The notes beneath the pieces were generated by a model. The model was not told the origin of the DNA. It worked only from the letters and a program-made list of their open reading frames with translations, and ran no database searches. Below are positions 1-64,000 of a DNA stretch of 64,000 bases, in pieces. Both the position numbers and the translations under genes were made by a program. How positions within the stretch are numbered: position 1 is the first letter of the stretch; the number at the start of each line of letters is the position of its first letter. The DNA comes from Candidatus Nanopelagicales bacterium (GTDB taxonomy: Bacteria; Actinomycetota; Actinomycetes; S36-B12), in contig JAURME010000119.1 in NCBI GenBank assembly GCA_030830865.1, forward strand, positions 10,532 to 74,531, read 5' to 3'.

Positions 1-383
1 CGCCCACGCTGACGGAGACGTGTGGCTCCTACTACCCGCCGACCGTGGTCGACGACCTCACGCCGGATTCCTACCTGGCCCAGACCGAGGTCTTCGGCCC
101 CGTGCTGTCGGTCCTCAGCTTCAGCGGGGATCAGGAGGCCGTCGACATCGGCAATGCCACCCCGTACGGCCTGGCCTCGGCGGTGTGGACGAACGACCTC
201 AGCCGGGCGCGACGTGCGTCCAAGGGTCTTCGGATGGGTACCGTCTGGGTCAACTGCTACGAGGAAGGGGACCTGACGGTGCCGTTCGGGGGAGTGAAGC
301 AGTCCGGCTTCGGAAGCGACAAGTCGCTGCATGCCATGGAGAAGTTCACCGATCTCAAGACCACCTGGATCGAGCTGTCATGA
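1..383 (+). CDS. aldehyde dehydrogenase family protein, C-terminal fragment (5' end outside window)
   Basis: Frame is open from the window edge to TGA at 381-383. Translation carries ALDH C-terminal motifs EVFGPVLSV and PFGGVKQSGFG. The stop overlaps the next start (ATGA). Confidence 0.85.
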   Translation, partial: PTLTETCGSYYPPTVVDDLTPDSYLAQTEVFGPVLSVLSFSGDQEAVDIGNATPYGLASAVWTNDLSRARRASKGLRMGTVWVNCYEEGDLTVPFGGVKQSGFGSDKSLHAMEKFTDLKTTWIELS

Positions 384-1048
384 GCCCGGCACCCGAACGC
401 CGCCGGCGAGCGAATCTGGCCGAGGAGGTCGCCGCCTACCTGCGTGAGGAGATCCTCAGCGGACGGCTCCGGTCCGACGAGCGGATCGATCAGGACGGTG
501 TCGCGCAGCGGTTGGGTGTCAGCCGCCTGCCGGTGCGAGAAGCCCTCATCTCCCTCGACCGCGAGGGGTTGGTCCAGACCATCCCCCGCAAGGGCACCTA
601 CGTGTCACGGGTCGACCGAGCCGACATCCTCGACCACTACCTCATCTTCGGACAGGTCGCCGGACTGGCCGCGGCGCGGGCCGTCGTGCGGATGGATGAT
701 CAGGACCTCGAGGCCCTGCAGGACCTGCACGACCGGATGATGGACGCGGACAGCCTGGCCGAGCAGCAGCGCATGAACCATGAGTTCCACCGGATCATCA
801 ATCGCGCAGCGGGCAGCCAGCGCATCGTCAGCATGATGCAGCTGCTGGGACGCTCTCTTCCGATGCCCTACCAGGACTTCCCAGCCGAATGGCTGGAGGA
901 GGCCAACCGCCAGCACCAGGACATCGTCGAGGCCTTCCGGCGGCGGGACACCCTTGCGGCCCAGCGGGCCATGGAGCAGCACATCAATGCCAGTGCCCGA
1001 CACGCGATCGAGGTGCTGGAGCGCCTCGACTTCTTCGAGGACGAGTGA
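380..1048 (+). CDS. GntR/FadR-family transcriptional regulator
   Basis: ATG at 380 chosen inside track ORF 20..1048. N-terminal winged HTH (VAQRLGVSRLPVREAL) and a C-terminal FCD-like helical domain (HEFHRIINRAAG). Confidence 0.85.
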   Translation: MSPAPERRRRANLAEEVAAYLREEILSGRLRSDERIDQDGVAQRLGVSRLPVREALISLDREGLVQTIPRKGTYVSRVDRADILDHYLIFGQVAGLAAARAVVRMDDQDLEALQDLHDRMMDADSLAEQQRMNHEFHRIINRAAGSQRIVSMMQLLGRSLPMPYQDFPAEWLEEANRQHQDIVEAFRRRDTLAAQRAMEQHINASARHAIEVLERLDFFEDE

Positions 1049-2520
1049 TGGACCGACACCTCCATTGGATCAACGGCGCTCGCACCGCCCCGGCCAGCGG
1101 CGAGTTCCTGCCCACGCTCGACCCCATGACCGGGGAGCCCTGGGCGCAGATCGCTCGGGGTGACGCGGCCGATGTCGACGCCGCGGCTCAGGCCGCCCAG
1201 TCGGCTTTCGCCGGTTGGCGGGCCGTCGGACCGACCCGTCGCGCGGACATCCTGTGGCGCCTGGGTGACCTGATCGCCGACAACGCCGACGAGCTGGCAG
1301 CACTCGAGGCCCGCGACGCCGGCAAGGTCGTGCGTGAGGTCAAGGGGCAGATGACGTCGATGCGCGCCTGGTACCACTACTACGCATCGCTGGCGTACCA
1401 GACCGAGGGACGCAGCATCCCCCAGGACCGCGCGAGCCTCACCGTGTTCACTCAGCGCATCCCGTTCGGGGTCGTCGGCGTCATCCCCGCCTTCAACTCG
1501 CCGATGCTGCTCGGCGGCATGGGACTCGCGCCCGCTCTGGCCGCCGGCAACACGGTGATCGTCAAGCCGCCCGAGGTGAACGCGCTGTCGCTGCTGCGTC
1601 TGGGCGAACTGGCTCAGCAGGCAGGCCTCCCCGACGGCTGCCTCAACATCGTGACCGGTTTCGGCAACGAGGCCGGCGATGCCGTGGTCGCCCACCCGCA
1701 TGTGCGCAAGGTGTGGTTCACCGGCGGTCCCGACAGCGCCCGCTTCGTGGCCGCGACGGCTGCGCAGCACCTGAAGCCGCTGGTGCTGGAGCTCGGTGGC
1801 AAGAGCGCGAACATCTTCTTCGATGACGTTCGTGTGGACGATGTCGTCAACGGCGTCATCGCGGGCATCTTCGCCGCTGCCGGTCAGACCTGCGTCGCCG
1901 GCTCCCGCCTCCTCGTGCACGAGAACGTGGCAGACGAACTCGTCGCGAAGATCGCCGCGCGTGCGCGCACCATCCGGCTCGGCGACCCCACCTCGGAGGA
2001 CACCGAGATGGGGCCGATGTCGCAGGAGAAGATCCTCGCCGGTGTGCGGTCGCGCGTCCAGGAGGCGATCGGCGAGGGGGCGCACCTCGTCTACGGCGGA
2101 GATGACGCCTATCGCCCGGACCATGGCTGGTTCTATGCGCCTACCGTCCTTGACGGTGTCACCAATGACATGTCCGTCGCGCGCAACGAGCTGTTCGGTC
2201 CGGTCCTCTCCGTCATCCGTTTCCGTGATGAGGACGAGGCCATCGCCATCGCCAACGACTCGCCCTTCGCGCTCGCTGCGGGAGTGTGGACGCGTGACCT
2301 CGGTCGCGCCCATCGGGTCGCCGGAGCACTGGACACCGGAACCGTCTGGGTGAACATGTACCGGGCTCTGCAGTTCGCCACCCCGTTCGGCGGCAACAAG
2401 CTGTCCGGCTACGGTCGGGAGAACGGCATGGACGGTTTCGCCGAGTTCACGCAGCCCAAGGGCGTCTGGGTCGAGTCGAGTGACGAGCCCGTGGGTGACC
2501 CGTTCGTCCTGCGGGCCTGA
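1048..2520 (+). CDS. NAD(P)-dependent aldehyde dehydrogenase
   Basis: ATG at 1048 (TGATG overlap) inside track ORF 889..2520. Catalytic motifs LELGGKSANI and GQTCVAGSR are present, and the protein has full ALDH length. Confidence 0.9.
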   Translation: MDRHLHWINGARTAPASGEFLPTLDPMTGEPWAQIARGDAADVDAAAQAAQSAFAGWRAVGPTRRADILWRLGDLIADNADELAALEARDAGKVVREVKGQMTSMRAWYHYYASLAYQTEGRSIPQDRASLTVFTQRIPFGVVGVIPAFNSPMLLGGMGLAPALAAGNTVIVKPPEVNALSLLRLGELAQQAGLPDGCLNIVTGFGNEAGDAVVAHPHVRKVWFTGGPDSARFVAATAAQHLKPLVLELGGKSANIFFDDVRVDDVVNGVIAGIFAAAGQTCVAGSRLLVHENVADELVAKIAARARTIRLGDPTSEDTEMGPMSQEKILAGVRSRVQEAIGEGAHLVYGGDDAYRPDHGWFYAPTVLDGVTNDMSVARNELFGPVLSVIRFRDEDEAIAIANDSPFALAAGVWTRDLGRAHRVAGALDTGTVWVNMYRALQFATPFGGNKLSGYGRENGMDGFAEFTQPKGVWVESSDEPVGDPFVLRA

Positions 2521-2557
2521 GACCGTTGACCTCCCTCGCCGCCTTCAAGGAGAGCGC

Positions 2558-3271
2558 ATGACCCGCCCCCGTATCGCGATCCTCGGCCGGTTCACGGAAT
2601 CGGCCAGCGCCCTGCGCTACCGCGGTGTGGTGAGCGCACGCGCGCTCCTGGAGGGAGTCTGGGCGGCGGGAGGTGATCCGGTCACGCTGCTACCGGGCGA
2701 TGACGCCGACGCCCTGGACTGGACCACGCGCCTTCAGGGTATGGACGGTGTGCTCCTGGCCGGCGGAGGGGACTTGGACCCGTGCCACTACGGAGGTGAC
2801 TCGCAGGACCCGTCCGTCTATGACGTCGACGCCGTTCAGGACACGGCCGATCTGAGCCTCGCGACCTACTGCCTCACGCATCCCATCCCCACCCTGGCCG
2901 TGTGCAGAGGTCTCCATGTGGTCAACGTTGTGCGCGGTGGGTCCCTCGTGGTCGACATGCCCGCCGCGCATCGGCACATGGTGCAGCCGATCACCCTCGA
3001 AGCGGGTGCCGAGCCGTTGGGCACGCCCGGGGAGATCCTGCACATCTCCTGCTATCACCACCAGGCGATCGACCGCCTGGGAGAGGGTATGATCGTCGTC
3101 GCCCGCTCCGACGACGGAACGGTGGAGGCGGTGACGATCGATGCCCCCGCGTGGATGGTGGGCATCCAGTGGCACCCCGAGGACACCTATCGCGACGATC
3201 CCCGGCAGCGTCGGGTCTTCGAGGATCTAGTGGCCCGAGCCCGTGACGCTCGAGCTGCTCACGCCCGGTAG
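2558..3271 (+). CDS. gamma-glutamyl-GABA hydrolase-like class I glutamine amidotransferase (peptidase C26 type)
   Basis: ATG at 2558 is preceded by AAGGAGAG. Nucleophile elbow AVCRGLHVVNV and the His/Glu motif IQWHPE are present. Confidence 0.8.
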   Translation: MTRPRIAILGRFTESASALRYRGVVSARALLEGVWAAGGDPVTLLPGDDADALDWTTRLQGMDGVLLAGGGDLDPCHYGGDSQDPSVYDVDAVQDTADLSLATYCLTHPIPTLAVCRGLHVVNVVRGGSLVVDMPAAHRHMVQPITLEAGAEPLGTPGEILHISCYHHQAIDRLGEGMIVVARSDDGTVEAVTIDAPAWMVGIQWHPEDTYRDDPRQRRVFEDLVARARDARAAHAR

Positions 3272-4221
3272 CGCTCGGCGAGGTAGACGCCCGTCAGGAC
3301 GACGAACGCGCCGATGATCTGGACGGGTGCCAGCACCTCGCCGAGGGCGATCCAGGCGATGAAGGTCGCGACGAGCGGCTCCGTCATCCCGAAGACGGAC
3401 GCCTGCGAGGCCCTGATGTGGTGCAGGGACATCACGATGAGCCAGAACGGCACGACCGTGCCGAGGACGACCATCCAGGCGACGAGCCACCAGACCTGGA
3501 CGTCCGGGCCGCTGCCGCCAAGGGGCTGACCGCTCCCGGTCAACTGATCCCAGGGGAACGTCCACCAAGGCTTGGCGAAGACCCAGAACAGGGTTGCGGC
3601 ACCGAAGCCCCACATCGTCATGGACACGGGGTCGCGTGGCTCTAGGCGCTGGATCTGTGCGTCACCGGTGAGGAAGTAGATGGCCAACGCTGCAGCCGCA
3701 CCGAAGGCGGCGGCGACGCCGAGGGGATCGAGGGTGAACCCCTTCCATATCTCGGCGACGAGAGCGAGTCCGATGAGGGCGATCACCAGGCCCAGCCAGA
3801 CGATGCGCGGCGTGGGATGGCGCAGGCCGAACCTGAACCACAGCGCGACCATGATCGGTGCGGTGAACTCAATGAGCAGAGCGATGCCGACCGGAAGGGT
3901 CTCCAGGGCAAGGAAGTACAGGTACTGCGTCATGGCGACGCCGAGGACGCCGTACGCGAGCAGGATCCCGATCTCGTTCCGTCGGATCCGCAGGGCGCGT
4001 GGACGAGTGATCGCCACGAAGACGAAGAGGATGAGGAAGGCGAGCGTGACGCGAAGCTGTGACAGGTAGGTGGAGTCGATGCCCGTCAGCAGGATCGCCT
4101 TGGAGACCGTGCCGTTGATGGCGAAGAGGGTGGCCGCCAGCAGGTAGAGCGAGTAGCCGAGGGCGGGACGTGTCTGGCGCGTCGGCGTGATCCCGGGGAT
4201 CGGCTCGGCGAGATCGCTCAC
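3259..4221 (-). CDS. EamA/DMT-superfamily transporter
   Basis: 320-aa polytopic membrane protein with two EamA-like halves. The GTG start overlaps the glgA stop (GTGA). Confidence 0.85.
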   Translation of the reverse strand: MSDLAEPIPGITPTRQTRPALGYSLYLLAATLFAINGTVSKAILLTGIDSTYLSQLRVTLAFLILFVFVAITRPRALRIRRNEIGILLAYGVLGVAMTQYLYFLALETLPVGIALLIEFTAPIMVALWFRFGLRHPTPRIVWLGLVIALIGLALVAEIWKGFTLDPLGVAAAFGAAAALAIYFLTGDAQIQRLEPRDPVSMTMWGFGAATLFWVFAKPWWTFPWDQLTGSGQPLGGSGPDVQVWWLVAWMVVLGTVVPFWLIVMSLHHIRASQASVFGMTEPLVATFIAWIALGEVLAPVQIIGAFVVLTGVYLAERYRA

Positions 4222-5375
4222 GTACGGAGCGCGGCGTCGTACACCGCGATCGTCTGATTGGCGATGGCGTCCCAGCCGAAGTCGCTGACCGCACGGAGTC
4301 GGCCCGCCGCCCCCATGGCCTGAGCGCGCTGCGGATCGGCGGCCACGCTGTTGACCGCATCGGCGAACGCGTGCTCGAACGCCTTGGGCTCTGCGGCGTC
4401 GTAGGGCACGAGTACACCCGTCTCACCATCGACAACGACCTCAGGGATCCCGCCCACGGCGGAGGCCACGACGGCGGTCTCGCAGGCCATGGCCTCGAGG
4501 TTCACGATGCCGAGGGGCTCGTAGATGGACGGGCACGCGAAAACAAGGGCGTGCGTGAAGAGCTGGATGAGCCGCGTGCGGTCCACCTGCTCCTCGATCC
4601 ACACGACGCTGTCGTCGCCGCGCTCCTCGCGCAGGCGCGCGACCGCAGCGGCCGTCTCCTCACCGATCTCAGGAGTGTCGGGGGAGGAAGCGCACAGGAC
4701 GAGTTGGACGTCGTTCTCGAATCGGCGAGCGGCGTTGATGAGATGCACGATGCCCTTCTGGCGCGTGATGCGTCCGACGAACAGTGCATAGGGGCGGCGG
4801 ATGCCGAACTCCTCGACCGCGGCCGTGCTCGGGTCCGGGCGGTAGACGGTCGTGTCGATGCCGTTGTGGACGACGTCGACCTTGTCCGGGTCGACCGACG
4901 GGTAGGACGCCAGCACATCGGCTCGCATCCCATGGCTCACGGCGATGATCCGAGCGGCCCCCTCGTAGGCGGTGCGCTCGACCCAGGAGGAGACGCGGTA
5001 GCCGCCGCCGAGCTGCTCCTCCTTCCACGGGCGCAGGGGCTCGAGGGAGTGGGCGGTCAGGACGTGGGGGACACCATGGAGGAGCCCACCGATGTGTCCC
5101 GCAAGGTTGGCGTACCAGGTGTGGGAGTGCAGGAGGTCGACCCCCTTCGTGGCGTCGACCATCTCCAAATCCACGCCCAGGGTCTGGATCGCCGGATTCG
5201 CCTCGGCCAGGGAGGGTGGCACCTGATGCGCGTCGGCGTCGGTCCGGGGAGCGCCGAAGCAGTGGACATCCACATCGATCTTGCGCCGCAGTTCGGCCAC
5301 GAGGTGCTCGACATGGACGCCCGCGCCCCCGTAGATGTCCGGCGGCCATTCCTTGGTCAGCATCCCCACTCGCAC
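4218..5375 (-). CDS. glgA: GT4 glycogen synthase, actinobacterial GlgA/GlgM type
   Basis: N-terminus MRVGMLTKEWPPDIYGGAGVHV and a GT-B E-x7-E region (EPLGIVNLEAMACETAVV). Divergent from glgC. Confidence 0.85.
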   Translation of the reverse strand: MRVGMLTKEWPPDIYGGAGVHVEHLVAELRRKIDVDVHCFGAPRTDADAHQVPPSLAEANPAIQTLGVDLEMVDATKGVDLLHSHTWYANLAGHIGGLLHGVPHVLTAHSLEPLRPWKEEQLGGGYRVSSWVERTAYEGAARIIAVSHGMRADVLASYPSVDPDKVDVVHNGIDTTVYRPDPSTAAVEEFGIRRPYALFVGRITRQKGIVHLINAARRFENDVQLVLCASSPDTPEIGEETAAAVARLREERGDDSVVWIEEQVDRTRLIQLFTHALVFACPSIYEPLGIVNLEAMACETAVVASAVGGIPEVVVDGETGVLVPYDAAEPKAFEHAFADAVNSVAADPQRAQAMGAAGRLRAVSDFGWDAIANQTIAVYDAALRT

Positions 5376-5441
5376 GCTGTGAGCCTAGCGTTCCGCTGCA
5401 TACCCCCTATGGAGGTGCTGTGACGGACTAGGGTTCGCTCT

Positions 5442-6665
5442 GTGAGCAGCGATCCGCACGTGCTGTCGATGGTCCTCGCCGGCGGTGAGGGCAAGCGGCT
5501 GATGCCGTTGACGGCGGATCGAGCCAAGCCGGCTGTGCCCTTCGGTGGCTCCTATCGGCTTGTGGACTTCGTCCTGTCGAACCTCATCAACGCGGGCCTG
5601 CGACGGGTCTGCGTCCTGACGCAGTACAAGTCGCACAGTCTGGACCGTCACATCACGCAGACCTGGCGGATGCCGACCCTCCTGGGCGACTACGTGACAC
5701 CGGTCCCTGCCCAGCAGCGCCTCGGACCGCGCTGGTACACCGGCAGCGCCGACGCCATCTTCCAGAGCCTCAACCTGGTCTACGACGAGCAGCCCGAGTA
5801 CGTCGTCATCTTCGGCGCCGACCACGTGTACCGCATGGACCCCATGCAGATGATCCAGGCGCACATCGACAGCGGTGCCGGTGTGACGGTCGCGGGGATC
5901 CGAATGCCCAAGTCGATCTCCCACCAGTTCGGCGTGATCCAGACCGCCCCCGACGGCCAGCGGATCGCGCAGTTCCTGGAGAAGCCGGCGGATCCGCCGA
6001 CCATCCCCGGGGACGACGAGAACTCCTACGTGTCGATGGGCAACTACGTCTTCAGCACCGAGGTGCTGCTCGAGGCCCTCAGGGCGGACGCGGCCGATCC
6101 TGCCTCCGTGCATGACATGGGCGGCAACATCATCCCGATGCTCACCGAGCAGGGGCAGGCGCAGGTCTACGACTTCGCGACCAACATCGTGCCCGGCGCG
6201 ACAGAACGCGACAAGGGTTACTGGCGTGATGTGGGAGCTCTTGACAGCTATCACGATGCGCACATGGACCTGGTGTCAGTCCACCCGATCTTCAACCTCT
6301 ACAACCGGCGCTGGCCGATCCTGTCGAATCTCCCTCCCTTGCCTCCGGCGAAGTTCATCGAGGGCGGCAATGCCCACGAGTCGATGGTCGGCGCCGGGAC
6401 TATCGTGTCGGGCGCCCATGTGCGCACTTCGGTGCTGGCGAGCAACGTGTTCGTCGACTCGGGCGCCTACGTCGAGGGCAGCGTGATCATGCCGGGTGTG
6501 ACGATCGGCCGGAACGCCGTGGTGCGCAACGCGATCCTGGACAAGAACGTGGTGGTGCCCAGCGGTGCTCAGATCGGTGTGGACCTGGACCGGGATCGTG
6601 AGCTCTACACGGTGAGCGACGGTGGGGTCGTATGCCTGGGCAAGGGCGTCACCGCCCAATCCTGA
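5442..6665 (+). CDS. glgC: glucose-1-phosphate adenylyltransferase
   Basis: [25 protein letters not shown] motif, with a C-terminal left-handed beta-helix region. Confidence 0.92.
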
Positions 6666-6732
6666 TCCCTAGAACAGCCGATCGACGCACGCGTTCCGGC
6701 AGTGCCGATGGACCGACGGAGTGGATGCGGCC

Positions 6733-6754
6733 GTTCACGGTGTGTTCACCCAAG
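6733..6754 (+). promoter_or_regulatory. PHO-box-like pair of 11-nt direct repeats upstream of pstC
   Basis: GTTCACGGTGT GTTCACCCAAG. The GTTCAC cores start at 6733 and 6744, exactly 11 nt apart, about 60 nt upstream of the pstC start. This matches my recollection of the actinobacterial PhoP repeat unit G(G/T)TCAYYYR(G/C)G. Confidence 0.5.
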
Positions 6755-6815
6755 CGTGGGCCAGAGTTTCTGACGGTGACCCGCTGCGTATACCGGTCCC
6801 CACAACGCTTCCTCC

Positions 6816-7784
6816 ATGACGGTGACCGACCCGGTGTTCCGTGATCTCCACTCGGCTGCGACCTCGCACCGTGGCGACAGGATCTTCAACCGCACGGTCA
6901 CTGCCCTGGCCTTCACGGCCCTGCTCGTGCTTGCCGGCATCTCGATCTTCCTCGGCGCCCAGGCCGTCCCGGTCCTCGCCGAGCTCGGCCCGTCCTACCT
7001 GACCACCACGGCCTGGGATCTCACGTCCACTCCGCCGGACGTCGGCATCTGGGGGATGCTCTACGGCTCCGTCCTACTCGCCGTCATCGGTCTGCTCATC
7101 GCCGTCCCCGCCGGCCTTCTCCTCGCGGTCTTCATGGTCTTCATGGCCCCACCCAAGATCTCGAAGGCGCTCACCTCGCTGGTCGACCTCATGGCCGCCA
7201 TCCCGTCGGTGATCATCGGCCTGTGGGCGTTCTACGTGCTGACCGGTCCGGCCGTCGAGTGGCAGCAGCTTCTCAACGAGTACCTCGGCTGGATCCCGAT
7301 CTTCCAGAACACCTCGGGCAACTTCCTCGGCACGCCGTTCATCGCCGGATTCGTGCTCGCGATCATGATGATCCCGATCATCACCTCGATCTCGCGCGAG
7401 GTCCTGTCCCACACGCCCCCGGAGCTCATCAACGCCTCGGAGGCACTCGGCTGTTCCCTGTGGACCATGCTCCGCTACGTGGCGCTGCCGTACGGTCGCG
7501 GCGGCATCGTCGGCGGCATCATGCTGGGCCTGGGCCGCGCCCTGGGTGAGACCATCGCGATCTTCTTTGTCCTCAAGATCGTGTTCGAGGTCAACTGGTA
7601 CAACATCATTGAGTCCGGCGGCGGTTCCGTCGCCTCGCTGATCGTGTCGAAGTTCGGGGAGGCCAACGCCGGATTCGAGACCCAGCTCCTCCTGGCTGCC
7701 GGCTTCTTCCTGTTCCTGCTGACGCTGATCGTCAACGTCATCGCCAACCTGATCGTGTCCCGCACGGGAAGGATGCAGCGATGA
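6816..7784 (+). CDS. pstC: phosphate ABC transporter permease PstC
   Basis: Polytopic permease with the EAA-loop region ASEALGCSLWTMLRYVALPY...GRALGETIA. Confidence 0.9.
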   Translation: MTVTDPVFRDLHSAATSHRGDRIFNRTVTALAFTALLVLAGISIFLGAQAVPVLAELGPSYLTTTAWDLTSTPPDVGIWGMLYGSVLLAVIGLLIAVPAGLLLAVFMVFMAPPKISKALTSLVDLMAAIPSVIIGLWAFYVLTGPAVEWQQLLNEYLGWIPIFQNTSGNFLGTPFIAGFVLAIMMIPIITSISREVLSHTPPELINASEALGCSLWTMLRYVALPYGRGGIVGGIMLGLGRALGETIAIFFVLKIVFEVNWYNIIESGGGSVASLIVSKFGEANAGFETQLLLAAGFFLFLLTLIVNVIANLIVSRTGRMQR

Positions 7785-8860
7785 GCACCATCGTCTTCGA
7801 CAAGGAGCGTGTCTCCGAGTTGCGGAAGCAGAAGATCCAGCACCCTTGGCGCAAGCGCCCCCGCAAGTTCACGTTCAGCGTCGCGCTCGCCGTGCTCCTG
7901 CCGGCCGCCGTGGCAGCGGGCCTGCTGTTCGGCACCGACATCCCGGACCCACTGGTCATGATCCTGGTCTACCTTCCCCTGCAGCTCGTGGCTGCCGCAC
8001 TCGCGGCCATCGTGTCCAAGGGCAAGCACGGCATCGCGGACTCGATCATCTACGTGTTCGCGATCGGGGGCAGCGTCTTCTCGCTGGTGATCCTGCTGTC
8101 GCTCATCTTCACGCTGTTCGTGAACGGGCTGAAGGCGTTTAGCACCCAGTTCCTGTTTCAGAACAACGTGTACATCAGCCCCAGTACACCGCTGGATTAC
8201 GGCGGCGTCGGCCACGCGATCCTCGGCACGCTTCTCATCGTCGGCATCTCGATGCTCGTCGCGATCCCGATCGGTGTGGCCACGGCGATCTACGTCACCG
8301 AGGTCCGTGGCCGGGCGGTCCCCTACGTCCGCTTCTTCGTCCAGGCGATGTCCGGTGTCCCCTCGGTCGTCGCGGGCCTGTTCATCCTGACGGTTCTGAT
8401 CCTCACCGGTGCCCTGAGCACGAGCGCCCTCGCGGGTGGTCTGGCCTACGCGATCCTGATGCTGCCCACCGTCGCCCGCACGGCGGAGGAGGTGCTGCGC
8501 CTCATTCCCGAGGACCTGCGGACCGGTGCCCTCGCGCTCGGGTCCACCCGGGCCCGCACCGTCATGAAGGTCGTGCTGCCCGCCGCGAAGACCGGCATCG
8601 TCACGGCGATCGTCCTGGGTATGGCCCGGGTCATCGGTGAGACAGCCCCCCTGCTGCTCGTCACGGGATACAGCGACTCAACCGTGCTCAATCCGGTGTC
8701 GTCGCCCATCTCGGCTCTGCCGACGTACATCTTCGCGAACGTCGACCAGCCGTATCCCAACGCCGTCACCCGCGCGTGGGGAGCAGCCCTCGTGCTGATC
8801 ATCCTCGTCGGAATCCTGTTCGTCATCGCCCGAATCCTCGGGCGTGGCAAGGTCAAGTAG
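7781..8860 (+). CDS. pstA: phosphate ABC transporter permease PstA
   Basis: 4-nt overlap with pstC. EAA loop GALALGSTRARTVMKVVLPAAK...ARVIGETAP. Confidence 0.9.
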   Translation: MSTIVFDKERVSELRKQKIQHPWRKRPRKFTFSVALAVLLPAAVAAGLLFGTDIPDPLVMILVYLPLQLVAAALAAIVSKGKHGIADSIIYVFAIGGSVFSLVILLSLIFTLFVNGLKAFSTQFLFQNNVYISPSTPLDYGGVGHAILGTLLIVGISMLVAIPIGVATAIYVTEVRGRAVPYVRFFVQAMSGVPSVVAGLFILTVLILTGALSTSALAGGLAYAILMLPTVARTAEEVLRLIPEDLRTGALALGSTRARTVMKVVLPAAKTGIVTAIVLGMARVIGETAPLLLVTGYSDSTVLNPVSSPISALPTYIFANVDQPYPNAVTRAWGAALVLIILVGILFVIARILGRGKVK

Positions 8861-8871
8861 GGAGTCGAAGA

Positions 8872-9714
8872 ATGATGTCCACTGCAGAGTTCGACCAGAG
8901 CGTCGAGACGCTGGAGCCCTCAATGAGCGGCCGTTCGCCGGCGCTGCCCATCCAGCTGACGGCACGTGACATCTCCGTGTGGTTCGGCAAGCGCAAGGTG
9001 CTGGAGGGTGTCAACATCGACTTCCCGAAGAACACCGTCACGGCCCTGATCGGGCCGTCGGGCTGCGGCAAGTCGACCTTCATCCGCACGCTGAACCGCC
9101 TCCACGAGCTGATTCCGGGTGCAGCACTGGCCGGAGAGGTGCTCTACGAGGGCAAGGACATCTACTCGCCGGACATCGACCCCACGCACATCCGGCTGAA
9201 CATCGGCATGGTCTTCCAGAAGCCCAACCCGTTCCCGAGCATGAGCATCCGGGGCAATGTGCTGTCCGGTCTGAAGCTCTCGGGCATGAAGCGCTCGAAC
9301 CACGACGACATCGTCGAGGAGACGCTGACGGCGGCGGGCCTGTGGAACGAGGTCAAGGACCGCCTCGGTGCTCACGCCGGTGAGCTCTCCGGAGGGCAGG
9401 CGCAACGCCTCGTCATCGCCCGCGCCCTCGCTGTGCAGCCCCACGTCCTGCTCATGGACGAGCCCTGTTCGGCCCTCGACCCGGCCTCGACTCTGAAGAT
9501 CGAGGAGACGATCCGTGAGCTGTCCAAGGACATCACGGTCATCATCGTCACCCACAACATGCAGCAGGCGGTCCGCGTCTCCGACTACACCGCCTTCTTC
9601 CTCGCGGCCGAGAACGAGCCCGGCCACGTGGTGGAGCAGGGCCCGACCACCGACATCTTCAGCAACCCGAGGGACCAGCGCACGCTCGACTACGTCAACG
9701 GCCGCTTCGGTTAA
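8872..9714 (+). CDS. pstB: phosphate ABC transporter ATP-binding protein PstB
   Basis: ATG at 8872 after GGGAG, inside track ORF 8776..9714. Walker A GPSGCGKST, signature LSGGQAQRL, Walker B LLMDEPCSALD. Confidence 0.93.
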   Translation: MMSTAEFDQSVETLEPSMSGRSPALPIQLTARDISVWFGKRKVLEGVNIDFPKNTVTALIGPSGCGKSTFIRTLNRLHELIPGAALAGEVLYEGKDIYSPDIDPTHIRLNIGMVFQKPNPFPSMSIRGNVLSGLKLSGMKRSNHDDIVEETLTAAGLWNEVKDRLGAHAGELSGGQAQRLVIARALAVQPHVLLMDEPCSALDPASTLKIEETIRELSKDITVIIVTHNMQQAVRVSDYTAFFLAAENEPGHVVEQGPTTDIFSNPRDQRTLDYVNGRFG

Positions 9715-9720
9715 CCCGTC

Positions 9721-9750
9721 GTTCACCGGGTCACCCAGAGTTCACCTGAC
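9721..9750 (+). promoter_or_regulatory. PHO-box-like repeats upstream of pstS
   Basis: GTTCACCG GGTCACCCAGA GTTCACCTGAC. The last two units (9729-9739 and 9740-9750) are in exact 11-nt phase. They lie about 95 nt upstream of the pstS start. Confidence 0.5.
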
Positions 9751-9843
9751 CGTCGCGAGGACGCCGCTCAGGTGACTGCTGGGGGTCAGGATCGGCTCCT
9801 AGTTTCTGTGATGTCAGCAAGTCCCGTATCGAAGGAGAATCCT

Positions 9844-10899
9844 GTGCGACGTCTGATCGCCATCCTTTCCGGCACCGCCATCGCGGCCAGCACCGTCGCG
9901 CTCGCCGTCCCGGCCAGCGCAGCTGAGACCGTCCCCGGCGGCGGCGCGTCCTTCCCCCAGCCCTTCCTGCAGGCCTGCCTCAGCGACTTCAATGCCTCGC
10001 AGAAGAACTTCACCGTCTCGTACCAGTCGACCGGCTCCGGCACCGGCAAGAAGAACTTCACCAGCGGCCAGTTCGTGTTCGCGCAGACCGACAGCAAGTA
10101 CTCCGGTGGTGAGCCCACCTTCGGCTGGGAGTACATCCCGAACATCGGCGGCGCGGTCGCGTTTCCGATCAATCTGACCAACGCCAAGACCAAGCGCTCC
10201 CTGGGCTCCTCGATCCAGTTGAAGCAGACCACGCTGGCCAAGATCATGGGCGGCCAGATCACCTCCTGGCGCGATCCGGAGATCCTCAAGGACAACCCGC
10301 GCATCGCGTCGGCCATCCCGAACGAGAAGATCACCGTCGTCTACCGCAGCGACGCCTCGGGCACCTCGAACAACACCCTCCAGTACCTGAACGCCTGGGC
10401 ACCCACGATCTTCTCGAAGGTCCAGGACGACTTCGGCACCGCGTTCCCCGGTGGCAAGCCCCCGGCCAGCTCGCTCTCCGGCAAGGGCAACCCGGCCGTC
10501 CTGTCGAACGTCGCGGCCACCCCGGGTGCGATCGGTTACGTCGACTTCGGTGACGCCAAGGGCTACCCGTCGGCTCGCATCCAGAACGCGATGGGCGAGT
10601 TCGTCGCTCCGTCGTCTGCGTCTGCCGGCAAGAACCTCGCCAACCAGACCAACGTCGGCAGCAACGGCCTTATCACCCTCGACTACAAGGTGAAGGCCAC
10701 GGGTGCCTACCCGGTCGCCATCTTCAGCTACGGCCTCGCCCGCACGGATGGCAAGGGCCCGAACGGCCTCGGCGTCCGTCAGTTCCAGGACTACGTCCTC
10801 GCCAAGTGCGGCCCGTCCAAGGCTGCCAGCCTCGGGTACGTGCCGGTCGGCGGCAAGGTGCTCGCCAAGGCGCGCCAGCTCGTCCAGAACATCAAGTAG
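9844..10899 (+). CDS. pstS: phosphate-binding protein PstS (Sec signal peptide)
   Basis: GTG at 9844 lies 6 nt after GAAGGAG, in frame with track ORF 9772..10899. Signal peptide ...ALAVPASAAE. Phosphate-binding motifs STGSGTGKKNF and YRSDASGTSNN. Confidence 0.88.
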   Translation: MRRLIAILSGTAIAASTVALAVPASAAETVPGGGASFPQPFLQACLSDFNASQKNFTVSYQSTGSGTGKKNFTSGQFVFAQTDSKYSGGEPTFGWEYIPNIGGAVAFPINLTNAKTKRSLGSSIQLKQTTLAKIMGGQITSWRDPEILKDNPRIASAIPNEKITVVYRSDASGTSNNTLQYLNAWAPTIFSKVQDDFGTAFPGGKPPASSLSGKGNPAVLSNVAATPGAIGYVDFGDAKGYPSARIQNAMGEFVAPSSASAGKNLANQTNVGSNGLITLDYKVKATGAYPVAIFSYGLARTDGKGPNGLGVRQFQDYVLAKCGPSKAASLGYVPVGGKVLAKARQLVQNIK

Positions 10900-10946
10900 C
10901 ACCTGCACCACTCATCAACAACTGATCAGCACGAAAGGTTGGGGCG

Positions 10947-12140
10947 ATGCCTCGGTTGTCCACGCGAAACCGAGGCATCGCCCTCGCCTCGTTCGCAGCG
11001 GGAATCCCGCTGCTGCTCGCGGCCTGCACGCCCCCGATGCCGCCGGACGTCCTCGCCGCGGTGGCCGAGTCGCAGATCACGTGCCAGTCCGGTGACGTCT
11101 CGGTGGCCGTGCCTGAGGAGTTCGCGGGCAGCATGTCGGCGGTCGGGATGGCTCTCGGCGGCGTCTGCCCCGATCAGACGGTGACGGAGGTCTTCGTCGG
11201 TGACCCGGCTCCGGTCTACATCACATCGGGCACGCCCACCGCTGACGAGGTGAGCGCCTTCGCGTCCACCCAGTGCAGCGCAGGAACCCCCATCACTATC
11301 CCGGCGTTCGGCTACCAGGTCACCGCGGGCTTCAACGTGATCGGTCTCGAGGGCCTGCTCATGACCCCCGAGATCATCGCCGGCATCCTCAACGGCACCA
11401 TCACCTCCTTCGAGGATCCCCTCATCGTGGCGGCCAACGAGGGCTATGACCTCACGCTGCTCCCGGAGATCGCGGTGATGAGCCTCGATACCCCTCAGGG
11501 ATCCGTGCAGGCCATGACCGCCTGGCTGGCCCAGGAGGTCCCCGACCAGTGGACCCAGGGCGAGGTCGGCACCCTCGATATCGGGGAGAAGTTCGCCACC
11601 TCCCAGGAGCTGCTGGACGCCATGTACTCCGCCGATGCGACGTTCGCGATCCTTCCCACGTCGACTGTCGTAGCAGCCGGTCTTGCCCCGGCCAGCCTCC
11701 CGGTCCACGTGAAGAACGATGACGGCAGTGCCGGCGAGATGGTGGTCATCAGCCCGGATGACACCCAGCTGTCCAAGGTGGGCGCCGGCGCCACCACAGT
11801 CACCACCGACGAGGCGGGCAACATGATCGCCTCGGCAGCGGTCGGCGGAGTGCCGAACGCGGAGTCCTTCGACCTGGCGTCGTCCAAGGTCGTGCTGCAG
11901 GAGGGCCAAGCCGTTGCCGGTTGGCCGGTCATCGGCATGGCCCACGCCCTCGTGTGCGACACCCCCGATGATCCGCTGCCGCTGTCCTTCGCCCAGTACC
12001 TCGTGCGCCTCGCTGGCCAGGGCTCCCTCGAGGGCTACGGACTGGTGCCGCTGCCGGAGCCCATCCGCTTCGCGACCTTCACCCCGCTGAAGGTCACCGT
12101 GGATCCTGAGGCGATCCAGGACGGCGACACCGCCCGCTGA
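10947..12140 (+). CDS. lipoprotein with a divergent PstS/PBP-like (type 2 periplasmic binding) domain
   Basis: Lipobox LLLAAC. The segment LMTPEIIAGILNGTITSFEDPLIVAANEG parallels PstS LKQTTLAKIMGGQITSWRDPEILKDNP. The RSDASGT anion-binding motif is not conserved (MSLDTPQGS). Confidence 0.6.
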   Translation: MPRLSTRNRGIALASFAAGIPLLLAACTPPMPPDVLAAVAESQITCQSGDVSVAVPEEFAGSMSAVGMALGGVCPDQTVTEVFVGDPAPVYITSGTPTADEVSAFASTQCSAGTPITIPAFGYQVTAGFNVIGLEGLLMTPEIIAGILNGTITSFEDPLIVAANEGYDLTLLPEIAVMSLDTPQGSVQAMTAWLAQEVPDQWTQGEVGTLDIGEKFATSQELLDAMYSADATFAILPTSTVVAAGLAPASLPVHVKNDDGSAGEMVVISPDDTQLSKVGAGATTVTTDEAGNMIASAAVGGVPNAESFDLASSKVVLQEGQAVAGWPVIGMAHALVCDTPDDPLPLSFAQYLVRLAGQGSLEGYGLVPLPEPIRFATFTPLKVTVDPEAIQDGDTAR

Positions 12141-12203
12141 CAGGCCGTGCACGGTCGACCAGAGGCGACCGAGCTCGAGCGGACCAGAGGTGAGGTGCCG
12201 CTG

Positions 12204-12713
12204 CTAGATGAACAGCAGTTGGGCTCCGTCGGTCATCTCGATGAACTCCGTGGCGTTGATGATGCCGTCGACCCCATCCCAGAGGTCCCCTTCACTCAGG
12301 TGGTTCATGTCCGCACTGAGCTTGCACGCCCAGACGTGGGCGCCGGACGCCTTGATGATCTCCAGGAACTCCGGAACCTCGGGGATCTCGAGGTCATCGA
12401 GCGACTTGTGCATCATGTGCGTCGCCATGGAGGTCATACCCGGCACGGGTGCGAGGGCTGCCGGAATGTGGGCGGCCGGATTCCCCACCGGAGAGAACTT
12501 CAGGTGCTCCATGCGGCCCTTGGTGATGATGTCGAAGCCCCAGAAGGTGAAGAACAGATGCACGTTCACACCTTCACCCAGGGCGGCGTTGCCGAGGATC
12601 AGGCCCGGGTAGGCCATGTCCAGACTGCCCTTGGAGCAGATGATCGCCAGGGTGCGGTCGGTCTCGACCTCATCGTCGAACGACGGGACGATGAGGTCCT
12701 GTGTCGCGGTCAT
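12204..12713 (-). CDS. DsrE/DsrF/DsrH-like sulfur-relay family protein (DrsE_2 type)
   Basis: ATG at 12713 inside track ORF 12204..12968. Family-typical motifs are LAIICSKGSLDMAYPGLILGNAA, FFTFWG, HVWACKLS (conserved Cys) and the C-terminal LLFI. Confidence 0.75.
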   Translation of the reverse strand: MTATQDLIVPSFDDEVETDRTLAIICSKGSLDMAYPGLILGNAALGEGVNVHLFFTFWGFDIITKGRMEHLKFSPVGNPAAHIPAALAPVPGMTSMATHMMHKSLDDLEIPEVPEFLEIIKASGAHVWACKLSADMNHLSEGDLWDGVDGIINATEFIEMTDGAQLLFI

Positions 12714-12724
12714 CGTGGTACCTC

Positions 12725-13039
12725 TCAGACGCAGCCGGCGGGCTTGGGCAGCCCAGCGATGTAGGCCATCTTCTTGGCCGGCTTCTTGGGGAACAGTTGG
12801 AACAGGCGCTTGGTGTCGACACCACCGGCGGTCGAGACGCGCCGGATCGTGGGAGTCGTGCCCTGCGCCTTGAAATCGTCGCGCAGGAAGCGGATGACCG
12901 CCCAGTGCTCGTCGGTCATGTCGACGCCGATGGCCTCGGCGAGGGCCTTGGCGGTGACCTCGTCCCACTCGTCGTAGACGGTCATGAAGCCCTCGTCGTC
13001 AACGGTGACGTCGTGGCCAGCGATGGTGGTGGTAGGCAT
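12725..13039 (-). CDS. TusE/DsrC-family sulfur carrier
   Basis: 104 aa. Has the invariant flexible C-terminal arm ...GLPKPAGCV with a penultimate Cys. The second (CysB) cysteine of true DsrC is absent. Confidence 0.8.
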   Translation of the reverse strand: MPTTTIAGHDVTVDDEGFMTVYDEWDEVTAKALAEAIGVDMTDEHWAVIRFLRDDFKAQGTTPTIRRVSTAGGVDTKRLFQLFPKKPAKKMAYIAGLPKPAGCV

Positions 13040-13076
13040 GATGTTCTCCTTGTTCTGCCGTGGTGCGGAAGGGTGG

Positions 13077-14327
13077 CTACGTGCCGGCGCCGACGAGGTC
13101 GGTGCGCTTGCCGGCGGTGGACATGAGGGGTGGCAGGCCCATGGGTCGACCGGGGATGAGGATGTTCCAGTACATCCAGCGGAAGGCGAGCTTGCCCAGG
13201 TGGTTCAGGTGGGTCTGCTTGAGCAGGCTCATCGGGCCGACACCGGCGACTGGGTACTTGCCGGGCAGTGGCTCCCAGTCGTAGTTGAAGTCGATGAGCA
13301 TGGCCTTCTTGTCGCCGGTCTCGATGAAGCAGTTGGCATGCCCGTCGAACCGGTGCGTCATCTCCTGGCCCGCGATGTACTGCAGGAAGTTCTCCACGAA
13401 GATGTCGATCTCGAAGTGCGCGACGGAACCGGCCTTGGAGGCCGGGATGTCGTTGGCGTCGCCCAGGGCGAAGATGTTGTCGTACGCCTTCGACTGCTGG
13501 GTGAACTTGTCGACCGGCACGAGGTTGATCTCGTTGCCGAGACCTGACCGGGCGACGTAGTCGGCGCCCATGTTCAACGGGATCGTCACCAGCAGGTCGA
13601 AGGGGACCTCCCGCTCGTCGTAGGAGACGAGGGCCTTCTTCTCGTTGTCGATCTCCATGAGCATGAAGTCGGGCTCGACTGCGATGCCCTTCTCGTCCAG
13701 GGTGTCGCCGAATGCCTGGGCTGCGATCGGCTTGGTGAAGGCGCCGGGCAGCGGGGTCACGTAGACCATCTCGACCCTGTCGCGCATGCCCCTCTCCTTG
13801 AAGAAGGAATCGGCGAGGAAGGAGAACTCCAGCGGTGCGACCGGGCACTTGATTGGCATCTCGACGATGTTGATGACCAGGCGACCGCCCTCCCAGTTCT
13901 CGAGCTTCTTGGCCAGCCTCACCGAGCCGTCGTAGGTGTAGAACTCGTGGACGCTGTCACCCCACTGCTCACCGAGCATGCCGTCGGTCTGCTCAGGTCG
14001 CGGGCTGACACCGGTCGCGATGATCAGGACGTCGTAGTCCAGTCGCCGGCCGTCGGTGAGCAGGACCGCGTTCTCGTCGGGCTCGACCCTGTCGATCTCT
14101 CCGTAGACCAGCGGGACGTCCTTGTTCAGGTTCGCCCGACGGCTCTTGGTGATCTGCGTCGGCGTGTATGTGCCGAAGGGCACGAACAGGTAGCCGGGCT
14201 GGTAGCGGTGGTTGTCGTCCGCATCGACGACGGTGACCTCCCAGTCGGACTCGGGCAGCTTTCTCCGCAGTTTGTTGGCCGAGATGGTTCCGGCGGTTCC
14301 CCCGCCGAGGATCAGCAACTTCTTCAT
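13077..14327 (-). CDS. FAD-dependent sulfide:quinone oxidoreductase-like protein
   Basis: ATG at 14327 (MKKLLILGGGTAGT Rossmann) preferred over the Pro/Arg-rich extension to 14387. Has SQR-type cysteines in context (PIKCPVAPLEF, GHANCFIETG), ALGDAN, and an amphipathic C-terminus. Confidence 0.8.
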   Translation of the reverse strand: MKKLLILGGGTAGTISANKLRRKLPESDWEVTVVDADDNHRYQPGYLFVPFGTYTPTQITKSRRANLNKDVPLVYGEIDRVEPDENAVLLTDGRRLDYDVLIIATGVSPRPEQTDGMLGEQWGDSVHEFYTYDGSVRLAKKLENWEGGRLVINIVEMPIKCPVAPLEFSFLADSFFKERGMRDRVEMVYVTPLPGAFTKPIAAQAFGDTLDEKGIAVEPDFMLMEIDNEKKALVSYDEREVPFDLLVTIPLNMGADYVARSGLGNEINLVPVDKFTQQSKAYDNIFALGDANDIPASKAGSVAHFEIDIFVENFLQYIAGQEMTHRFDGHANCFIETGDKKAMLIDFNYDWEPLPGKYPVAGVGPMSLLKQTHLNHLGKLAFRWMYWNILIPGRPMGLPPLMSTAGKRTDLVGAGT

Positions 14328-14390
14328 GTCACGAGCGTGACACGGGAGTGGATCCCGGTCATGGGGCCGAAGTGCGGGACTTGGCATGAC

Positions 14391-14427
14391 GAAGGTCCCC
14401 GTCCGTGGGATCGGATCGGGGACCTTC
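14391..14427 (-). terminator. 10-bp perfect stem-loop between the repeat array and the SQR gene (terminator or regulatory hairpin)
   Basis: GAAGGTCCCC (14391-14400) pairs with GGGGACCTTC (14418-14427), with a 17-nt loop. There is no U-tract. Confidence 0.35.
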
Positions 14428-14436
14428 GGTGGTATC

Positions 14437-14506
14437 GCTGCGGGTCAGGCGCTGCGGGTCAGGCGCTGCGGGTCAGGCGCTGCGGGTCAGGCGCTGTGGG
14501 GCAGGG
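14437..14506. repeat. 14-bp tandem repeat, 4 perfect copies plus 1 degenerate copy
   Basis: GCTGCGGGTCAGGC occurs at 14437, 14451, 14465 and 14479, then GCTGTGGGGCAGGG at 14493. The stop codon of the 80-aa ORF (14487-14489) lies in the fourth copy. Confidence 0.9.
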
Positions 14507-14729
14507 CCTCGTCCATCTGGTCGGCGAGGGTGGCCAGTCGCTGGTGCATCTCCCCGTACTCGAGGGCCTCGTCGATGTAGGGGGTGTCGAACTCGGCGCC
14601 GCAGCGGCACTCGAGCACGAAACGGCACTTCTCGTAGCTGAACGACGAGGTCACCCGATGCCGCTCCTCATGGAGGGGAGCGGCCAGCTCGGTGAGGTGG
14701 CGATCGCGACGAAGGAAGCGCAGATTCAT
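14487..14729 (-). CDS. hypothetical 80-aa Cys/His-containing protein
   Basis: The ORF has very high third-position GC, consistent with coding. It contains CRFVLECRCG plus several His residues. I recognise no family. Confidence 0.5.
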   Translation of the reverse strand: MNLRFLRRDRHLTELAAPLHEERHRVTSSFSYEKCRFVLECRCGAEFDTPYIDEALEYGEMHQRLATLADQMDEALPHSA

Positions 14730-14733
14730 GGGA

Positions 14734-14817
14734 CTACGCCGCCTGGTCCTCGGTGGCTCGATCAGTGAGCAGATCGGTGATCCGACGCTCGGTACGGAAC
14801 GGGAAGGGGAGCTTCAT
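14734..14817 (-). CDS. possible 27-aa micro-ORF (MKLPFPFRTERRITDLLTDRATEDQAA)
   Basis: ATG is preceded by AGGTG. The stop lies 4 nt before the start of the 80-aa ORF. GC3 is high. It is below the track length cut-off and speculative. Confidence 0.2.
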   Translation of the reverse strand: MKLPFPFRTERRITDLLTDRATEDQAA

Positions 14818-14956
14818 GGCACACCTACTCTCGTGGGGGCACTCGTCAGAGTTGCCGTCTGGAGGCCCAAGGGTAGCACTGATGCGACACTTTTGTGAAA
14901 CCCGGTGTTACCGACCCGTTCACTTTCTGTTCATCTTGTGAGGGAGAACCCGGGTC

Positions 14957-15457
14957 TCAGTAGCCGCCATTGGCCTTGTAGCGGTCCCAGGAGGCGTGGA
15001 TCTCCCTCTCGGCATCGGCGCGCCCCACCCACGTGGCCCCCTCGACGCTCTTGCCGGGCTCGAGGTCCTTGTAGACCTCGAAGAAGTGCTGGATCTCCAG
15101 GCGGTCGAACTCGGCCACGTGGTGGATGTCGCGCAGGTGCTCCAGACGGGGGTCACCCGCGGGCACGCACAGGACCTTGTCGTCGCCGCCGGCCTCATCG
15201 GTCATGCGGAACATGCCCACGGCCCGGCAGGTGATGACCACACCGGGGAAGGTCGGCTCCTGCACGAGCACGAGGGCGTCGAGGGGATCTCCATCCAGGC
15301 CCAGGGAGTCGTCGATGAACCCGTAGTCATGCGGGTAGCGGGTCGCGGTGAAGAGCATGCGGTCAAGACGGATCCGGCCGGTGCGGTGGTCGATCTCGTA
15401 CTTATTGCGGCTGCCGGCCGGGATCTCGATGGTCACGTCGAAGGTCAGCGGTTCCAT
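14957..15457 (-). CDS. ppa: inorganic pyrophosphatase (family I)
   Basis: [13 protein letters not shown] and [10 protein letters not shown] motifs; 166 aa. Confidence 0.95.
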
Positions 15458-15559
15458 GGGTTCCTCCCTGTGGCCCAGCGGTGCAGTGATCCCCTCGGGT
15501 CTCCCGTCGGCGCCACCTGTGTGCCCTAGTGTTCCCTACCGGGACACACGGGAGGGACG

Positions 15560-16915
15560 TTGAGTCAGGTGATCCGTGGGAAGGCGACAAAAGTCGCCGC
15601 AGGGTGCGCCGCCGCCCTGTCCGCCGGACTGGCCGCGAGCGTCCTCCACGCCCCTGTCGTGATGGGAGCCGACACGGTCCCACCGCCGTCGACCGCACCC
15701 GTGCTCGCACCGGCGCCCGTGTCGACCGGCGCTGCCCCCACCCCGGCGGGTGTCCGGGGCCGAGTGGGGATGCTCGTCACCAAGCAGCTCAAGGGCGCCT
15801 CGGTCCTCGTGGTCGACCCCGCCACCGGGACCGTGCTGGTCGACCAGCGCGGTGCCCGACCGCGCATCCCCGCCTCGACCGTCAAGCTCGCAACGGCAGC
15901 CGCCGCTCTGGATGCGCTCGGGCCGACGACGACGCTGCCCACCATCGCCTACCGCGATGACAAGAAGGTCTATCTCGTCGGCAGCGGAGATCCGACCCTC
16001 GCGCGCAAGAAGGGTGGCGATCCCGCATCCGGCGGCCGGCCGTCCCTGACGGACCTGGCCAAGGCGGTCGCTGCGGACTACGGCACCCAGACTGCCGTCC
16101 AAGTCATCTACGACGCGTCCGCCTTCACCGGACCCGGACTCGGACCCGGCTGGTCGTCGTCCTTCCCCAAGGTCGGGGTGGCTGCCCCGGTGAGCGCCCT
16201 CGTCGTCGACGGCGGGCGGGTGCGCCCCGGTGCGAAGTCGCGCGTCCAGGATCCGGCCCGCCAGGCGGCGGACGTCTTCGCCTCCCTGCTCAAGTCCGAG
16301 GGGCTGAAGGTCCGCTCGGTGAGGTCCGGCTCGCTCGATCCGGCTGCGACGGAGGTCGCCCGGGTCGAGTCGGCGAGCATCGCCGACATCGTCGAGCGCA
16401 CGCTCACCGACTCCGACAACGACTACGCCGAGGCCCTGGCGCATCTGGTCGGCGGCAAGGTCCTCGGCCGACCGGACTTCGCCGGGGGCGCCGAGGCCAC
16501 CATCGCGACATTGGAGAAGCTCGGGGTCGACACCACCGGCATGAAGCTGTCCGACGGCAGCGGTCTGTCCCGCCGGGACCGCATGCCCGCGACGGCGCTG
16601 GCGTCCATCCTCACCGCCGTGGTGACGGCGACCGACCCCGACCTCGTGTCCGTTGCCTCCGGGCTGCCGGTGGCGGGTCTCACCGGGACCCTCGCCGGGC
16701 GCTTTGGGACGACGGCCACCAAGGCCGGGCGCGGCTTCGTGCATGCCAAGACCGGCACCCTTACCGGCGTCACGAGCCTGGCCGGCACCGTCCTCGACGC
16801 CGACGGCCGCACCCTTGTCTTCGCGATGCTGGACGACAAGGTGCGGTCGATCGCCAAGGTCCGCGAGACCATGGACGTCGTCGCCAGCCGCCTTGCCGGT
16901 TGCGGCTGCAGCTGA
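15560..16915 (+). CDS. dacB: D-alanyl-D-alanine carboxypeptidase/endopeptidase (PBP4, S13 family)
   Basis: Signal peptide. SxxK (ASTVKL), SxN (DSDNDYA) and KTG (KTGTL) motifs. TTG start at 15560 after GGGAGGGA; an in-frame GTG at 15569 is an alternative. Confidence 0.85.
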   Translation: MSQVIRGKATKVAAGCAAALSAGLAASVLHAPVVMGADTVPPPSTAPVLAPAPVSTGAAPTPAGVRGRVGMLVTKQLKGASVLVVDPATGTVLVDQRGARPRIPASTVKLATAAAALDALGPTTTLPTIAYRDDKKVYLVGSGDPTLARKKGGDPASGGRPSLTDLAKAVAADYGTQTAVQVIYDASAFTGPGLGPGWSSSFPKVGVAAPVSALVVDGGRVRPGAKSRVQDPARQAADVFASLLKSEGLKVRSVRSGSLDPAATEVARVESASIADIVERTLTDSDNDYAEALAHLVGGKVLGRPDFAGGAEATIATLEKLGVDTTGMKLSDGSGLSRRDRMPATALASILTAVVTATDPDLVSVASGLPVAGLTGTLAGRFGTTATKAGRGFVHAKTGTLTGVTSLAGTVLDADGRTLVFAMLDDKVRSIAKVRETMDVVASRLAGCGCS

Positions 16916-16955
16916 CCACCGACCCGAATCCGCCACCACCCGACAAGGAGCACGC

Positions 16956-18002
16956 ATGCTGCCCGTCCTGCTTCCGGTGAACCAGTTCGACCACTTCTAC
17001 CGCGGGGGCGATCGGATCGGTGCCCTGCGGCACGGTCCGGGCGGGCCCCAGCGCCCGGAGGAGTGGATCGGGTCGACCACGTCCCGGTTCGGGCAGGCCC
17101 CGCAGGGTTTCAGTCGTCTGCCCGACGGACGGCTGCTCATCGAGGCGGTCGAGGCGGACCCGCAGGGCTGGCTCGGCGCGGATCACGTCGCCCGCTACGG
17201 ATCCAGCACCGAGGTGCTGATCAAGCTGCTCGACCTCAACCAGCGCCTGCCGGTGCACCTGCACCCCAACCGCGAGTTCTCCCGCACCCACCTCGGCCTC
17301 GCGCATGGCAAGACCGAGGCCTGGTACGTGCTCGATGCCCCCGAGGGCGGTGAGGTCGGCGTGGGCTTCGCGCAGGACATGTCCCGCAAGCAGGTGGCCG
17401 ACTGGGTGAACACCGAGGACAGCGACGCGCTCCTGGGCGCCCTGCGCCGTCGCGTCGTCCGACCCGGAGACGCGATGCTCGTCCCCGCCGGGCTTCCCCA
17501 CACCGTCGCATCAGGGGTCTTCGTGCTGGAGCTCCAGGAGCCCACCGACCTGTCCATCCTGCTGGAGTGGCAGGGCTTCGCCGTCGACGGCTTCAAGGAC
17601 GGACACCTCGATCTCGGCTTCGACACCGCTCTGCAGGCGGTCGACCTCTCGGCCGTCAGCGACGGTGACCTCGAACGACTCGTGCTCCCGCGCGAGGAGA
17701 TCGAGGGCGCCGGGCTCCGCTCGGCCATGCCCCCGCAGGCGGACGGCTATTTCCGGGCGCACCGCTTCGAGGCGGGCGAGGCGCCGGTCGAGGTGGAAGC
17801 CGGCTTCGCCATCGTCCTGATCCTCGACGGGCACGGTGTGCTCCGATCGGGTGCCGGCGCCCTCGAGGTCACGAGGGGCGACGTCGTCCTCGTGCCGTTC
17901 GCGGCCGGCGACTACTCGCTGCATGCGACCGGAGCCACGCATTCGCTGACCGGCGTCGTGTGCCGTCCACCCGCCACGGACGCCCCGACCGACGTGCGCT
18001 GA
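16956..18002 (+). CDS. class I mannose-6-phosphate isomerase-like cupin protein
   Basis: ATG at 16956 after AAGGAG, inside track ORF 16653..18002. Zn-ligand contexts QRLPVHLHPN, GKTEAWYVL and VPAGLPHTV. Confidence 0.7.
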   Translation: MLPVLLPVNQFDHFYRGGDRIGALRHGPGGPQRPEEWIGSTTSRFGQAPQGFSRLPDGRLLIEAVEADPQGWLGADHVARYGSSTEVLIKLLDLNQRLPVHLHPNREFSRTHLGLAHGKTEAWYVLDAPEGGEVGVGFAQDMSRKQVADWVNTEDSDALLGALRRRVVRPGDAMLVPAGLPHTVASGVFVLELQEPTDLSILLEWQGFAVDGFKDGHLDLGFDTALQAVDLSAVSDGDLERLVLPREEIEGAGLRSAMPPQADGYFRAHRFEAGEAPVEVEAGFAIVLILDGHGVLRSGAGALEVTRGDVVLVPFAAGDYSLHATGATHSLTGVVCRPPATDAPTDVR

Positions 18003-18015
18003 ACGGGCTGACCCT

Positions 18016-19083
18016 ATGCCGGACCGCACCTCTCAGGACGCCATCGACTGGGACCTTGCCCTGGCGACGGCGCGACGGTTCGCGCCCTCAGGCCCCGATC
18101 TGTCCCCGGATGACGCCAGGGCCGCTGTGGTCGACCTCAGGGCGCTGGCGCGCGAGGCCGTGGCACCGGTGCGCGAGACGACGCTGCTCGTCGCTCCCGA
18201 GTCGTCGCCGGCCGTCGTCGTCGACCGTGGGGCGTGGGCGGCATCGAACGTCGAGGGCATGCGGGCCGTGCTCGACCGCTGGGATGCTCTCGGCGAGCGC
18301 ACCGAGGCCGCGCCGGCGGTCGTGCGGAGCCTCGGCTCCCGAGGGACCGCGCTGCAGCTCGGCGCCGTCCTGGCGTGGCTGTCGACCAAGGTCCTCGGTC
18401 AGTTCGAGATCTTCGCGGTCGGTCGTGGTGAGCCGGGTCGCCTGCTCCTCGTGGCGCCGACCATCGTTCAGGTCCAGCAGCAGCTCGGGGTCGACGCGCG
18501 GGACTTCCGCCTGTGGGTCTGCCTGCACGAGGAGACCCACCGTGTGCAGTTCGGCGCGGTGCCGTGGCTGGCCGATCACCTCACCGACCGCATCACCGCG
18601 CTGCTCGCCGCCTCCGATCTCGGTACCCGGGAGATGCTGGGGCGGATCGTCGCGTTCCTCTACGCGATGATCCGGTCGGTGCGCAGCGACTCGGACGTCA
18701 GTGTGGTCGAGGCACTCCAGACCCCAGAGCAGCGCGAGATCTTCGACGAGATCACGGGGGTCATGTCCCTCCTTGAGGGTCACGCCGATGTGGTGATGGA
18801 CGAGGTCGGCCCTGCGATCGTGCCCAGCGTGATGGAGATCCGTGAGCGGTTCAGCGTCCGCCGCGAGCAGTCGGGCGCGGTGGACTCGGTCGCGCGCCGT
18901 CTCCTGGGCATGGATACCAAGATGCGGCAGTACTCCCAGGGTGCAGAGTTCGTGCGGCATGCGGTGGGCGCGCTGGGCCAGCCGGGCTTCAACCGGGTGT
19001 GGGACGCGCCCGCGAATCTGCCGTCCCGGGAGGAGATCCTGCATCCGCAGTCGTGGGTGGACCGGATGGCCGCAAGCCCATGA
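18016..19083 (+). CDS. zinc-dependent metalloprotease (conserved actinobacterial, Rv3626c-like position)
   Basis: HExxH motif in CLHEETHRVQF. Sits in the syntenic position between dacB and tilS. Confidence 0.8.
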   Translation: MPDRTSQDAIDWDLALATARRFAPSGPDLSPDDARAAVVDLRALAREAVAPVRETTLLVAPESSPAVVVDRGAWAASNVEGMRAVLDRWDALGERTEAAPAVVRSLGSRGTALQLGAVLAWLSTKVLGQFEIFAVGRGEPGRLLLVAPTIVQVQQQLGVDARDFRLWVCLHEETHRVQFGAVPWLADHLTDRITALLAASDLGTREMLGRIVAFLYAMIRSVRSDSDVSVVEALQTPEQREIFDEITGVMSLLEGHADVVMDEVGPAIVPSVMEIRERFSVRREQSGAVDSVARRLLGMDTKMRQYSQGAEFVRHAVGALGQPGFNRVWDAPANLPSREEILHPQSWVDRMAASP

Positions 19084-20111
19084 GCCGCCGTGCGTCGTCG
19101 GAGGAGACGATGGCGGTGCGTCGCGCGGTGAGCACCTCCGTGGCCGACTTCCAGAAGGGCGATCTGCTTCTGGTCGCCTGCTCCGGCGGCCCCGACTCGC
19201 TCGCGCTCGTCGCCGCGACGGCGTGGTCTGCCCCGCGGGCCGGAATGCGGATGCAGGCCGTCGTCATCGACCACGGACTTCAGGCCGGCTCCGGTGCGGT
19301 GGCTGAGGATGCGCGGCAGACGTGTGAGCTGCTCGGCGTGCCCTCGGAGGTCGTCCGGGTCGAGGTGGGCCGGGCGGGCGGACCGGAGGCCGCGGCGCGT
19401 GATGCGCGGTACGCGGCGTTGGCCGAGACGGCGGAGCGGCTGGGTGCGGCGACGGTGCTCCTCGGTCATACGCTCGAGGATCAGGCCGAGACGGTGCTGC
19501 TGCGGCTCGCCCGCGGATCGGGAGCGCGGTCGCTCGCGGCGATGTCGCGCCGGAACGGCCTCTGGCGGCGTCCCCTGCTGGACCTGTCCAGAGCTGCCGT
19601 GCGCGCAGCGGCAGCGGAGGCGCTCGCGCCCATCGGCCGTTCGCCCTGGGCCGATCCCCACAATGACGATCCTGCGTTCTCGCGCGTGCGGGTGCGCCAG
19701 GTCCTCCCCGAACTCGATGCGGCGGTCGGCGGTGGTGCCGTGCCGGGTCTCGTGCGGTCCGCGGATCTTCTGCGCGATGACGCGGACGCGTTGGACGGCT
19801 GGGCGCAGGACGTGGCCGATCGGATCGTCAGCCACGAGGCGGGGGAGCGGTCGGCCGACTGCTCGGACCTGCAGGCCCTCCCGGCCGCGATCCGGACGCG
19901 GGTGATCAGGCTGATCGCCCTGTCTGTCGGGGCACCAGGAGAGGACCTCGGGCTCGATCACGTGCGCGCGGTCGAGGCCCTCGTCGTCGACTGGCACGGC
20001 CAGGGCGCGGTGAGTCTTCCGGGCGGCGTCCGCGCCTCGCGCGTCTATGGCAGGCTGTGCCTGCAGCCATCGAGCACCCGAGATGTCGAGACCCCGGACT
20101 GGAGCAGATAG
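19080..20111 (+). CDS. tilS: tRNA(Ile)-lysidine synthase
   Basis: ATG at 19080 (ATGA overlap). PP-loop motif VACSGGPDSLAL. Confidence 0.88.
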   Translation: MSRRASSEETMAVRRAVSTSVADFQKGDLLLVACSGGPDSLALVAATAWSAPRAGMRMQAVVIDHGLQAGSGAVAEDARQTCELLGVPSEVVRVEVGRAGGPEAAARDARYAALAETAERLGAATVLLGHTLEDQAETVLLRLARGSGARSLAAMSRRNGLWRRPLLDLSRAAVRAAAAEALAPIGRSPWADPHNDDPAFSRVRVRQVLPELDAAVGGGAVPGLVRSADLLRDDADALDGWAQDVADRIVSHEAGERSADCSDLQALPAAIRTRVIRLIALSVGAPGEDLGLDHVRAVEALVVDWHGQGAVSLPGGVRASRVYGRLCLQPSSTRDVETPDWSR

Positions 20112-20662
20112 TGGAGCCTGAGGACATCACCTCGGAACTCGATCATGTCCTTCTGACAGAGCAGCAGATCCATGAGCGCCTCGGGGAGCTGGCTCGCGAG
20201 ATCGACCGTGACTACGACGGCAAGAACCTTTTGCTCGTCGGCGTGCTCAAGGGCGCGGTCATGGTGATGGCCGATCTCGCCCGGTCGCTCGGGCGCAGCG
20301 CGGACATGGACTGGATGGCCGTCTCGTCCTACGGCTCCGGCACGACGTCCAGCGGTGTGGTCCGCATCCTCAAGGATCTCGACGCCGACCTCGATGGCCG
20401 GCACGTCCTCATCGTCGAGGACATCCTGGACTCGGGGCTGACGCTGTCCTGGCTGATGAAGAACCTCTCCTCGCGCAACCCGGCGTCGGTCGAGGTGTTC
20501 ACGCTGCTGCGCAAGCCCGATGCCCAGAAGGTGCAGATCAACCCGCGCTACGTCGGCTTCGACATCCCCAACGAGTTCGTCGTCGGCTACGGCCTGGACT
20601 ACGCCGAGCGCTACCGCAACCTGCGGTGCGTGGGGACGCTCGCCCCGCACGTCTACAGCTGA
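20111..20662 (+). CDS. hpt: hypoxanthine phosphoribosyltransferase
   Basis: GTG at 20111 (TAGTG overlap with tilS). PRPP-binding loop HVLIVEDILDSGLTL. Confidence 0.9.
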   Translation: MEPEDITSELDHVLLTEQQIHERLGELAREIDRDYDGKNLLLVGVLKGAVMVMADLARSLGRSADMDWMAVSSYGSGTTSSGVVRILKDLDADLDGRHVLIVEDILDSGLTLSWLMKNLSSRNPASVEVFTLLRKPDAQKVQINPRYVGFDIPNEFVVGYGLDYAERYRNLRCVGTLAPHVYS

Positions 20663-20744
20663 CGGCCACGGCTCCCTTCGCGCAGGGCGTACTCGTGCGT
20701 CCGACGCTCCCCATGAGGCGGTCGGCTCCCCGTAGTACCGTGAT

Positions 20745-22780
<2,036 letters not shown>

Positions 22781-22784
<4 letters not shown>

Positions 22785-23389
22785 CGGGCATCGACCCGAT
22801 CAGCGCCCCCAACGGGGCTGTGCGGGAGTTCGACGCAGTGGCGGCGGAGAAGGCCGTGCGCGACCTGCTCGTCGCCGTCGGAGAGGATCCCGAGCGCGAC
22901 GGCCTGCGGGACACCCCGGCGCGAGTCGCCCGTGCCTACGAGGAGATCTTCCGCGGCATGCACATGACCGCCGACGAGGTGCTGACCACCACGTTCGACA
23001 TCGGCCACGACGAGATGGTCCTGGTGAAGGACATTGAGCTCTACAGCACCTGCGAGCACCACCTCGTGCCGTTCCACGGTGTCGCGCACATCGGCTACAT
23101 CCCCAATCTCGACGGCCGCATCACCGGTCTGTCCAAGCTCGCCCGACTCGTCGACGTTTTCGCCAAGCGCCCCCAGGTGCAGGAACGCCTCACCACCCAG
23201 GTGGCCGACTCCCTCATGCGCATCCTCGAGCCGCGTGGCGCGATCGTCGTCATGGAGGCCGAGCATCTGTGCATGTCGATGCGTGGGGTGCGCAAGCCCG
23301 GAGCCAAGACGACCACCAGCGCCGTGCGCGGAAGCCTGCGTGATCCGGCGACCCGCGCTGAGGCCATGGCGCTGATCCTGGGGCACTAG
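22781..23389 (+). CDS. folE: GTP cyclohydrolase I
   Basis: GTG at 22781 overlaps the ftsH stop. Motifs [10 protein letters not shown] and VMEAEHLCM. Confidence 0.9.
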
Positions 23390-23391
23390 CC

Positions 23392-24273
23392 ATGCACCCC
23401 GCGGGACTGCCCGCGAGCCTCGCCGCCGTCGATCGGACGCTGGTGATGGGGGTCGTCAACGTCACCCCGGACTCCTTCTCCGATGGTGGCCGCTACCTCG
23501 ATGCCCGCGCCGCCATCGAGCATGGCATCTCCCTCCATGCCCGGGGCGCAGACCTGGTCGATGTCGGCGGAGAGTCGACACGACCCGGTGCTGTGCGTGT
23601 GGAGTCCGCCGAGGAGTTGGACCGGGTCCTGCCCGTCATCATCGGTCTCGTCGCTGCAGGAGTCCCCGTCAGCGTCGACACGATGCGGGCGGACACCGCA
23701 GCCCGCGCGGTCGAGGCCGGTGCCTGCATCGTCAATGACGTCAGCGGCGGCCTCGCCGACCCGCAGATGTACCGGACCGTCGCTGGCCTCCACGTCCCGT
23801 ACGTCGCGATGCACTGGCGCGGTCACAGCGATCGCATGGCGGACCTCACCGACTACGACGACGTCCTTACCGACGTGTGCGCCGAGCTCTCCTCGCGAGC
23901 GTCCCACGCCGAGGCTGCCGGCATCGCGCCCGACCGGATCATCCTCGATCCCGGACTCGGCTTCGCCAAGGAGGCCGACCACAACTGGGCGCTCCTGCGC
24001 GGGCTCTCCGAACTCCAGACGCTCGGCTTCCCGCTGCTGGTGGGGGCCTCCCGCAAGCGGTTCCTGGGAGCCCTGCTGGCGGGCGACGACGGAGTTGCCC
24101 GGCCGGTCGACGGTCGCGACATGGCGACCGACGCGATCACGGCCCTGGCGGCGGCGATCGGCGTCTGGGCCGTCCGGGTGCACGATGTCAACGGAAGCGC
24201 CGATGCCGTCCGGGTCGCCCAGGCGTGGACCGAAGGGCGCGACCCTCGAGACTCGGAGGCGACCCGTGCCTGA
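23392..24273 (+). CDS. folP: dihydropteroate synthase
   Basis: MGVVNVTPDSFSDGG and DVGGESTRPG motifs. Confidence 0.9.
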   Translation: MHPAGLPASLAAVDRTLVMGVVNVTPDSFSDGGRYLDARAAIEHGISLHARGADLVDVGGESTRPGAVRVESAEELDRVLPVIIGLVAAGVPVSVDTMRADTAARAVEAGACIVNDVSGGLADPQMYRTVAGLHVPYVAMHWRGHSDRMADLTDYDDVLTDVCAELSSRASHAEAAGIAPDRIILDPGLGFAKEADHNWALLRGLSELQTLGFPLLVGASRKRFLGALLAGDDGVARPVDGRDMATDAITALAAAIGVWAVRVHDVNGSADAVRVAQAWTEGRDPRDSEATRA

Positions 24274-24634
24274 CCAGATCCTCATCACCGGCATCCGGGG
24301 CACCGGCCATCACGGCGTGTTCGCCGAGGAGCGCCGCGACGGCCAGGAGTTCATCGTCGACGTCGCGCTCGGCGTCGGCCTGCGACGCTCGGCCTCATCG
24401 GACGACCTCGCCGACACGGTCGACTACGGCATCGTGGCGTCGGACATCCACGCCCTCATCACTGGTGAGCCGCATGACCTCATCGAGACGCTCGCCGAGG
24501 ACATCGCGTCGGCCTGCCTGCGTCATGCAGCGGTCGAGTCGGTGACAGTGACCGTCCACAAACCGCAGGCCCCGATCACCGTGCCGTTCGACGATGTCGC
24601 GGTCCGCATCACGCGGAGCCGGCCGGATGCCTGA
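24266..24634 (+). CDS. folB: dihydroneopterin aldolase
   Basis: GTG at 24266 overlaps the folP 3' end. Motif GHHGVFAEERRDGQEFIVD. Confidence 0.85.
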   Translation: MPDQILITGIRGTGHHGVFAEERRDGQEFIVDVALGVGLRRSASSDDLADTVDYGIVASDIHALITGEPHDLIETLAEDIASACLRHAAVESVTVTVHKPQAPITVPFDDVAVRITRSRPDA

Positions 24635-25136
24635 CGCCGTCCTGGCCCTCGGCTCGAACCTCGGTGACAGCGTGGCCACTCTGCGCGGTGCGGTGACCGC
24701 CCTCGAGAAGACCGAGGGAATCGACGTCGTGGCGGTGTCACGGGTCGTCGAGACCGATCCTGTCGGTGGGCCCGAGCAGGGCGTCTACCTGAATGCCGTC
24801 GTCCTCGTCCGCACGGCGCTGGAACCTTCAGACCTGCTCGCCGTGTGCCAGCGGATCGAGACCGACTTCGACCGCGTGCGCGAGGTGCGCTGGGGACCGC
24901 GAACGCTGGACATCGACGTCATCGCCATCAATGGTGTCGTGTCCGACGATCCGGTGCTGACCCTGCCGCACCCCCGCGCGCACGAGCGCGGATTCGTCCT
25001 CGTGCCGTGGCTCGACGTCGACCCGGATGCCGTCGTCCCGGGTCACAGACGGGTTGCTGACCTGCTCGAGACGGTCGACGTGTCCGGTGTGCGGGCCACC
25101 GACATCGACCTCTCCGCGGCGGGGACGGTGACGTGA
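24627..25136 (+). CDS. folK: 2-amino-4-hydroxy-6-hydroxymethyldihydropteridine diphosphokinase
   Basis: ATG at 24627 overlaps the folB stop. Motifs LGSNLGD and RWGPRTLDIDV. Confidence 0.88.
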   Translation: MPDAVLALGSNLGDSVATLRGAVTALEKTEGIDVVAVSRVVETDPVGGPEQGVYLNAVVLVRTALEPSDLLAVCQRIETDFDRVREVRWGPRTLDIDVIAINGVVSDDPVLTLPHPRAHERGFVLVPWLDVDPDAVVPGHRRVADLLETVDVSGVRATDIDLSAAGTVT

Positions 25137-25609
25137 TGAACGCCATGCAGCCGACCCGCACCCGTCTCCTCATCGCTATCGGCGTCATCGCCGCCGCGCT
25201 CGGCTGGGGGACGGTGCAGATCGTCGCCGCGTGGTTCGGGCGACTCGTCCCCGTGCCCTGGCTTGCAGGAGCGGCACTCGTGCTTGTTGCTGGCGCACTG
25301 GCCTACTGGACCTACCAGGCGCGCCCCCGGCTCCAGGGTCGACCGGGATCCAAGCCGATGGAGGGCATCGTTGCCGCTCGTTCCGCGGCCCTGGCCATGG
25401 CGGCGTCGCGCATCGGCGCGCTGGTGAGTGGCTTCTATGCCGGGATCGCGGTCGGGATGATCGGGAACATCGCCACCCCGTCGGGTGCTCAGACGTTCTG
25501 GGCGGCCACCGTGGCGGCGGTCGGTGCCCTCGCCCTGGTGGTGGCGGCTGTGTGGTTGGAGCACTCCTGCCGAATCCCTCTCGACCGTGACGACGACGGT
25601 CGCGCGTAG
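25133..25609 (+). CDS. DUF3180-type integral membrane protein
   Basis: Four predicted TM helices. Occupies the conserved position after folK, as the mycobacterial Rv3605c-like gene does. Confidence 0.75.
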   Translation: MMNAMQPTRTRLLIAIGVIAAALGWGTVQIVAAWFGRLVPVPWLAGAALVLVAGALAYWTYQARPRLQGRPGSKPMEGIVAARSAALAMAASRIGALVSGFYAGIAVGMIGNIATPSGAQTFWAATVAAVGALALVVAAVWLEHSCRIPLDRDDDGRA

Positions 25610-25618
25610 GCTGCCCCC

Positions 25619-25909
25619 ATGAGTGATGTCGTCCTCGAGGACCTTCCGTTCGATGAACTCCGGCACAAGGCGTTCTCCTACGCCGAGCGTCACGTCGACA
25701 TCGGCTTCTTCACCGACCTGTTCTCGCACATGCCCGGCATGATCGCGATCGAGGGTGAGGGCGGCGACCTCGGTGCGATGGGTGGCACGTTCATCGAGAC
25801 CGTGCGCGCCGTCAAGCAGATGATGGGCGACGCGGACCTCGACGAGACGACCGAGACGCTGCTGCGGGCCCGGTTCGTGACGTATCTCCGCGAGCACGGC
25901 GAGGAGTGA
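25619..25909 (+). CDS. hypothetical acidic 96-aa protein
   Basis: ATG start and high GC3. I recognise no family. Confidence 0.55.
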   Translation: MSDVVLEDLPFDELRHKAFSYAERHVDIGFFTDLFSHMPGMIAIEGEGGDLGAMGGTFIETVRAVKQMMGDADLDETTETLLRARFVTYLREHGEE

Positions 25910-25935
25910 GCGGGGCTCGCTGTCGCTCACTCCTC
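25901..25935. terminator. bidirectional stem-loop between convergent genes
   Basis: GAGGAGTGAGCG (25901-25912) pairs perfectly with CGCTCACTCCTC (25924-25935), with an 11-nt loop. It spans the stop of the 96-aa ORF and abuts the NuoD-like stop. Confidence 0.6.
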
Positions 25936-25936
25936 G

Positions 25937-27061
25937 TCAGCGGTCGGCATCCCCCATCACCACCGCGAAGCTCATCACCGCATCAGCCAGCGCCACCACC
26001 GGCACTCCGACGAGAGCGGCTCCCATCGCCGACATCGTCGCGAAGGACGCCGAGCGGATCTTCATCCGCCACGGGTACTTGTCCCCAGCGCCCACCAGCA
26101 GGCAGCCGGCGATCCCGATCGGCCCCTCGACCGCCGCATAGGTCATGCCCTCGGGCAGTCGAACCACCTTCGGCAGCGGCACGTCGGTCGGTCCATCACC
26201 GAGGCTGTCGAGCCGATCGAATGAGGCGCGCGCCAACCGCACCGACAGCGGAACCTGGTCCAGCAGCGCCGCGTAGCGTGCTCGGCTGTCTCCCGCCTCG
26301 TGGACGGGCACGTCCATCAGGTCGCTGAGTTCCTCGTAGGCGAGGTACGGCTCGTCGCGGCGCAAGTCCCGTGCCACACCGCTGGCGCGTCCGACGGGGC
26401 CGCCGAGCCCGCAGCCCAGCGCCGTCGTGGCGTCCAGCACGGCGAGCCCGGCCAGGCCATCCGTCTGCGCTGCGACATCGGCCGCGACCGCAGGGAACGC
26501 CGACTCCACGTCGCCGAGCAGCTCGCGCACCAGCGTCCGGTCGTCGTCGGTGACGGGAGCCGCCACACCGCCGATCCGTGTGAACGTCGGATGCATGCGA
26601 CTGCCGGTGATCGACTCCATCGCCAAGACGATGCGCTCGCGAAGCGACTCGACCGCCGGACGCGACGCCCCCGCCACGGGAGCGAGGAACGGCAGCAGGG
26701 CACCGATGCGCTCGACCTCGAGCAGGGCCATCCGGGTCCACGTCGCACGTTCCGGGGGGAGCATCCCCAGCGCCCTCTCGGCGGCGAGGGCCACGGTCAC
26801 CTCGGAGGAGAACGATGACATCCAGTCGTGCCGGTCCGCGAGGAGCATCGCCTGCCGCAGGTCGCGCGACTCGAAGAGCTTCTCCGCGCTGCGGTGCATC
26901 AGCCCGATGCGCACGTCGGCCGAGGTGACGAGGTCGTCGGTCACGGACACCTGGAGCTGGAAGCCCGGATGGGCGGCGGGGTGCCGTGGATCAACCTCCA
27001 GGACATCGTCACAGGTCAGGAGAGCAGCTGTGCCCACGGCGAGAAGCTGCTCGGTCGGCAT
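25937..27061 (-). CDS. stand-alone NuoD/Nqo4-like protein (complex I 49-kDa subunit fold, divergent)
   Basis: ATG at 27061 inside track ORF 25937..27871. The order of motifs follows NuoD: DPRHPAAHPGFQL, IGLMHRSAEKL, ADRHDWMSSF, FTRIGGV, EGPIGIAG...YPWRMKIRSASF, and the C-terminal VVMGDADR. Confidence 0.75.
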   Translation of the reverse strand: MPTEQLLAVGTAALLTCDDVLEVDPRHPAAHPGFQLQVSVTDDLVTSADVRIGLMHRSAEKLFESRDLRQAMLLADRHDWMSSFSSEVTVALAAERALGMLPPERATWTRMALLEVERIGALLPFLAPVAGASRPAVESLRERIVLAMESITGSRMHPTFTRIGGVAAPVTDDDRTLVRELLGDVESAFPAVAADVAAQTDGLAGLAVLDATTALGCGLGGPVGRASGVARDLRRDEPYLAYEELSDLMDVPVHEAGDSRARYAALLDQVPLSVRLARASFDRLDSLGDGPTDVPLPKVVRLPEGMTYAAVEGPIGIAGCLLVGAGDKYPWRMKIRSASFATMSAMGAALVGVPVVALADAVMSFAVVMGDADR

Positions 27062-27130
27062 GCGGTCATCCTGACAGAAGCGGGGAGACTCCCGTCGCCC
27101 TCGTCTCGGTGAGCCTCTACGCTCGCGTGG

Positions 27131-28027
27131 GTGACGAGTGAACCGCAGCCGCCGCGCCTGCGTGTGGGTGTCGTGGGTGCCGGGCGCGTGGGCGCCGTCC
27201 TCGGCGCGGCCCTGCGTCGCGCGGGGCATGAGATCGTCGGGGTGTCCGCGGTCTCGGACCTCTCGCGGCTGCGCGCCGACGCACTGCTCCCCGGCGTCCC
27301 GGTGCTCCCCGCCGACGTGGTCCCCACCGACGCCGACCTCGTCCTGATCGCCGTTCCCGACGACGTACTGCCCGGCTTGGTCGCGGGACTCGTGGAGACC
27401 GGTGCCCTGCACGCAGGGCAGTTCGTGGCACATCCGTCCGGCCGCCACGGTGTCGGCGTCCTCGAGCCGGCCACGCGGGTCGGGGCTCTCGGGCTCGCGC
27501 TCCATCCGGCAATGACGTTCACCGGCACCAGCGTGGACCTCGACCGTCTGGCCGACTGTCCGTTCGCGGTGACCAGTGCGGACCCGGTGCGCCCCGTCGC
27601 TGAGGCCCTCGTCGTCGAGATGGGCGGAGAGCCGGTGTGGGTGCCGGAGGTGGCGCGGGTGGTCTATCACGCAGCCCTGTCCTATGGCGCCAACTACCTC
27701 ATGACGGTCGTGGCCCAGTCCGTCGACCTGCTGCGCCTTGCCGGCATCGACGAGCCTCAACGACTGCTGGCCCCCCTGCTGAGCGCCTCCCTCGACAACG
27801 TTCTGCGTCACGGTGACTCCGCCCTGACGGGTCCGGTCTCGCGTGGCGATGCCGCGACCGTCGCGGCCCACCTCGATGCCCTCGCGGACCAGTCACCGGT
27901 CGTCACGGACGCCTACCGGGCTCTCGCCCGGCTCACCGCCGACCGGGCCCTCGGCGCCGGGCTCATCGCGCCCGCCGATGCCGAGCGACTTCTGGATGTC
28001 CTCGCCGCCCACGGGGACCTGACATGA
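27131..28027 (+). CDS. Rossmann-like plus DUF2520 domain protein (putative oxidoreductase upstream of panC)
   Basis: GTG start. Dinucleotide-binding motif VGVVGAGRVG, with a C-terminal DUF2520-like helical region. 4-nt overlap with panC. Confidence 0.75.
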   Translation: MTSEPQPPRLRVGVVGAGRVGAVLGAALRRAGHEIVGVSAVSDLSRLRADALLPGVPVLPADVVPTDADLVLIAVPDDVLPGLVAGLVETGALHAGQFVAHPSGRHGVGVLEPATRVGALGLALHPAMTFTGTSVDLDRLADCPFAVTSADPVRPVAEALVVEMGGEPVWVPEVARVVYHAALSYGANYLMTVVAQSVDLLRLAGIDEPQRLLAPLLSASLDNVLRHGDSALTGPVSRGDAATVAAHLDALADQSPVVTDAYRALARLTADRALGAGLIAPADAERLLDVLAAHGDLT

Positions 28028-28884
28028 CGACCACCCTCGTGCACACCGGGGCAGATCTCCGGGCCGCCTACGCCACCCGACCGACTGCCACCCGTGCCGT
28101 CGTCATGACCATGGGCGCCCTCCACGAGGGGCACGCCTCGCTCATCCGCGACGCCCGTGCACGCGTCGGCTCTGAGGGCCTCGTCGTGGTCACCGACTTC
28201 GTCAATCCGACCCAGTTCGCGCAAGGCGAGGACTTCGAGGCGTATCCCCGCACGTTGGACGACGACGTCCGGATCGCCGACGCCGCCGGAGCGGACCTGG
28301 TCCTGGCGCCGAGTGCGACGGAGGTCTACGGCGACGGTGGCGGTTTCCGGCCCGACTCCGTCACGGTCGACCCCGGTCCGCTGGGCGACATCCTCGAGGG
28401 CGCCTCGCGTCCCGGTCACTTCCGTGGTGTCCTCACCGTCGTCGCGAAGCTGCTCGGCATCACCGCCCCGGACGTCGCCCTGTTCGGTGAGAAGGACTAC
28501 CAGCAACTCGTGCTCATCCGGCGCATGGTCGCCGACCTCTCGATGACCGTCGACGTGATCGGGGTCGAGACGGTCCGTGAGGACGACGGCCTCGCCATGA
28601 GCAGCCGCAATCGCTACCTGTCCCCGCAGGAACGCGCCACGGCCGCAGTCATCCCACTGGCCCTCGCCGCCGCCGCTGCTGCGGGCATCGATGGCCCGGA
28701 GGCCGCGATCGCGGCCGGCGTGGCGATCCTCCAGGAGGATCCGGCCATCGAGCTGGACTACCTCGTTGTCACCGATCCGGCCCTGGGCCCTGCCCCGACT
28801 GCGGGCGAGTCGCGCATCCTCGTGGCCGCGCTCGTGGGTTCGACGCGACTGATCGACAACAGGCCGGCAAGGATGGGTGCATGA
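28024..28884 (+). CDS. panC: pantoate--beta-alanine ligase
   Basis: MGALHEGHASL (HxGH) motif and FGEKDYQQ. Confidence 0.92.
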   Translation: MTTTLVHTGADLRAAYATRPTATRAVVMTMGALHEGHASLIRDARARVGSEGLVVVTDFVNPTQFAQGEDFEAYPRTLDDDVRIADAAGADLVLAPSATEVYGDGGGFRPDSVTVDPGPLGDILEGASRPGHFRGVLTVVAKLLGITAPDVALFGEKDYQQLVLIRRMVADLSMTVDVIGVETVREDDGLAMSSRNRYLSPQERATAAVIPLALAAAAAAGIDGPEAAIAAGVAILQEDPAIELDYLVVTDPALGPAPTAGESRILVAALVGSTRLIDNRPARMGA

Positions 28885-30527
28885 CGACCGCGCGTCTGCC
28901 GCGCCGGCTGACGGCCGCGGAACCCGGCTGGACGGCCCGCGCCGACGTCATCGTCGTCGGTTCCGGCATCGCGGGCCTCACCGCGGCCCTGCGAGCCCGA
29001 CACCTCGGTCGCACCGTCCTGCTCGTCACCAAGGCGACTGTCGATGCTGGCTCCACGCGATGGGCGCAGGGCGGCATCGCTGCCGCGCTGTCGGAGGAGG
29101 ACTCCCCGGAGGAGCACCTGCACGACACCCTCGTCGCCGGCGTCGGCCTGTGCGATGACGACGCTGTGCGGGTGCTCGTCACGGAGGGCCCGGACGCCGT
29201 CCGCGAGCTCATCGACATCGGAGCCCGGTTCGACGTCGATGACAGTGGTGCCATCGCACTGACGCGCGAGGGTGGTCACCTGCGCGACCGCATCGCCCAT
29301 GCCGGCGGCGATGCGACGGGTGCGGAGATCTCCCGCGCACTCGTGGCCGCGGTGCAGCTCGACCTGGGCATCGAGATCATCGAGAACGCCCTCGCTCTCG
29401 ACCTCCTCGTCGACGACGCCGGTGCCGCACAGGGCGTCACCTTGCATGTCATGGGCTCGGGCCAGCGCGATGGCATCGGAGCGGCGCTCGCCCCCGCGGT
29501 GATCCTGGCTACCGGGGGCTTCGGCCAGGTGTTCGGCCAGACGACCAACCCGTACGTCTCCACCGGCGACGGTGTCGCTCTCTCCCTGCGTGCCGGGGCC
29601 GACATCGCCGATCTGGAGTTCGTGCAGTTCCACCCGACCGTCATGTGGCTCGGGCCGTTGGCCCAGGGCCAGCAGCCGCTGGTATCCGAGGCCGTGCGCG
29701 GCGAGGGTGCGATCCTGCTGGACTCCTCCGGTAAGCCCCTCATGCGCGGGCTGCACCCGCTCGAGGACCTCGCCCCCCGGGATGTGGTGGCGAAGGCGAT
29801 CATGCGCCGGATGCGCGAGGAGGGAACACCGCACGTGTGGCTCGACGGCCGCATGCTCGGGGCCGACACGTGGTTGCAGCGCTTCCCGACGATCCTCGAG
29901 AACTGCCGCACCCGAGGCATCGACCCGGTCACGGACCTCATCCCGGTGGCCCCCGCCCAGCACTATGTCTCGGGCGGTGTGCGCACGGACCTGTGGGGCC
30001 GGGCATCGATCCGGGGCCTGTACGCGTGTGGCGAGGTCGCGTGCACCGGGGTGCACGGCGCGAACCGGCTCGCGTCAAACTCCCTGCTCGAGGGCCTGGT
30101 CTTCGCCCGTCGCATCGTCACGGCGTTGGACGACGACCTCGTCGAGCGTGAGCCGGAGGAGTCGGACGGTCCCGACGGCCTGCTCACGCATGCGATCCGT
30201 CGGCCGATGCAGCAGGTCATGGATGTCGAGGCGGGTGTCCTGCGCAGCGCGGACTCGCTCGCCTCGGCCGCTGCGAGCCTGGCCCACCTCGGAGCCTCCG
30301 GCGGCTCGCGGCCATCCACGGAGGACTGGGAGACGACGAACCTGCACCAGATCTCGACCGTGCTCGTGCACCATGCGGCGATCCGCGAGGAGACCCGGGG
30401 ATCCCACTGGCGCGAGGACTTCCCGGAGCGCGACGATGCCCGCTGGCGGGTGCACCTCGTCACCCGACTGTCGGAGGATGGGACGCTGGTCACCCGCGAG
30501 GAACCCGTGAGAGGGGCCCAGGAGTGA
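28881..30527 (+). CDS. nadB: L-aspartate oxidase
   Basis: FAD motif VVGSGIAGL, RWAQGGIAA, and HGANRLASNSLLEG. Confidence 0.92.
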   Translation: MTTARLPRRLTAAEPGWTARADVIVVGSGIAGLTAALRARHLGRTVLLVTKATVDAGSTRWAQGGIAAALSEEDSPEEHLHDTLVAGVGLCDDDAVRVLVTEGPDAVRELIDIGARFDVDDSGAIALTREGGHLRDRIAHAGGDATGAEISRALVAAVQLDLGIEIIENALALDLLVDDAGAAQGVTLHVMGSGQRDGIGAALAPAVILATGGFGQVFGQTTNPYVSTGDGVALSLRAGADIADLEFVQFHPTVMWLGPLAQGQQPLVSEAVRGEGAILLDSSGKPLMRGLHPLEDLAPRDVVAKAIMRRMREEGTPHVWLDGRMLGADTWLQRFPTILENCRTRGIDPVTDLIPVAPAQHYVSGGVRTDLWGRASIRGLYACGEVACTGVHGANRLASNSLLEGLVFARRIVTALDDDLVEREPEESDGPDGLLTHAIRRPMQQVMDVEAGVLRSADSLASAAASLAHLGASGGSRPSTEDWETTNLHQISTVLVHHAAIREETRGSHWREDFPERDDARWRVHLVTRLSEDGTLVTREEPVRGAQE

Positions 30528-31423
30528 GTGACACAGCGCAGTGGCCGCTCGGTGTTCGGGTGATGCTCGAGTCCGAGGGCCTCGACCTTGCTGTCATCGC
30601 AGCGATCATCGACCTCGCCCTCGACGAGGACCTCGATGGCGGCGTGGATGTCACGACCGTCGCCACAGTGTCGCCCGATCAGCGTGCGACGCTCGACCTC
30701 GTCGCCCGTCGACCCGGGGTGACCGCCGGGGCTCCCGTGGCTGCGGCGGTATTCGCCGAGGTCTGCGGTGACGACTGCGTCATCGACATCCGTACACCGG
30801 ACGGCTCGCGGGTCGAGCCGGGCGCGGTCATCGTCTCGGTCACCGGCCGCACGCACGATCTGCTCCGCGCTGAGCGTCCGGCCCTGAACCTGCTCGGCCA
30901 CCTCAGCGGCATCGCTACCGCGACTCGCGAGTGGGTCGACCGCATCGCCGGCACGTCTGCAGCGATCCGCGACACCCGCAAGACCACCCCGGGCATGCGT
31001 CGGTTGGAGAAGTACGCCGTGCGCTGCGGCGGGGGCGTGAACCACCGCATGTCGTTGTCCGATGCGGCACTCGTCAAGGACAACCACGTCGTCGCCGCCG
31101 GCGGAGTGGCTGAGGCCTTCGACCTGGTGCGCACCCGCTTTCCCGGTGTCGACATCGAGGTCGAGGTCGACTCCCTCGACCAGCTCGACGAGGTCCTCGA
31201 CGCGGGTGCGGACCTCGTGCTGCTCGACAACTTCACGCCCGACGAGATGCGCGAGGCGGTCGCTCGCACTGCGGGGCACGCCCGCCTCGAGGCTTCGGGC
31301 GGACTGTCCCTCGACGTCGCCGCTGAGGTCGCCGGCACCGGGGTGGACTACCTTGCGGTCGGAGCCCTCACCCATTCGGCCCCGGTGCTCGACATCGGTG
31401 CTGACCTGCGTCAGGAGTCGTAG
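30524..31423 (+). CDS. nadC: nicotinate-nucleotide pyrophosphorylase (carboxylating)
   Basis: RKTTPGMR and VKDNH motifs. 4-nt overlap with nadB. Confidence 0.9.
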   Translation: MSDTAQWPLGVRVMLESEGLDLAVIAAIIDLALDEDLDGGVDVTTVATVSPDQRATLDLVARRPGVTAGAPVAAAVFAEVCGDDCVIDIRTPDGSRVEPGAVIVSVTGRTHDLLRAERPALNLLGHLSGIATATREWVDRIAGTSAAIRDTRKTTPGMRRLEKYAVRCGGGVNHRMSLSDAALVKDNHVVAAGGVAEAFDLVRTRFPGVDIEVEVDSLDQLDEVLDAGADLVLLDNFTPDEMREAVARTAGHARLEASGGLSLDVAAEVAGTGVDYLAVGALTHSAPVLDIGADLRQES

Positions 31424-32181
31424 TGCTGCTCGCCATCGATGTCGGCAACACCAACACCGTCCTCGGGCTGTTCGACGGGGACGGGCTCGGCCACTCGTGG
31501 CGGATCAAGACGGACTCGCGTGCTACCGCGGACGAGATGGCCCTGACGTTCCGCGGGCTGCTCGCCGATGTCGACGACGTCACCGGCATCGCCCTGTGCA
31601 GCACGGTGCCAGCGGTCCTCCGGGAGATGCGCGGCATGCTCAGCCGCTACTTCAGTGGCGTCACCACGGTGATCGTCGAGCCGGGGACCAAGACCGGCGT
31701 TCCGGTGCTGACCGACAACCCGAAGGAGGTCGGCGCCGACCGCATCGTCAACACGATCGCCGCGCACCACCTGTTCGGCGGCCCCTGCATCGTCGTGGAC
31801 TTCGGCACGTCAACCAACCTCGACGTTGTCTCGGCCAAGGGCGAGTTCCTCGGCGGGGCCCTCGCGCCGGGTGTCGAGATCTCCCTGGATGCTCTCGCGC
31901 AGCGCGCGGCCCAACTGCGCAAGGTCGAGCTCGTCGCTCCCAGGTCCGTCATCGGCAAGAACACGGTGGAGGCGCTGCAGTCCGGCGCGCTGTACGGCTT
32001 CGCCGGTCAGGTCGACGGCCTCGTCGACCGCATCGTCGAGGAGATCGGTGACGTCACCGCGGTGATCGCCACGGGCGGGCTGTCGTCGATCGTGGTTCCG
32101 GAGTCACAGACGATCACGCACCATGAGCCCGACCTCACGCTGGTCGGCCTGCGCCTGGTGTACGAGAAGAACGTCGACTGA
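31423..32181 (+). CDS. coaX: type III pantothenate kinase
   Basis: N-terminal LLAIDVGNTNT motif. The GTG start overlaps the nadC TAG. Confidence 0.9.
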   Translation: MLLAIDVGNTNTVLGLFDGDGLGHSWRIKTDSRATADEMALTFRGLLADVDDVTGIALCSTVPAVLREMRGMLSRYFSGVTTVIVEPGTKTGVPVLTDNPKEVGADRIVNTIAAHHLFGGPCIVVDFGTSTNLDVVSAKGEFLGGALAPGVEISLDALAQRAAQLRKVELVAPRSVIGKNTVEALQSGALYGFAGQVDGLVDRIVEEIGDVTAVIATGGLSSIVVPESQTITHHEPDLTLVGLRLVYEKNVD

Positions 32182-32190
32182 CCGCTGCAC

Positions 32191-32218
32191 CTCGTAGCCA
32201 CGCCCGAGTGGCTACGAG
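32191..32218. terminator. bidirectional stem-loop between coaX and the convergent HAD gene
   Basis: CTCGTAGCCAC (32191-32201) pairs perfectly with GTGGCTACGAG (32208-32218), with a 6-nt loop. Confidence 0.6.
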
Positions 32219-32931
32219 TTGTACCCGTGGACCAGGGCGGTGACGGCGGCGAGGCCGTGCACCCTGCCCGCGGTCCGCGGCAGGATCAATGTTCGCATGC
32301 CGAGATGGGTCGCCCCGCCGTCGTCGTTGGCGTTGTCGCCGACCATGAGGACGTCCGCGGCCGGCATGCCGAGCCGCTCCAGCGCGATCTCGAAGATCCG
32401 GCGCTGCGGCTTCACGCAGCCCACTTCGTAGGACAGCACCATCTCGTCGTACAGGCCGGTGACTCCCTCGCGGTCGAGGACGTCCCGGATGGGCACCCCT
32501 GCGTTCGACAGCAGGCACGTGCGGATCCCGGCATCACGCAGGTCACGGAGCATGGGCACGGTGTCGTCGTAGGCGTGCCAGGTGCTGAGCATGACGTCGT
32601 ACAGGGCATCGGCCAGCGGGCGATCGACTCCGGGACCAGCCTCGATCAGCTCGTGGAAGACCCGATGGTGGTCCTCGAAGGACAGATCGCGTGAGCTCTC
32701 CGGGTCACTGATGCGGGCTCCCTCCCAGATGCGGTCGAGGAAGGCGACGAGCTCCTCCCGGCGGTCGTCGGTGACCGGGTGGGGGGCCACCGCGAGGGCG
32801 GCGTCGAGCCACGAGTCCGCATCCCCCTGGTCCACGAGCGTGGAGTGGATGTCGAAGATCACCCCACGGATCGGCTGCGGAGTGGGCCATTCCGGGTGTC
32901 GGGGGGCGAGTGTCGCGGGGCCGTGGGTCAT
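32212..32931 (-). CDS. HAD-superfamily hydrolase
   Basis: Motif [11 protein letters not shown] (note D-x-H instead of D-x-D), motif II LLSNAG, motif [10 protein letters not shown]. Confidence 0.8.
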
Positions 32932-32955
32932 GCGCGAAGCCTAGGAGGCATAGCC

Positions 32956-34506
32956 TTGTCGGCTGTGACGAGTGACGTGATGGCCGGCGATCCGGTGAAC
33001 CCCGACCCGGCGACCCCTGACGTGGACGATGATCTGCCCGAGCAGATGCGCATTCGTCGCGACAAGAGGGACCAGCTCGCGGCTCGCGGTATGGAGCCCT
33101 ACGCGATCGGGCTGCCCATCACCACGACGATCGCCGCGGTACGCGCCGCCCATCCCGACCTCGAGGCTGACGTCGCCACGGGCGAGAAGGTCGGCATCGC
33201 GGGCCGCGTGATCTTCCAGCGCAACACCGGCAAGCTCTGCTTCGCGACCCTGCGGGCCGGCGACGGCACCGAGATCCAGGCGATGCTCTCCCTTGCGAGT
33301 GTCGGCGAGGAGGCCCTTCAGTCATGGAAGGACCTCGTCGACATCGGCGACCACGTCTTCGTCGCAGGAGAGGTCATCACCAGCAAGCGGGGCGAGCTCT
33401 CGGTGATGGCCGATGAGTGGCGAATGGCGTCCAAGTCGCTTCGCCCCCTGCCGGTCGCGCACAAGCCCCTGAATGAGGAGACGCGGGTGCGTCAGCGCTA
33501 CGTCGACCTCATCGTGCGGCCGGAGGCCCAGAAGGTCGCCCGCACTCGGGTGGAGGTCCTGGCATCGGTCCGCAGGAGCATGTCGGAGCGCGGCTTCCTC
33601 GAGATCGAGACGCCGATGCTGCAGACACTGCACGGTGGTGCAGCCGCACGGCCGTTTGTCACACACTCCAATGCGTTCGACATCGACCTCTTCCTGCGCA
33701 TCGCGCCAGAGCTGTTCCTCAAGCGCGCCGTCGTCGGTGGCCTGGAGCGAGTGTTCGAGGTCAACCGCAACTTCCGCAACGAGGGCGCCGACCGAACGCA
33801 CTCGCCGGAGTTCACGATGCTGGAGTTCTACGCCCAGTACCTGGACTACCGCGACGTCGCGCGCATCACCCGGGAGCTGTACCAGGAGGCGGCCCAGTCA
33901 GCCATCGGCTCGCTGACCGTCGATCACCCCGACGGAACGGTGCTGGACCTGTCGGGTGAGTGGCCGGAGATCGACCTGTTTGAGTCGCTGTCCGAGGCGA
34001 TCGGCGAGGAGATCACGCCGGAGACCCCCCGAGAGCACCTCGTCATGCTCTGCGATCAGCAGGACATCGCCTTCCATCCCACGGCCGTCGCCGGGAAGCT
34101 GGCCGAGGAACTGTTCGAACACTACGTTGTGCCGACGCTGGTGAATCCGGTGTTCGTCATGGACTACCCGGTCGACACCTCCCCGCTCGTGCGCGGGCAC
34201 CGAACCAAAGCCGGCGTGGTCGAGAAGTGGGACCTCTACATCAATCGCATGGAGTCGGGCACCGGCTACTCCGAGCTCGTGGACCCTGTCATCCAGCGTG
34301 AGCGGCTCGTGGAGCAGGCCTCGCTGGCGGATCGCGGCGATGATGAGGCCATGCACCTCGATGAGGACTTTCTGCGCGCAATGGAGCACGGCATGCCGCC
34401 GATGGGCGGTGTCGGCGTCGGCGTCGATCGCATGCTCATGGCCCTCACCGGGCTGGGCATCCGCGAGACGATCCTGTTCCCGCTCGTGAAGCCGGGGCAG
34501 TCATGA
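32956..34506 (+). CDS. lysS: lysine--tRNA ligase (class II)
   Basis: [20 protein letters not shown] (motif 2) and [12 protein letters not shown]-like motif 3. TTG at 32956 lies 7 nt after AGGAGG. ATG at 32980 is an equally possible start. Confidence 0.9.
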
Positions 34507-35006
34507 GCGTCGACATCCTCATCCGCCCGGCGCGCACCGGCGACGTGCGCGCGATCCGCTCGCTGATCGACGTCTACTCCCCGGACGGGCGTCTGCTGTC
34601 CAAGGCCACGGTCACGCTGTTCGAGGACATCCAGGAGTTCCTGGTGGCTGAGAGGGACGGTCGGGTCGTCGGCTGCGGTGCCTTCCATGTCATGTGGGAG
34701 GACCTCGGCGAGGTGCGCACGCTGGCGGTGGATCCGGACCTGGCCGGTCGCGGGATCGGATCGAGCCTGCTGGTCGCCCTCATGGACCGGGCGCGGGCCG
34801 TCGGGGTGCGGCGCGTGTTCTGCCTGACCTTCGCCGTTCCCTTCTTCCAACGGCACGGCTTCGTGGAGATCGACGACACCCCGATCGAGCACGATGTCTA
34901 CGAGCAACTGCTGCAGTCGTACGACGAGGGTGTCGCGGAGTTCCTCGGTCTCGAGCGCGTCAAGCCCAACACCCTCGGCAACCATCGGATGCTGGCCACG
35001 CTGTGA
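34503..35006 (+). CDS. GNAT-family (amino-acid) N-acetyltransferase
   Basis: Acetyl-CoA motif [21 protein letters not shown] overlap with lysS. Confidence 0.85.
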
Positions 35007-35755
35007 GGCGCGCGGTGCTGGGGCTCGCAGCCGCCGCGCTGACGGTGGCTGGAGCCGTTCCCGTGCATGCGGCCCCTGACGCCAAGCCCCTCGCCGGCAC
35101 GGTCGTCCTGCTCGATCCCGGGCACCAGCTCGGCAACTCGAATCCCAAGTTCAGCAAGCAGATGGCCCAGAAGAAGTTCAACGGCACCACGGTCAAGGGC
35201 TGCAACACGACGGGCACCGCCACCAACTCCGGCTACCCGGAGGCGACGTTCAACTGGAAGGTCGCCAAACGGCTGAAGCGACTGCTCGAGCAGCAGGGTG
35301 CGCGAGTGGAGCTCACGCGCAGCACCAACTCCTACAACGCGTGGGGTCCATGCGTGTGGGACCGGGCGAAGCAGGCCAACCGCATCGGCGCGGACATCAT
35401 GGTCAACATCCACGCGGATGGGGCACCGGCCAAGGACCACGGCTTCTTCGTGCTCGCCCCGGGTTTGGTCAAGGGATGGACGGAGGACGTCGTGAAGCCC
35501 GGCCGGAAGCTGGCGAACGCGATGATCGCGGGGATGACGGCGGCCGGTGCTCCTCCGTCGAACTACATCGCGAACCAGCTGATGATCTCGACCAACACGA
35601 CGGGTCTGAACTTCAGCGACGTCCCAGCGGTCACCGTCGAGCTGGGCAACATGCGCAATGCCGGCGATGCCCAGCGCATGACGAGCAAGGCCGGTCAGCG
35701 CCAGTACGCGCAGTGGCTGCTCGCCGGTATCGATCGCTACTTCTCGCGCGGCTGA
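35003..35755 (+). CDS. N-acetylmuramoyl-L-alanine amidase (Amidase_3 type), secreted
   Basis: GTG at 35003 (GTGA overlap). Signal peptide ...AVPVHAAP. Motifs LLDPGHQ, NIHADG and VELGNM. Confidence 0.85.
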   Translation: MRRAVLGLAAAALTVAGAVPVHAAPDAKPLAGTVVLLDPGHQLGNSNPKFSKQMAQKKFNGTTVKGCNTTGTATNSGYPEATFNWKVAKRLKRLLEQQGARVELTRSTNSYNAWGPCVWDRAKQANRIGADIMVNIHADGAPAKDHGFFVLAPGLVKGWTEDVVKPGRKLANAMIAGMTAAGAPPSNYIANQLMISTNTTGLNFSDVPAVTVELGNMRNAGDAQRMTSKAGQRQYAQWLLAGIDRYFSRG

Positions 35756-36255
35756 TCGACGTCGAACGCCCCGAGGAGGCTGCGCAGCAGCGCGCTCAGT
35801 TCCGCCTGCTGGTTGAGGGGCAGGGACGCCAGAAGCTGCTGCTCGCGGGCGACGAGATCGACGAAGGCTGCGTCAACGCACGCTCGGCCGGATTCCGTGA
35901 GGACCACCCGGACGCCACGTCGGTCAGTCGGGTCCGGCTCGCGACGGACTAATCCGCGAGTCTCGAGTCGGTCGATCCGGTTGGTCATGGTCCCGCTGGT
36001 GACGAGGGTCTGGGCACCGAGCTGACCGGGGGAGAGGGCGTAGGGCTGGCCGGCGCGACGCAGGGCGGCGAGGACGTCGAACTCCCAGGTCTCGACCTCG
36101 TGCGCGGCGAAGGCCTGACGGCGGGCGTTGTCCAGCAGGCGCGACAGGCGGCTCACACGGGACAGCACCTGCAGCGGTGACACATCAAGGTCGGGGCGCT
36201 CGCGTCGCCAGGCGTCGGTGATGCGGTCGACCTCGTCCGCGGGGGGAGCCGTCAT
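35737..36255 (-). CDS. MarR-family transcriptional regulator
   Basis: Winged-HTH core FDVLAALRRAGQPYALSPGQLGAQTLVTSGTMTNRIDRLE. The 3' end overlaps the amidase 3' end (convergent). Confidence 0.85.
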   Translation of the reverse strand: MTAPPADEVDRITDAWRRERPDLDVSPLQVLSRVSRLSRLLDNARRQAFAAHEVETWEFDVLAALRRAGQPYALSPGQLGAQTLVTSGTMTNRIDRLETRGLVRREPDPTDRRGVRVVLTESGRACVDAAFVDLVAREQQLLASLPLNQQAELSALLRSLLGAFDVDQPREK

Positions 36256-36268
36256 GCCCCCATGCTAC

Positions 36269-36298
36269 GTCGAGATTCTCGACATCAAGATTCTTGAT
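36269..36298. promoter_or_regulatory. two abutting 15-bp perfect palindromes (operator and/or terminator candidates)
   Basis: GTCGAGAtTCTCGAC (36269-36283) and ATCAAGAtTCTTGAT (36284-36298) share the core AGATTCT. They lie between the TetR stop and the MarR start. Confidence 0.4.
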
Positions 36299-37044
36299 CA
36301 GTCGTGACGCACAGAGCGGGGCTTCGCCTCGAGGTTCTGCAGTCCGTTCCAGGCGAGGTTCACGAGGTGGCCGACGACCTCCTCCTTCTTCGGCTTGCGC
36401 ACGTCGAGCCACCACTGACCGGTCTGCGCCACCATGCCGACGAGCATCTGCGAGTAGAGAGGTGCCCATTTGGCCTGCATGCCGTGCGCTTTGAACTGCA
36501 CGGCGAGGAGATCATCGACCTGTTCGGCGACGTCGACGAGGAGCCCGGCGAAGGTGCCCTGCGCCGAGGAGTCGCGACCCTCGGGGGCGCGGGTCACCGG
36601 GGTGTCGCGCACGAGGATGCGGAAGCCGTCGGGGTCGCGGTCGATGAAGTCGAACAGGGCCATGCCGGCACGCTCGAGGAGGACGCGCGGGTGGATTCGC
36701 TCGTCCTTCGGGCTTGGGGCGGCCAATGCCTGGGTGATGGAGTCGAGCAGGTAGCCCATCTCGCGGTCGACGACGACGGCGTAGAGACCCTCCTTGCCGC
36801 CGAAGTGCTCGTACACGACGGGCTTGGACACGCCCGCCTTCGCCGCGATCTCCTCGACGCTGACAGCCTCGAAGCCCTTCTTCGCGAACAGCCTGCGCCC
36901 GATGTCGAGGAGCTGCTCGCGGCGCTCCTGCCCGCTCATGCGGACGCGCTCGCGAGGCTCGGCCCGACGCGGGGTGCGGGCGACTGGAGTCAGCTCGGTG
37001 ACGTTGGTGTCGCCGGGCTCCTGCTCGAGCGCCTGAGTCGTCAC
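36298..37044 (-). CDS. TetR/AcrR-family transcriptional regulator
   Basis: HTH motif VSVEEIAAKAGVSKPVVYEHFGGK. Lies 7 nt downstream of the desaturase gene on the same strand. Confidence 0.85.
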   Translation of the reverse strand: MTTQALEQEPGDTNVTELTPVARTPRRAEPRERVRMSGQERREQLLDIGRRLFAKKGFEAVSVEEIAAKAGVSKPVVYEHFGGKEGLYAVVVDREMGYLLDSITQALAAPSPKDERIHPRVLLERAGMALFDFIDRDPDGFRILVRDTPVTRAPEGRDSSAQGTFAGLLVDVAEQVDDLLAVQFKAHGMQAKWAPLYSQMLVGMVAQTGQWWLDVRKPKKEEVVGHLVNLAWNGLQNLEAKPRSVRHD

Positions 37045-37051
37045 GACGGCC

Positions 37052-38038
37052 TCAGACGGAGGTTGTACTGGGTGCGCGGTAGCCGCGAACTCGGTGCGCC
37101 ATCGCCGGGTCCTCGAGCTTCTTCACCAGACGCTCCGGTCTTGGCCACCGTACGTCGTACGCCAGATTCATGCGCTCCAGTGAGCTGATGATCGTCGCGC
37201 TGAGGTCGATCTGTCCCCTGAGGACGCCATGCCGTGCTGAGGTCGGCTCGACGTGGTGCAGGTTGTGCCAGGACTCACCGAAGGACGGGATGGCCAGCCA
37301 CCACACGTTGGACGAGAGGTCCCGAGAGTTGAAGGGTCTCGTCCCGAAGACGTGGCAGATGGAGTTGATGGACCACGTCACATGGTGGACGAAGGCGACG
37401 CGGATCAGACCGGCCCAGAAGAAGGCGGTGAGGGCTCCCATCCACGACCAGGTGATCAGGCCGCCCAACACCGCAGGCAGGAGGAAGGACGCGACGACGA
37501 CGGCCGGGAACCACCGCGAGATCGCATCGAGGTCCTTGTCGGCCTTCATGTCCGGGGCGTACTTGTCGATCGAGGTCTGCTCCTCGTCGAAGAGCCAGCC
37601 CACGTGCGCGTAGTACAGGCCCTTGGCGACAGCGCGCTTGGAGGTGCCGTAGCGCCACGGGGAGTGCGGGTCGCCGATTTCATCGGAGTACTTGTGGTGC
37701 TTGCGGTGGTCAGCCACCCACTGCTGGATCGAACCCTGAAGGGCCATGGATCCCGTCAGGGCGAGGAGAACCTTGATGAAGCGACCGGTCTTGAAGCTGC
37801 CATGGGTGAAGTAGCGGTGGAATCCGATGGTGATGCCCGAGGCCGTGATCCCCCAGAACAGGAGGGCGAGGGCGATGTCGACCCAGGACAGCCAGCCGCC
37901 CCACGCGACCGGGATCGCCGCGGCCACCGCGAGGAGGGGGACGACGATGAAGACGCCGATGGTGATGCGCATGGCGTTGCCCTGGAGTTGCACCTCCTCG
38001 GGACGGACCGGGCTGGTGATCTCCGGGGTCACGGTCAT
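37052..38038 (-). CDS. acyl-CoA (stearoyl-CoA-type) membrane fatty-acid desaturase
   Basis: Three histidine boxes: HRYFTH, HRKHHKYSD and HNLHHV. Has TM segments. Confidence 0.9.
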   Translation of the reverse strand: MTVTPEITSPVRPEEVQLQGNAMRITIGVFIVVPLLAVAAAIPVAWGGWLSWVDIALALLFWGITASGITIGFHRYFTHGSFKTGRFIKVLLALTGSMALQGSIQQWVADHRKHHKYSDEIGDPHSPWRYGTSKRAVAKGLYYAHVGWLFDEEQTSIDKYAPDMKADKDLDAISRWFPAVVVASFLLPAVLGGLITWSWMGALTAFFWAGLIRVAFVHHVTWSINSICHVFGTRPFNSRDLSSNVWWLAIPSFGESWHNLHHVEPTSARHGVLRGQIDLSATIISSLERMNLAYDVRWPRPERLVKKLEDPAMAHRVRGYRAPSTTSV

Positions 38039-38070
38039 GCGGAACCTCTCCTCTGCCGGGTTGACGGCGC

Positions 38071-38094
38071 GTAACTTACGGAACCGTAGGTTAC
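38071..38094. promoter_or_regulatory. inverted repeat in the desaturase-TetR promoter region (TetR operator candidate)
   Basis: GTAACTTACGG-AA-CCGTAGGTTAC has 11-bp arms with 1 mismatch. It lies 33-56 nt upstream of the desaturase start. An extra half-site-like CGTAGGTAC sits at 38100-38108. Confidence 0.4.
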
Positions 38095-38172
38095 GGAAGC
38101 GTAGGTACCTGAGTCAAGCAGAGCCGCGCGTGATTCTCCGAGCGTCTGGCCTGTCTAGAGTTCTGCTGACCG

Positions 38173-38246
38173 TCCCCGGTCGTCTAGTGGCAGGACAGCG
38201 GACTTTGAATCCGTCAACGGAGGTTCGACCCCTCCCCGGGGAGCCA
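38173..38246 (+). tRNA. tRNA-Gln (anticodon UUG), CCA encoded
   Basis: Manual cloverleaf. Acceptor TCCCCGG/CCGGGGA with U1-A72 and G73, anticodon stem GCGGA/TCCGT with loop CTTTGAA, T arm GGAGG-TTCGACC-CCTCC. Confidence 0.85.
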
Positions 38247-38318
38247 AGCCCTCACGGGCCGTTTCCAACTCTCAAGAGGAGTCGCGCCCGCGCTTCAGTG
38301 TCGCCCGGTCCAGCACCC

Positions 38319-38350
38319 CGGGGCCGTCCGCGTTCTAGTCGACGGCCCCG
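38319..38350. terminator. stem-loop between tRNA-Gln and the convergent EAL gene
   Basis: CGGGGCCGTC (38319-38328) pairs perfectly with GACGGCCCCG (38341-38350), with a 12-nt loop. Confidence 0.45.
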
Positions 38351-38412
38351 ATCTTGCTCGGACCGACGCTCTGGTCGCCTCTTCCGAAGCGGTCGCTCCG
38401 GACCCGCCGTCG

Positions 38413-41292
38413 CTAGACCCGCTCCCAGATCGGCTCCGGCTCCGGACGGCCGAAGAGGTAGCCCTGGCCGCACGTCCAGCCCGCCTCCCGCAACAAGGTG
38501 GCCTGGTCGTCCGTCTCGATCCCCTCCGCGATCGGATTGAGGTTGAGTCCCCGCACCAACGACGCGATTCCGGCGACGACGTCGAGGCTGGTGCGGTCAT
38601 CGGCTCGCAGGCTCGACACGAACGAACGGTCGAGCTTCACACCGGTGAAGGGGATCCTGCGGAGCACGCCGATGGAGGCGTACCCCACGCCGAAATCGTC
38701 GAGCTCGAGCCCGAAGCCCTGTCGCCGCAGGGCCTCCAGGTTGATGACGGCCTCATCGGTCAGCGTCAGTGTCGTGGTCTCCGTCAGCTCGACCGTGATG
38801 CGCTGCGGGTCGACGCCCGCACGAGCCACCGCCCCCAGGAAGCGGTCCAGCCACCCTGAATCCGTGAGCTCGATGGCGGACACGTTGATCGAGATGGCAC
38901 CGGGCAGGTCGGGCTGGGCCGACAGGACCGCGAGAACCTGGTCGAGGACCTGGGGCCCGAGTCGGGTGATGAGTCCGGAGGACTCAAGCGCATCGATGAA
39001 GGTGATCGGGGCGCGAAGACCCTCGGACGGGTGCTGCCAGCGCACCAGCGCCTCGAACCCGGTGACCGACCGATCCGCGAGACTGACCTTCGGCTGGTAG
39101 TAGACGACGAACTGACGCTCGGTGAGGGCACCCAGCAGTTCGTCCTCCTGGCGAAGCGCCACCTCGACACCCTCGGATTGATTCTTGGCTTCGGCAAGGT
39201 GCCAACGGGATCGTCCACGCGTCTTGGCGGTGGTGAGAGCGTCATCCGCGGCGCGGAGAAGGGTCTCTGCGGTCGAGGCGGAGTCCGACACCGCGATGCC
39301 GATACTGGCCGTGCGACTGAACTTCAGCCCGCGAAAGGTGAACTCACCCGCCAGGCGGTCCAACAGGAGGCTGGCGCTGTCCGCCAGCACGTCATCGTCA
39401 TCGGTCGGCAGGGGACTGAGCACGGCAGCGAAGACGTGGCCGTCGAGACGGGCCACCTGCCACGCACCCGAGAGCTCGCCACGGACCAGATCCGCCAGTT
39501 CGGCGAGCATCTCATCCCCCGCCTGCTGCCCATGGGTGCGATTGATGACGAGGAACTCAGCGAGATCGATGAGCAGCACACCGACCTGATGACCCGGCTG
39601 GCTCAGCACCTCCCGCAGCCGGTTCATGAGCCAGCGTCGCGAATACAGGCCGGTGACCGAGTCAATGTCAACCGCCCGTTGCAGACCTTCACGTGACTCG
39701 ATGAGGGCCGTCACGTCAACGGCCTGCCGCAGGGACTGCGGCGGCAGACCCTCGATCTCGGGCATCTTGATCTCGCTTACGTCAGCCCACTTGTCGCGGC
39801 CCTGCCCCGTGACGAACCGCAGGATCATCTCGAAGTTCTCGATCTCGCCTCGTTCCAGACGCTCGTGTGCTTCGCCGTAGCGGATCCGGTCCTCCGGGCG
39901 CATGAAGGCATGTGGGCCGCCCCGGGAAATCAGTTCGTCTTGGTCGATCTCGAGGAACTCGCACATCGCGTCGTTGTAGATGCGGAAGCCGCGATCAATA
40001 TCGCCGTACCCCGTGGGTGTGGCACTGCGCTGGATCGAGGACACGAACTCCTCGCGTGTGCGCTCCGCCGCGTCCTTCGCGGCCTGCAGGGCGACGGCGT
40101 CCCTGCGCACTTCAGCGGTGACATCGGTGAGGGAGCCGTGCCACAGGCCATCGACTCCGTCCCGATGAGAGGGTGTCGCCTGCATCAGCAGCCACCGCTC
40201 GCTTCTCTCGTCATGGATCTGGAACTGGACCCGCCACGGCTCGCGACGTCGCATCGCCTGGTCCACGACCTCACGCTCTGGCTCGGGCAGGAAGTGGAGG
40301 ATCCCCACCGCCGCAGTCTCGGCCGGCGTGGGACCCAGAAGGTGCTCCACTGCGGAACTGACGAAGCGAGTCTCGACCTCGGCGTTCGGGGTGAGGAGGA
40401 GTTCGAAGAGCGCACTCGGCGCCTCATCCGCGACCGAAGCGAGGCGGAGATCCAGCTCTCGTGCCCTCTGGCGTGCGCGGAGCAGGACGACGACACCGAA
40501 CCCAGCCAGCAGCGAGAGAGCGATTCCGACGAGCGCCGTGGGGACTGCCTCGGTGCGGGAATGGCTTGTCGAAAGCGTGAGGACCCACTCCTCGGCTGGC
40601 ACTGTCAGGGTGGTGCTGTCGCGGTGCTGGAGACTCCCCTGCTCGCCGACCTCGCCGAGGATGACGTCCCCGCTGACCGCGTCAGAGACGGCAGCCGCGG
40701 TCGCTGATCCCATGAGGTACACAGTCGGGTCAAGGGTGGCAGCGTCAATGACCACGCTGACCATGCCCCAGTAGTCGCCGTCGATGATGATCGGCTCCCG
40801 GTAGATGAAGGCCTCCCCGCCTTCGATGAGCGTGACCGGCCCGAGCAGAGCGGGCGCGCCGGAGTCAATGACGGCCTTGATTCCGGGCCATTGCTCTGTC
40901 AGGTCCTCGTAGCGCAGACCCAGTGCCGCCTCGTTCCCGGCGATCGGTGCGATGAAGTCCATGCGGTTTCCCGGCGCCAGGGTGATGTTCCTCCAGTCAG
41001 GGTTATCGGAGACCAGCCTGTCCAGGTACTCCTGGGTGCCGTCAGGAGGCAATTGACCGTCGTTCACTGCCACGAACGCCGTGACGGCGTCCGCTGCCTC
41101 CGAAACGGGCACCAGCACGCCGAGGATGTTGTCCCGGATGCGCTGGCTGACCAAGGAGGCCACCTGATCCTCACGGTCTTCGGTCTCCCGGTCCACCAGA
41201 GTGGCCGCGCCGAGGGTGAGAGTGGCACCGACGAGGAAGGTCGCAGCCGCGGCGAGCCACGGGAATAGCGTCGGTGATAGCCGGCTGCGCAC
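38413..41292 (-). CDS. membrane sensor: CHASE-like periplasmic domain, PAS repeats, degenerate GGDEF and an intact EAL phosphodiesterase domain
   Basis: GTG at 41292 lies 5 nt after AGGAG; ATG at 41382 is an alternative. TM1, a CHASE-like segment (NEAALGLRYEDL...GPVTLIEGGEAFIYREPI), then TM2. The GGDEF signature reads RLDGHVF. EAL motifs EALVRW, ELTE, DDFGVGY, KLDRSF, EGIET and QGYLFGRP are intact. Confidence 0.85.
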   Translation of the reverse strand: MRSRLSPTLFPWLAAAATFLVGATLTLGAATLVDRETEDREDQVASLVSQRIRDNILGVLVPVSEAADAVTAFVAVNDGQLPPDGTQEYLDRLVSDNPDWRNITLAPGNRMDFIAPIAGNEAALGLRYEDLTEQWPGIKAVIDSGAPALLGPVTLIEGGEAFIYREPIIIDGDYWGMVSVVIDAATLDPTVYLMGSATAAAVSDAVSGDVILGEVGEQGSLQHRDSTTLTVPAEEWVLTLSTSHSRTEAVPTALVGIALSLLAGFGVVVLLRARQRARELDLRLASVADEAPSALFELLLTPNAEVETRFVSSAVEHLLGPTPAETAAVGILHFLPEPEREVVDQAMRRREPWRVQFQIHDERSERWLLMQATPSHRDGVDGLWHGSLTDVTAEVRRDAVALQAAKDAAERTREEFVSSIQRSATPTGYGDIDRGFRIYNDAMCEFLEIDQDELISRGGPHAFMRPEDRIRYGEAHERLERGEIENFEMILRFVTGQGRDKWADVSEIKMPEIEGLPPQSLRQAVDVTALIESREGLQRAVDIDSVTGLYSRRWLMNRLREVLSQPGHQVGVLLIDLAEFLVINRTHGQQAGDEMLAELADLVRGELSGAWQVARLDGHVFAAVLSPLPTDDDDVLADSASLLLDRLAGEFTFRGLKFSRTASIGIAVSDSASTAETLLRAADDALTTAKTRGRSRWHLAEAKNQSEGVEVALRQEDELLGALTERQFVVYYQPKVSLADRSVTGFEALVRWQHPSEGLRAPITFIDALESSGLITRLGPQVLDQVLAVLSAQPDLPGAISINVSAIELTDSGWLDRFLGAVARAGVDPQRITVELTETTTLTLTDEAVINLEALRRQGFGLELDDFGVGYASIGVLRRIPFTGVKLDRSFVSSLRADDRTSLDVVAGIASLVRGLNLNPIAEGIETDDQATLLREAGWTCGQGYLFGRPEPEPIWERV

Positions 41293-41560
41293 TGGCACTC
41301 CTCTGCGCGTTGACCCTGTGTGTTCCCGTCCTGTCCACGAGCGTACCCACGCTCGGTCGGCTCGTCGTCGTGAACAACCCATGCCCCACGTGGTGTGGCA
41401 GCGGGCCGGGCTCACCTGCCCGATGGCGTTCCGGAAGGGCAAGCGGTCTGGCCAGCACGCCTGGGGGCGCCGCCGGGTGCCCACCACGACGGCCAGAAGG
41501 GACCGGTCATGTTGCGCGAGTGACGAGACATAGCTCCTGTTCCACGGCTACCTTGGGCGG

Positions 41561-42808
41561 GTGACCATGCTCCGAACACGTGCGCTCCGCCCGGCCCTCG
41601 CTTGTCTCCTGGCGCTGGGCGTCACCGCTGTCGTCACCCCATCGGCGTCCGCGGCTGGAGTCTCGGGGGCCACGTGGGTGGCGTCCCCCAACGGGCTGGT
41701 CGGCGTCCAGCAGTCCGTCGTCATCAGGGCCGGCAAGGCCAAGAAGGTCGCCGGCCAGGTCGTCACCGTCACCTTCACCCCGCCGGGCGGCACGCCCTTC
41801 TCCGGCCAGACGGCCGTGAACTCGGCCGGCTTCGCCGCCATCCCGTGGATGCCGTCGACCGCTGGCACGTGGACGGTCGCCGCCTCCGTCGGCGGCACCG
41901 CGCTCCCGGCCACCACCGTGGCGGTGGCCGCCATGCCCACCGAGGTGGACCTCCTCGCCCCCGCTCAGGTGGCGGCGAACAGCGCGACGAGCGTGCGGGT
42001 CCTTGTGATGGCCCTCGCCGGCCCCATCACCCCGAGCGGCACCATCACGCTGAAGGACCAGAACGGCAACACCGTCGGCACGGGAACCCTCGGCCCAAGC
42101 GCCGTCGCCGGCACCGCGGTTGCCGATGTCGGCTGGACGCCGTCCTCGGGCACCACGGCCCTCACCGCGACCTACACCCCCACCAACGGAACCTGGTCCG
42201 GCTCGACCAGCGGCATCGCCCGACCGTCCATCGGCGGCACCCCGACGATCACCATGCGCATGCCGGAGGACCTGTTCAGCAGCGTGCCAGTGACGCTCAC
42301 CGCGATCTCCTCCTCCGGGACCCCGGCCGGAGGCGTCGCGTTCTCCCTCAACATCGACGGCTTCCTCTACTACCCCATGGGCGGATCGAAGGGCATCAAC
42401 ACCGGCCCGCAGGGCGTCGACTTCTCCTGGACGCCCGGCAGCACGGGCTACCAGACGGTCCAACTGTCCTACGCCTCCAACAGCTTCGGCACCAACGCGA
42501 ACTCCAGCCAGCAGGTCAATGTGGCGGCGGCACCCACGCCGGACACGATCACCCTCACCTCAGTGGGCAGCGGGCCGTGGGAGCCCGGAGCGGTCGGTTC
42601 CTCGCCGACCGGTCTCACCCTCGCGCTGTCAGGAGCGTCAAAGTCCGGGAACACCGTCACCCTGAGCACCGATGGGCCGTGTCAGGTCCAGGGCGCCGAC
42701 CTCACCCTGCTGTCACCGGGAACCTGCGTGGTCACGGCCGCCTCGCTGGGCAACGGCGGCAGCCTGACGCCCAGCACGTCGGCCTACACCGTGACCATCA
42801 CGAAGTAG
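41561..42808 (+). CDS. secreted protein with repeated Ig-like (bacterial Ig/Big-type) beta-sandwich segments
   Basis: Signal peptide ...VVTPSASAAG. Thr/Ser/Gly/Val-rich repeats of roughly 90-100 aa (e.g. VTVTFTPPGG..., GTITLKDQNGNTVGTG...). No LPXTG motif or lipobox. The off-frame ORF 41602..42882 is rejected. Confidence 0.7.
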   Translation: MTMLRTRALRPALACLLALGVTAVVTPSASAAGVSGATWVASPNGLVGVQQSVVIRAGKAKKVAGQVVTVTFTPPGGTPFSGQTAVNSAGFAAIPWMPSTAGTWTVAASVGGTALPATTVAVAAMPTEVDLLAPAQVAANSATSVRVLVMALAGPITPSGTITLKDQNGNTVGTGTLGPSAVAGTAVADVGWTPSSGTTALTATYTPTNGTWSGSTSGIARPSIGGTPTITMRMPEDLFSSVPVTLTAISSSGTPAGGVAFSLNIDGFLYYPMGGSKGINTGPQGVDFSWTPGSTGYQTVQLSYASNSFGTNANSSQQVNVAAAPTPDTITLTSVGSGPWEPGAVGSSPTGLTLALSGASKSGNTVTLSTDGPCQVQGADLTLLSPGTCVVTAASLGNGGSLTPSTSAYTVTITK

Positions 42809-42884
42809 CGCCCCTGAGGGTGGATAGGCTGGGAGCGCCTTCCCCGGCCGACCGCGCGGCCCGCCGCGCCCGACCCGACTGAGG

Positions 42885-44387
42885 ATGCCCGTGAGCAGTC
42901 GTCGACCGTCCGTCGTCGTCATCCTCGCCGCCGGCGAGGGCACCCGCATGAAGTCGTCGACCCCCAAGGTCCTGCACGCGATGGCCGGTCGCTCGCTGCT
43001 GGGCCACGTCATCGAGGCGGCGTCAACCCTCGAACCGCACCACCTCGTCGTCGTCGTGGGTCACGGCAGGGATCAGGTGCAGGCGCACGTCGACGAGGTC
43101 GCCCCGTGGGCCGTGACGGTCGTGCAGGAGCAGCAGAACGGCACCGGTCACGCGGTCCGCGTCGCGCTCTCCGGCCTTGCCGAGCGAGGCATCGAGGTCG
43201 ACTCCGGGCCGGTTGTCGTCCTCACCGGCGACACCCCGCTGCTGACCGGCGGCACCCTCGTCAACCTCATGATCGAGCACGACGCGACGTCCGCCGCGGC
43301 CACCGTGCTCACCACGCGGCTCGACGACCCCACCGGCTACGGCCGCATCGTGCGGTCCGCGGACGGATCGGTCGCAGCGATCGTCGAGCACCGTGACGCC
43401 GATGAGGCGCAGCTGCGCATCGACGAGATCAACTCCGGCATGTATGCCTTCGACTCCGGTGCCCTCGCCTCGGCCCTCGGACGCATCACCACCGACAACT
43501 CGCAGGGCGAGGAGTACCTGACCGACGTCATCTCCCTGCTTCGCGGCGACGGGCTGATCGTCTCCGCCTCTGTCTGCCCCGACGCCGACGACATCCTGGG
43601 TGTTAACGATCGCGTCCAGCTCGCCGAGGCCGCCGCCATCATGCGCGACCGCATCAACGTCGCCTGGATGCGCGCTGGCGTCACCATGGCGGATCCCGCG
43701 ACGACCTGGCTCGACGTCGACGTCGAGCTCGAGAGCGACGTCGTCCTGCGCCCGCAGGTCACTCTCCGTGGTCCGACGTCCGTCGCCTCGGGTGCGGTCG
43801 TTGGACCGGGCACGACCCTGACGTCCTGCGAGGTCGGCTCGGGTGCCGAGGTCATCCACACGTGGGCCGAGCTCGCCGTGATCGGCGAGGGCGCGAAGGT
43901 CGGCCCGTTCACCTACCTGCGTCCGGGCACGGTCATGGGCGCGGGCACCAAGGCGGGCGCCTACGTCGAGATCAAGAACTCGACCCTCGGTGACGGTGCG
44001 AAGGTGCCGCACCTGTCCTACGTGGGTGACGCGGATATCGGCGCGGGATCGAACATCGGCGCCGCGACGGTCACCGTGAACTACGACGGCGTCGAGAAGC
44101 ACCGCACCGTGGTGGGCGAGCACGCTCGGATCGGAAGTGACACCATGCTTGTCGCTCCGGTCGAGGTGGGCGACGGTGCGTACACCGCGGCCGGCTCGGT
44201 CATCACCGAAGACGTCCCCCCCGGAGCGATGGCCGTGGGTCGATCCCGCCAGCGCAATGTCGAGGGGTGGGTCGAACGACGACGTGCCGGCTCACCCGCT
44301 GCCGAGGCAGCCGAGCGCGCCCGGCAGGATGCTGCTGCCACCCCCGAGCAAGGCCAGACCCCCGAGCAAGGCGAGGAGCCCCAGTGA
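42885..44387 (+). CDS. glmU: bifunctional UDP-N-acetylglucosamine diphosphorylase / glucosamine-1-phosphate N-acetyltransferase
   Basis: [11 protein letters not shown] motif and C-terminal hexapeptide repeats. GTG at 42891 (after GAGGA) is an alternative start. Confidence 0.93.
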
Positions 44388-45385
44388 CACACCTGTCGGT
44401 ACCCACCGAGAAGCGGCTCGTCCTGCTGGCCGGCCGGTCCTATCCGGAACTGGCACAGGAGGTGGCTGACGACATCGGGATCGCGCTGTCGCCGGTGATG
44501 GCCTACGACTTCGCCAACGGTGAGATCTTCGTCCGCTTCCAGGAATCCGTGCGTGGCACCGACGCGTTCGTCCTGCAGAGCCACACGACGCCGATCAACA
44601 CGTGGATCATGGAACAACTCATCATGGTCGACGCACTGAAGCGGGCGTCCGCCAAGCGCATCACCGTCATCGTGCCCTTCTACGGCTATGCCCGTCAGGA
44701 CAAGAAGCACCGCGGCCGCGAGCCGATCTCCGCCCGGCTCATCGCGGACCTGTTCAAGGCCGCCGGTGCCGACCGCCTCATGACCGTCGACCTGCACACC
44801 TCGCAGATCCAGGGCTTCTTCGACGGCCCCGTCGACCACCTCTTCGCCATGCCGATCCTTGCTCGCCACGTCGCGTCCCGCATTCCGCGCGATGAGATCA
44901 CGGTCGTCTCCCCAGACGCGGGTCGGGTGCGCGTGGCCGAGCGCTGGACCGACGTCCTCGGGGCTCCGCTCGCGATCATCCACAAGCGGCGCGATCCGGA
45001 TGTCCCGAACCAGGTGAAGGTCCTCGAGGTCGTCGGTGATGTCCAAGGACGCACCTGTGTGCTCGTCGACGACATGATCGACACCGGTGGCACGATCGTG
45101 AAGGCGGCTGAGACCCTGTTCGACAACGGGGCCAAGGACGTCATCGTCGCCGCGACCCACGGAATCCTCAGCGATCCCGCGCGTGAGCGCCTGCAGGAGT
45201 CCCGCATCTCCGAGGTCATCGTGACCAACACGCTGCCCATCCCGGACGAGCACCGCTTCGACAAGCTCACGATCCTGTCGATCGCCCCGATCCTGTCCAA
45301 GGCCATCACGGAGGTCTTCACGGATGGCTCGGTGACGAGCATGTTCGAGGGTGATGCGGTGGAGTCTGAGGCCTCCTCGCACTGA
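44384..45385 (+). CDS. prs: ribose-phosphate diphosphokinase
   Basis: GTG at 44384 overlaps the glmU stop. Motifs [11 protein letters not shown] and [12 protein letters not shown]. Confidence 0.93.
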
Positions 45386-45560
45386 GCGACCCCTCGCCCC
45401 GGGGGTGGTCGGGAGCACTCTGTGGGCCGGGGTAGACTTCTCACGCCCTCGGCGAGGGTGATGTCCGCAGGCGCAGACCGTGCCCGCGAACACCACCGTG
45501 ATCGACGTGGTCGGCGCCCACTGGCGTTGCCGAGGCGACCGACGACATGAGGAGCAAGAC

Positions 45561-46136
45561 GTGACCACCGTGGCCCTGACCGCCGCTTCCCGTTCCGACT
45601 TCGGCAAGGGTGCTGCCCGCCGCACCCGCCGCGCCGGCCAGACCCCGGGCGTGATCTACGGCGGTGACATCGACCTCCTGCACGTCTCCTTCGACACCCA
45701 CGAGCTCGACCTCGCGCTGCGCAAGCCGCGCGTCGTGCTCTCCGTCACGATCGACGGTCAGACCATCACCACCAAGCCCCGTGACATCCAGCGCGACCCG
45801 GTGAAGCGCACCCTGGAGCACATCGACCTCGTCGTCATCACCGCACGCGAGGCCAAGCTCCGGTCGGAGTACGCCGACGCGATCAAGAAGGTCCACGACG
45901 CGGCCGTCGAGGCCGGAGTCGACCCGAGCGTCGCGGTCCAGATGCTCGAGGCTGCTGTGCACGACGGTGAGGATCCGATGGTCGCCGCCGAGCACGCCGT
46001 CGCCGATGCCGAGGCGCAGGCCCAGGCCTACGCCGAGGCCGCCCGTGCAGCCGGTGCTGCAGCCGATGCGTCGGAGGCTGCAGAAGCGGCCGAGGCCGCC
46101 GAGGGTGCAGAGGCCGGCGAGGCCGCGTCCGAGTAG
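45561..46136 (+). CDS. rplY: 50S ribosomal protein L25/general stress protein Ctc
   Basis: GTG at 45561 after GAGGAG. Motifs GKGAARRTRRAGQTPGVIYGG and DIQRDPVKRTLEHIDL, with an Ala/Glu-rich tail. Confidence 0.88.
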   Translation: MTTVALTAASRSDFGKGAARRTRRAGQTPGVIYGGDIDLLHVSFDTHELDLALRKPRVVLSVTIDGQTITTKPRDIQRDPVKRTLEHIDLVVITAREAKLRSEYADAIKKVHDAAVEAGVDPSVAVQMLEAAVHDGEDPMVAAEHAVADAEAQAQAYAEAARAAGAAADASEAAEAAEAAEGAEAGEAASE

Positions 46137-46145
46137 TACGGATCG

Positions 46146-46733
46146 GTGTCCACCGCTCCCTGGCTGGTTGCCGGTCTCGGCAACCCGGGGCCGGAGTACG
46201 CCGCCACCCGGCACAACATCGGGTTCCTCGTCGTCGATGCCCTCGCCGAGCGCGCAGACGTGAAACTGGCCCGCCACAAGCGGGCCCACACCCTCGCCGC
46301 CGAGGCGAAGGTCGGTGCTCCCGGGTCGATGCATCGCCTGGTGCTCGCCGAGCCGTTGTCGTTCATGAACGAGTCCGGCGGTCCGGTGAAGGCCCTCATG
46401 TCGTTCTACGGCATCGACGCGGATCGACTGATCGTGGTGCATGACGAGCTCGACCTGCCGTTCGCGGATCTCCGGGTGAAGTTCGGTGGAGGGGACAACG
46501 GGCACAACGGACTGAAGAGCATCCGCCGGGCGACGGGCACCGGGGACTTCTTGCGTGTGCGCGCCGGGATCGGGCGCCCTCCGGGTCGTCAGGATCCGGC
46601 GGCCTTCGTGCTCAAGCCGTTCTCCGCGTCCGAGCGCCGGGATCTGCCGGAGTTCGTCGATCGCTGCGCCGACGCCGTCGAGTCGCTGGTCTTCGAGGGA
46701 CTGGAACGCACCCAGAACCGCTTCAACGACTGA
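46146..46733 (+). CDS. pth: peptidyl-tRNA hydrolase
   Basis: Motifs GLGNPGPEYAATRHNIGF and GGGDNGHNGLKS. Confidence 0.92.
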   Translation: MSTAPWLVAGLGNPGPEYAATRHNIGFLVVDALAERADVKLARHKRAHTLAAEAKVGAPGSMHRLVLAEPLSFMNESGGPVKALMSFYGIDADRLIVVHDELDLPFADLRVKFGGGDNGHNGLKSIRRATGTGDFLRVRAGIGRPPGRQDPAAFVLKPFSASERRDLPEFVDRCADAVESLVFEGLERTQNRFND

Positions 46734-46775
46734 CCGCCTGTCGCTGCCTTCGGGCGGGCGCGGAAGGATACGACC

Positions 46776-47582
46776 ATGACGACTGACGCGGAGCTGTCGC
46801 GCGAGGTGGCGCAGGAGGCCGGCCGACTTCTGCTGGACCTGCGGGAGAACTTCGGGCCGATCGACGATAAGGATGCGGCCAACGCCCTGCGCAAGGCCGG
46901 CGACCGCACCGCCCATGAACTGATCATGGAGCGCCTCACGGCGGCCCGTCCCGATGACGCCATCCTCAGCGAGGAGGGCAAGGACAATGCCGACCGACTC
47001 GATGCCGAGCGGGTCTGGATCGTCGACCCGCTGGACGGCACCTTCGAGTACGGCCAGGGGCGCGTGGACTTCGCCGTGCACATCGCACTGTGGGAACCGG
47101 GTCCGCGGATCCTCTCGGCATGCACGGTCGACCTCCCGGCGCAGGGTCTCACCCGGTCGGTGCTCGATGTCGTGAGCGAGCCGGCACCGCTGCCCACGGA
47201 CCGCCCCATTCGCATCGTCGCGTCCCGGAACCGGCCGCCGGCGACGCTTCAGCAGACGGTCGACCTGCTCGCTGAGGCGCTGAGGCGCGACGATGCCAAC
47301 GAGCACGGTGTGGAGATCGTCGACGTCGGGTCCGTCGGTGCGAAGGTCAATGAGATCCTCGCCGGCCGCGCTGATGCCTATGTGCATGACACCGGCTTCT
47401 ACGAGTGGGACGTCGCTGCTCCCTACGGCGTCGCGATGCACTACGGGCTCGTCCCGTCGCACGTCGACGGATCCCCGGTGCTGTTCAACCAGATGCCTCC
47501 CTACGTCACCGACCTCACGGTGAGCCACCCGGCGCTCGTGGGCCCGTTGCGCGCTGCGCTTCAGGAGGCTGCAGCCTCGTGA
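46776..47582 (+). CDS. inositol monophosphatase / 3'(2'),5'-bisphosphate nucleotidase (CysQ-like) family protein
   Basis: Metal-binding motifs LSEEG and WIVDPLDGT. Confidence 0.8.
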   Translation: MTTDAELSREVAQEAGRLLLDLRENFGPIDDKDAANALRKAGDRTAHELIMERLTAARPDDAILSEEGKDNADRLDAERVWIVDPLDGTFEYGQGRVDFAVHIALWEPGPRILSACTVDLPAQGLTRSVLDVVSEPAPLPTDRPIRIVASRNRPPATLQQTVDLLAEALRRDDANEHGVEIVDVGSVGAKVNEILAGRADAYVHDTGFYEWDVAAPYGVAMHYGLVPSHVDGSPVLFNQMPPYVTDLTVSHPALVGPLRAALQEAAAS

Positions 47583-50500
47583 ACCTCGCAGGTCTGCTGA
47601 CCTGCCTGACGGACGGCGCCGGGCAGGTCACGGCGTTCTCCCGGGTCGCTGCGGAGGCCAGCGCTGGGGTGGGCGCGGACGTCCAGGCTCCTGCCGCCCT
47701 GCATCCGCTCGTCGTCGGCGAGATCACTCGGCGCCGCTCGTCGTCCACACCGGTCATCGTCGTCACCGCGACGGGCCGTGAGGCAGAGGACGTCGCCGCC
47801 GTCGTGCCTGAACTCGTGCCCGGTGCGTCCGTGGCCGTGTTCCCGTCATGGGAGACGCTGCCGCACGAGCGCCTCTCGCCCTCCACGGACACCGTCGGCC
47901 GCCGCGTCGCGATCCTGCACCGTCTCGCGCACCCCGATGCAGCCGATCCGCTGGGCACTCCCATCGATGTGCTCGTCACCTCGGTGCGCGCATTCCTCCA
48001 GCCGGTCGTGCAGGCCGTCGCCGATGTGCTGCCCGTGCGCCTGCAGGTCGAGTCCGAGGCCTCGCTGGACGAGCTTGTGGAGAACCTCGTTGCCCTCGGC
48101 TATGAGCGTGTCGACCTCGTCGAGCGACGCGGGCAGGTCGCCGTGCGCGGCGGCATCCTCGACGTGTTCCCTCCTACCGAGGAGCATCCGCTCCGAGTGG
48201 AGTTCTGGGGGGACACGGTCGAGGAGATTCGCTCCTTCTCCGTCGCCGACCAGCGGTCGTTGGAGGTGGCCGAGCAGGGTCTGTGGGCGCCAGCGGTCCG
48301 CGAACTCCTGCTCACCCCCGAGGTGCGCGAGCGCGCGGCAGCCCTGGCAGCACAGCAGCCGCACTTGGCCGACATGTGCGACAGGTTGGCGGAGGGGATC
48401 ACGGTCGAGGGCATGGAGTCCCTGGCGCCGGTGCTCACCGACGGCATGGTCGTCCCGCTGGAACTGATCGAGGGCGCCGCGACCGTCGTGCTCCTTGAGC
48501 CCGAGCGCATCCGTCGGCGTGCGCACGACGTCGTGCGCACGGCGGACGAGTTCCTCATGGCGTCGTGGCACAACGCCACCGCCGGCAACGCCACCCCGAT
48601 CGATCTGGCGGCGGCGTCCTATCGCGAGCTGTCCGACGTCCGTGACCTTGCCGCCACGCGTGGGGATGCCTGGTGGCGTCTCACCCCTCTCGTCACCGAT
48701 GAGGAACTGGATGACGCGCCGGAGGGCTCGGCGATCCGCATCCCGGGGCACGAGCTCGAGGGCTACCGGGGGGAGTCCGCCCGCGCGGTGGAGGATCTTC
48801 GCACCTGGGCCGCCGCCGGCGGTCGCGTCGTCGTCCTGGCTGAGGGACATGGCTCCGTCCAGCGCATCGTCGAGGAACTCGCCGATGCCGGCGTCCCCGT
48901 GGCGTCGTCCGAGGGCGTCCCCGAACAGCCCGCTCGGGGCGTGGTCGCGGTCAGTCAGGGGCGTCTTCTCCACGGGTTCGTCGTGGACGACGCCGACCTC
49001 ACGGTGCTGACCGAGACGGACATCGTCGGGCAGCGCTCGTCCACTCGCGACATGCGACGGCTCCCGTCGCGACGCAGGCGCACGATCGACCCGTTGAGCC
49101 TGAAGCCCGGCGACTATGTCGTGCACGAGCAGCACGGCGTGGGTCAGTACGTCGACATGGTGCAGCGCACGGTCGGCGGTGCCGAGCGGGAGTACCTCGT
49201 GCTGGAGTACGCGGCGAGCAGGCGAGGGCAGCCGCCGGACCGCCTGTTCGTGCCGACCGACCAGCTCGACCTCATCACCAAGTACGTCGGCGGTGAGGCT
49301 CCGGCCGTTCACCGGCTCGGCGGTGCGGACTGGCAGAAGGCCAAGGGTCGTGCACGCAAGGCCGTCAAGCAGATCGCGGGCGAACTGATCCGGCTCTACG
49401 CCGCGCGCCAGGCGAGCAAGGGCTACGCGTTCGGCATGGACACCCCGTGGCAGCGCGAGCTCGAGGATGCCTTCCCGTACCAGGAGACCCCTGACCAGCT
49501 CGCGTGCATCGACGAGGTCAAGGGCGACATGGAGCGCACGGTGCCCATGGACCGCCTGATCTGCGGTGACGTCGGCTACGGCAAGACTGAGATCGCGGTG
49601 CGCGCCGCGTTCAAGGCCGTGCAGGACGGCAAGCAGGTAGCCGTGCTGGTGCCAACGACCCTGCTGGTGCAACAGCACCTCTCGACGTTCGCGGAGCGAT
49701 TCGCGTCCTTCCCCGTGAAGGTCGCAGCGCTGTCGCGCTTCAGCTCCGAGGCTGAGGCGAAGGAGACCCTGGCCGGGGTCGCCGACGGCACGGTCGACGT
49801 CGTCATCGGCACCCACCGGCTGCTCACCTCGACGGTGCGGTTCAAGGACCTCGGGCTCGTCGTCGTCGACGAGGAGCAGCGCTTCGGCGTCGAGCACAAG
49901 GAGCACCTGAAGGCATTACGGACCAACGTCGACGTCCTCGCCATGTCCGCGACGCCGATCCCGCGCACGCTCGAGATGGCCGTGACCGGCATCCGTGAGA
50001 TGTCCGTCATCCAGACGCCGCCGGAGGAGCGCCACCCGGTGCTGACCTTCGTCGGTCCCTACGACGACAAGCAGATCGCCGCCGCGATCAACCGCGAGCT
50101 GATGCGCGAGGGTCAGGTCTTCTTCGTCCACAACCGCGTGAAGTCGATCGATCGGGCGGCGGCCCGCCTCCGCGAACTCGTACCGGACGCCCGCGTCGCC
50201 GTCGCCCACGGTCAGATGAGCGAGGGCGCCCTGGAGCAGGTCATCCTCGACTTCTGGAACCGCGAGATCGACGTGTTGGTGACGACGACGATCGTCGAGT
50301 CCGGCATCGACATCGCCAACGCCAACACCCTGATCGTCGACCGAGCGGACACCTTCGGCCTGTCCCAGCTGCACCAGCTGCGCGGTCGCGTCGGCCGTGG
50401 TCGGGAGCGCGCCTACGCGTACTTCCTGTACTCCCCCGAGACACCGCTCAACGAGACGGCGCACGAGCGGCTGGCGACGATCGCCCAGCACACCGACCTC

Positions 50501-51163
50501 GGCTCGGGCATGCACATCGCGATGAAGGATCTCGAGATCCGAGGCGCCGGCAACCTTCTCGGCGGGGAGCAGAGCGGTCACATCGCCGACGTCGGCTTCG
50601 ACCTCTACGTCCGCCTGGTCGGCGAGGCGCTCGCCGAGCACCGCAATGAGGGCCCGACCGCTCTCGGCGAGTGCCGCGTCGAACTCCCGATCGACGCCCA
50701 CATTCCAACCGAGTACGTGCCTCACGAGCGGCTGCGTCTCGAGGCCTACAAGCGCCTTGCCGACGCCGCAACCGACGAGCAGGTCTCGGAGGTCGCCGAG
50801 GAGCTCCTCGACCGCTACGGCCCGATGCCGGCTCCGGTGGAGGCGCTGCTCGCGGTGGCCCGGTTCCGGGTGCTGGCGCGCAGCGCTGGCCTCGACGAAG
50901 TCGTTCTCCAGGGGTCGACCGTGCGCTTCCACCCGGTGGAGCTCCCGGAGTCCGGCCAGATGCGCCTCACCCGGCTGTACCCGCGCACGATCATCAAGCC
51001 CGCAGTCCGTACGATCATGGTGCCGCGCCCGGCCACCGCCCCCATGGGCGGCCAGCCGTTGCGCGGCGCCGAGCTGCTGGACTGGGCGGCGGACCTCATC
51101 TCCGCGGTCCTCACCCCGCAGCCCGCAGCAAGCGCCGGATCAGCACAGGAGCAGACGACATGA
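47579..51163 (+). CDS. mfd: transcription-repair coupling factor
   Basis: GTG at 47579 (GTGA overlap) inside track ORF 47405..51163. Walker A GDVGYGKTE, DEEQ box VVDEEQRFG, and a TRG region. Confidence 0.93.
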   Translation: MNLAGLLTCLTDGAGQVTAFSRVAAEASAGVGADVQAPAALHPLVVGEITRRRSSSTPVIVVTATGREAEDVAAVVPELVPGASVAVFPSWETLPHERLSPSTDTVGRRVAILHRLAHPDAADPLGTPIDVLVTSVRAFLQPVVQAVADVLPVRLQVESEASLDELVENLVALGYERVDLVERRGQVAVRGGILDVFPPTEEHPLRVEFWGDTVEEIRSFSVADQRSLEVAEQGLWAPAVRELLLTPEVRERAAALAAQQPHLADMCDRLAEGITVEGMESLAPVLTDGMVVPLELIEGAATVVLLEPERIRRRAHDVVRTADEFLMASWHNATAGNATPIDLAAASYRELSDVRDLAATRGDAWWRLTPLVTDEELDDAPEGSAIRIPGHELEGYRGESARAVEDLRTWAAAGGRVVVLAEGHGSVQRIVEELADAGVPVASSEGVPEQPARGVVAVSQGRLLHGFVVDDADLTVLTETDIVGQRSSTRDMRRLPSRRRRTIDPLSLKPGDYVVHEQHGVGQYVDMVQRTVGGAEREYLVLEYAASRRGQPPDRLFVPTDQLDLITKYVGGEAPAVHRLGGADWQKAKGRARKAVKQIAGELIRLYAARQASKGYAFGMDTPWQRELEDAFPYQETPDQLACIDEVKGDMERTVPMDRLICGDVGYGKTEIAVRAAFKAVQDGKQVAVLVPTTLLVQQHLSTFAERFASFPVKVAALSRFSSEAEAKETLAGVADGTVDVVIGTHRLLTSTVRFKDLGLVVVDEEQRFGVEHKEHLKALRTNVDVLAMSATPIPRTLEMAVTGIREMSVIQTPPEERHPVLTFVGPYDDKQIAAAINRELMREGQVFFVHNRVKSIDRAAARLRELVPDARVAVAHGQMSEGALEQVILDFWNREIDVLVTTTIVESGIDIANANTLIVDRADTFGLSQLHQLRGRVGRGRERAYAYFLYSPETPLNETAHERLATIAQHTDLGSGMHIAMKDLEIRGAGNLLGGEQSGHIADVGFDLYVRLVGEALAEHRNEGPTALGECRVELPIDAHIPTEYVPHERLRLEAYKRLADAATDEQVSEVAEELLDRYGPMPAPVEALLAVARFRVLARSAGLDEVVLQGSTVRFHPVELPESGQMRLTRLYPRTIIKPAVRTIMVPRPATAPMGGQPLRGAELLDWAADLISAVLTPQPAASAGSAQEQTT

Positions 51164-51768
51164 CGCCAGCCCGCCGCATCACCCTCGCGGCCGCCGCCCT
51201 CGCCGCCTCGGCAGCCCTCGTGCTGACCGGGTGCTCGAACCAGGACGCCGGCTCGGCCGCGACGTTCACCGATGGGCGCATCACGGAGGCTGAGCTGAAC
51301 GCCCAGATCGACGAGGTGCTCGCCGCGAAGGGGCAGTCCGGCACGACTGAGGATCCGGGCCTGGTGCAGCAGACGCTCGGGCGGATGATCACCACGCGGC
51401 TGATCGACGAGCTGGCAGAGGATTCCGGCATCACCGTCACCCAGGGGCAGATCGACTCGATGATCGCCAACTACGAGGCGCAGCTCGGGGGCTCGGAGTC
51501 GCTGCGCATCGCCTTCCTTAGCGAGAACGTCGCGCCGTCCCAGATCAACGCCTTCCTGCGCCTGCAGATCCAGGCCCAGGCTCTCGGCATCGAACTCGCT
51601 CCCCGCGGCTCGGCGGAGGAGCAGGGCGCGGCCGTCTACCAGGCGGTGAGTGACTACAGCCAGCAGGTCGACACCACGGTCAGCCCGCGCTTCGGCACGT
51701 GGGACCCGCAGTCGCTGTCCCTCGGCCCAGTGCCGAACGACCTCTCCGTCCCGCCGCTGGTGCAGTAG
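51160..51768 (+). CDS. lipoprotein, SurA N-terminal-domain-like (weak assignment)
   Basis: ATG at 51160 (ATGA overlap with mfd). Lipobox LVLTGC. The helical region resembles the chaperone N-domain only loosely. Confidence 0.6.
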   Translation: MTPARRITLAAAALAASAALVLTGCSNQDAGSAATFTDGRITEAELNAQIDEVLAAKGQSGTTEDPGLVQQTLGRMITTRLIDELAEDSGITVTQGQIDSMIANYEAQLGGSESLRIAFLSENVAPSQINAFLRLQIQAQALGIELAPRGSAEEQGAAVYQAVSDYSQQVDTTVSPRFGTWDPQSLSLGPVPNDLSVPPLVQ

Positions 51769-51787
51769 CGCCGCCCACGCCCTCGCC

Positions 51788-52471
51788 ATGACCGACGAGA
51801 CGGATCCGCGCCCAGGCGAGCGCTTCCTCGACCTCGTCGAGGTCATGGACCGCCTGCGCTCGCCGGGTGGCTGTCCGTGGGACGCCCGGCAGACCCACGA
51901 TTCGCTCGTCGAGTACCTCATCGAGGAGGCCTACGAGACCGTCGAGGCGATCGAGGAGTCGGATCGGGAGCTGCTGCGCGAGGAACTCGGCGACCTTCTT
52001 CTGCAGGTCGTGTTCCATTCGCGGATCGCGCAGGAGGACCTCGACGATCCCTGGACGATCGACGACGTCGCCGACGGCATCATCACCAAGCTGATCCGTC
52101 GCCATCCGCACGTGTTCGGCGACGTCGATGCCGAGACCGCCGCCCAGGTCGAGGCCAACTGGCACGCCATCAAGGCTGAGGAGAAGGGCCGGGAGTCGGT
52201 CACCGACGGCATCCCGTCCGCTTTGCCGGCCCTGGTGCACGCCGGCAAGGTGCTGTCACGCAGCAAGAATCTTGAGGCGCTCCCGGAGCTCCCGGCCGCC
52301 ACCACCGCCACGCGCGCCATGGCTGGTGTCACGGACGATCAGGCGTTCGGTGACCTGCTGCTGGCCCTGGTGTCGGAAGGCCGGGCCCGCGGGCTGGACG
52401 CCGAGACCGCGGTGCGGCTGGCCTCCCGTCGGCGGATCGCGGTGATCCGAGACGCCGAGGGCCTGAGCTGA
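51788..52471 (+). CDS. mazG: nucleoside triphosphate pyrophosphohydrolase MazG
   Basis: ATG at 51788. Motifs CPWDARQTHDSL and EEAYETVEAIE...ELGDLLLQVVFH. Confidence 0.88.
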   Translation: MTDETDPRPGERFLDLVEVMDRLRSPGGCPWDARQTHDSLVEYLIEEAYETVEAIEESDRELLREELGDLLLQVVFHSRIAQEDLDDPWTIDDVADGIITKLIRRHPHVFGDVDAETAAQVEANWHAIKAEEKGRESVTDGIPSALPALVHAGKVLSRSKNLEALPELPAATTATRAMAGVTDDQAFGDLLLALVSEGRARGLDAETAVRLASRRRIAVIRDAEGLS

Positions 52472-53797
<1,326 letters not shown>

Positions 53798-53810
53798 GAC
53801 GACGGTCCGA

Positions 53811-53846
53811 CGCCAGAGGGGCACCCTTCGGTGTGCCCCTCTGGCG
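53811..53846 (+). terminator. intrinsic terminator-like hairpin after eno
   Basis: CGCCAGAGGGGCAC (53811-53824) pairs perfectly with GTGCCCCTCTGGCG (53833-53846), with an 8-nt loop. Confidence 0.6.
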
Positions 53847-53889
53847 TGCCGGCCCCCTCGGTGCCCCGGTGCCGTGACACCATCAGTAC

Positions 53890-54561
53890 GTGAGTGCCCC
53901 CGTGTCCGATGCGCGCCCCGGTCCGCCGGCGCCACCGCCGGGGCCCCCGCGTCCATCGCGACGAAGCAGCTCGATCACCGGCCGGGCGCTCATCCTGGCC
54001 CTTGTCGCCGTGACCCTCTTCTTTTCCCTTGCCGTGCCGGTGCGCCAGTGGTTCGCCCAGCGCGCCGAGATCGCCCAGCTCCGGGCTGACGTCGAGGCGG
54101 CCCGTGATCGCGTGGCGGACCTCCAACTGGAGAAGCTGCGCTGGGACGATCCCGCGTTCGTAGCGGCCGAGGCCCGCCGTCGCCTGCATTTCGTGCTGCC
54201 CGGTGAGGTCGGCTACGTGGCCCTCGGCACCGAGAAGACCGAGGAGGAGATCGCCGCGGAGGCTGCCGGTGAGCAGCCCTGGTACGCGACCCTCTGGGGC
54301 GCTGTGCGTGCCGCTGACGAGGGACCGGTGACCGCAGATTCCGCCCCCCAGGGCGACACTTCCAAGGACGCCACGGACAAGGACGCCACGGACAAGGACG
54401 CCACGGACAAGGCCGACTCCAAGGCCGACTCCACGACCGACGCTGTCAGTGGTGGTACCGCCGAGACCGACACTGCCACAGCCGACGTCACCCCGACCGA
54501 CGCCACCACGGACGGTGCAGGCGAGGGCGACGGTGCGACGCCCGCGCTGCTCGGCGACTGA
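53890..54561 (+). CDS. septum formation initiator family protein (FtsB/DivIC-like)
   Basis: Pro-rich N-terminus, a single TM segment, a coiled coil (RAEIAQLRADVEAARDRVADLQLEKLRW), and a repetitive acidic tail. Conserved position after eno. Confidence 0.75.
   Translation: MSAPVSDARPGPPAPPPGPPRPSRRSSSITGRALILALVAVTLFFSLAVPVRQWFAQRAEIAQLRADVEAARDRVADLQLEKLRWDDPAFVAAEARRRLHFVLPGEVGYVALGTEKTEEEIAAEAAGEQPWYATLWGAVRAADEGPVTADSAPQGDTSKDATDKDATDKDATDKADSKADSTTDAVSGGTAETDTATADVTPTDATTDGAGEGDGATPALLGD
54364..54432 (+). repeat. in-frame tandem repeats in the ftsB-like 3' region
   Basis: AAGGACGCCACGGAC occurs three times (KDATD), followed by AAGGCCGACTCC twice (KADS). Confidence 0.85.
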
Positions 54562-54583
54562 CCGAATACGGCAGGCTTGCAGG

Positions 54584-55105
54584 ATGGATCCTCAGGACGC
54601 GGCGGCTGTCGAGCGCCAACTCGGCCGTGAGTCCCGGGGATCTGCCGAGGTCGCGCACCGCTGTCCGTGCGGTGAGCCGGACGTCGTGGCCACCCCGCCC
54701 CGGCTGCCGGACGGCACCCCGTTCCCGACCCTGTACTACCTGACCTGCCCGCGAGCCGCTGCTGCGATCGGCACGCTGGAGAGCAGCGGTCTCATGCGTG
54801 ACATGGAAGACCGCCTCGCGAGTGATGCGGATCTGGCCGCGGCGTACGGCGCCGCCCACGAGTCCTTCCTCTCCGAGCGCGCCGCGTTGGGGGAGCGCTC
54901 CGGCGTCGGCGAGGTCCCGGAGGTCGGCGGCATCAGCGCCGGCGGGATGCCGACAAGAGTGAAGTGCCTGCACGTGCTCGTGGCCCATGCTCTGGCCGCG
55001 GGGCCCGGCGTGAACCCGCTCGGCGACGAGGCGCTGGCGAGCCTGCCGGAGTGGTGGCGCCCGGTGTCGTGCGCCGATGTAGCCAGACTGGCGGACGGCG
55101 CATGA
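54584..55105 (+). CDS. DUF501 domain protein
   Basis: ATG at 54584. Motifs CPCGEP and LYYLTCP. Conserved position before ppx. Confidence 0.75.
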   Translation: MDPQDAAAVERQLGRESRGSAEVAHRCPCGEPDVVATPPRLPDGTPFPTLYYLTCPRAAAAIGTLESSGLMRDMEDRLASDADLAAAYGAAHESFLSERAALGERSGVGEVPEVGGISAGGMPTRVKCLHVLVAHALAAGPGVNPLGDEALASLPEWWRPVSCADVARLADGA

Positions 55106-56034
55106 GTCTGGCCGCTATCGACTGCGGGACCAACTCCGTGCGCCTGCTCATCGCCGATGTGGACGACGACGGGGTCCTCGACGAGCACGTCCGGATCATG
55201 CGCATCGTCCGCCTCGGCGAGGGCATCGACCGCACTGGGGAGTTCTCACGGGCCGCGCTCGACCGCCTGTTCGCGGCCTTGGACGAGTTCGCCGGGATCA
55301 TGGCCGAGCACGGGGTCGAGCGCACTCGCTTCGTCGCGACCTCGGCCAGCCGGGATGCCCGGAACCGCGACGAGTTCCTCGCCGGGGTCGCCGCGCGCAT
55401 CGGGGTGGAGCCCGAGGTCATCCCCGGAACCGATGAGGCGGCACTGTCCTTCGTCGGCTCCCTGCGTGGCCTTCCCACCGGTGTCGTGACCACCCCGGCG
55501 CTCGTCGTCGACATCGGTGGAGGGTCCACGGAGTTCGTCCTCGGCACCGACGCCCCGGAGTTCGCGGTCAGCGTCGACGTGGGGTGCGTGCGGATGACCG
55601 AGCGACACCTGGCCTCCGATCCGCCCACCGCGGAGGAGGTCGCGGCCACCCGAGCGGACATCCGAGCAGCGGTGGCGCTGGCCGCGCAGACCGTCCCGTT
55701 CGACCGGGCCCGGACCGTCGTGGGCCTGGCCGGATCGGTCACCACGGTGGCCGCCATGGTCCTCGACCTGCCGGAGTATGACGAGGAGATCCTCCACGGG
55801 TCGGTCATCTCGGCGGCGCAGGTCCATGATGTCGCGCAGCGCCTCACGGCCATGACCAAGGCAGAGCGGGCGGCGCTGCCCTACATGCATCCGGGTCGGG
55901 TCGATGTGATCGCGGGAGGGGCGATGGTGCTCGACGAGGTGCTCCGGGCCACCGGCGCCGACGAGGTGGTCGTCTCGGAGACCGACATCCTCGACGGGAT
56001 CGTCTACCGGATGGCATCGTTTACAGCATGGTGA
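55102..56034 (+). CDS. ppx: exopolyphosphatase / guanosine pentaphosphate phosphohydrolase family (Ppx/GppA)
   Basis: ATG at 55102 (ATGA overlap). ASKHA motifs AAIDCGTNSVRLL and VVDIGGGSTE. Confidence 0.85.
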   Translation: MSLAAIDCGTNSVRLLIADVDDDGVLDEHVRIMRIVRLGEGIDRTGEFSRAALDRLFAALDEFAGIMAEHGVERTRFVATSASRDARNRDEFLAGVAARIGVEPEVIPGTDEAALSFVGSLRGLPTGVVTTPALVVDIGGGSTEFVLGTDAPEFAVSVDVGCVRMTERHLASDPPTAEEVAATRADIRAAVALAAQTVPFDRARTVVGLAGSVTTVAAMVLDLPEYDEEILHGSVISAAQVHDVAQRLTAMTKAERAALPYMHPGRVDVIAGGAMVLDEVLRATGADEVVVSETDILDGIVYRMASFTAW

Positions 56035-56122
56035 CCTCCTGATGATCCTTCAGCCTGCAAACTCGCATGTAATCGGTTGACACCGTGTGGCAGGATGCAG
56101 GGATTCCTCGAGAGGAGGACCC

Positions 56123-57133
56123 GTGCCGATCACCATCAAGGACGTCGCCGAGGCCGCAGGCGTCTCCACCGCGACCGTCTCGCGGGCCCTGCGCGGCCTG
56201 CCCAATGTGGACGCTGGCACGCGGGAGCGGATCCGGAAGGTCGCGGACGACCTCGACTACGTGATCTCGCCGAGTGCCTCGCGCCTGGCGAGCGGCCGTA
56301 CCGGCAGCATCGCCGTCGTCACCCCGTACATCGCGCGCTGGTACTTCAGCACCGTGCTCTCCGGAGTGGAGTCGGTGCTGCAGGGAGCTGGCATGGATCT
56401 GCTGCTCATGAGCGTCAGCACGCCGGAGGGCCACCATCGCATGCCGCCTGCTCCACGGCTGCGTCGTCGGGTTGACGGCGTCATCGTGATCGCCCTGTCG
56501 CCGGGCGACCCGCAGTTGAAGGAGGTCCTCGATCTCGGGCTGCCGACCAGTCTCATCGGGCTCACCCACGAGGGCACCCCAAGCGCAACGATCGACGACG
56601 TCGAGGCAGGCCAGACCGCGACCCAGCACCTCATCAACCTCGGGCATGAGCGCATCGGCGTCATCACCGGCGCCCCCGTGGGCTCACCCTTCACCGCGGA
56701 GAACGACCGATACAAGGGATTCCAGACCGCGATGGAGCACGCCGGCCTCGAGATCGACCCGATGCTCGAGTCCTACGGCTACTTCACGATTCCGGGCGGG
56801 GAGCAGGCGATGACGGCGCTGCTCACGCAGCGAAAGCCGCCGACGGCCGTGTTCGCGATGTCGGACGAGATGGCCTTCGGGGCAATGCGGGCCATGCGCA
56901 GCCACGGCCTGACGCCGGGCACCGACATCTCCATCATCGGCGTCGACGGGCATGACATGTCCGAACTTCTCGACCTCACCACGGTGGCGCAGCCGGTGGC
57001 AGATCTCGGCCGCATCGCGGCCGAGGCCCTGCTCCTCGAACTGAGGTCGCCCGACAGCGGTGCGCACCCGGAGGACATCCACCTGCCCACGCGACTGATC
57101 GTGCGCGGATCGACCAAGCCGCATACCCGGTAG
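56123..57133 (+). CDS. LacI-family transcriptional regulator
   Basis: GTG at 56123 after GAGGAGG. HTH ITIKDVAEAAGVSTATVSRALRG, with a periplasmic-binding-fold effector domain. Confidence 0.88.
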   Translation: MPITIKDVAEAAGVSTATVSRALRGLPNVDAGTRERIRKVADDLDYVISPSASRLASGRTGSIAVVTPYIARWYFSTVLSGVESVLQGAGMDLLLMSVSTPEGHHRMPPAPRLRRRVDGVIVIALSPGDPQLKEVLDLGLPTSLIGLTHEGTPSATIDDVEAGQTATQHLINLGHERIGVITGAPVGSPFTAENDRYKGFQTAMEHAGLEIDPMLESYGYFTIPGGEQAMTALLTQRKPPTAVFAMSDEMAFGAMRAMRSHGLTPGTDISIIGVDGHDMSELLDLTTVAQPVADLGRIAAEALLLELRSPDSGAHPEDIHLPTRLIVRGSTKPHTR

Positions 57134-57149
57134 TCACGCGGTCACTGTC

Positions 57150-58778
57150 ATGACGCATCCGTGGTGGCACCGGGCCGCCGTCTATCAGGTCTACCCCCGC
57201 TCGTTCCGGGACACGAACGGCGACGGCACCGGCGACCTCCAGGGCATCATCACCGAACTGCCCTACATCGCGGCCCTGGGCGTCAACGCGATCTGGCTGT
57301 CGCCGTTCTACCGATCACCCCAGCATGACTCGGGGTACGACGTCGCCGACCCCCGCTCGGTCGATCCGATGTATGGCACGTTGGACGACGCCCGGGAGCT
57401 CATCGACCAGGCGCATGCGCGCGGCCTGAAGGTGCTGGTCGATGTGGTCCCGAACCACACGTCCGCCGACCGGGACTGGTTCCAGCAGGCTCTGGCTGCG
57501 GCCCCCGGCAGTCCCGAGCGGGCCCGCTATCACTTCCTCGACGGTCGGGGGCCGGAGGGCGCAGAGCCGCCCACCAACTGGCAGAGCGTGTTCGGTGGCA
57601 TCGCCTGGACCCGGATCACCGAGCCGGACGGCACCCCCGGACAGTGGTACCTGCACCTGTTCGATTCCAGCCAGCCGGATCTCAACTGGGCCAACCGCGA
57701 GGTGCGCGACGACGCTCTTGAGACCCTGCGGTACTGGATGGACATGGGGGCAGACGGCTTCCGCGTCGATGTCGCGCTCGCCATGGCCAAGGACATGACG
57801 TACCCGGACATCGACGATCCGGTGGGCTTCATCCAGTCGATGCGACTCGACATCCCCAAGACCCCGGAGTTCGCCCAGCAGCGGGCCCGCGTGCCGAACT
57901 CCCCGGTCCTCGACCGCGACGAGCTCGTGGAGATCTACCGTGAGTGGCGCGAACTCATGGACTCCTATCCGGGTGACCGCATGGCCGTGGCCGAGGCGTG
58001 GGTGCTTCCCGACCGGGTGGCGAACTACGTCGGTGGCGAGACGCTGCACCAGATCTTCAACTTCGACTTCCTGTCCGTCGCGTGGGACGCCGAGACCATC
58101 GCAGGTGTCGTCGACGAGACCCTCGCCGGCCTGGCTGGGATGCAGGCTCCGCCAACGTGGGCGCTGAGCAACCACGACACCCCCCGCGTCCCGTCACGGC
58201 TCGGCGGGGGAGAGGAGGGCCGTCGGCGGGCCCGCGCGCTGGCCCTCGTGGCGCACGCCCTCCCCGGCGCGGTGTACGTCTATCAGGGTGAGGAGCTCGC
58301 GCTCGAGGACGGTGACCTGCCGGACGCCGCCCGACAGGACCCCGTGTGGTTCCGCACGAACGGCGAGCAGAAGGGCCGCGACGGGTGCCGAGTGCCTCTG
58401 CCCTGGTCCGGGGATGCGCCCCCGTACGGCTTCGGTGCTTCAGTGCCGGAGTCCTTGTGGCTGCCGCAGCCGCGGGACTGGGCCGAGCGCACCGTCAACG
58501 CGCAGCAGGACGATCCGCAGAGCGCCCTGTGGCAGTACCGCGCGATGCTCCGGCTGCGTCACGCCCATCCCGGACTGGCCTCGCCGGAACTCGCACTCGA
58601 CGTCGCCGACGGTGTCCTCACGATCGTCCGGGGCGCCGGCTTCCGCTGCGTCGTCAACACCGGGCCGTCATCGCACTCCACGACCGGTCGCATCCTGGTC
58701 GCTAGTGATCCGTCGGTGACCGTGGAGGGCGACAGCGTCACGCTGCCGCCCTCCACGGGATGCTGGTTGCAGTGCTAG
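57150..58778 (+). CDS. GH13 alpha-glucosidase / oligo-1,6-glucosidase
   Basis: GH13 regions DVVPNHTS, GFRVDVA, VAEAW and SNHD. N-terminus WWHRAAVYQVYPRSF. Confidence 0.9.
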   Translation: MTHPWWHRAAVYQVYPRSFRDTNGDGTGDLQGIITELPYIAALGVNAIWLSPFYRSPQHDSGYDVADPRSVDPMYGTLDDARELIDQAHARGLKVLVDVVPNHTSADRDWFQQALAAAPGSPERARYHFLDGRGPEGAEPPTNWQSVFGGIAWTRITEPDGTPGQWYLHLFDSSQPDLNWANREVRDDALETLRYWMDMGADGFRVDVALAMAKDMTYPDIDDPVGFIQSMRLDIPKTPEFAQQRARVPNSPVLDRDELVEIYREWRELMDSYPGDRMAVAEAWVLPDRVANYVGGETLHQIFNFDFLSVAWDAETIAGVVDETLAGLAGMQAPPTWALSNHDTPRVPSRLGGGEEGRRRARALALVAHALPGAVYVYQGEELALEDGDLPDAARQDPVWFRTNGEQKGRDGCRVPLPWSGDAPPYGFGASVPESLWLPQPRDWAERTVNAQQDDPQSALWQYRAMLRLRHAHPGLASPELALDVADGVLTIVRGAGFRCVVNTGPSSHSTTGRILVASDPSVTVEGDSVTLPPSTGCWLQC

Positions 58779-58782
58779 TCCG

Positions 58783-59859
58783 TCAGTGCAGGCGCTTCTG
58801 TGCGCCTGTGGGCTCGAAGACGTACGCGCGCTCCGGGCGGACATGGACGGTACTGCCGATCCGCGGCGCGGTGAATCCCCGATCACGGGCGATGAGATCG
58901 ATCGTCGCGCCGTCGGCGCCGGTGGTCACGCCGTAGACGTACGTGTCGGCGCCCAGCTCCTCGACCACGGTCACGGTCATCTCGATGCCCTCGTCGGCCA
59001 GGTGCAGGTTCTCCGGCCGGATGCCGACCAGCACGGTGGACCCGCTGGCCTGATCGAGGATCGACCGCTCGATCGGGATCGTGTATCCGCGGAGCTCGGC
59101 ACCACCCTCGACGATGTTCCCGGTCGCGATGTTCATCGACGGTGAGCCGATGAAGGTGCCGACGAAGGCATTGTCGGGCTCGTCGTACAGCTCCCGCGGA
59201 CTCGCGCACTGCTGCAGGATGCCGTCCTTGAGGACCGCGACGCGGTCACCCATCGTCATCGCCTCGACCTGGTCGTGAGTGACGTAGACGGTCGTCGTGC
59301 CGAGCCGGCGTTGCAGCGCGGCGATCTGCGAGCGCGTCTGCACGCGCAGCTTCGCGTCGAGATTCGACAGCGGCTCGTCCATGAGGAACACCTCGGGCTC
59401 GCGTACGATCGCGCGGCCCATCGCGACGCGCTGGCGCTGGCCACCGGAAAGGGCCTTGGGCTTGCGCTCGAGGTACTCGGTGAGGTCCAGGATTGCGGCG
59501 GCCTCCTGGACGCGGCGCTTGATCTCGTCCTTGCTGACCTTCTGGATCTTCAGGGCGAAGGCCATGTTCTCGGCGACGGACATGTGGGGGTAGAGCGCGT
59601 AGTTCTGGAAGACCATGGCGATGTCGCGGTCCTTGGCTGGGACGTTCGTGACATCACGGTCGCCGATGAGGATGCGGCCCGCACTGATGGGCTCGAGGCC
59701 GGCGAGCATGCGAAGACTGGTGGACTTGCCACAGCCGGACGGGCCGACGAGGACGAGGAACTCGCCCTCCCCGATCTCCAGGTCCAGGTGGCTGACGGCG
59801 GGCGTCGTGCTGCCCGGGTACACGAGGGACACGTCCTCGTAGGTGACGCGCTGGGTCAT
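58783..59859 (-). CDS. msiK: sugar ABC transporter ATP-binding protein (MsiK/MalK/UgpC type)
   Basis: ATG at 59859 after GAAGGAG, inside track ORF 58783..59976. Walker A GPSGCGKST, LSGGQRQRV, FLMDEPLSNLD, and a C-terminal TOBE-like domain. Confidence 0.9.
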   Translation of the reverse strand: MTQRVTYEDVSLVYPGSTTPAVSHLDLEIGEGEFLVLVGPSGCGKSTSLRMLAGLEPISAGRILIGDRDVTNVPAKDRDIAMVFQNYALYPHMSVAENMAFALKIQKVSKDEIKRRVQEAAAILDLTEYLERKPKALSGGQRQRVAMGRAIVREPEVFLMDEPLSNLDAKLRVQTRSQIAALQRRLGTTTVYVTHDQVEAMTMGDRVAVLKDGILQQCASPRELYDEPDNAFVGTFIGSPSMNIATGNIVEGGAELRGYTIPIERSILDQASGSTVLVGIRPENLHLADEGIEMTVTVVEELGADTYVYGVTTGADGATIDLIARDRGFTAPRIGSTVHVRPERAYVFEPTGAQKRLH

Positions 59860-59975
59860 GACAGTTCTCCTTCTACCGGCAGGAACGTGCCGGACGATCC
59901 GAGTGGAAGGTGCGCACCCGGTCGGGTGCCGGCTCAAGTCTATGGGCCGTATGAAGGCCTGTCTCCGAGACGGCA
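59860..59975 (-). promoter_or_regulatory. structured 5' leader of msiK (candidate msiK RNA motif)
   Basis: Three hairpins/palindromes. CCGGCA-N6-TGCCGG (59876-59893) abuts the SD. GCACCC-N4-GGGTGC lies at 59914-59929. GCC-t-GTCTC-c-GAGAC-GGC lies at 59957-59974. Confidence 0.3.
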
Positions 59976-60123
59976 TGTAACGGTTTTCAGTCTCTGTGCT
60001 GCATCGCCGATATCAAATTGTGATGCGATTGTTGCGAATTTTTCGACGGTACCGGTTGCATCCGGCGTAATGACCAGTAACGATGACAGCGTTTACGTCC
60101 AAACCGGACGGGATCGACGCGAT

Positions 60124-60138
60124 CGGGGAGCGACCCCG
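60124..60138. promoter_or_regulatory. CebR-box-like imperfect palindrome upstream of the sugar-binding protein gene
   Basis: CGGGGAGCGACCCCG resembles my recollection of the Streptomyces CebR box TGGGAGCGCTCCCA (10 of 14). It lies 27 nt upstream of the SBP start. Confidence 0.25.
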
Positions 60139-60164
60139 TCGTCTTGAGCATGCAAGGAGATTCC

Positions 60165-61604
60165 ATGACCGCAATGAAGCGGCGCCGTGGGGCAGCCCTC
60201 CTCGCCGGCGGCATTGCAGCGACCATGCTGCTGGCCGCCTGTGGTGGGTCCTCCGACGAGGCAGCGAGCGACTCCGCGGGTGGCGACACCGCCGCCGAGG
60301 AGACCACCGAGACCACCGAGACGACCGAGGATGCCGGCGCCGGTGACGCCGTCGCCGCCGGTTGCGAGGCATACGCCGACATGATGGGCAACGAGGGCTC
60401 CACGGTGACCCTCTTCACGTCCATCCTCCCGCCCGAGCAGCAGCTGTTCGAGCAGGCCTGGGCGGACTTCGAGTCCTGCACGGGCATCGACATCGTGTAC
60501 GAGGGCAGCGACCAGTTCGAGGCCCAGCTCCCCACCCGCATCGCCGGTGGCAACGCTCCCGACATCGCGTTCATCCCGCAGCCGGGCCTGCTGGCCAAGC
60601 TCGTCGAGTCGGGCGGCCCCGTGGCTGCTCCAGCCTCCGTGTCGGCGAACGTCGACTCCTACTGGAATCCGGCCTGGAAGGCCTACGGCACCGTGGGCGA
60701 CACCTTCTACGCCGCTCCGCTGGGCTCGAACATGAAGTCCTTCGTGTGGTACTCCCCGAAGTACTTTGCTGAGTGGGGCATCGAGGTCCCGACCACCTGG
60801 GACGAGATGTTCGCGGCGGCTGACGCCATCGCGGCCGCGGGCGTCAAGCCCTTCTGCGGCGGCATCGAGTCCGGTGGCGCCACCGGCTGGCCGGCCACCG
60901 ACTGGCTCGAGCAGATCGTCCTGCGCACGCAGGGTGGCGAGGTCTACGACAAGTGGGTCGCCGGCGAGGTCAAGTTCGACTCCCCGGAGATCAAGGGCGC
61001 CATGGACGTCCTCCAGGGCTGGATGAAGAACCCCGACTACGCCAACGGCGGCTTCGGTGACGTCCAGACGATCGCGACCACCGCATTCCAGGATGCCGGC
61101 GGCCCGATCCTCAACGGCGAGTGCGCCATGCTCCAGCAGGCGTCCTTCTACGCCAACTTCTGGGAGAACTTCCAGCCCGGCACCACCATTGCGGAGGACG
61201 GCGACGTGTTCGCGTTCTACCTCCCCGAGGTTGATGCCGCGGTTGCTCCCAACCCGGTCGTCGGTGGTGGCGAGTTCGTGACGGCCTTCGCCGACCGTCC
61301 CGAGGTCCAGGCCGTTCAGACGTACCTGTCCTCGCCGGAGTTCGCGACCTCCAAGGCAGCCCTCGGCACCTGGGTCTCCGCGAACAGCGGTGTCCCGCTG
61401 GACACGTACGCCAACCCGATCGACCGCCTGTCGGCCGAGTTCCTCACGAACCCGGATGGCACGTTCCGGTTCGACGCGTCCGACCTCATGCCCGCCGCCG
61501 TCGGTGCCGGTGCTGAGTGGACCGAGATGACCGCTTGGTTCGCCGAGGACAAGCCGACCGATGAGGTCCTCAAGGCGATCGACGCTGCCTGGCCGGCGTC
61601 CTGA
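60165..61604 (+). CDS. ABC transporter extracellular sugar-binding lipoprotein (CebE/cellodextrin-like family 1 SBP)
   Basis: ATG at 60165 after AAGGAG. Lipobox MLLAAC, an acidic ETTETTETTE linker, and family-1 SBP length. Confidence 0.88.
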   Translation: MTAMKRRRGAALLAGGIAATMLLAACGGSSDEAASDSAGGDTAAEETTETTETTEDAGAGDAVAAGCEAYADMMGNEGSTVTLFTSILPPEQQLFEQAWADFESCTGIDIVYEGSDQFEAQLPTRIAGGNAPDIAFIPQPGLLAKLVESGGPVAAPASVSANVDSYWNPAWKAYGTVGDTFYAAPLGSNMKSFVWYSPKYFAEWGIEVPTTWDEMFAAADAIAAAGVKPFCGGIESGGATGWPATDWLEQIVLRTQGGEVYDKWVAGEVKFDSPEIKGAMDVLQGWMKNPDYANGGFGDVQTIATTAFQDAGGPILNGECAMLQQASFYANFWENFQPGTTIAEDGDVFAFYLPEVDAAVAPNPVVGGGEFVTAFADRPEVQAVQTYLSSPEFATSKAALGTWVSANSGVPLDTYANPIDRLSAEFLTNPDGTFRFDASDLMPAAVGAGAEWTEMTAWFAEDKPTDEVLKAIDAAWPAS

Positions 61605-61636
61605 CCCTCGGGTCGGATCGCCTGAATGAGTGATCG

Positions 61637-61676
61637 CCGGGGCCCGCGGGGTGTAGACACATCCTGCGGGCCCCGG
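61637..61676 (+). terminator. intercistronic stem-loop after the SBP gene (attenuator/mRNA-stabiliser type)
   Basis: CCGGGGCCCGC (61637-61647) pairs perfectly with GCGGGCCCCGG (61666-61676), with an 18-nt loop. Confidence 0.5.
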
Positions 61677-61737
61677 TGCATTCTCACCCGGTCCGGTGTC
61701 GGGTGACCTGTTCGCCGCTTCTGGAGGAGGAGCCACG

Positions 61738-62718
61738 GTGGAGGAATTGGGAGCGGGCCTGGCCAAGGTCGGCACCGGGGTGGCGGCCGTCGCCATCGTC
61801 CTCGGACTGCTGCTGCTGATCTTCTTCATCGGGGCCCGGGCCAAGGGGCGCCTGCAGAGCCCCGTCGCCATCGTGGTGTTCCTCGGGCCGGCCATCCTCC
61901 TGCTCGCGTATGGCCTGATCGTCCCGGCCTTCCGCACCACGGTCGGCAGCTTCCAGAATGCGAGCGGCCAGGACTGGGTCGGCTTCGCCAACTACACGTG
62001 GATCTTCACGGCGCCCGGCAACTCGACCTTCCTCATCAACACCATCCTCTGGCTGATCATCGCCCCGGTGCTCTCGACTGGTCTGGGCCTCACCCTGGCT
62101 CTGCTGCTGGACCGCATGCGCCGCGAGTCGGTCTCCAAGTCCCTCATCTTCATGCCGATGGCGATCTCCTTCGTGGGCGCCGGCATCATCTGGGGCCTCA
62201 TCTACGAGTACCGCGATCCCAGCAAGCCGCAGGTCGGCCTGCTCAGCCAGGTCGTCATGTGGCTCGGCGTGGAGGATCCGCCGAACTGGCTGCTGTGGCA
62301 GCCCTTCAACAACTTCCTGCTCATGGTCATCATGATCTGGATCCAGGTCGGCTTCGCCATGGTCGTGCTCTCGGCGGCGATCAAGGCCATCCCGTCTGAC
62401 GTCGTGGAGGCCGCCGAACTCGATGGCGCCACCGGATACCGACTCTTCAGCAAGGTGACCATTCCGATGATCCGCGGGACTCTGATCGTCGTCCTCACCA
62501 CCATCATGATTGCGGTGCTGAAGATCTTCGACATCGTCCGGACGATGACGAACGGCAACTTCGGCACTCAGGTCGTCGCGAACGAGATGTATGCACAGGC
62601 CTTCGTCGCCTTCGATGTCGGACGAGGCAGCGCCCTGGCCGTCGTGCTGTTCGTCGCGGTGATCCCCCTGATCGTCTACAACGTCGTGCAGCTCCGGAAG
62701 GAGAGGGCCATCCGATGA
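61738..62718 (+). CDS. carbohydrate ABC transporter permease (CebF/MalF-like)
   Basis: GTG at 61738 lies 5 nt after GGAGGAGGAG; the track start is 61696. EAA loop VVEAAELDGATGYRLFSKVTIPM. Confidence 0.88.
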   Translation: MEELGAGLAKVGTGVAAVAIVLGLLLLIFFIGARAKGRLQSPVAIVVFLGPAILLLAYGLIVPAFRTTVGSFQNASGQDWVGFANYTWIFTAPGNSTFLINTILWLIIAPVLSTGLGLTLALLLDRMRRESVSKSLIFMPMAISFVGAGIIWGLIYEYRDPSKPQVGLLSQVVMWLGVEDPPNWLLWQPFNNFLLMVIMIWIQVGFAMVVLSAAIKAIPSDVVEAAELDGATGYRLFSKVTIPMIRGTLIVVLTTIMIAVLKIFDIVRTMTNGNFGTQVVANEMYAQAFVAFDVGRGSALAVVLFVAVIPLIVYNVVQLRKERAIR

Positions 62719-63692
62719 GCGTCGAAGCCCATGAGGTCATCCCCATCCCGATGCCGCGGGAGGAGTCCATCCCGCAGGCGGCACGTCGCAAGCTGAGCAG
62801 CCCCTGGGCCTCGGGCCTGGTCATCTTCATCACGCTTCTGTGGACGATTCCCACCTTCGGCCTGCTCGTCACCTCCCTGCGCCCCAAGGACCAGGCGCAG
62901 AGCTCCGGCTGGTGGACGGCGTTCACCGATCCGGTGTTCACCCTGAGCAACTACGCCGAGGTGCTCACCGGCGGCCAGACCATCCCGGGCGGCATCACTC
63001 CGTACTTCTTCAACTCATTCGCGATCGCGCTGCCCGCGGCCATCTTCCCGCTGGTCGTCGCGACCATGGCGGCCTACGCCCTGGCGTGGATCCCGTTCCG
63101 TGGAGCGACCTTCGTGTTCTTCGGGATCTTCGCCCTCCAGGTCATCCCCCTGCAGATGTCCCTGCTGCCATTGCTGCAGATGTTCAATCTCGGGTGGAGC
63201 ATCGGGCCGATCCCGATCTTCCCCGACCTGAACCAGGCGGGATCGAACCAGTCGATCTTCTACGGCACCTATATCCCGCTGTGGATCGCGCACACGATGT
63301 TCGCGCTTCCCCTGGCGATCTTCCTGCTGCACAACTTCATCCGCCAGCTTCCTCGCGAGCTCTTTGAGGCGGCGCGCGTGGACGGAGCGAGTCACTTCCT
63401 CATCTTCCGCAAGCTGGTGCTGCCCCTCACGGTCCCGGCGATCGCGTCCTTCGCGATCTTCCAGTTCCTGTGGGTGTGGAACGACCTGCTGGTCGCCCTG
63501 ACCTTCGCCGGCGGCACGCCCGACGTCGCGCCCATCACTGCGTACCTGGCGAACATCAAGGGCACCTACGGCGCGCAGCTCCACCTCATCACGGCCGGCG
63601 CCTTCATCGCGATCGTCGTCCCCCTCATCGTCTTCTTCTCCCTGCAGCGGTTCTTCGTACGAGGATTGCTCGCCGGGTCGGTCAAGGGCTAG
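62715..63692 (+). CDS. carbohydrate ABC transporter permease (CebG/MalG-like)
   Basis: ATGA overlap with the previous gene. EAA loop LFEAARVDGASHFLIFRKLVLPL. Confidence 0.9.
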   Translation: MSVEAHEVIPIPMPREESIPQAARRKLSSPWASGLVIFITLLWTIPTFGLLVTSLRPKDQAQSSGWWTAFTDPVFTLSNYAEVLTGGQTIPGGITPYFFNSFAIALPAAIFPLVVATMAAYALAWIPFRGATFVFFGIFALQVIPLQMSLLPLLQMFNLGWSIGPIPIFPDLNQAGSNQSIFYGTYIPLWIAHTMFALPLAIFLLHNFIRQLPRELFEAARVDGASHFLIFRKLVLPLTVPAIASFAIFQFLWVWNDLLVALTFAGGTPDVAPITAYLANIKGTYGAQLHLITAGAFIAIVVPLIVFFSLQRFFVRGLLAGSVKG

Positions 63693-63701
63693 AGCCGCCG
63701 C

Positions 63702-64000
63702 GTGGAGGCATCGTCGGGACTGGAGTTCCCGCCCGGGTTCGAGCTGGGTGTCGCGACTTCCTCGTGGCAGATCGAGGGCGACGTCGCCGGACGAGGACGC
63801 TGCAACTGGGACGACTTCACCGAGATCCCCGGAGCGATCGTTGACGGTGCCACCGGCGAGCCCGCGTGCGATCACGTGCATCGACTGGAGGAGGACCTCG
63901 ACCTCCTGGAGTGGCTCGACGTAGACGCCTACCGCTTCTCGTTCTCGTGGCCGCGAGTCATGCCCGAGGGCGTGGGCGCGACATCGCCCGCCGGGCTGGA
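63702..64000 (+). CDS. GH1 beta-glucosidase, N-terminal fragment (3' end outside window)
   Basis: Absent from the track because the frame stays open to the window edge. Translation VEASSGLEFPPGFELGVATSSWQIEGD...AYRFSFSWPRVMP carries GH1 N-terminal signatures. Confidence 0.85.
   Translation, partial: MEASSGLEFPPGFELGVATSSWQIEGDVAGRGRCNWDDFTEIPGAIVDGATGEPACDHVHRLEEDLDLLEWLDVDAYRFSFSWPRVMPEGVGATSPAGL

Follow-up and report, generated by a model that had tools for sequence, protein, structure and literature searches.

The 64-kb window (the whole stretch of 64,000 nucleotides that was analyzed) carries three adjacent genes for a type III sulfide:quinone reductase (SQR), a single-cysteine sulfur carrier of the DsrC/TusE family, and a DsrE2-like sulfurtransferase, which probably form a self-contained sulfide-oxidation and sulfur-relay operon that feeds general persulfide handling. 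The three genes are conserved together with their reactive cysteines, the SQR and the carrier occur as natural fusion proteins, and further persulfide-handling genes lie elsewhere in the source genome (2.49 Mb, 95% complete, 68% GC; estuary and marine samples). This cassette is widespread in Actinomycetota and barely studied. The features of the locus are as follows.

12204..12713, minus strand: DsrE2-like (DrsE_2 family) sulfurtransferase, 169 aa, with Cys130 in VWACKLS (PF13686; nearest solved chain 2qs7)
12725..13039, minus strand: single-Cys DsrC/TusE-family sulfur carrier, 104 aa, with Cys103 in the C-terminal arm GLPKPAGCV (PF04358, TIGR03342, fusions, complex prediction)
13077..14327, minus strand: type III sulfide:quinone reductase (sqr), Cys form, 416 aa, with redox Cys161 and Cys333 (NF049943, ranking of structural relatives, Cys conservation)
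14327..14342, minus strand: candidate operator, a perfect 7-2-7 palindrome (TGTCACG-CT-CGTGACA) that ends on the A of the sqr start codon and is the sole copy in the genome
14391..14427, minus strand: strong hairpin, a probable transcript boundary between an upstream 80-codon ORF and sqr (RNA fold)

Identity and layout of the three genes

The first-pass annotation described three tight co-directional genes, and all three ORFs were found at the coordinates above, separated by 37 nt (sqr to the carrier gene, with an AAGGAG box) and 11 nt (carrier gene to dsrE). Metatranscriptome contigs of a relative about 94% alike span the junction between sqr and the carrier gene; these libraries may hold DNA, and a contig is not proof of a single transcript. 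The parts of the window that no such contig reaches are uninformative.

The SQR protein begins with MKKLLILGGGTAG and, as the annotation had noted, carries the FAD Rossmann motif GGGTAG (residues 8–13) and both SQR redox cysteines. These are its only two cysteines, C161 (PIKCPVAPLEF) and C333 (GHANCFIETG), and their contexts align with those of Cys201 and Cys379 in human SQOR (KCAGAP and TSCPLVTG). At the C-terminus, the segment FRWMYWNILIPG alone aligns with its counterpart in human SQOR. The protein scored 626.2 bits against NF049943, the NCBIfam model of type III SQRs (cut-off 525), over model positions 1–406 of 406, while every other NCBIfam family scored 44 bits or less, including weak matches to CoA-disulfide reductase and ferredoxin reductases; its Pfam match was to the generic Pyr_redox_2 only. 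The top solved relatives were all SQRs (human SQOR at 3e-38), with NDH-2 appearing only at 2e-06, which upholds the identification of the flavoprotein as an SQR rather than an NDH-2. Among 109 sequences, C161 is 99% and C333 93% conserved, and in the rest an in-frame TGA (Sec) takes the place of the C333 codon. With a score above the curated cut-off, both cysteines, and the Rossmann motif in place, we assign the protein to the type III SQRs on the basis of the NCBIfam model and the ranking of solved structures.

The carrier is, judged by its profile matches, a full-length member of the DsrC/TusE/DsvC superfamily PF04358 with the G-C-V arm (113.9 bits, 6e-33, residues 6–104), as the annotation had expected of this profile, and it falls within the broader subfamily TIGR03342 (87 bits, cut-off 53.5). 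Cys103 is conserved in 100% of 99 sequences. A bona fide DsrC has two arm cysteines, the penultimate residue and another some 10 residues before it; alignment to 1sau places an alanine at the second position in the carrier, and likewise in 14 of 14 aligned relatives. Cys103 is thus alone in the arm GLPKPAGCV, as first described, and the protein is not a bona fide DsrC. Neither is it a TusE of the tRNA 2-thiouridine relay, since it scored 72.4 bits against the TusE equivalog model NF008562 (cut-off 191). The earlier label "TusE-like" therefore holds for the cysteine pattern and fails for the family, where the scores lie nearer DsrC.

For the DsrE-like protein, both motifs reported earlier (FFTFWG and VWACKLS) are present, and the suggested profile PF13686 (DrsE_2) matched at 5e-29 (101.8 bits). 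The DsrE2 equivalog model NF047629 gave 95.6 bits, under its cut-off of 210. The nearest solved chain was 2qs7 (1e-10), named DsrE2B in PMC11094781. Cys130 is 99% and Cys26 89% conserved among 87 sequences.

Conservation of the trio and coupling of the SQR to its carrier

In an even sample of 300 Actinomycetota genomes, loci with an SQR of at least 50% identity numbered 20, and the order SQR-TusE-DsrE occurred in 19 of them, the single exception being truncated by a contig end. Among loci from named genomes, 78 of 80 show the same order, and contig ends again truncate both exceptions; these genomes include Nocardioides, Kribbella, Micromonospora, Actinoplanes, Humibacillus, Nakamurella, Nanopelagicales, and Acidimicrobiia. 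Recurrence in about 100 independent loci puts the arrangement far beyond chance, and the annotation was right to treat the genes as one module. No further conserved neighbor genes were found around the trio among the loci compared. Catalytic and carrier cysteines are 93–100% conserved across the trio relatives; as an internal control, a 47%-identical SQR paralog (L039) has lost both cysteines and has no carrier genes beside it.

Natural SQR-linker-TusE fusion proteins of 520–626 aa that retain the C-terminal GCV were found in Corynebacterium hansenii, C. lactis, and metagenome-assembled genomes of Propionibacteriaceae and Actinomycetaceae. Two other candidates were set aside: an apparent TusE-DsrE fusion (P0145) reads like a frameshift artifact, with the GCV arm lost and the DsrE part scrambled, and a DUF1641-TusE protein (P0128) has an internal start, may be a gene-calling run-through, and was not used as evidence. 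DUF1641 itself was not found in the 95% complete source genome.

Complex prediction for the SQR and the carrier scored 0.70 (the model's own confidence), and the best of three controls scored 0.00. Of 80 solved complexes, 58 attain the 0.70 mark, as do 2 of 110 mismatched pairs; these counts serve only as a rough guide here, where our own alignments were used. Contact agreement among runs was at least 85%, and the partner pLDDT was at least 86. In the predicted complex, the carrier C-terminal arm lies beside the SQR segment just before Cys161, with predicted contacts between carrier residues 101, 102, and 104 and SQR residues 157–158 and 295, adjoining Cys161. The proposal in the annotation that sulfane sulfur passes directly to a carrier protein is thus backed by the natural fusions and by a passing complex prediction, and we infer from them that the SQR may pass its sulfur to the carrier.

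The same contact at the active-site entrance would also suit carriers that clear surplus sulfur from an SQR site that has become over-persulfidated or blocked by polysulfide, sustaining enzyme turnover without being obligatory intermediates, and a carrier tethered in a fusion would be well placed for such repeated local action. According to work cited in PMC10205796, type III SQRs of other organisms need no protein acceptor for activity in vitro, so the carrier may not be obligatory. Such a maintenance role is hard to tell from an obligatory relay without kinetics, but it leaves unexplained a second conserved carrier, the DsrE-like protein, with its own invariant cysteine. We regard maintenance as unlikely, though it is the strongest of the competing explanations, and we favor the relay.

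Partner genes and regulation

According to the annotation, the usual partners of an SQR were missing. Within the 64-kb window this stands: there are no matches to persulfide dioxygenase (PDO), rhodanese, TusA, or the CsoR family, and the nearest metallo-beta-lactamase-fold match on the same contig is 5.4 kb past the window end. The upstream 80-aa ORF matched no Pfam or NCBIfam family. Genome-wide the claim fails. Other contigs encode TusA, another DsrE, and two fusions of PDO with rhodanese, and they also carry ArsR regulators, a single regulator of the CsoR/CstR family, and seven matches to the TauE exporter. One contig (C155) groups a rhodanese-PDO fusion with DsrE2 and TusA, and another (C30) encodes a CstB-like PDO with two rhodanese domains. 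The result for the window is therefore mainly a correction: the pathway is without gaps, and its partners are on other contigs. In the even sample, a CstB-like PDO occurs in 16 of 20 trio-bearing genomes versus 111 of 280 others, and in one genome (G097) it directly adjoins the trio; with the query used, 4 of the 20 trio-bearing genomes had none. No dsrA or DsrAB was found in the source genome.

The emphasis that the annotation placed on an absent sulfide regulator also has to be withdrawn: relatives show CsoR/CstR-type operators before sqr, and the genome has a CsoR/CstR-family gene. Of 94 loci, 26 have an operator of this type (TACC-N6-GGTA) in the 200 bp before sqr, against a background of 0.012 per 205 bp. 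None was found upstream of sqr in the window, which does not class the trio here as a CstR-regulated cst-type operon. At the position where the nearest relatives (L049–L053) carry ATACC-N6-GGTAT, the window has the perfect palindrome, which on its own is weakly significant (roughly 0.07–0.1 expected per upstream region, by our estimate). The trio may be induced by sulfide in this organism. The CsoR-family gene (on contig C113) encodes a protein that lacks the Cu-binding His, and its neighbor is a copA-like gene. SqrR/BigR regulators have a two-Cys pattern; the ArsR regulator on C155 has a single Cys and so does not show it. The HTH_17-sensor regulator seen upstream of sqr in one relative (L087) has no full-length counterpart in the genome, where the HTH part alone matches (contig C156). 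The RNA of 14320–14440 (minus strand), which includes the hairpin upstream of sqr, folds strongly (−53.1 kcal/mol, z = −4.8; 0 of 200 shuffles as good). A consensus scan found no T-run terminator or sigma-70-like promoter around the operon, a scan that is uninformative for an actinobacterium of 68% GC.

These partner genes also bear on whether the carriers instead send SQR sulfane sulfur to biosynthesis (thiolated tRNA, cofactors, Fe-S clusters) rather than to detoxification. TusE, TusA, and DsrE-type proteins act in tRNA thiolation in E. coli, and the small genome and its estuary and marine origin would suit such assimilatory capture. CstA, moreover, can take persulfide off the cysteine desulfurase SufS (PMC5480029). 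But the carrier fails the TusE equivalog model, its linkages and fusions are with the SQR, no locus examined joins it to mnmA-type genes, and the operators of the relatives and the PDO-rhodanese enrichment point to stress handling. We consider this explanation improbable, slightly more so than a maintenance role.

Proposed mechanism and relation to known systems

In the relay that we propose, the type III SQR, on the cytoplasmic membrane face, would oxidize H2S and pass two electrons via FAD to the quinone pool. The sulfane sulfur would be held on Cys161/Cys333 and released neither as free polysulfide nor onto a small thiol; the carrier would collect it on Cys103 of its flexible C-terminal arm, and Cys130 of the DsrE2-like protein may swap persulfide with the carrier, presumably as the recipient. 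In the DsrEFH-to-DsrC and TusBCD-to-TusE relays, as described in PMC11094781, the DsrE-type protein is the donor, an order that is the reverse of the one proposed here. The persulfide would then reach the general set encoded elsewhere in the genome (the C155 rhodanese-PDO, DsrE2, and TusA and the C30 CstB-like PDO), which would turn it into sulfite or thiosulfate that is then exported or oxidized. The trio would serve to detoxify sulfide and to maintain sulfane-sulfur homeostasis, with some benefit to respiration.

More tentatively, we postulate that the type III SQRs of this clade are protein-persulfidating enzymes whose acceptor is the single-Cys DsrC-family carrier, its arm entering the active-site entrance as DsrC does with DsrAB, in place of a small thiol, sulfite, or a polysulfide chain, and that the DsrE2-like protein unloads the carrier; we hold this to be somewhat less probable than the relay operon as such. 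That the flavoprotein is instead reductive or not an SQR (NDH-2-like or CoA-disulfide-reductase-like), with the carriers as its disulfide or persulfide substrates, is very improbable, as the generic Pyr_redox_2 match and the weak matches to CoA-disulfide and ferredoxin reductases that favor it are set against the far higher type III score, the SQR-only ranking of top solved relatives, and two conserved redox cysteines, of which one is replaced by Sec in relatives, and no second Rossmann NAD(P)H-binding match was reported.

The gene combination had been thought uncharacterized, which does not hold: an operon of much the same make-up, type III sqr-tusA-dsrE2, has been published from Methylacidiphilum fumariolicum SolV (MFUM_v2_0219-0221), where it is up 1.7-fold in sulfide-adapted cells and its SQR is proposed to oxidize H2S (PMC10205796). 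This is the closest published case, with a type III SQR first, then a small sulfur carrier, then a DsrE2-type protein. The middle gene there, however, is by its published description a TusA homolog, in contrast to the DsrC/TusE-family protein (PF04358) of the trio; the organism belongs to another phylum and habitat, and the carrier roles there are likewise putative. The Staphylococcus aureus cst operon (CstR-controlled cstA, cstB, sqr, and tauE) likewise couples an SQR to protein sulfurtransferases and a PDO-rhodanese, namely the multidomain sulfurtransferase CstA and the PDO-sulfurtransferase CstB (PMC5480029). Relatives of the trio have CsoR/CstR-type operators, and the genome here has CstB-like PDO-rhodanese fusions and one CsoR-family gene. 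In S. aureus, however, the SQR is of type II, one multidomain carrier takes the place of two separate small proteins, and the genes lie together with the repressor, whereas here other contigs carry the PDO genes and that operator is absent from the window. With the DsrEFH-DsrC and TusBCD-TusE relays, as PMC11094781 describes them, the trio shares an active-site-Cys DsrE-family protein and a DsrC/TusE-family penultimate Cys on a flexible arm. It differs in that DsrAB is absent, no heterohexamer genes adjoin it, its DsrE is of the DrsE_2/DsrE2 branch, its carrier has no counterpart of the second Cys of DsrC, and the sulfur source is an SQR instead of rhodanese and TusA.

The exit of sulfane sulfur from SQR varies by SQR type, and we found no literature account of it for type III. 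Glutathione is absent from most Actinomycetota, and it is in glutathione-lacking bacteria that the question of sulfur exit matters most. With conserved carrier genes, SQR-carrier fusions, and a predicted interface at the active-site entrance, it can be put to a simple test, namely whether the SQR persulfidates a dedicated protein. If so, SQRs would have a third way of releasing their product, and many single-Cys DsrC-like proteins outside the Dsr and Tus systems would gain a first function. Since soil and aquatic Actinomycetota, among them the abundant freshwater Nanopelagicales, commonly carry the cassette, it bears on how heterotrophs handle environmental sulfide.

Gene content and identity of the cassette

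The first-pass annotation described a sulfide:quinone reductase (SQR) gene followed by genes for a TusE/DsrC-type carrier and a DsrE-like protein, and we verified the genes, their families and their order. The source genome (2.49 Mb, 176 contigs, 95% complete) belongs to the phylum Actinomycetota; the GC content of the window is 64–72%, and estuary and marine metagenomes contain DNA near-identical to it.

Features of the locus (window coordinates)
14957–15457, ppa, upstream of the trio
14487–14729, minus strand, small 80-codon ORF, upstream of the trio and downstream of ppa
13077–14327, minus strand, sqr, 416-aa flavoprotein
12725–13039, minus strand, DsrC/TusE-family carrier (tusE), 104 aa, preceded by a 37-nt spacer with AAGGAG
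12204–12713, minus strand, DsrE-like protein (dsrE), 169 aa, preceded by an 11-nt spacer

The next gene after the trio, convergent with it, encodes a PstS-like lipoprotein. A strong hairpin at 14391–14427 (121-nt fold, –53 kcal/mol, z = –4.8) sets sqr apart from the 80-codon ORF, so the trio probably has its own promoter. This ORF, whose product is Cys/His-rich and whose 3′ end is overlapped by four perfect copies of a 14-nt tandem repeat (14437–14506), is kept between ppa and sqr in three close relatives only (L048, L050, and L051; 54–69% identity); because it is absent from the other loci, we place it outside the core cassette.

Against NF049943, the NCBIfam model for type III sulfide:quinone reductases (cut-off 525), the flavoprotein scored 626 bits, and against all other NCBIfam models at most 44 bits. 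Among solved structures, human SQOR was the best match (3e-38), followed by bacterial and archaeal SQRs, with NDH-2 appearing at 2e-06 only. Its only two cysteines, C161 and C333, align with the redox-active pair in human SQOR. NF049943 is named after a selenoprotein subtype; the SQR of the window is the Cys form, and relatives of 39–45% identity have an in-frame TGA precisely at the C333 position. This selenocysteine form occurs at loci L040–L046 (genomes of sampled family f32), where neither a TusE nor a DsrE gene follows directly; at L046, a weak DsrC-like match lies ~0.5 kb upstream. An SQR paralogue of 47% identity (L039, G251:C28), in which Tyr and Gly replace the two redox cysteines, has no adjoining carrier genes; presumably a flavoprotein of different function, it is a useful internal control.

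The second protein belongs to the DsrC/TusE/DsvC family (PF04358 at 6e-33; TIGR03342 above cut-off). It falls below the cut-off of the TusE equivalog model, and its sequence resembles DsrC of archaea and sulfate reducers more than E. coli TusE, keeping the penultimate Cys103 and having Ala where DsrC has its second Cys. The third protein is a member of PF13686 (DrsE_2), under the cut-off of the DsrE2 equivalog, and its nearest solved chain is 2qs7, termed a DsrE2B homotrimer (PMC11094781).

Conservation of the trio and probable coupling of SQR to its carrier

Of 300 genomes sampled evenly across the phylum, 20 encode an SQR at ≥50% identity; gene order is the same (SQR, DsrC-family, DsrE-family) in 19 of these, and a contig end cuts the other. 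A pattern scan restricted to a single genome for each species yielded at least 598 relatives; the full ordered trio is present in 78 of the best 80 among them, contig ends again cutting the remaining two. Cysteine conservation across ~100 sequences is complete for carrier Cys103, 99% for both DsrE Cys130 and SQR Cys161, and 93% for SQR Cys333, where the remaining sequences have TGA. When all neighboring ORFs were clustered, the one conserved feature around the trio was an additional gene, seen between sqr and tusE in roughly one locus in four, whose representative matches DUF1641. An extra gap of 440–1080 nt separates sqr and tusE in ~22 of 78 related loci (L060, L064, L067–L071, L075, L077–L079, L081, L087, L093, L095, L099, L101, L106, L112, L114, L116, and L117), and 14 of these ~22 contain an ORF from the DUF1641-matching cluster. 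Recent work showed that DUF1641 proteins form quinone-transporting scaffolds for Huc, ForCE, and Ndh (PMC13524794); by analogy, relatives with the extra gene may have an SQR–DUF1641 complex. DUF1641 is absent from the window, and a search of the genome gave no match.

A search for longer carrier-containing proteins returned 17 with both Pyr_redox_2 and DsrC domains. These fusions are mostly 520–626 aa and include proteins of Corynebacterium hansenii and C. lactis isolates; in the two examined in full, a Pro/Ala-rich linker joins an intact SQR to a carrier whose last residues are GLPKPKGCV. Complex prediction for the separate SQR and carrier of the window gave 0.70, a score that is the model's own confidence, compared with 0.00 for the best of three controls. 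For comparison, 58 of 80 solved complexes attain that mark, as do 2 of 110 mismatched pairs; both counts are rough because we supplied our own alignments. The runs agree in ≥85% of contacts (partner pLDDT ≥86); on the carrier side, the interface involves residues 101, 102, and 104, on either side of Cys103, which meet SQR residues 157–158 and 295 next to the IKC161 segment. We know of no solved SQR–DsrC-type complex, so a structure already seen in training is unlikely to explain the score. In the predicted model, the carrier apparently docks directly on SQR. In Dsr and Tus relays, the donor is a DsrE-type protein and the acceptor a DsrC-type protein (PMC11094781).

Partner genes and regulation

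The first-pass annotation had noted that the usual SQR partners are missing from the window and proposed that sulfane sulfur passes directly to protein carriers. The absence holds for the window and not for the genome; the interpretation as a whole is supported in part.

Partner genes on other contigs of the source genome
C155 (3.9 kb), one strand: ArsR-family regulator and rhodanese–persulfide dioxygenase (PDO) fusion
C155, opposite strand: second DrsE_2 protein, TusA, and 4Fe-4S protein running off the contig
C30, contig end: CstB-like PDO with two rhodanese domains

The two C155 arms are divergent (L017:652–3952), and the 4Fe-4S protein is NrfC-like with a hydrophobic segment beginning at the contig end; together, these genes may form another sulfur module, linked to the membrane. 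C130 ends in an exact repeat of the final 43 codons of the C30 gene (C130:9097–9225, C30:10891–11022), probably an overlap of these contigs in the assembly. The genome further encodes a single CsoR/CstR-family protein (on C113) and gave seven TauE matches and one molybdenum domain of the sulfite-oxidase type; a search for dsrA found nothing. Within the 300-genome sample, a CstB-like PDO was found in 16 of the 20 genomes with the trio and 111 of 280 others, a tendency rather than a statistical test because related genomes are not independent. The unpublished genomes G001 and G120 enter this background count and no other result. In G097, this gene directly adjoins the trio.

TACC-N6-GGTA, an inverted repeat with the G/C tract that typifies operators of the CsoR/CstR family, occurs within 200 bp upstream of sqr in 26 of 94 related loci, against a background of 0.012 per 205 bp in the rest of these loci, and overlaps the sqr start codon in the nearest relatives (73–82% identity). 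These sites indicate that a CstR-like repressor probably controls the related loci in trans. At the same position, the window has a different perfect 7-2-7 palindrome (14327–14342), single-copy in the genome; canonical ATACCCC-N2-GGGGTAT-type sites lie away from the trio. There are four such sites (C5:3484–3499, C53:1786–1801, C113:18077–18090, and C113:26731–26746): one precedes a lipoprotein rhodanese gene, one has a small membrane-protein gene on one side and an ABC-2 permease gene on the other, one precedes the CsoR-family gene by a copA-like gene, and one precedes a thioredoxin gene. The C113 regulator is missing the His of the Cu(I) C-H-C triad and may therefore sense persulfide rather than copper. 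Some relatives have an HTH_17-type regulator gene directly upstream of sqr, such as L087:4315–5004 (plus strand) on an Acidimicrobiia chromosome; its product, which is excisionase/MerR-like and has an uncharacterised domain at the C-terminus, is a candidate for a dedicated regulator, and the source genome contains no full-length relative of it. In two metatranscriptome runs of one study, contigs ~94% alike span the sqr–tusE junction, a weak hint because they come from a relative, DNA can contaminate libraries of this kind, and a contig is no proof of a single transcript.

Relation to known systems

The nearest published case is the operon of Methylacidiphilum fumariolicum SolV, 1.7-fold up in sulfide-adapted cells (PMC10205796), which like the window combines a type III SQR with a DsrE2-type protein but has a gene product described as a TusA homologue in place of the DsrC-family carrier. 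The cst operon of S. aureus, in which SQR is encoded with protein sulfurtransferases and a PDO–rhodanese under CstR (PMC5480029), illustrates the general principle; the window differs in that its carrier is of the DsrC family and apparently docks directly on SQR, and in that the downstream enzymes are scattered. A full-text literature search returned no paper on an SQR with a DsrC/TusE-type partner, and the cassette is largely new to the literature. We conclude that the window has a typical representative of a type III SQR cassette that occurs widely and has been little studied, a variant of the known SQR-plus-sulfurtransferase theme.

Follow-up and report, generated by a model that had tools for sequence, protein, structure and literature searches.

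The minus strand of the window (the whole 64-kb stretch of DNA that was analysed) carries, at positions 25937 to 27061 with the stop codon included, the coding sequence of a NuoD-like protein of the NuoD2 type, a member of what is here called the RHDW clade. Translation of this open reading frame gives 374 residues, the product quoted in an earlier note on this DNA, and an identical protein is already on record (P0001). A Shine-Dalgarno-like AGGA tetramer can be read from the sequence at 27069 to 27072 of the same strand, 7 nt upstream of the ATG at 27061, and the start agrees with the N-termini of other family members upon alignment. Within the window the gene is monocistronic; as described in the earlier note, it diverges from DUF2520-panC and converges with a 96-aa ORF. 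The divergent intergenic region, which separates it from the GTG start of the DUF2520 gene at 27131, spans 69 nt (27062 to 27130), and a promoter scan of this interval found no sigma-70 consensus.

A repeat search places a perfect 13-bp inverted repeat at 25900 to 25936 (arms 25900-25912 and 25924-25936, loop of 11 nt). The repeat lies between the stop codons at which the NuoD2-like gene and the 96-aa ORF converge. The corresponding RNA hairpin folds with -32.6 kcal/mol (z=-3.1) and is likely a bidirectional terminator without a T-tract. A scan for consensus terminators gave no match at the hairpin because it has no T run.

The convergent ORF encodes an acidic 96-residue protein, p96 (25619 to 25909, plus strand). 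It starts 9 nt past the DUF3180 gene on the same strand and, by its position, probably closes the fol operon. p96 matches no family in Pfam or NCBIfam, and its single-sequence AF2 model is a moderate four-helix prediction (pLDDT 72). The gene occurs in 81 of 84 Nanopelagicales-type loci at 70-95% identity, with dN/dS of 0.07-0.27. A family HMM found no copy beside NuoD2 in Nocardioidaceae, Planobispora or Luteococcus loci. The co-occurrence with NuoD2 that had been raised for the 96-aa ORF holds within Nanopelagicales-like lineages but breaks down in other actinomycetes, where p96 is absent beside the family. As an obligate NuoD2 partner it is rejected, since it is missing beside the family outside Nanopelagicales-like lineages.

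The 64-kb window contains no tblastn match to NuoA, B, C, H, I, J, K, L, M or N, the NuoD query alone having matched. The queries were real Nuo subunits from an actinobacterial 11-subunit operon (L089), and the controls were positive. Pfam scans of 30 further window ORFs detected no nuo family either, in agreement with the earlier note, which saw no further nuo gene in the 64 kb.

Family assignment and fold

Profile searches bear out the view that the 374-residue protein belongs with the complex I 49-kDa subunit: Pfam Complex1_49kDa (PF00346) matches with E=1.9e-39 and 135.8 bits, against a cut-off of 24. The NCBIfam NuoD equivalogs (TIGR01962, NF004739 and NF008974) all match as well, and all far below their cut-offs (221 vs 360, 196 vs 459 and 192 vs 522 bits). 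Scores below the equivalog cut-offs mark the protein as a divergent paralogue and a non-standard NuoD, as had been supposed. It is a member of the NuoD superfamily and not the housekeeping NuoD orthologue of the 14-subunit complex I.

The predicted structure also shows the NuoD fold. The AF2 model is confident (pLDDT 92, pTM 0.92), and its top 50 Foldseek matches are all NuoD or NDUFS2, with TM values of 0.76-0.86 (0.8-0.86 for the top matches). With canonical NuoD, Nqo4 and NDUFS2 the protein shares this fold, the HRGXE, RxH..R.GG and C-terminal GDxDR motifs, and the lack of NiFe cysteines. It differs from canonical NuoD in its low identity (24-28% in the Foldseek matches), in a Trp at the Tyr87 position, in the missing Asp139 loop and in its location outside a nuo operon. 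A further difference is the lack of a ~35-50-aa "SMEALIHHFKL" insertion. The same insertion is absent from PRK12322, FpoD, MbhL and all 11-subunit-type representatives, and the "~40-aa deletion" relative to Mycobacterium and Thermus NuoD is rejected as a special feature, being common to short types.

The earlier distinction between a NuoD-type protein and a hydrogenase also stands. The NiFeSe_hydrog model, with its cut-off of 600 bits, reaches only E=0.007, and both [NiFe] ligand motifs lack Cys, RHDWMSS and GDADR taking the place of the N-terminal RxCGxC and the C-terminal DPCxxC. The large subunits of group 4 membrane-bound [NiFe] hydrogenases and their relatives (MbhL, MbsL, HycE) are similar in length and collinear from end to end, and the window protein aligns to 6cfw_L and 6u8y_L in a single stretch. 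However, these matches are weaker than those to NuoD (E of 1e-19 to 1e-27 vs 1e-40), and all four NiFe Cys ligands are lacking in the window protein.

Residues facing cluster N2 and the quinone site

The motifs follow the NuoD-type order from end to end, each at the place given for it in the earlier note. They comprise DPRHPAAHPGFQL at residues 24-36, IGLMHRSAEKL at 52-62, ADRHDWMSSF at 75-84, FTRIGGV at 160-166, EGPIGIAG...YPWRMKIRSASF at 312-340 and VVMGDADR at the C-terminal end. Across 116 family proteins, 50 positions are invariant.

The HRGXE motif (codons H56-R57-S58-A59-E60; 26882 to 26896, minus strand) contains an arginine, R57 (codon 26891-26893), that is invariant in all 116 family proteins and in 81 of 81 loci. 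It aligns without gaps with Arg85 of NDUFS2 (430-aa mature ovine chain, 6q9b_S2; query 20 = chain 48). Arg85 lies 3.7 Å from cluster N2, which depends on it. Both mitochondrial and Paracoccus NDUFAF7 dimethylate this Arg, and in mitochondria the methylation is an assembly step (PMC8042128, PMC3829151). In the alignments, the canonical NuoD of mycobacteria and of Thermus has a Thr here. Should the canonical NuoD of NuoD2-bearing genomes likewise have Thr, NuoD2 would be the sole Arg-bearing NuoD-type substrate there.

The clade-defining RHDW motif (codons R77-H78-D79-W80; 26822 to 26833, minus strand) ends in W80 (codon 26822-26824). The replacement of the quinone-site Tyr by Trp, previously read from motif comparison, is confirmed by ungapped alignment with T. 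thermophilus Nqo4 (2fug_4 / 4hea), in which W80 occupies the position of the quinone-binding Tyr87. W80 is invariant across the family, both in the 116 proteins and in the alignments of the loci. The alignments also identify an invariant His157 (codon 26591-26593, minus strand) with Nqo4 His169, which in the RxH..R.GG motif is the His adjacent to N2. At the C-terminal end, the G(D/E)xDR motif (codons G370-D-A-D-R374; 25940 to 25954, minus strand) is devoid of hydrogenase Cys ligands, and its D371 and R374 are invariant in the family alignments.

Other elements of the quinone site are less constant. The position of Thermus His38 corresponds to His31, which is His in the window protein and H, N, Q or V across the family, and Thermus Asp139 falls inside a 3-residue segment that is missing from the window protein. 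Of 90 Trp-type proteins, 79 have lost the [DE]xGA loop. Judged from these alignments, the quinone-site residues Tyr87, His38 and Asp139 are eroded in the Nanopelagicales-type sub-lineage. By the same measure, Arg57, His157 and the C-terminal Arg374 are kept, and these correspond to residues that line the FeS cluster N2 of NuoB in complex I. Their retention argues for NuoD2 still docking on a NuoB-type partner.

The chromosomal slot and its occupants

The 374-residue protein has 657 close homologues. Among GTDB species genomes there are 196 family loci, all in actinomycete MAGs. RHDW proteins of 360-400 aa form a continuum of scores and fall into ~100 clusters at 50% identity. In a neighbour-joining tree of 126 sequences, the solitary Trp-type proteins group in a single clade, the window protein among them, and the Tyr-type NuoDs fall outside it.

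The slot that separates DUF2520-panC from DUF3180-folK holds the gene by itself in 91 of 91 family loci examined, which come from Nanopelagicales-like MAGs, Nocardioidaceae, Planobispora and Luteococcus. This placement is confirmed in 84 Nanopelagicales-type loci, two Nocardioidaceae loci (L085, L087), cultured Planobispora siamensis (L088), the complete genome of Luteococcus sp. OSA5 (L091) and two deep-branching family members (L092, L093). DUF2520-panC-nadBC-coaX flanks the slot on one side and DUF3180-folKBPE-ftsH on the other, with the NuoD2 gene on the opposite strand to both. Homologues of NuoA, B, C and H-N are absent within +/-10 kb of the RHDW-clade genes in the 91 loci (~1.5 Mb of flanks). 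Nocardioidaceae and Planobispora members keep both GPQHPxTHG and the [DE]LGA loop; in the Nanopelagicales-type branch the former is replaced by HPxxHPGF and the latter is lost.

The window protein is a Nanopelagicales-type member, of a more derived branch, of a large and old actinobacterial NuoD2 clade. What the earlier note called an orphan is a copy of a gene widespread in actinobacteria, which annotations list as NuoD or "NuoD-related". The suggestion that a solitary paralogue was recruited to a new function does not sit well with an old clade of this size in a fixed slot, with the N2-facing residues kept. Neither the NuoD2 family nor Streptomyces NuoD2 has a published function.

The most informative neighbour of the family, the NDUFAF7/MidA-like methyltransferase of its relatives, is missing from the window and from the earlier note. 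A gene for a methyltransferase of family PF02636 lies directly upstream of the NuoD2 gene in ~55 of 84 Nanopelagicales-type loci, often overlapping it, and a PF02636 gene occupies the same interval in Nocardioidaceae and Planobispora loci. In 50 of 52 loci the methyltransferase gene is spaced by -13 to +46 nt from the NuoD2 start, overlap occurring in 11 cases, and the two genes are co-transcribed in most relatives. The enzyme, ~300 aa long, scores 60 bits against PF02636 (cut-off 23). Its family profile matches the COG1565/DUF185 structures 4f3n (3.6e-11) and 1zkd and, weakly (E=0.05), the Dictyostelium NDUFAF7 homologue 5ztz. No methyltransferase of this kind was found in the whole window by tblastn with the L004 enzyme (best E=0.32). 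The gene is absent there and in about a third of loci, being frequent and not universal in the clade; in the lineage of the window it was either lost or relocated from the NuoD2 gene.

Residue 58, next to the candidate Arg, is Ser in 26 and Gly in 25 proteins with an adjacent methyltransferase, and Ser in 22 and Gly in 3 without one, one of these three being mis-scored. The idea that a G58S change tracks methyltransferase loss, through the need for an "RG" site, is not counted as evidence, as the trend is confounded by phylogeny.

Candidate roles of NuoD2

The explanation that we favour, with modest confidence, makes NuoD2 the D subunit of a complex-I-like enzyme of the 11-subunit type, which lacks the N module. 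NuoD2 would be its NuoD-like (Q-module) subunit, the remaining subunits being encoded at other genomic sites. It would dock on a NuoB-type subunit (NuoB2) bearing an N2-like cluster and may form the acceptor pocket together with a NuoH-type subunit. Where present, the methyltransferase would methylate Arg57 during assembly, by analogy with NDUFAF7 acting on Arg85 of NDUFS2. The acceptor chemistry would be unlike that of canonical complex I, given Trp in place of Tyr87 and, in the Nanopelagicales-type sub-lineage, a variable His38 position and a shortened Asp139 loop.

Streptomyces offers the closest parallel. Its nuo2 operon (nuoA2, B2, H2-N2) is reported to have no nuoD, with nuoD2 encoded separately as a second NuoD-type gene of an actinomycete, away from all other nuo genes (PMC8388888, PMC3765725). 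This tells against the earlier view of a solitary gene with no obvious role. SCO4606-4608 are NuoL2, M2 and N2. In S. coelicolor, nuoD2 is presumably SCO3392, in the same panC-to-folK region, and Streptomyces nuoD2 is a putative member of the RHDW clade. The Streptomyces layout, that of a relocated subunit of a nuoD-less operon, is the very scenario that the earlier note had set against its own reading.

Trp-type D subunits also occur within operons. The 11-subunit operon nuoABCDHIJKLMN of Actinomarinales (bioRxiv 10.1101/2021.02.01.429150) encodes, in two loci of this type (L089/L090), a NuoD with IDW at the same position, and a PF02636 gene comes after the operon. This NuoD resembles the window protein in the Trp at the Tyr87 position, the HRGxE Arg, the short architecture and the association with a PF02636 gene. 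It differs in lying inside an operon, in keeping GPQHPSTHG and the acidic residue of the LEIGA loop, and in sequence, being 32% identical to the window protein and outside the RHDW clade in the neighbour-joining tree. The Actinomarinales methyltransferase is likewise distant (28.8 bits vs ~260 bits).

Several observations count against the D-subunit explanation: no RHDW-clade member lies beside any other nuo gene in ~1.5 Mb of flanks, the quinone-site triad is degenerate in the Nanopelagicales-type sub-lineage, the methyltransferase is missing from the window and from about a third of loci, and the in-operon Actinomarinales NuoD is not the sister of the RHDW clade. Published reconstructions of streamlined acI genomes mention a single NADH:quinone oxidoreductase (PMC12817590), and a second, 10-gene nuo cluster in such genomes would be surprising.

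It is possible, though unlikely, that NuoD2 is a stand-alone NuoD fold freed from complex I for a new function, whether or not a MidA-like methyltransferase accompanies it. The remodelled pocket might then bind a redox-active or hydrophobic ligand, and the role may be tied to the neighbouring cofactor-biosynthesis genes. The stability of the synteny with fol, pan, nad and coaX genes is extreme and would suit such a role, although the fol-pan-nad genes form a synteny block of housekeeping functions, with the NuoD2 gene on the opposite strand. The loss of canonical quinone residues (Trp80, variable His31, deleted Asp139 loop) points the same way, but a Trp at the Tyr87 position is also found in a NuoD inside a complete 11-subunit operon. 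Solitary occurrence throughout, without a nuo gene within +/-10 kb in 91 family loci, and retention in streamlined acI-type genomes (<1.5 Mb) with only the methyltransferase and p96 are further points in its favour. Against it, Arg57, His157 and Arg374 are invariant though relevant only to the N2 contact with NuoB, and the AF2 monomer model, confident elsewhere, is weakest (pLDDT 71-75) over residues 51-80, a segment that complex I buries against NuoB and the Q site. Moreover, the D-less nuo2 operon of Streptomyces needs a D subunit.

A more specific proposal, which also appears doubtful, is that NuoD2 and the MidA-like methyltransferase constitute an autonomous two-gene module outside any membrane complex. 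Within it, a putatively Arg-methylated NuoD fold with a Trp-lined pocket would work alone or with an unrecognised partner. In a milder version, the pair could be a bacterial counterpart of the NDUFAF7-NDUFS2 assembly step, acting on an N-module-less complex I. The likeness to the mitochondrial system lies in the operonic pairing of a PF02636 gene and the NuoD2 gene in relatives and in the invariant HRGXE Arg. The difference is that the actinobacterial enzyme is very divergent from NDUFAF7 and that its methylation of NuoD2 is putative.

Improbable, too, is an alternative or auxiliary D subunit of canonical complex I that competes with NuoD or temporarily replaces it, either as an isoform with a different acceptor site on NuoB/NuoC/NuoH or as a placeholder during assembly. 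Docking would then be controlled through methylation of the Arg by the MidA-like enzyme, in keeping with the NDUFAF7-dependent Arg methylation that forms a mitochondrial assembly step (PMC3829151, PMC8042128). The conserved N2-facing residues and the single NADH:quinone oxidoreductase reported for Nanopelagicales (PMC12817590) are consistent with this. However, D-subunit swapping is without precedent, an identity of 24-28% to canonical NuoD makes compatibility of the interface doubtful, and the D-less nuo2 operon in Streptomyces is a simpler partner.

Finally, a decaying relic of a lost second complex I, nearing a pseudogene in the methyltransferase-less lineage, is extremely improbable: the loss of the adjacent methyltransferase in the window, the eroded quinone-site motifs and an NRS for HRS in one methyltransferase-less clade would fit it, but it is rejected on conservation and dN/dS, given an intact, full-length ORF in all 81 loci scored, 50 invariant positions across 116 proteins, purifying selection on the gene (dN/dS 0.24-0.42 by NG86, similar to folK and panC), a confident AF2 model and retention in genome-streamlined lineages.

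The NuoD2 family occupies one constant chromosomal location throughout its range in Actinomycetes, which extends from Streptosporangiales to streamlined freshwater acI bacteria. Its members always bear Trp at the position of the quinone-protonating Tyr of complex I and keep the N2-facing residues. The pairing of NuoD2 with a methyltransferase provides independent genomic support for an enzyme-substrate pair known from mitochondria. Together, these features make two questions testable in bacteria, namely the effect of methylating an N2-adjacent Arg and the substrate reduced by the N-module-less "Nuo2" of actinomycetes. The autonomous two-gene module, if true, would be the first case of a NuoD/[NiFe]-large-subunit fold working outside a complex I or hydrogenase assembly, held in one conserved slot across Actinomycetes and kept even in the most streamlined freshwater acI genomes.

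The NuoD-like gene and its surroundings

The NuoD-like gene occupies positions 25937-27061 (-), and translation of this open reading frame reproduces the 374-residue sequence and all of the motif positions given in an earlier note. Its product matches Pfam Complex1_49kDa (E=1.9e-39; 135.8 bits, cut-off 24), and the NCBIfam NuoD equivalogs all align with it end to end, yet fall far short of their cut-offs, at 221/360, 196/459 and 192/522 bits (score/cut-off). The closest solved structures are M. smegmatis NuoD (8e9g_D, E=1.6e-40), Thermus Nqo4 and mitochondrial NDUFS2. An AlphaFold2 model built from a family alignment of 116 sequences is confident (pLDDT 92, pTM 0.92), and its Foldseek matches are exclusively NuoD/NDUFS2 chains (TM 0.76-0.86, 24-28% identity). 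The protein has no hydrogenase Cys ligands, as the earlier note had observed. The open frame extends upstream through sequence antisense to the DUF2520 gene (25937-27871 (-), 644 codons), and the database entry P0003 (644 aa) is a call of this long form. It was rejected as an artefact of stop-poor GC-rich DNA; the ATG at 27061 is backed by the N-termini of the family and by a Shine-Dalgarno-like AGGA 7 nt 5′ of it.

Queries taken from real subunits of an actinobacterial 11-subunit operon, with positive controls, found no homologue of NuoA, B, C, H, I, J, K, L, M or N in the 64 kb; the NuoD query alone matched. A further 30 open reading frames are ordinary housekeeping genes, and the claimed absence of other nuo genes from the window holds. 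The sole other candidate respiratory or redox enzyme seen in the window is a 436-aa protein (13077-14387 (-)) whose Pyr_redox_2 match is confined to the N-terminus (residues 23-146), a possible flavoprotein of FprA-like or NDH-2-like type. Elsewhere, a phosphate-type ABC transporter cluster (6816-10899; two permeases, an ATPase and a PBP_like_2 protein) is directly followed by a 397-aa open reading frame (10947-12140 (+)) with coding-type GC3 of 0.89 and no Pfam match at E<=1e-5. Genes for a fatty-acid desaturase and for regulators of the TetR and MarR types lie upstream of one that encodes a 1024-aa signalling protein, CHASE-GGDEF-EAL (38413-41487 (-)).

A Trp-type family in a conserved slot

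The earlier note had regarded the protein as an orphan, a status that it loses as one copy of a family with a fixed chromosomal slot. A protein search returned 657 relatives, the top 120 being ~374 aa long and 51-100% identical, and 196 loci emerged when a single genome of each GTDB species was scanned. The best 80 of these all come from uncultured actinomycete MAGs, mostly Candidatus Nanopelagicales, acI included. Library-wide, ~100 clusters (50% identity) form a continuum of 360-400-aa proteins sharing RHDW and HR[GS]xE, with Trp in place of the complex I quinone-site Tyr; canonical Tyr-type NuoDs appear only from ~235 bits down. A neighbour-joining tree (126 sequences) groups all of these Trp-type proteins into a single clade (RHDW clade) apart from the Tyr-type NuoDs. 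Named members are annotated as "NADH-quinone oxidoreductase subunit D" or "subunit D-related protein".

Every Nanopelagicales-type locus has the order nadB < panC < DUF2520 < / > NuoD-like > / < p96 < DUF3180 < folK. The same interval between DUF2520-panC and DUF3180-folK (pan-fol slot) is used by the sampled members outside Nanopelagicales: Nocardioidaceae (loci L085, L087), the cultured Planobispora siamensis (L088), the complete genome of Luteococcus sp. OSA5 (L091) and two deep-branching members (L092, L093). The RHDW protein of L093 (10001-11461) is called as 486 aa, and its ~100 additional N-terminal residues are genuine or else result from a start called too far upstream in GC-rich sequence.

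The acidic 96-aa neighbour p96 (window 25619-25909 (+)) begins 9 nt past the DUF3180 gene on the same strand. It is found in 81 of 84 Nanopelagicales-type loci, is better conserved than any neighbour (70-95% identity, dN/dS 0.07-0.27) and matches neither a Pfam nor an NCBIfam family; AF2, run on the single sequence, points to a 4-helix protein (pLDDT 72). Other actinomycetes lack p96 at this position, and its confinement to Nanopelagicales-like lineages suggests a lineage-specific gene that closes the fol operon and not a partner of NuoD2. Between the convergent stops lies an inverted repeat of perfectly matched 13-bp arms around an 11-nt loop (25900-25936; -32.6 kcal/mol, z=-3.1); it overlaps the p96 stop codon and is likely a bidirectional hairpin terminator lacking a T-tract.

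An NDUFAF7-like methyltransferase and the conserved N2-facing side

A ~300-aa methyltransferase is encoded immediately 5′ of the NuoD-like gene, on its strand, in ~55 of 84 Nanopelagicales-type loci (9097-9996 (+) in L004; likewise in, e.g., L017, L020, L029-L032 and L045-L084). It belongs to Pfam PF02636 (Methyltransf_28, MidA/NDUFAF7 family; 60 bits, cut-off 23), and its family profile matches the structures 4f3n and 1zkd (COG1565/DUF185), with a faint match to the Dictyostelium NDUFAF7 homologue. From methyltransferase stop to NuoD-like start, the spacing is -13 to +46 nt in 50 of 52 loci, with 11 overlaps, often of 4 or 13 nt; this points to an operon whose two genes are probably translationally coupled. 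A methyltransferase of the same family also lies within the pan-fol interval in Nocardioidaceae and Planobispora. There, unrelated genes separate it from the NuoD2-like gene, both remaining in the interval: two bPH_2 genes in L085 (10939-12758 (-)), a hexapeptide acetyltransferase in L087 (9422-9976 (+)), and a P450, TerC and an aminotransferase in L088 (11092-14798). In the window and its nearest relatives, just a 69-nt divergent intergenic region is found at this position, and no methyltransferase gene was found anywhere in the 64 kb.

Ungapped alignments with Thermus Nqo4 and NDUFS2 equate R57 of the window protein with NDUFS2 Arg85, the Arg of the HRGXE motif, and H31, W80 and H157 with Nqo4 His38, Tyr87 and His169. 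NDUFS2 Arg85 lies 3.7 Å from cluster N2 and is needed for the cluster; NDUFAF7 symmetrically dimethylates this Arg in mitochondria and Paracoccus, and Thermus has Thr there (PMC8042128, PMC3829151), as does M. smegmatis NuoD by alignment. R57, D79, W80, H157 and R374 are invariant in the family. Position 31 varies (H/N/Q/V), the [DE]xGA motif is gone from 79 of 90 Trp-type proteins, and the window protein is without a 3-residue segment that contains Nqo4 Asp139; GPQHPxTHG and the ELGA loop are kept in the Nocardioidaceae/Planobispora branch. The N2-facing side is thus conserved and the quinone-chemistry side remodelled, most strongly in the window's sub-lineage. A ~40-aa deletion relative to long NuoDs was discarded as a special feature, being normal for short NuoD types, FpoD and MbhL. 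One methyltransferase-less Nanopelagicales clade (L037, L039, L040, L041, L043, L044) reads GLLNRSVEKL, with the HRGXE His replaced by Asn and the Arg retained.

A candidate subunit of a Nuo2-type enzyme

The protein may be a separately encoded subunit of a complex-I-like enzyme lacking the N-module, and the balance tips slightly towards the D subunit of a Nuo2-type enzyme whose other genes lie elsewhere. Three observations point this way. Beyond nuoA-N, streptomycetes are reported to have a nuo2 operon (nuoA2, B2, H2-N2) with nuoD2 located apart (PMC8388888, PMC3765725). NuoL2, M2 and N2 are SCO4606-4608. Secondly, an Actinomarinales-type contig (L089 8344-19338; also L090) carries nuoA-B-C-D-H-I-J-K-L-M-N followed by a PF02636 gene, an operon also described in bioRxiv 10.1101/2021.02.01.429150. 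In the NuoD of this operon, as in the window family, Trp (IDW) takes the place of the quinone Tyr and the HRGxE Arg is present, which indicates that Trp-type D subunits do work inside 11-subunit complexes and that the methyltransferase association recurs. On the contig, a heliorhodopsin gene and one opposite-strand gene precede the operon, and HtpX and rhodanese genes follow the methyltransferase. Thirdly, only a NuoB-type partner would make sense of the invariant N2-facing residues. M. smegmatis canonical NuoD has Thr at the methylation site, and if the canonical NuoD of these genomes also does, the adjacent methyltransferase would have no plausible NuoD-type substrate other than NuoD2. Streptomyces nuoD2, presumably SCO3392, would belong to the RHDW clade and the pan-fol slot.

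Streamlined Nanopelagicales are described with one NADH:quinone oxidoreductase (PMC12817590), which keeps two other readings in play: a stand-alone function, which is unlikely, and a role as alternative or auxiliary D subunit in the canonical complex, which is somewhat less likely still. A decaying relic is very unlikely, because the open reading frames are intact, 50 alignment columns are invariant and dN/dS is 0.24-0.42, similar to folK and panC.

The gene, its motifs and its isolation from other nuo genes stand as the earlier note had described them, and the interpretation given there is supported in part. The window gene is a rather derived copy of a known but unstudied kind, the actinobacterial NuoD2, and is ordinary for its family; the wider interest lies in the family-level tie to an NDUFAF7-like methyltransferase and in the invariant Trp.
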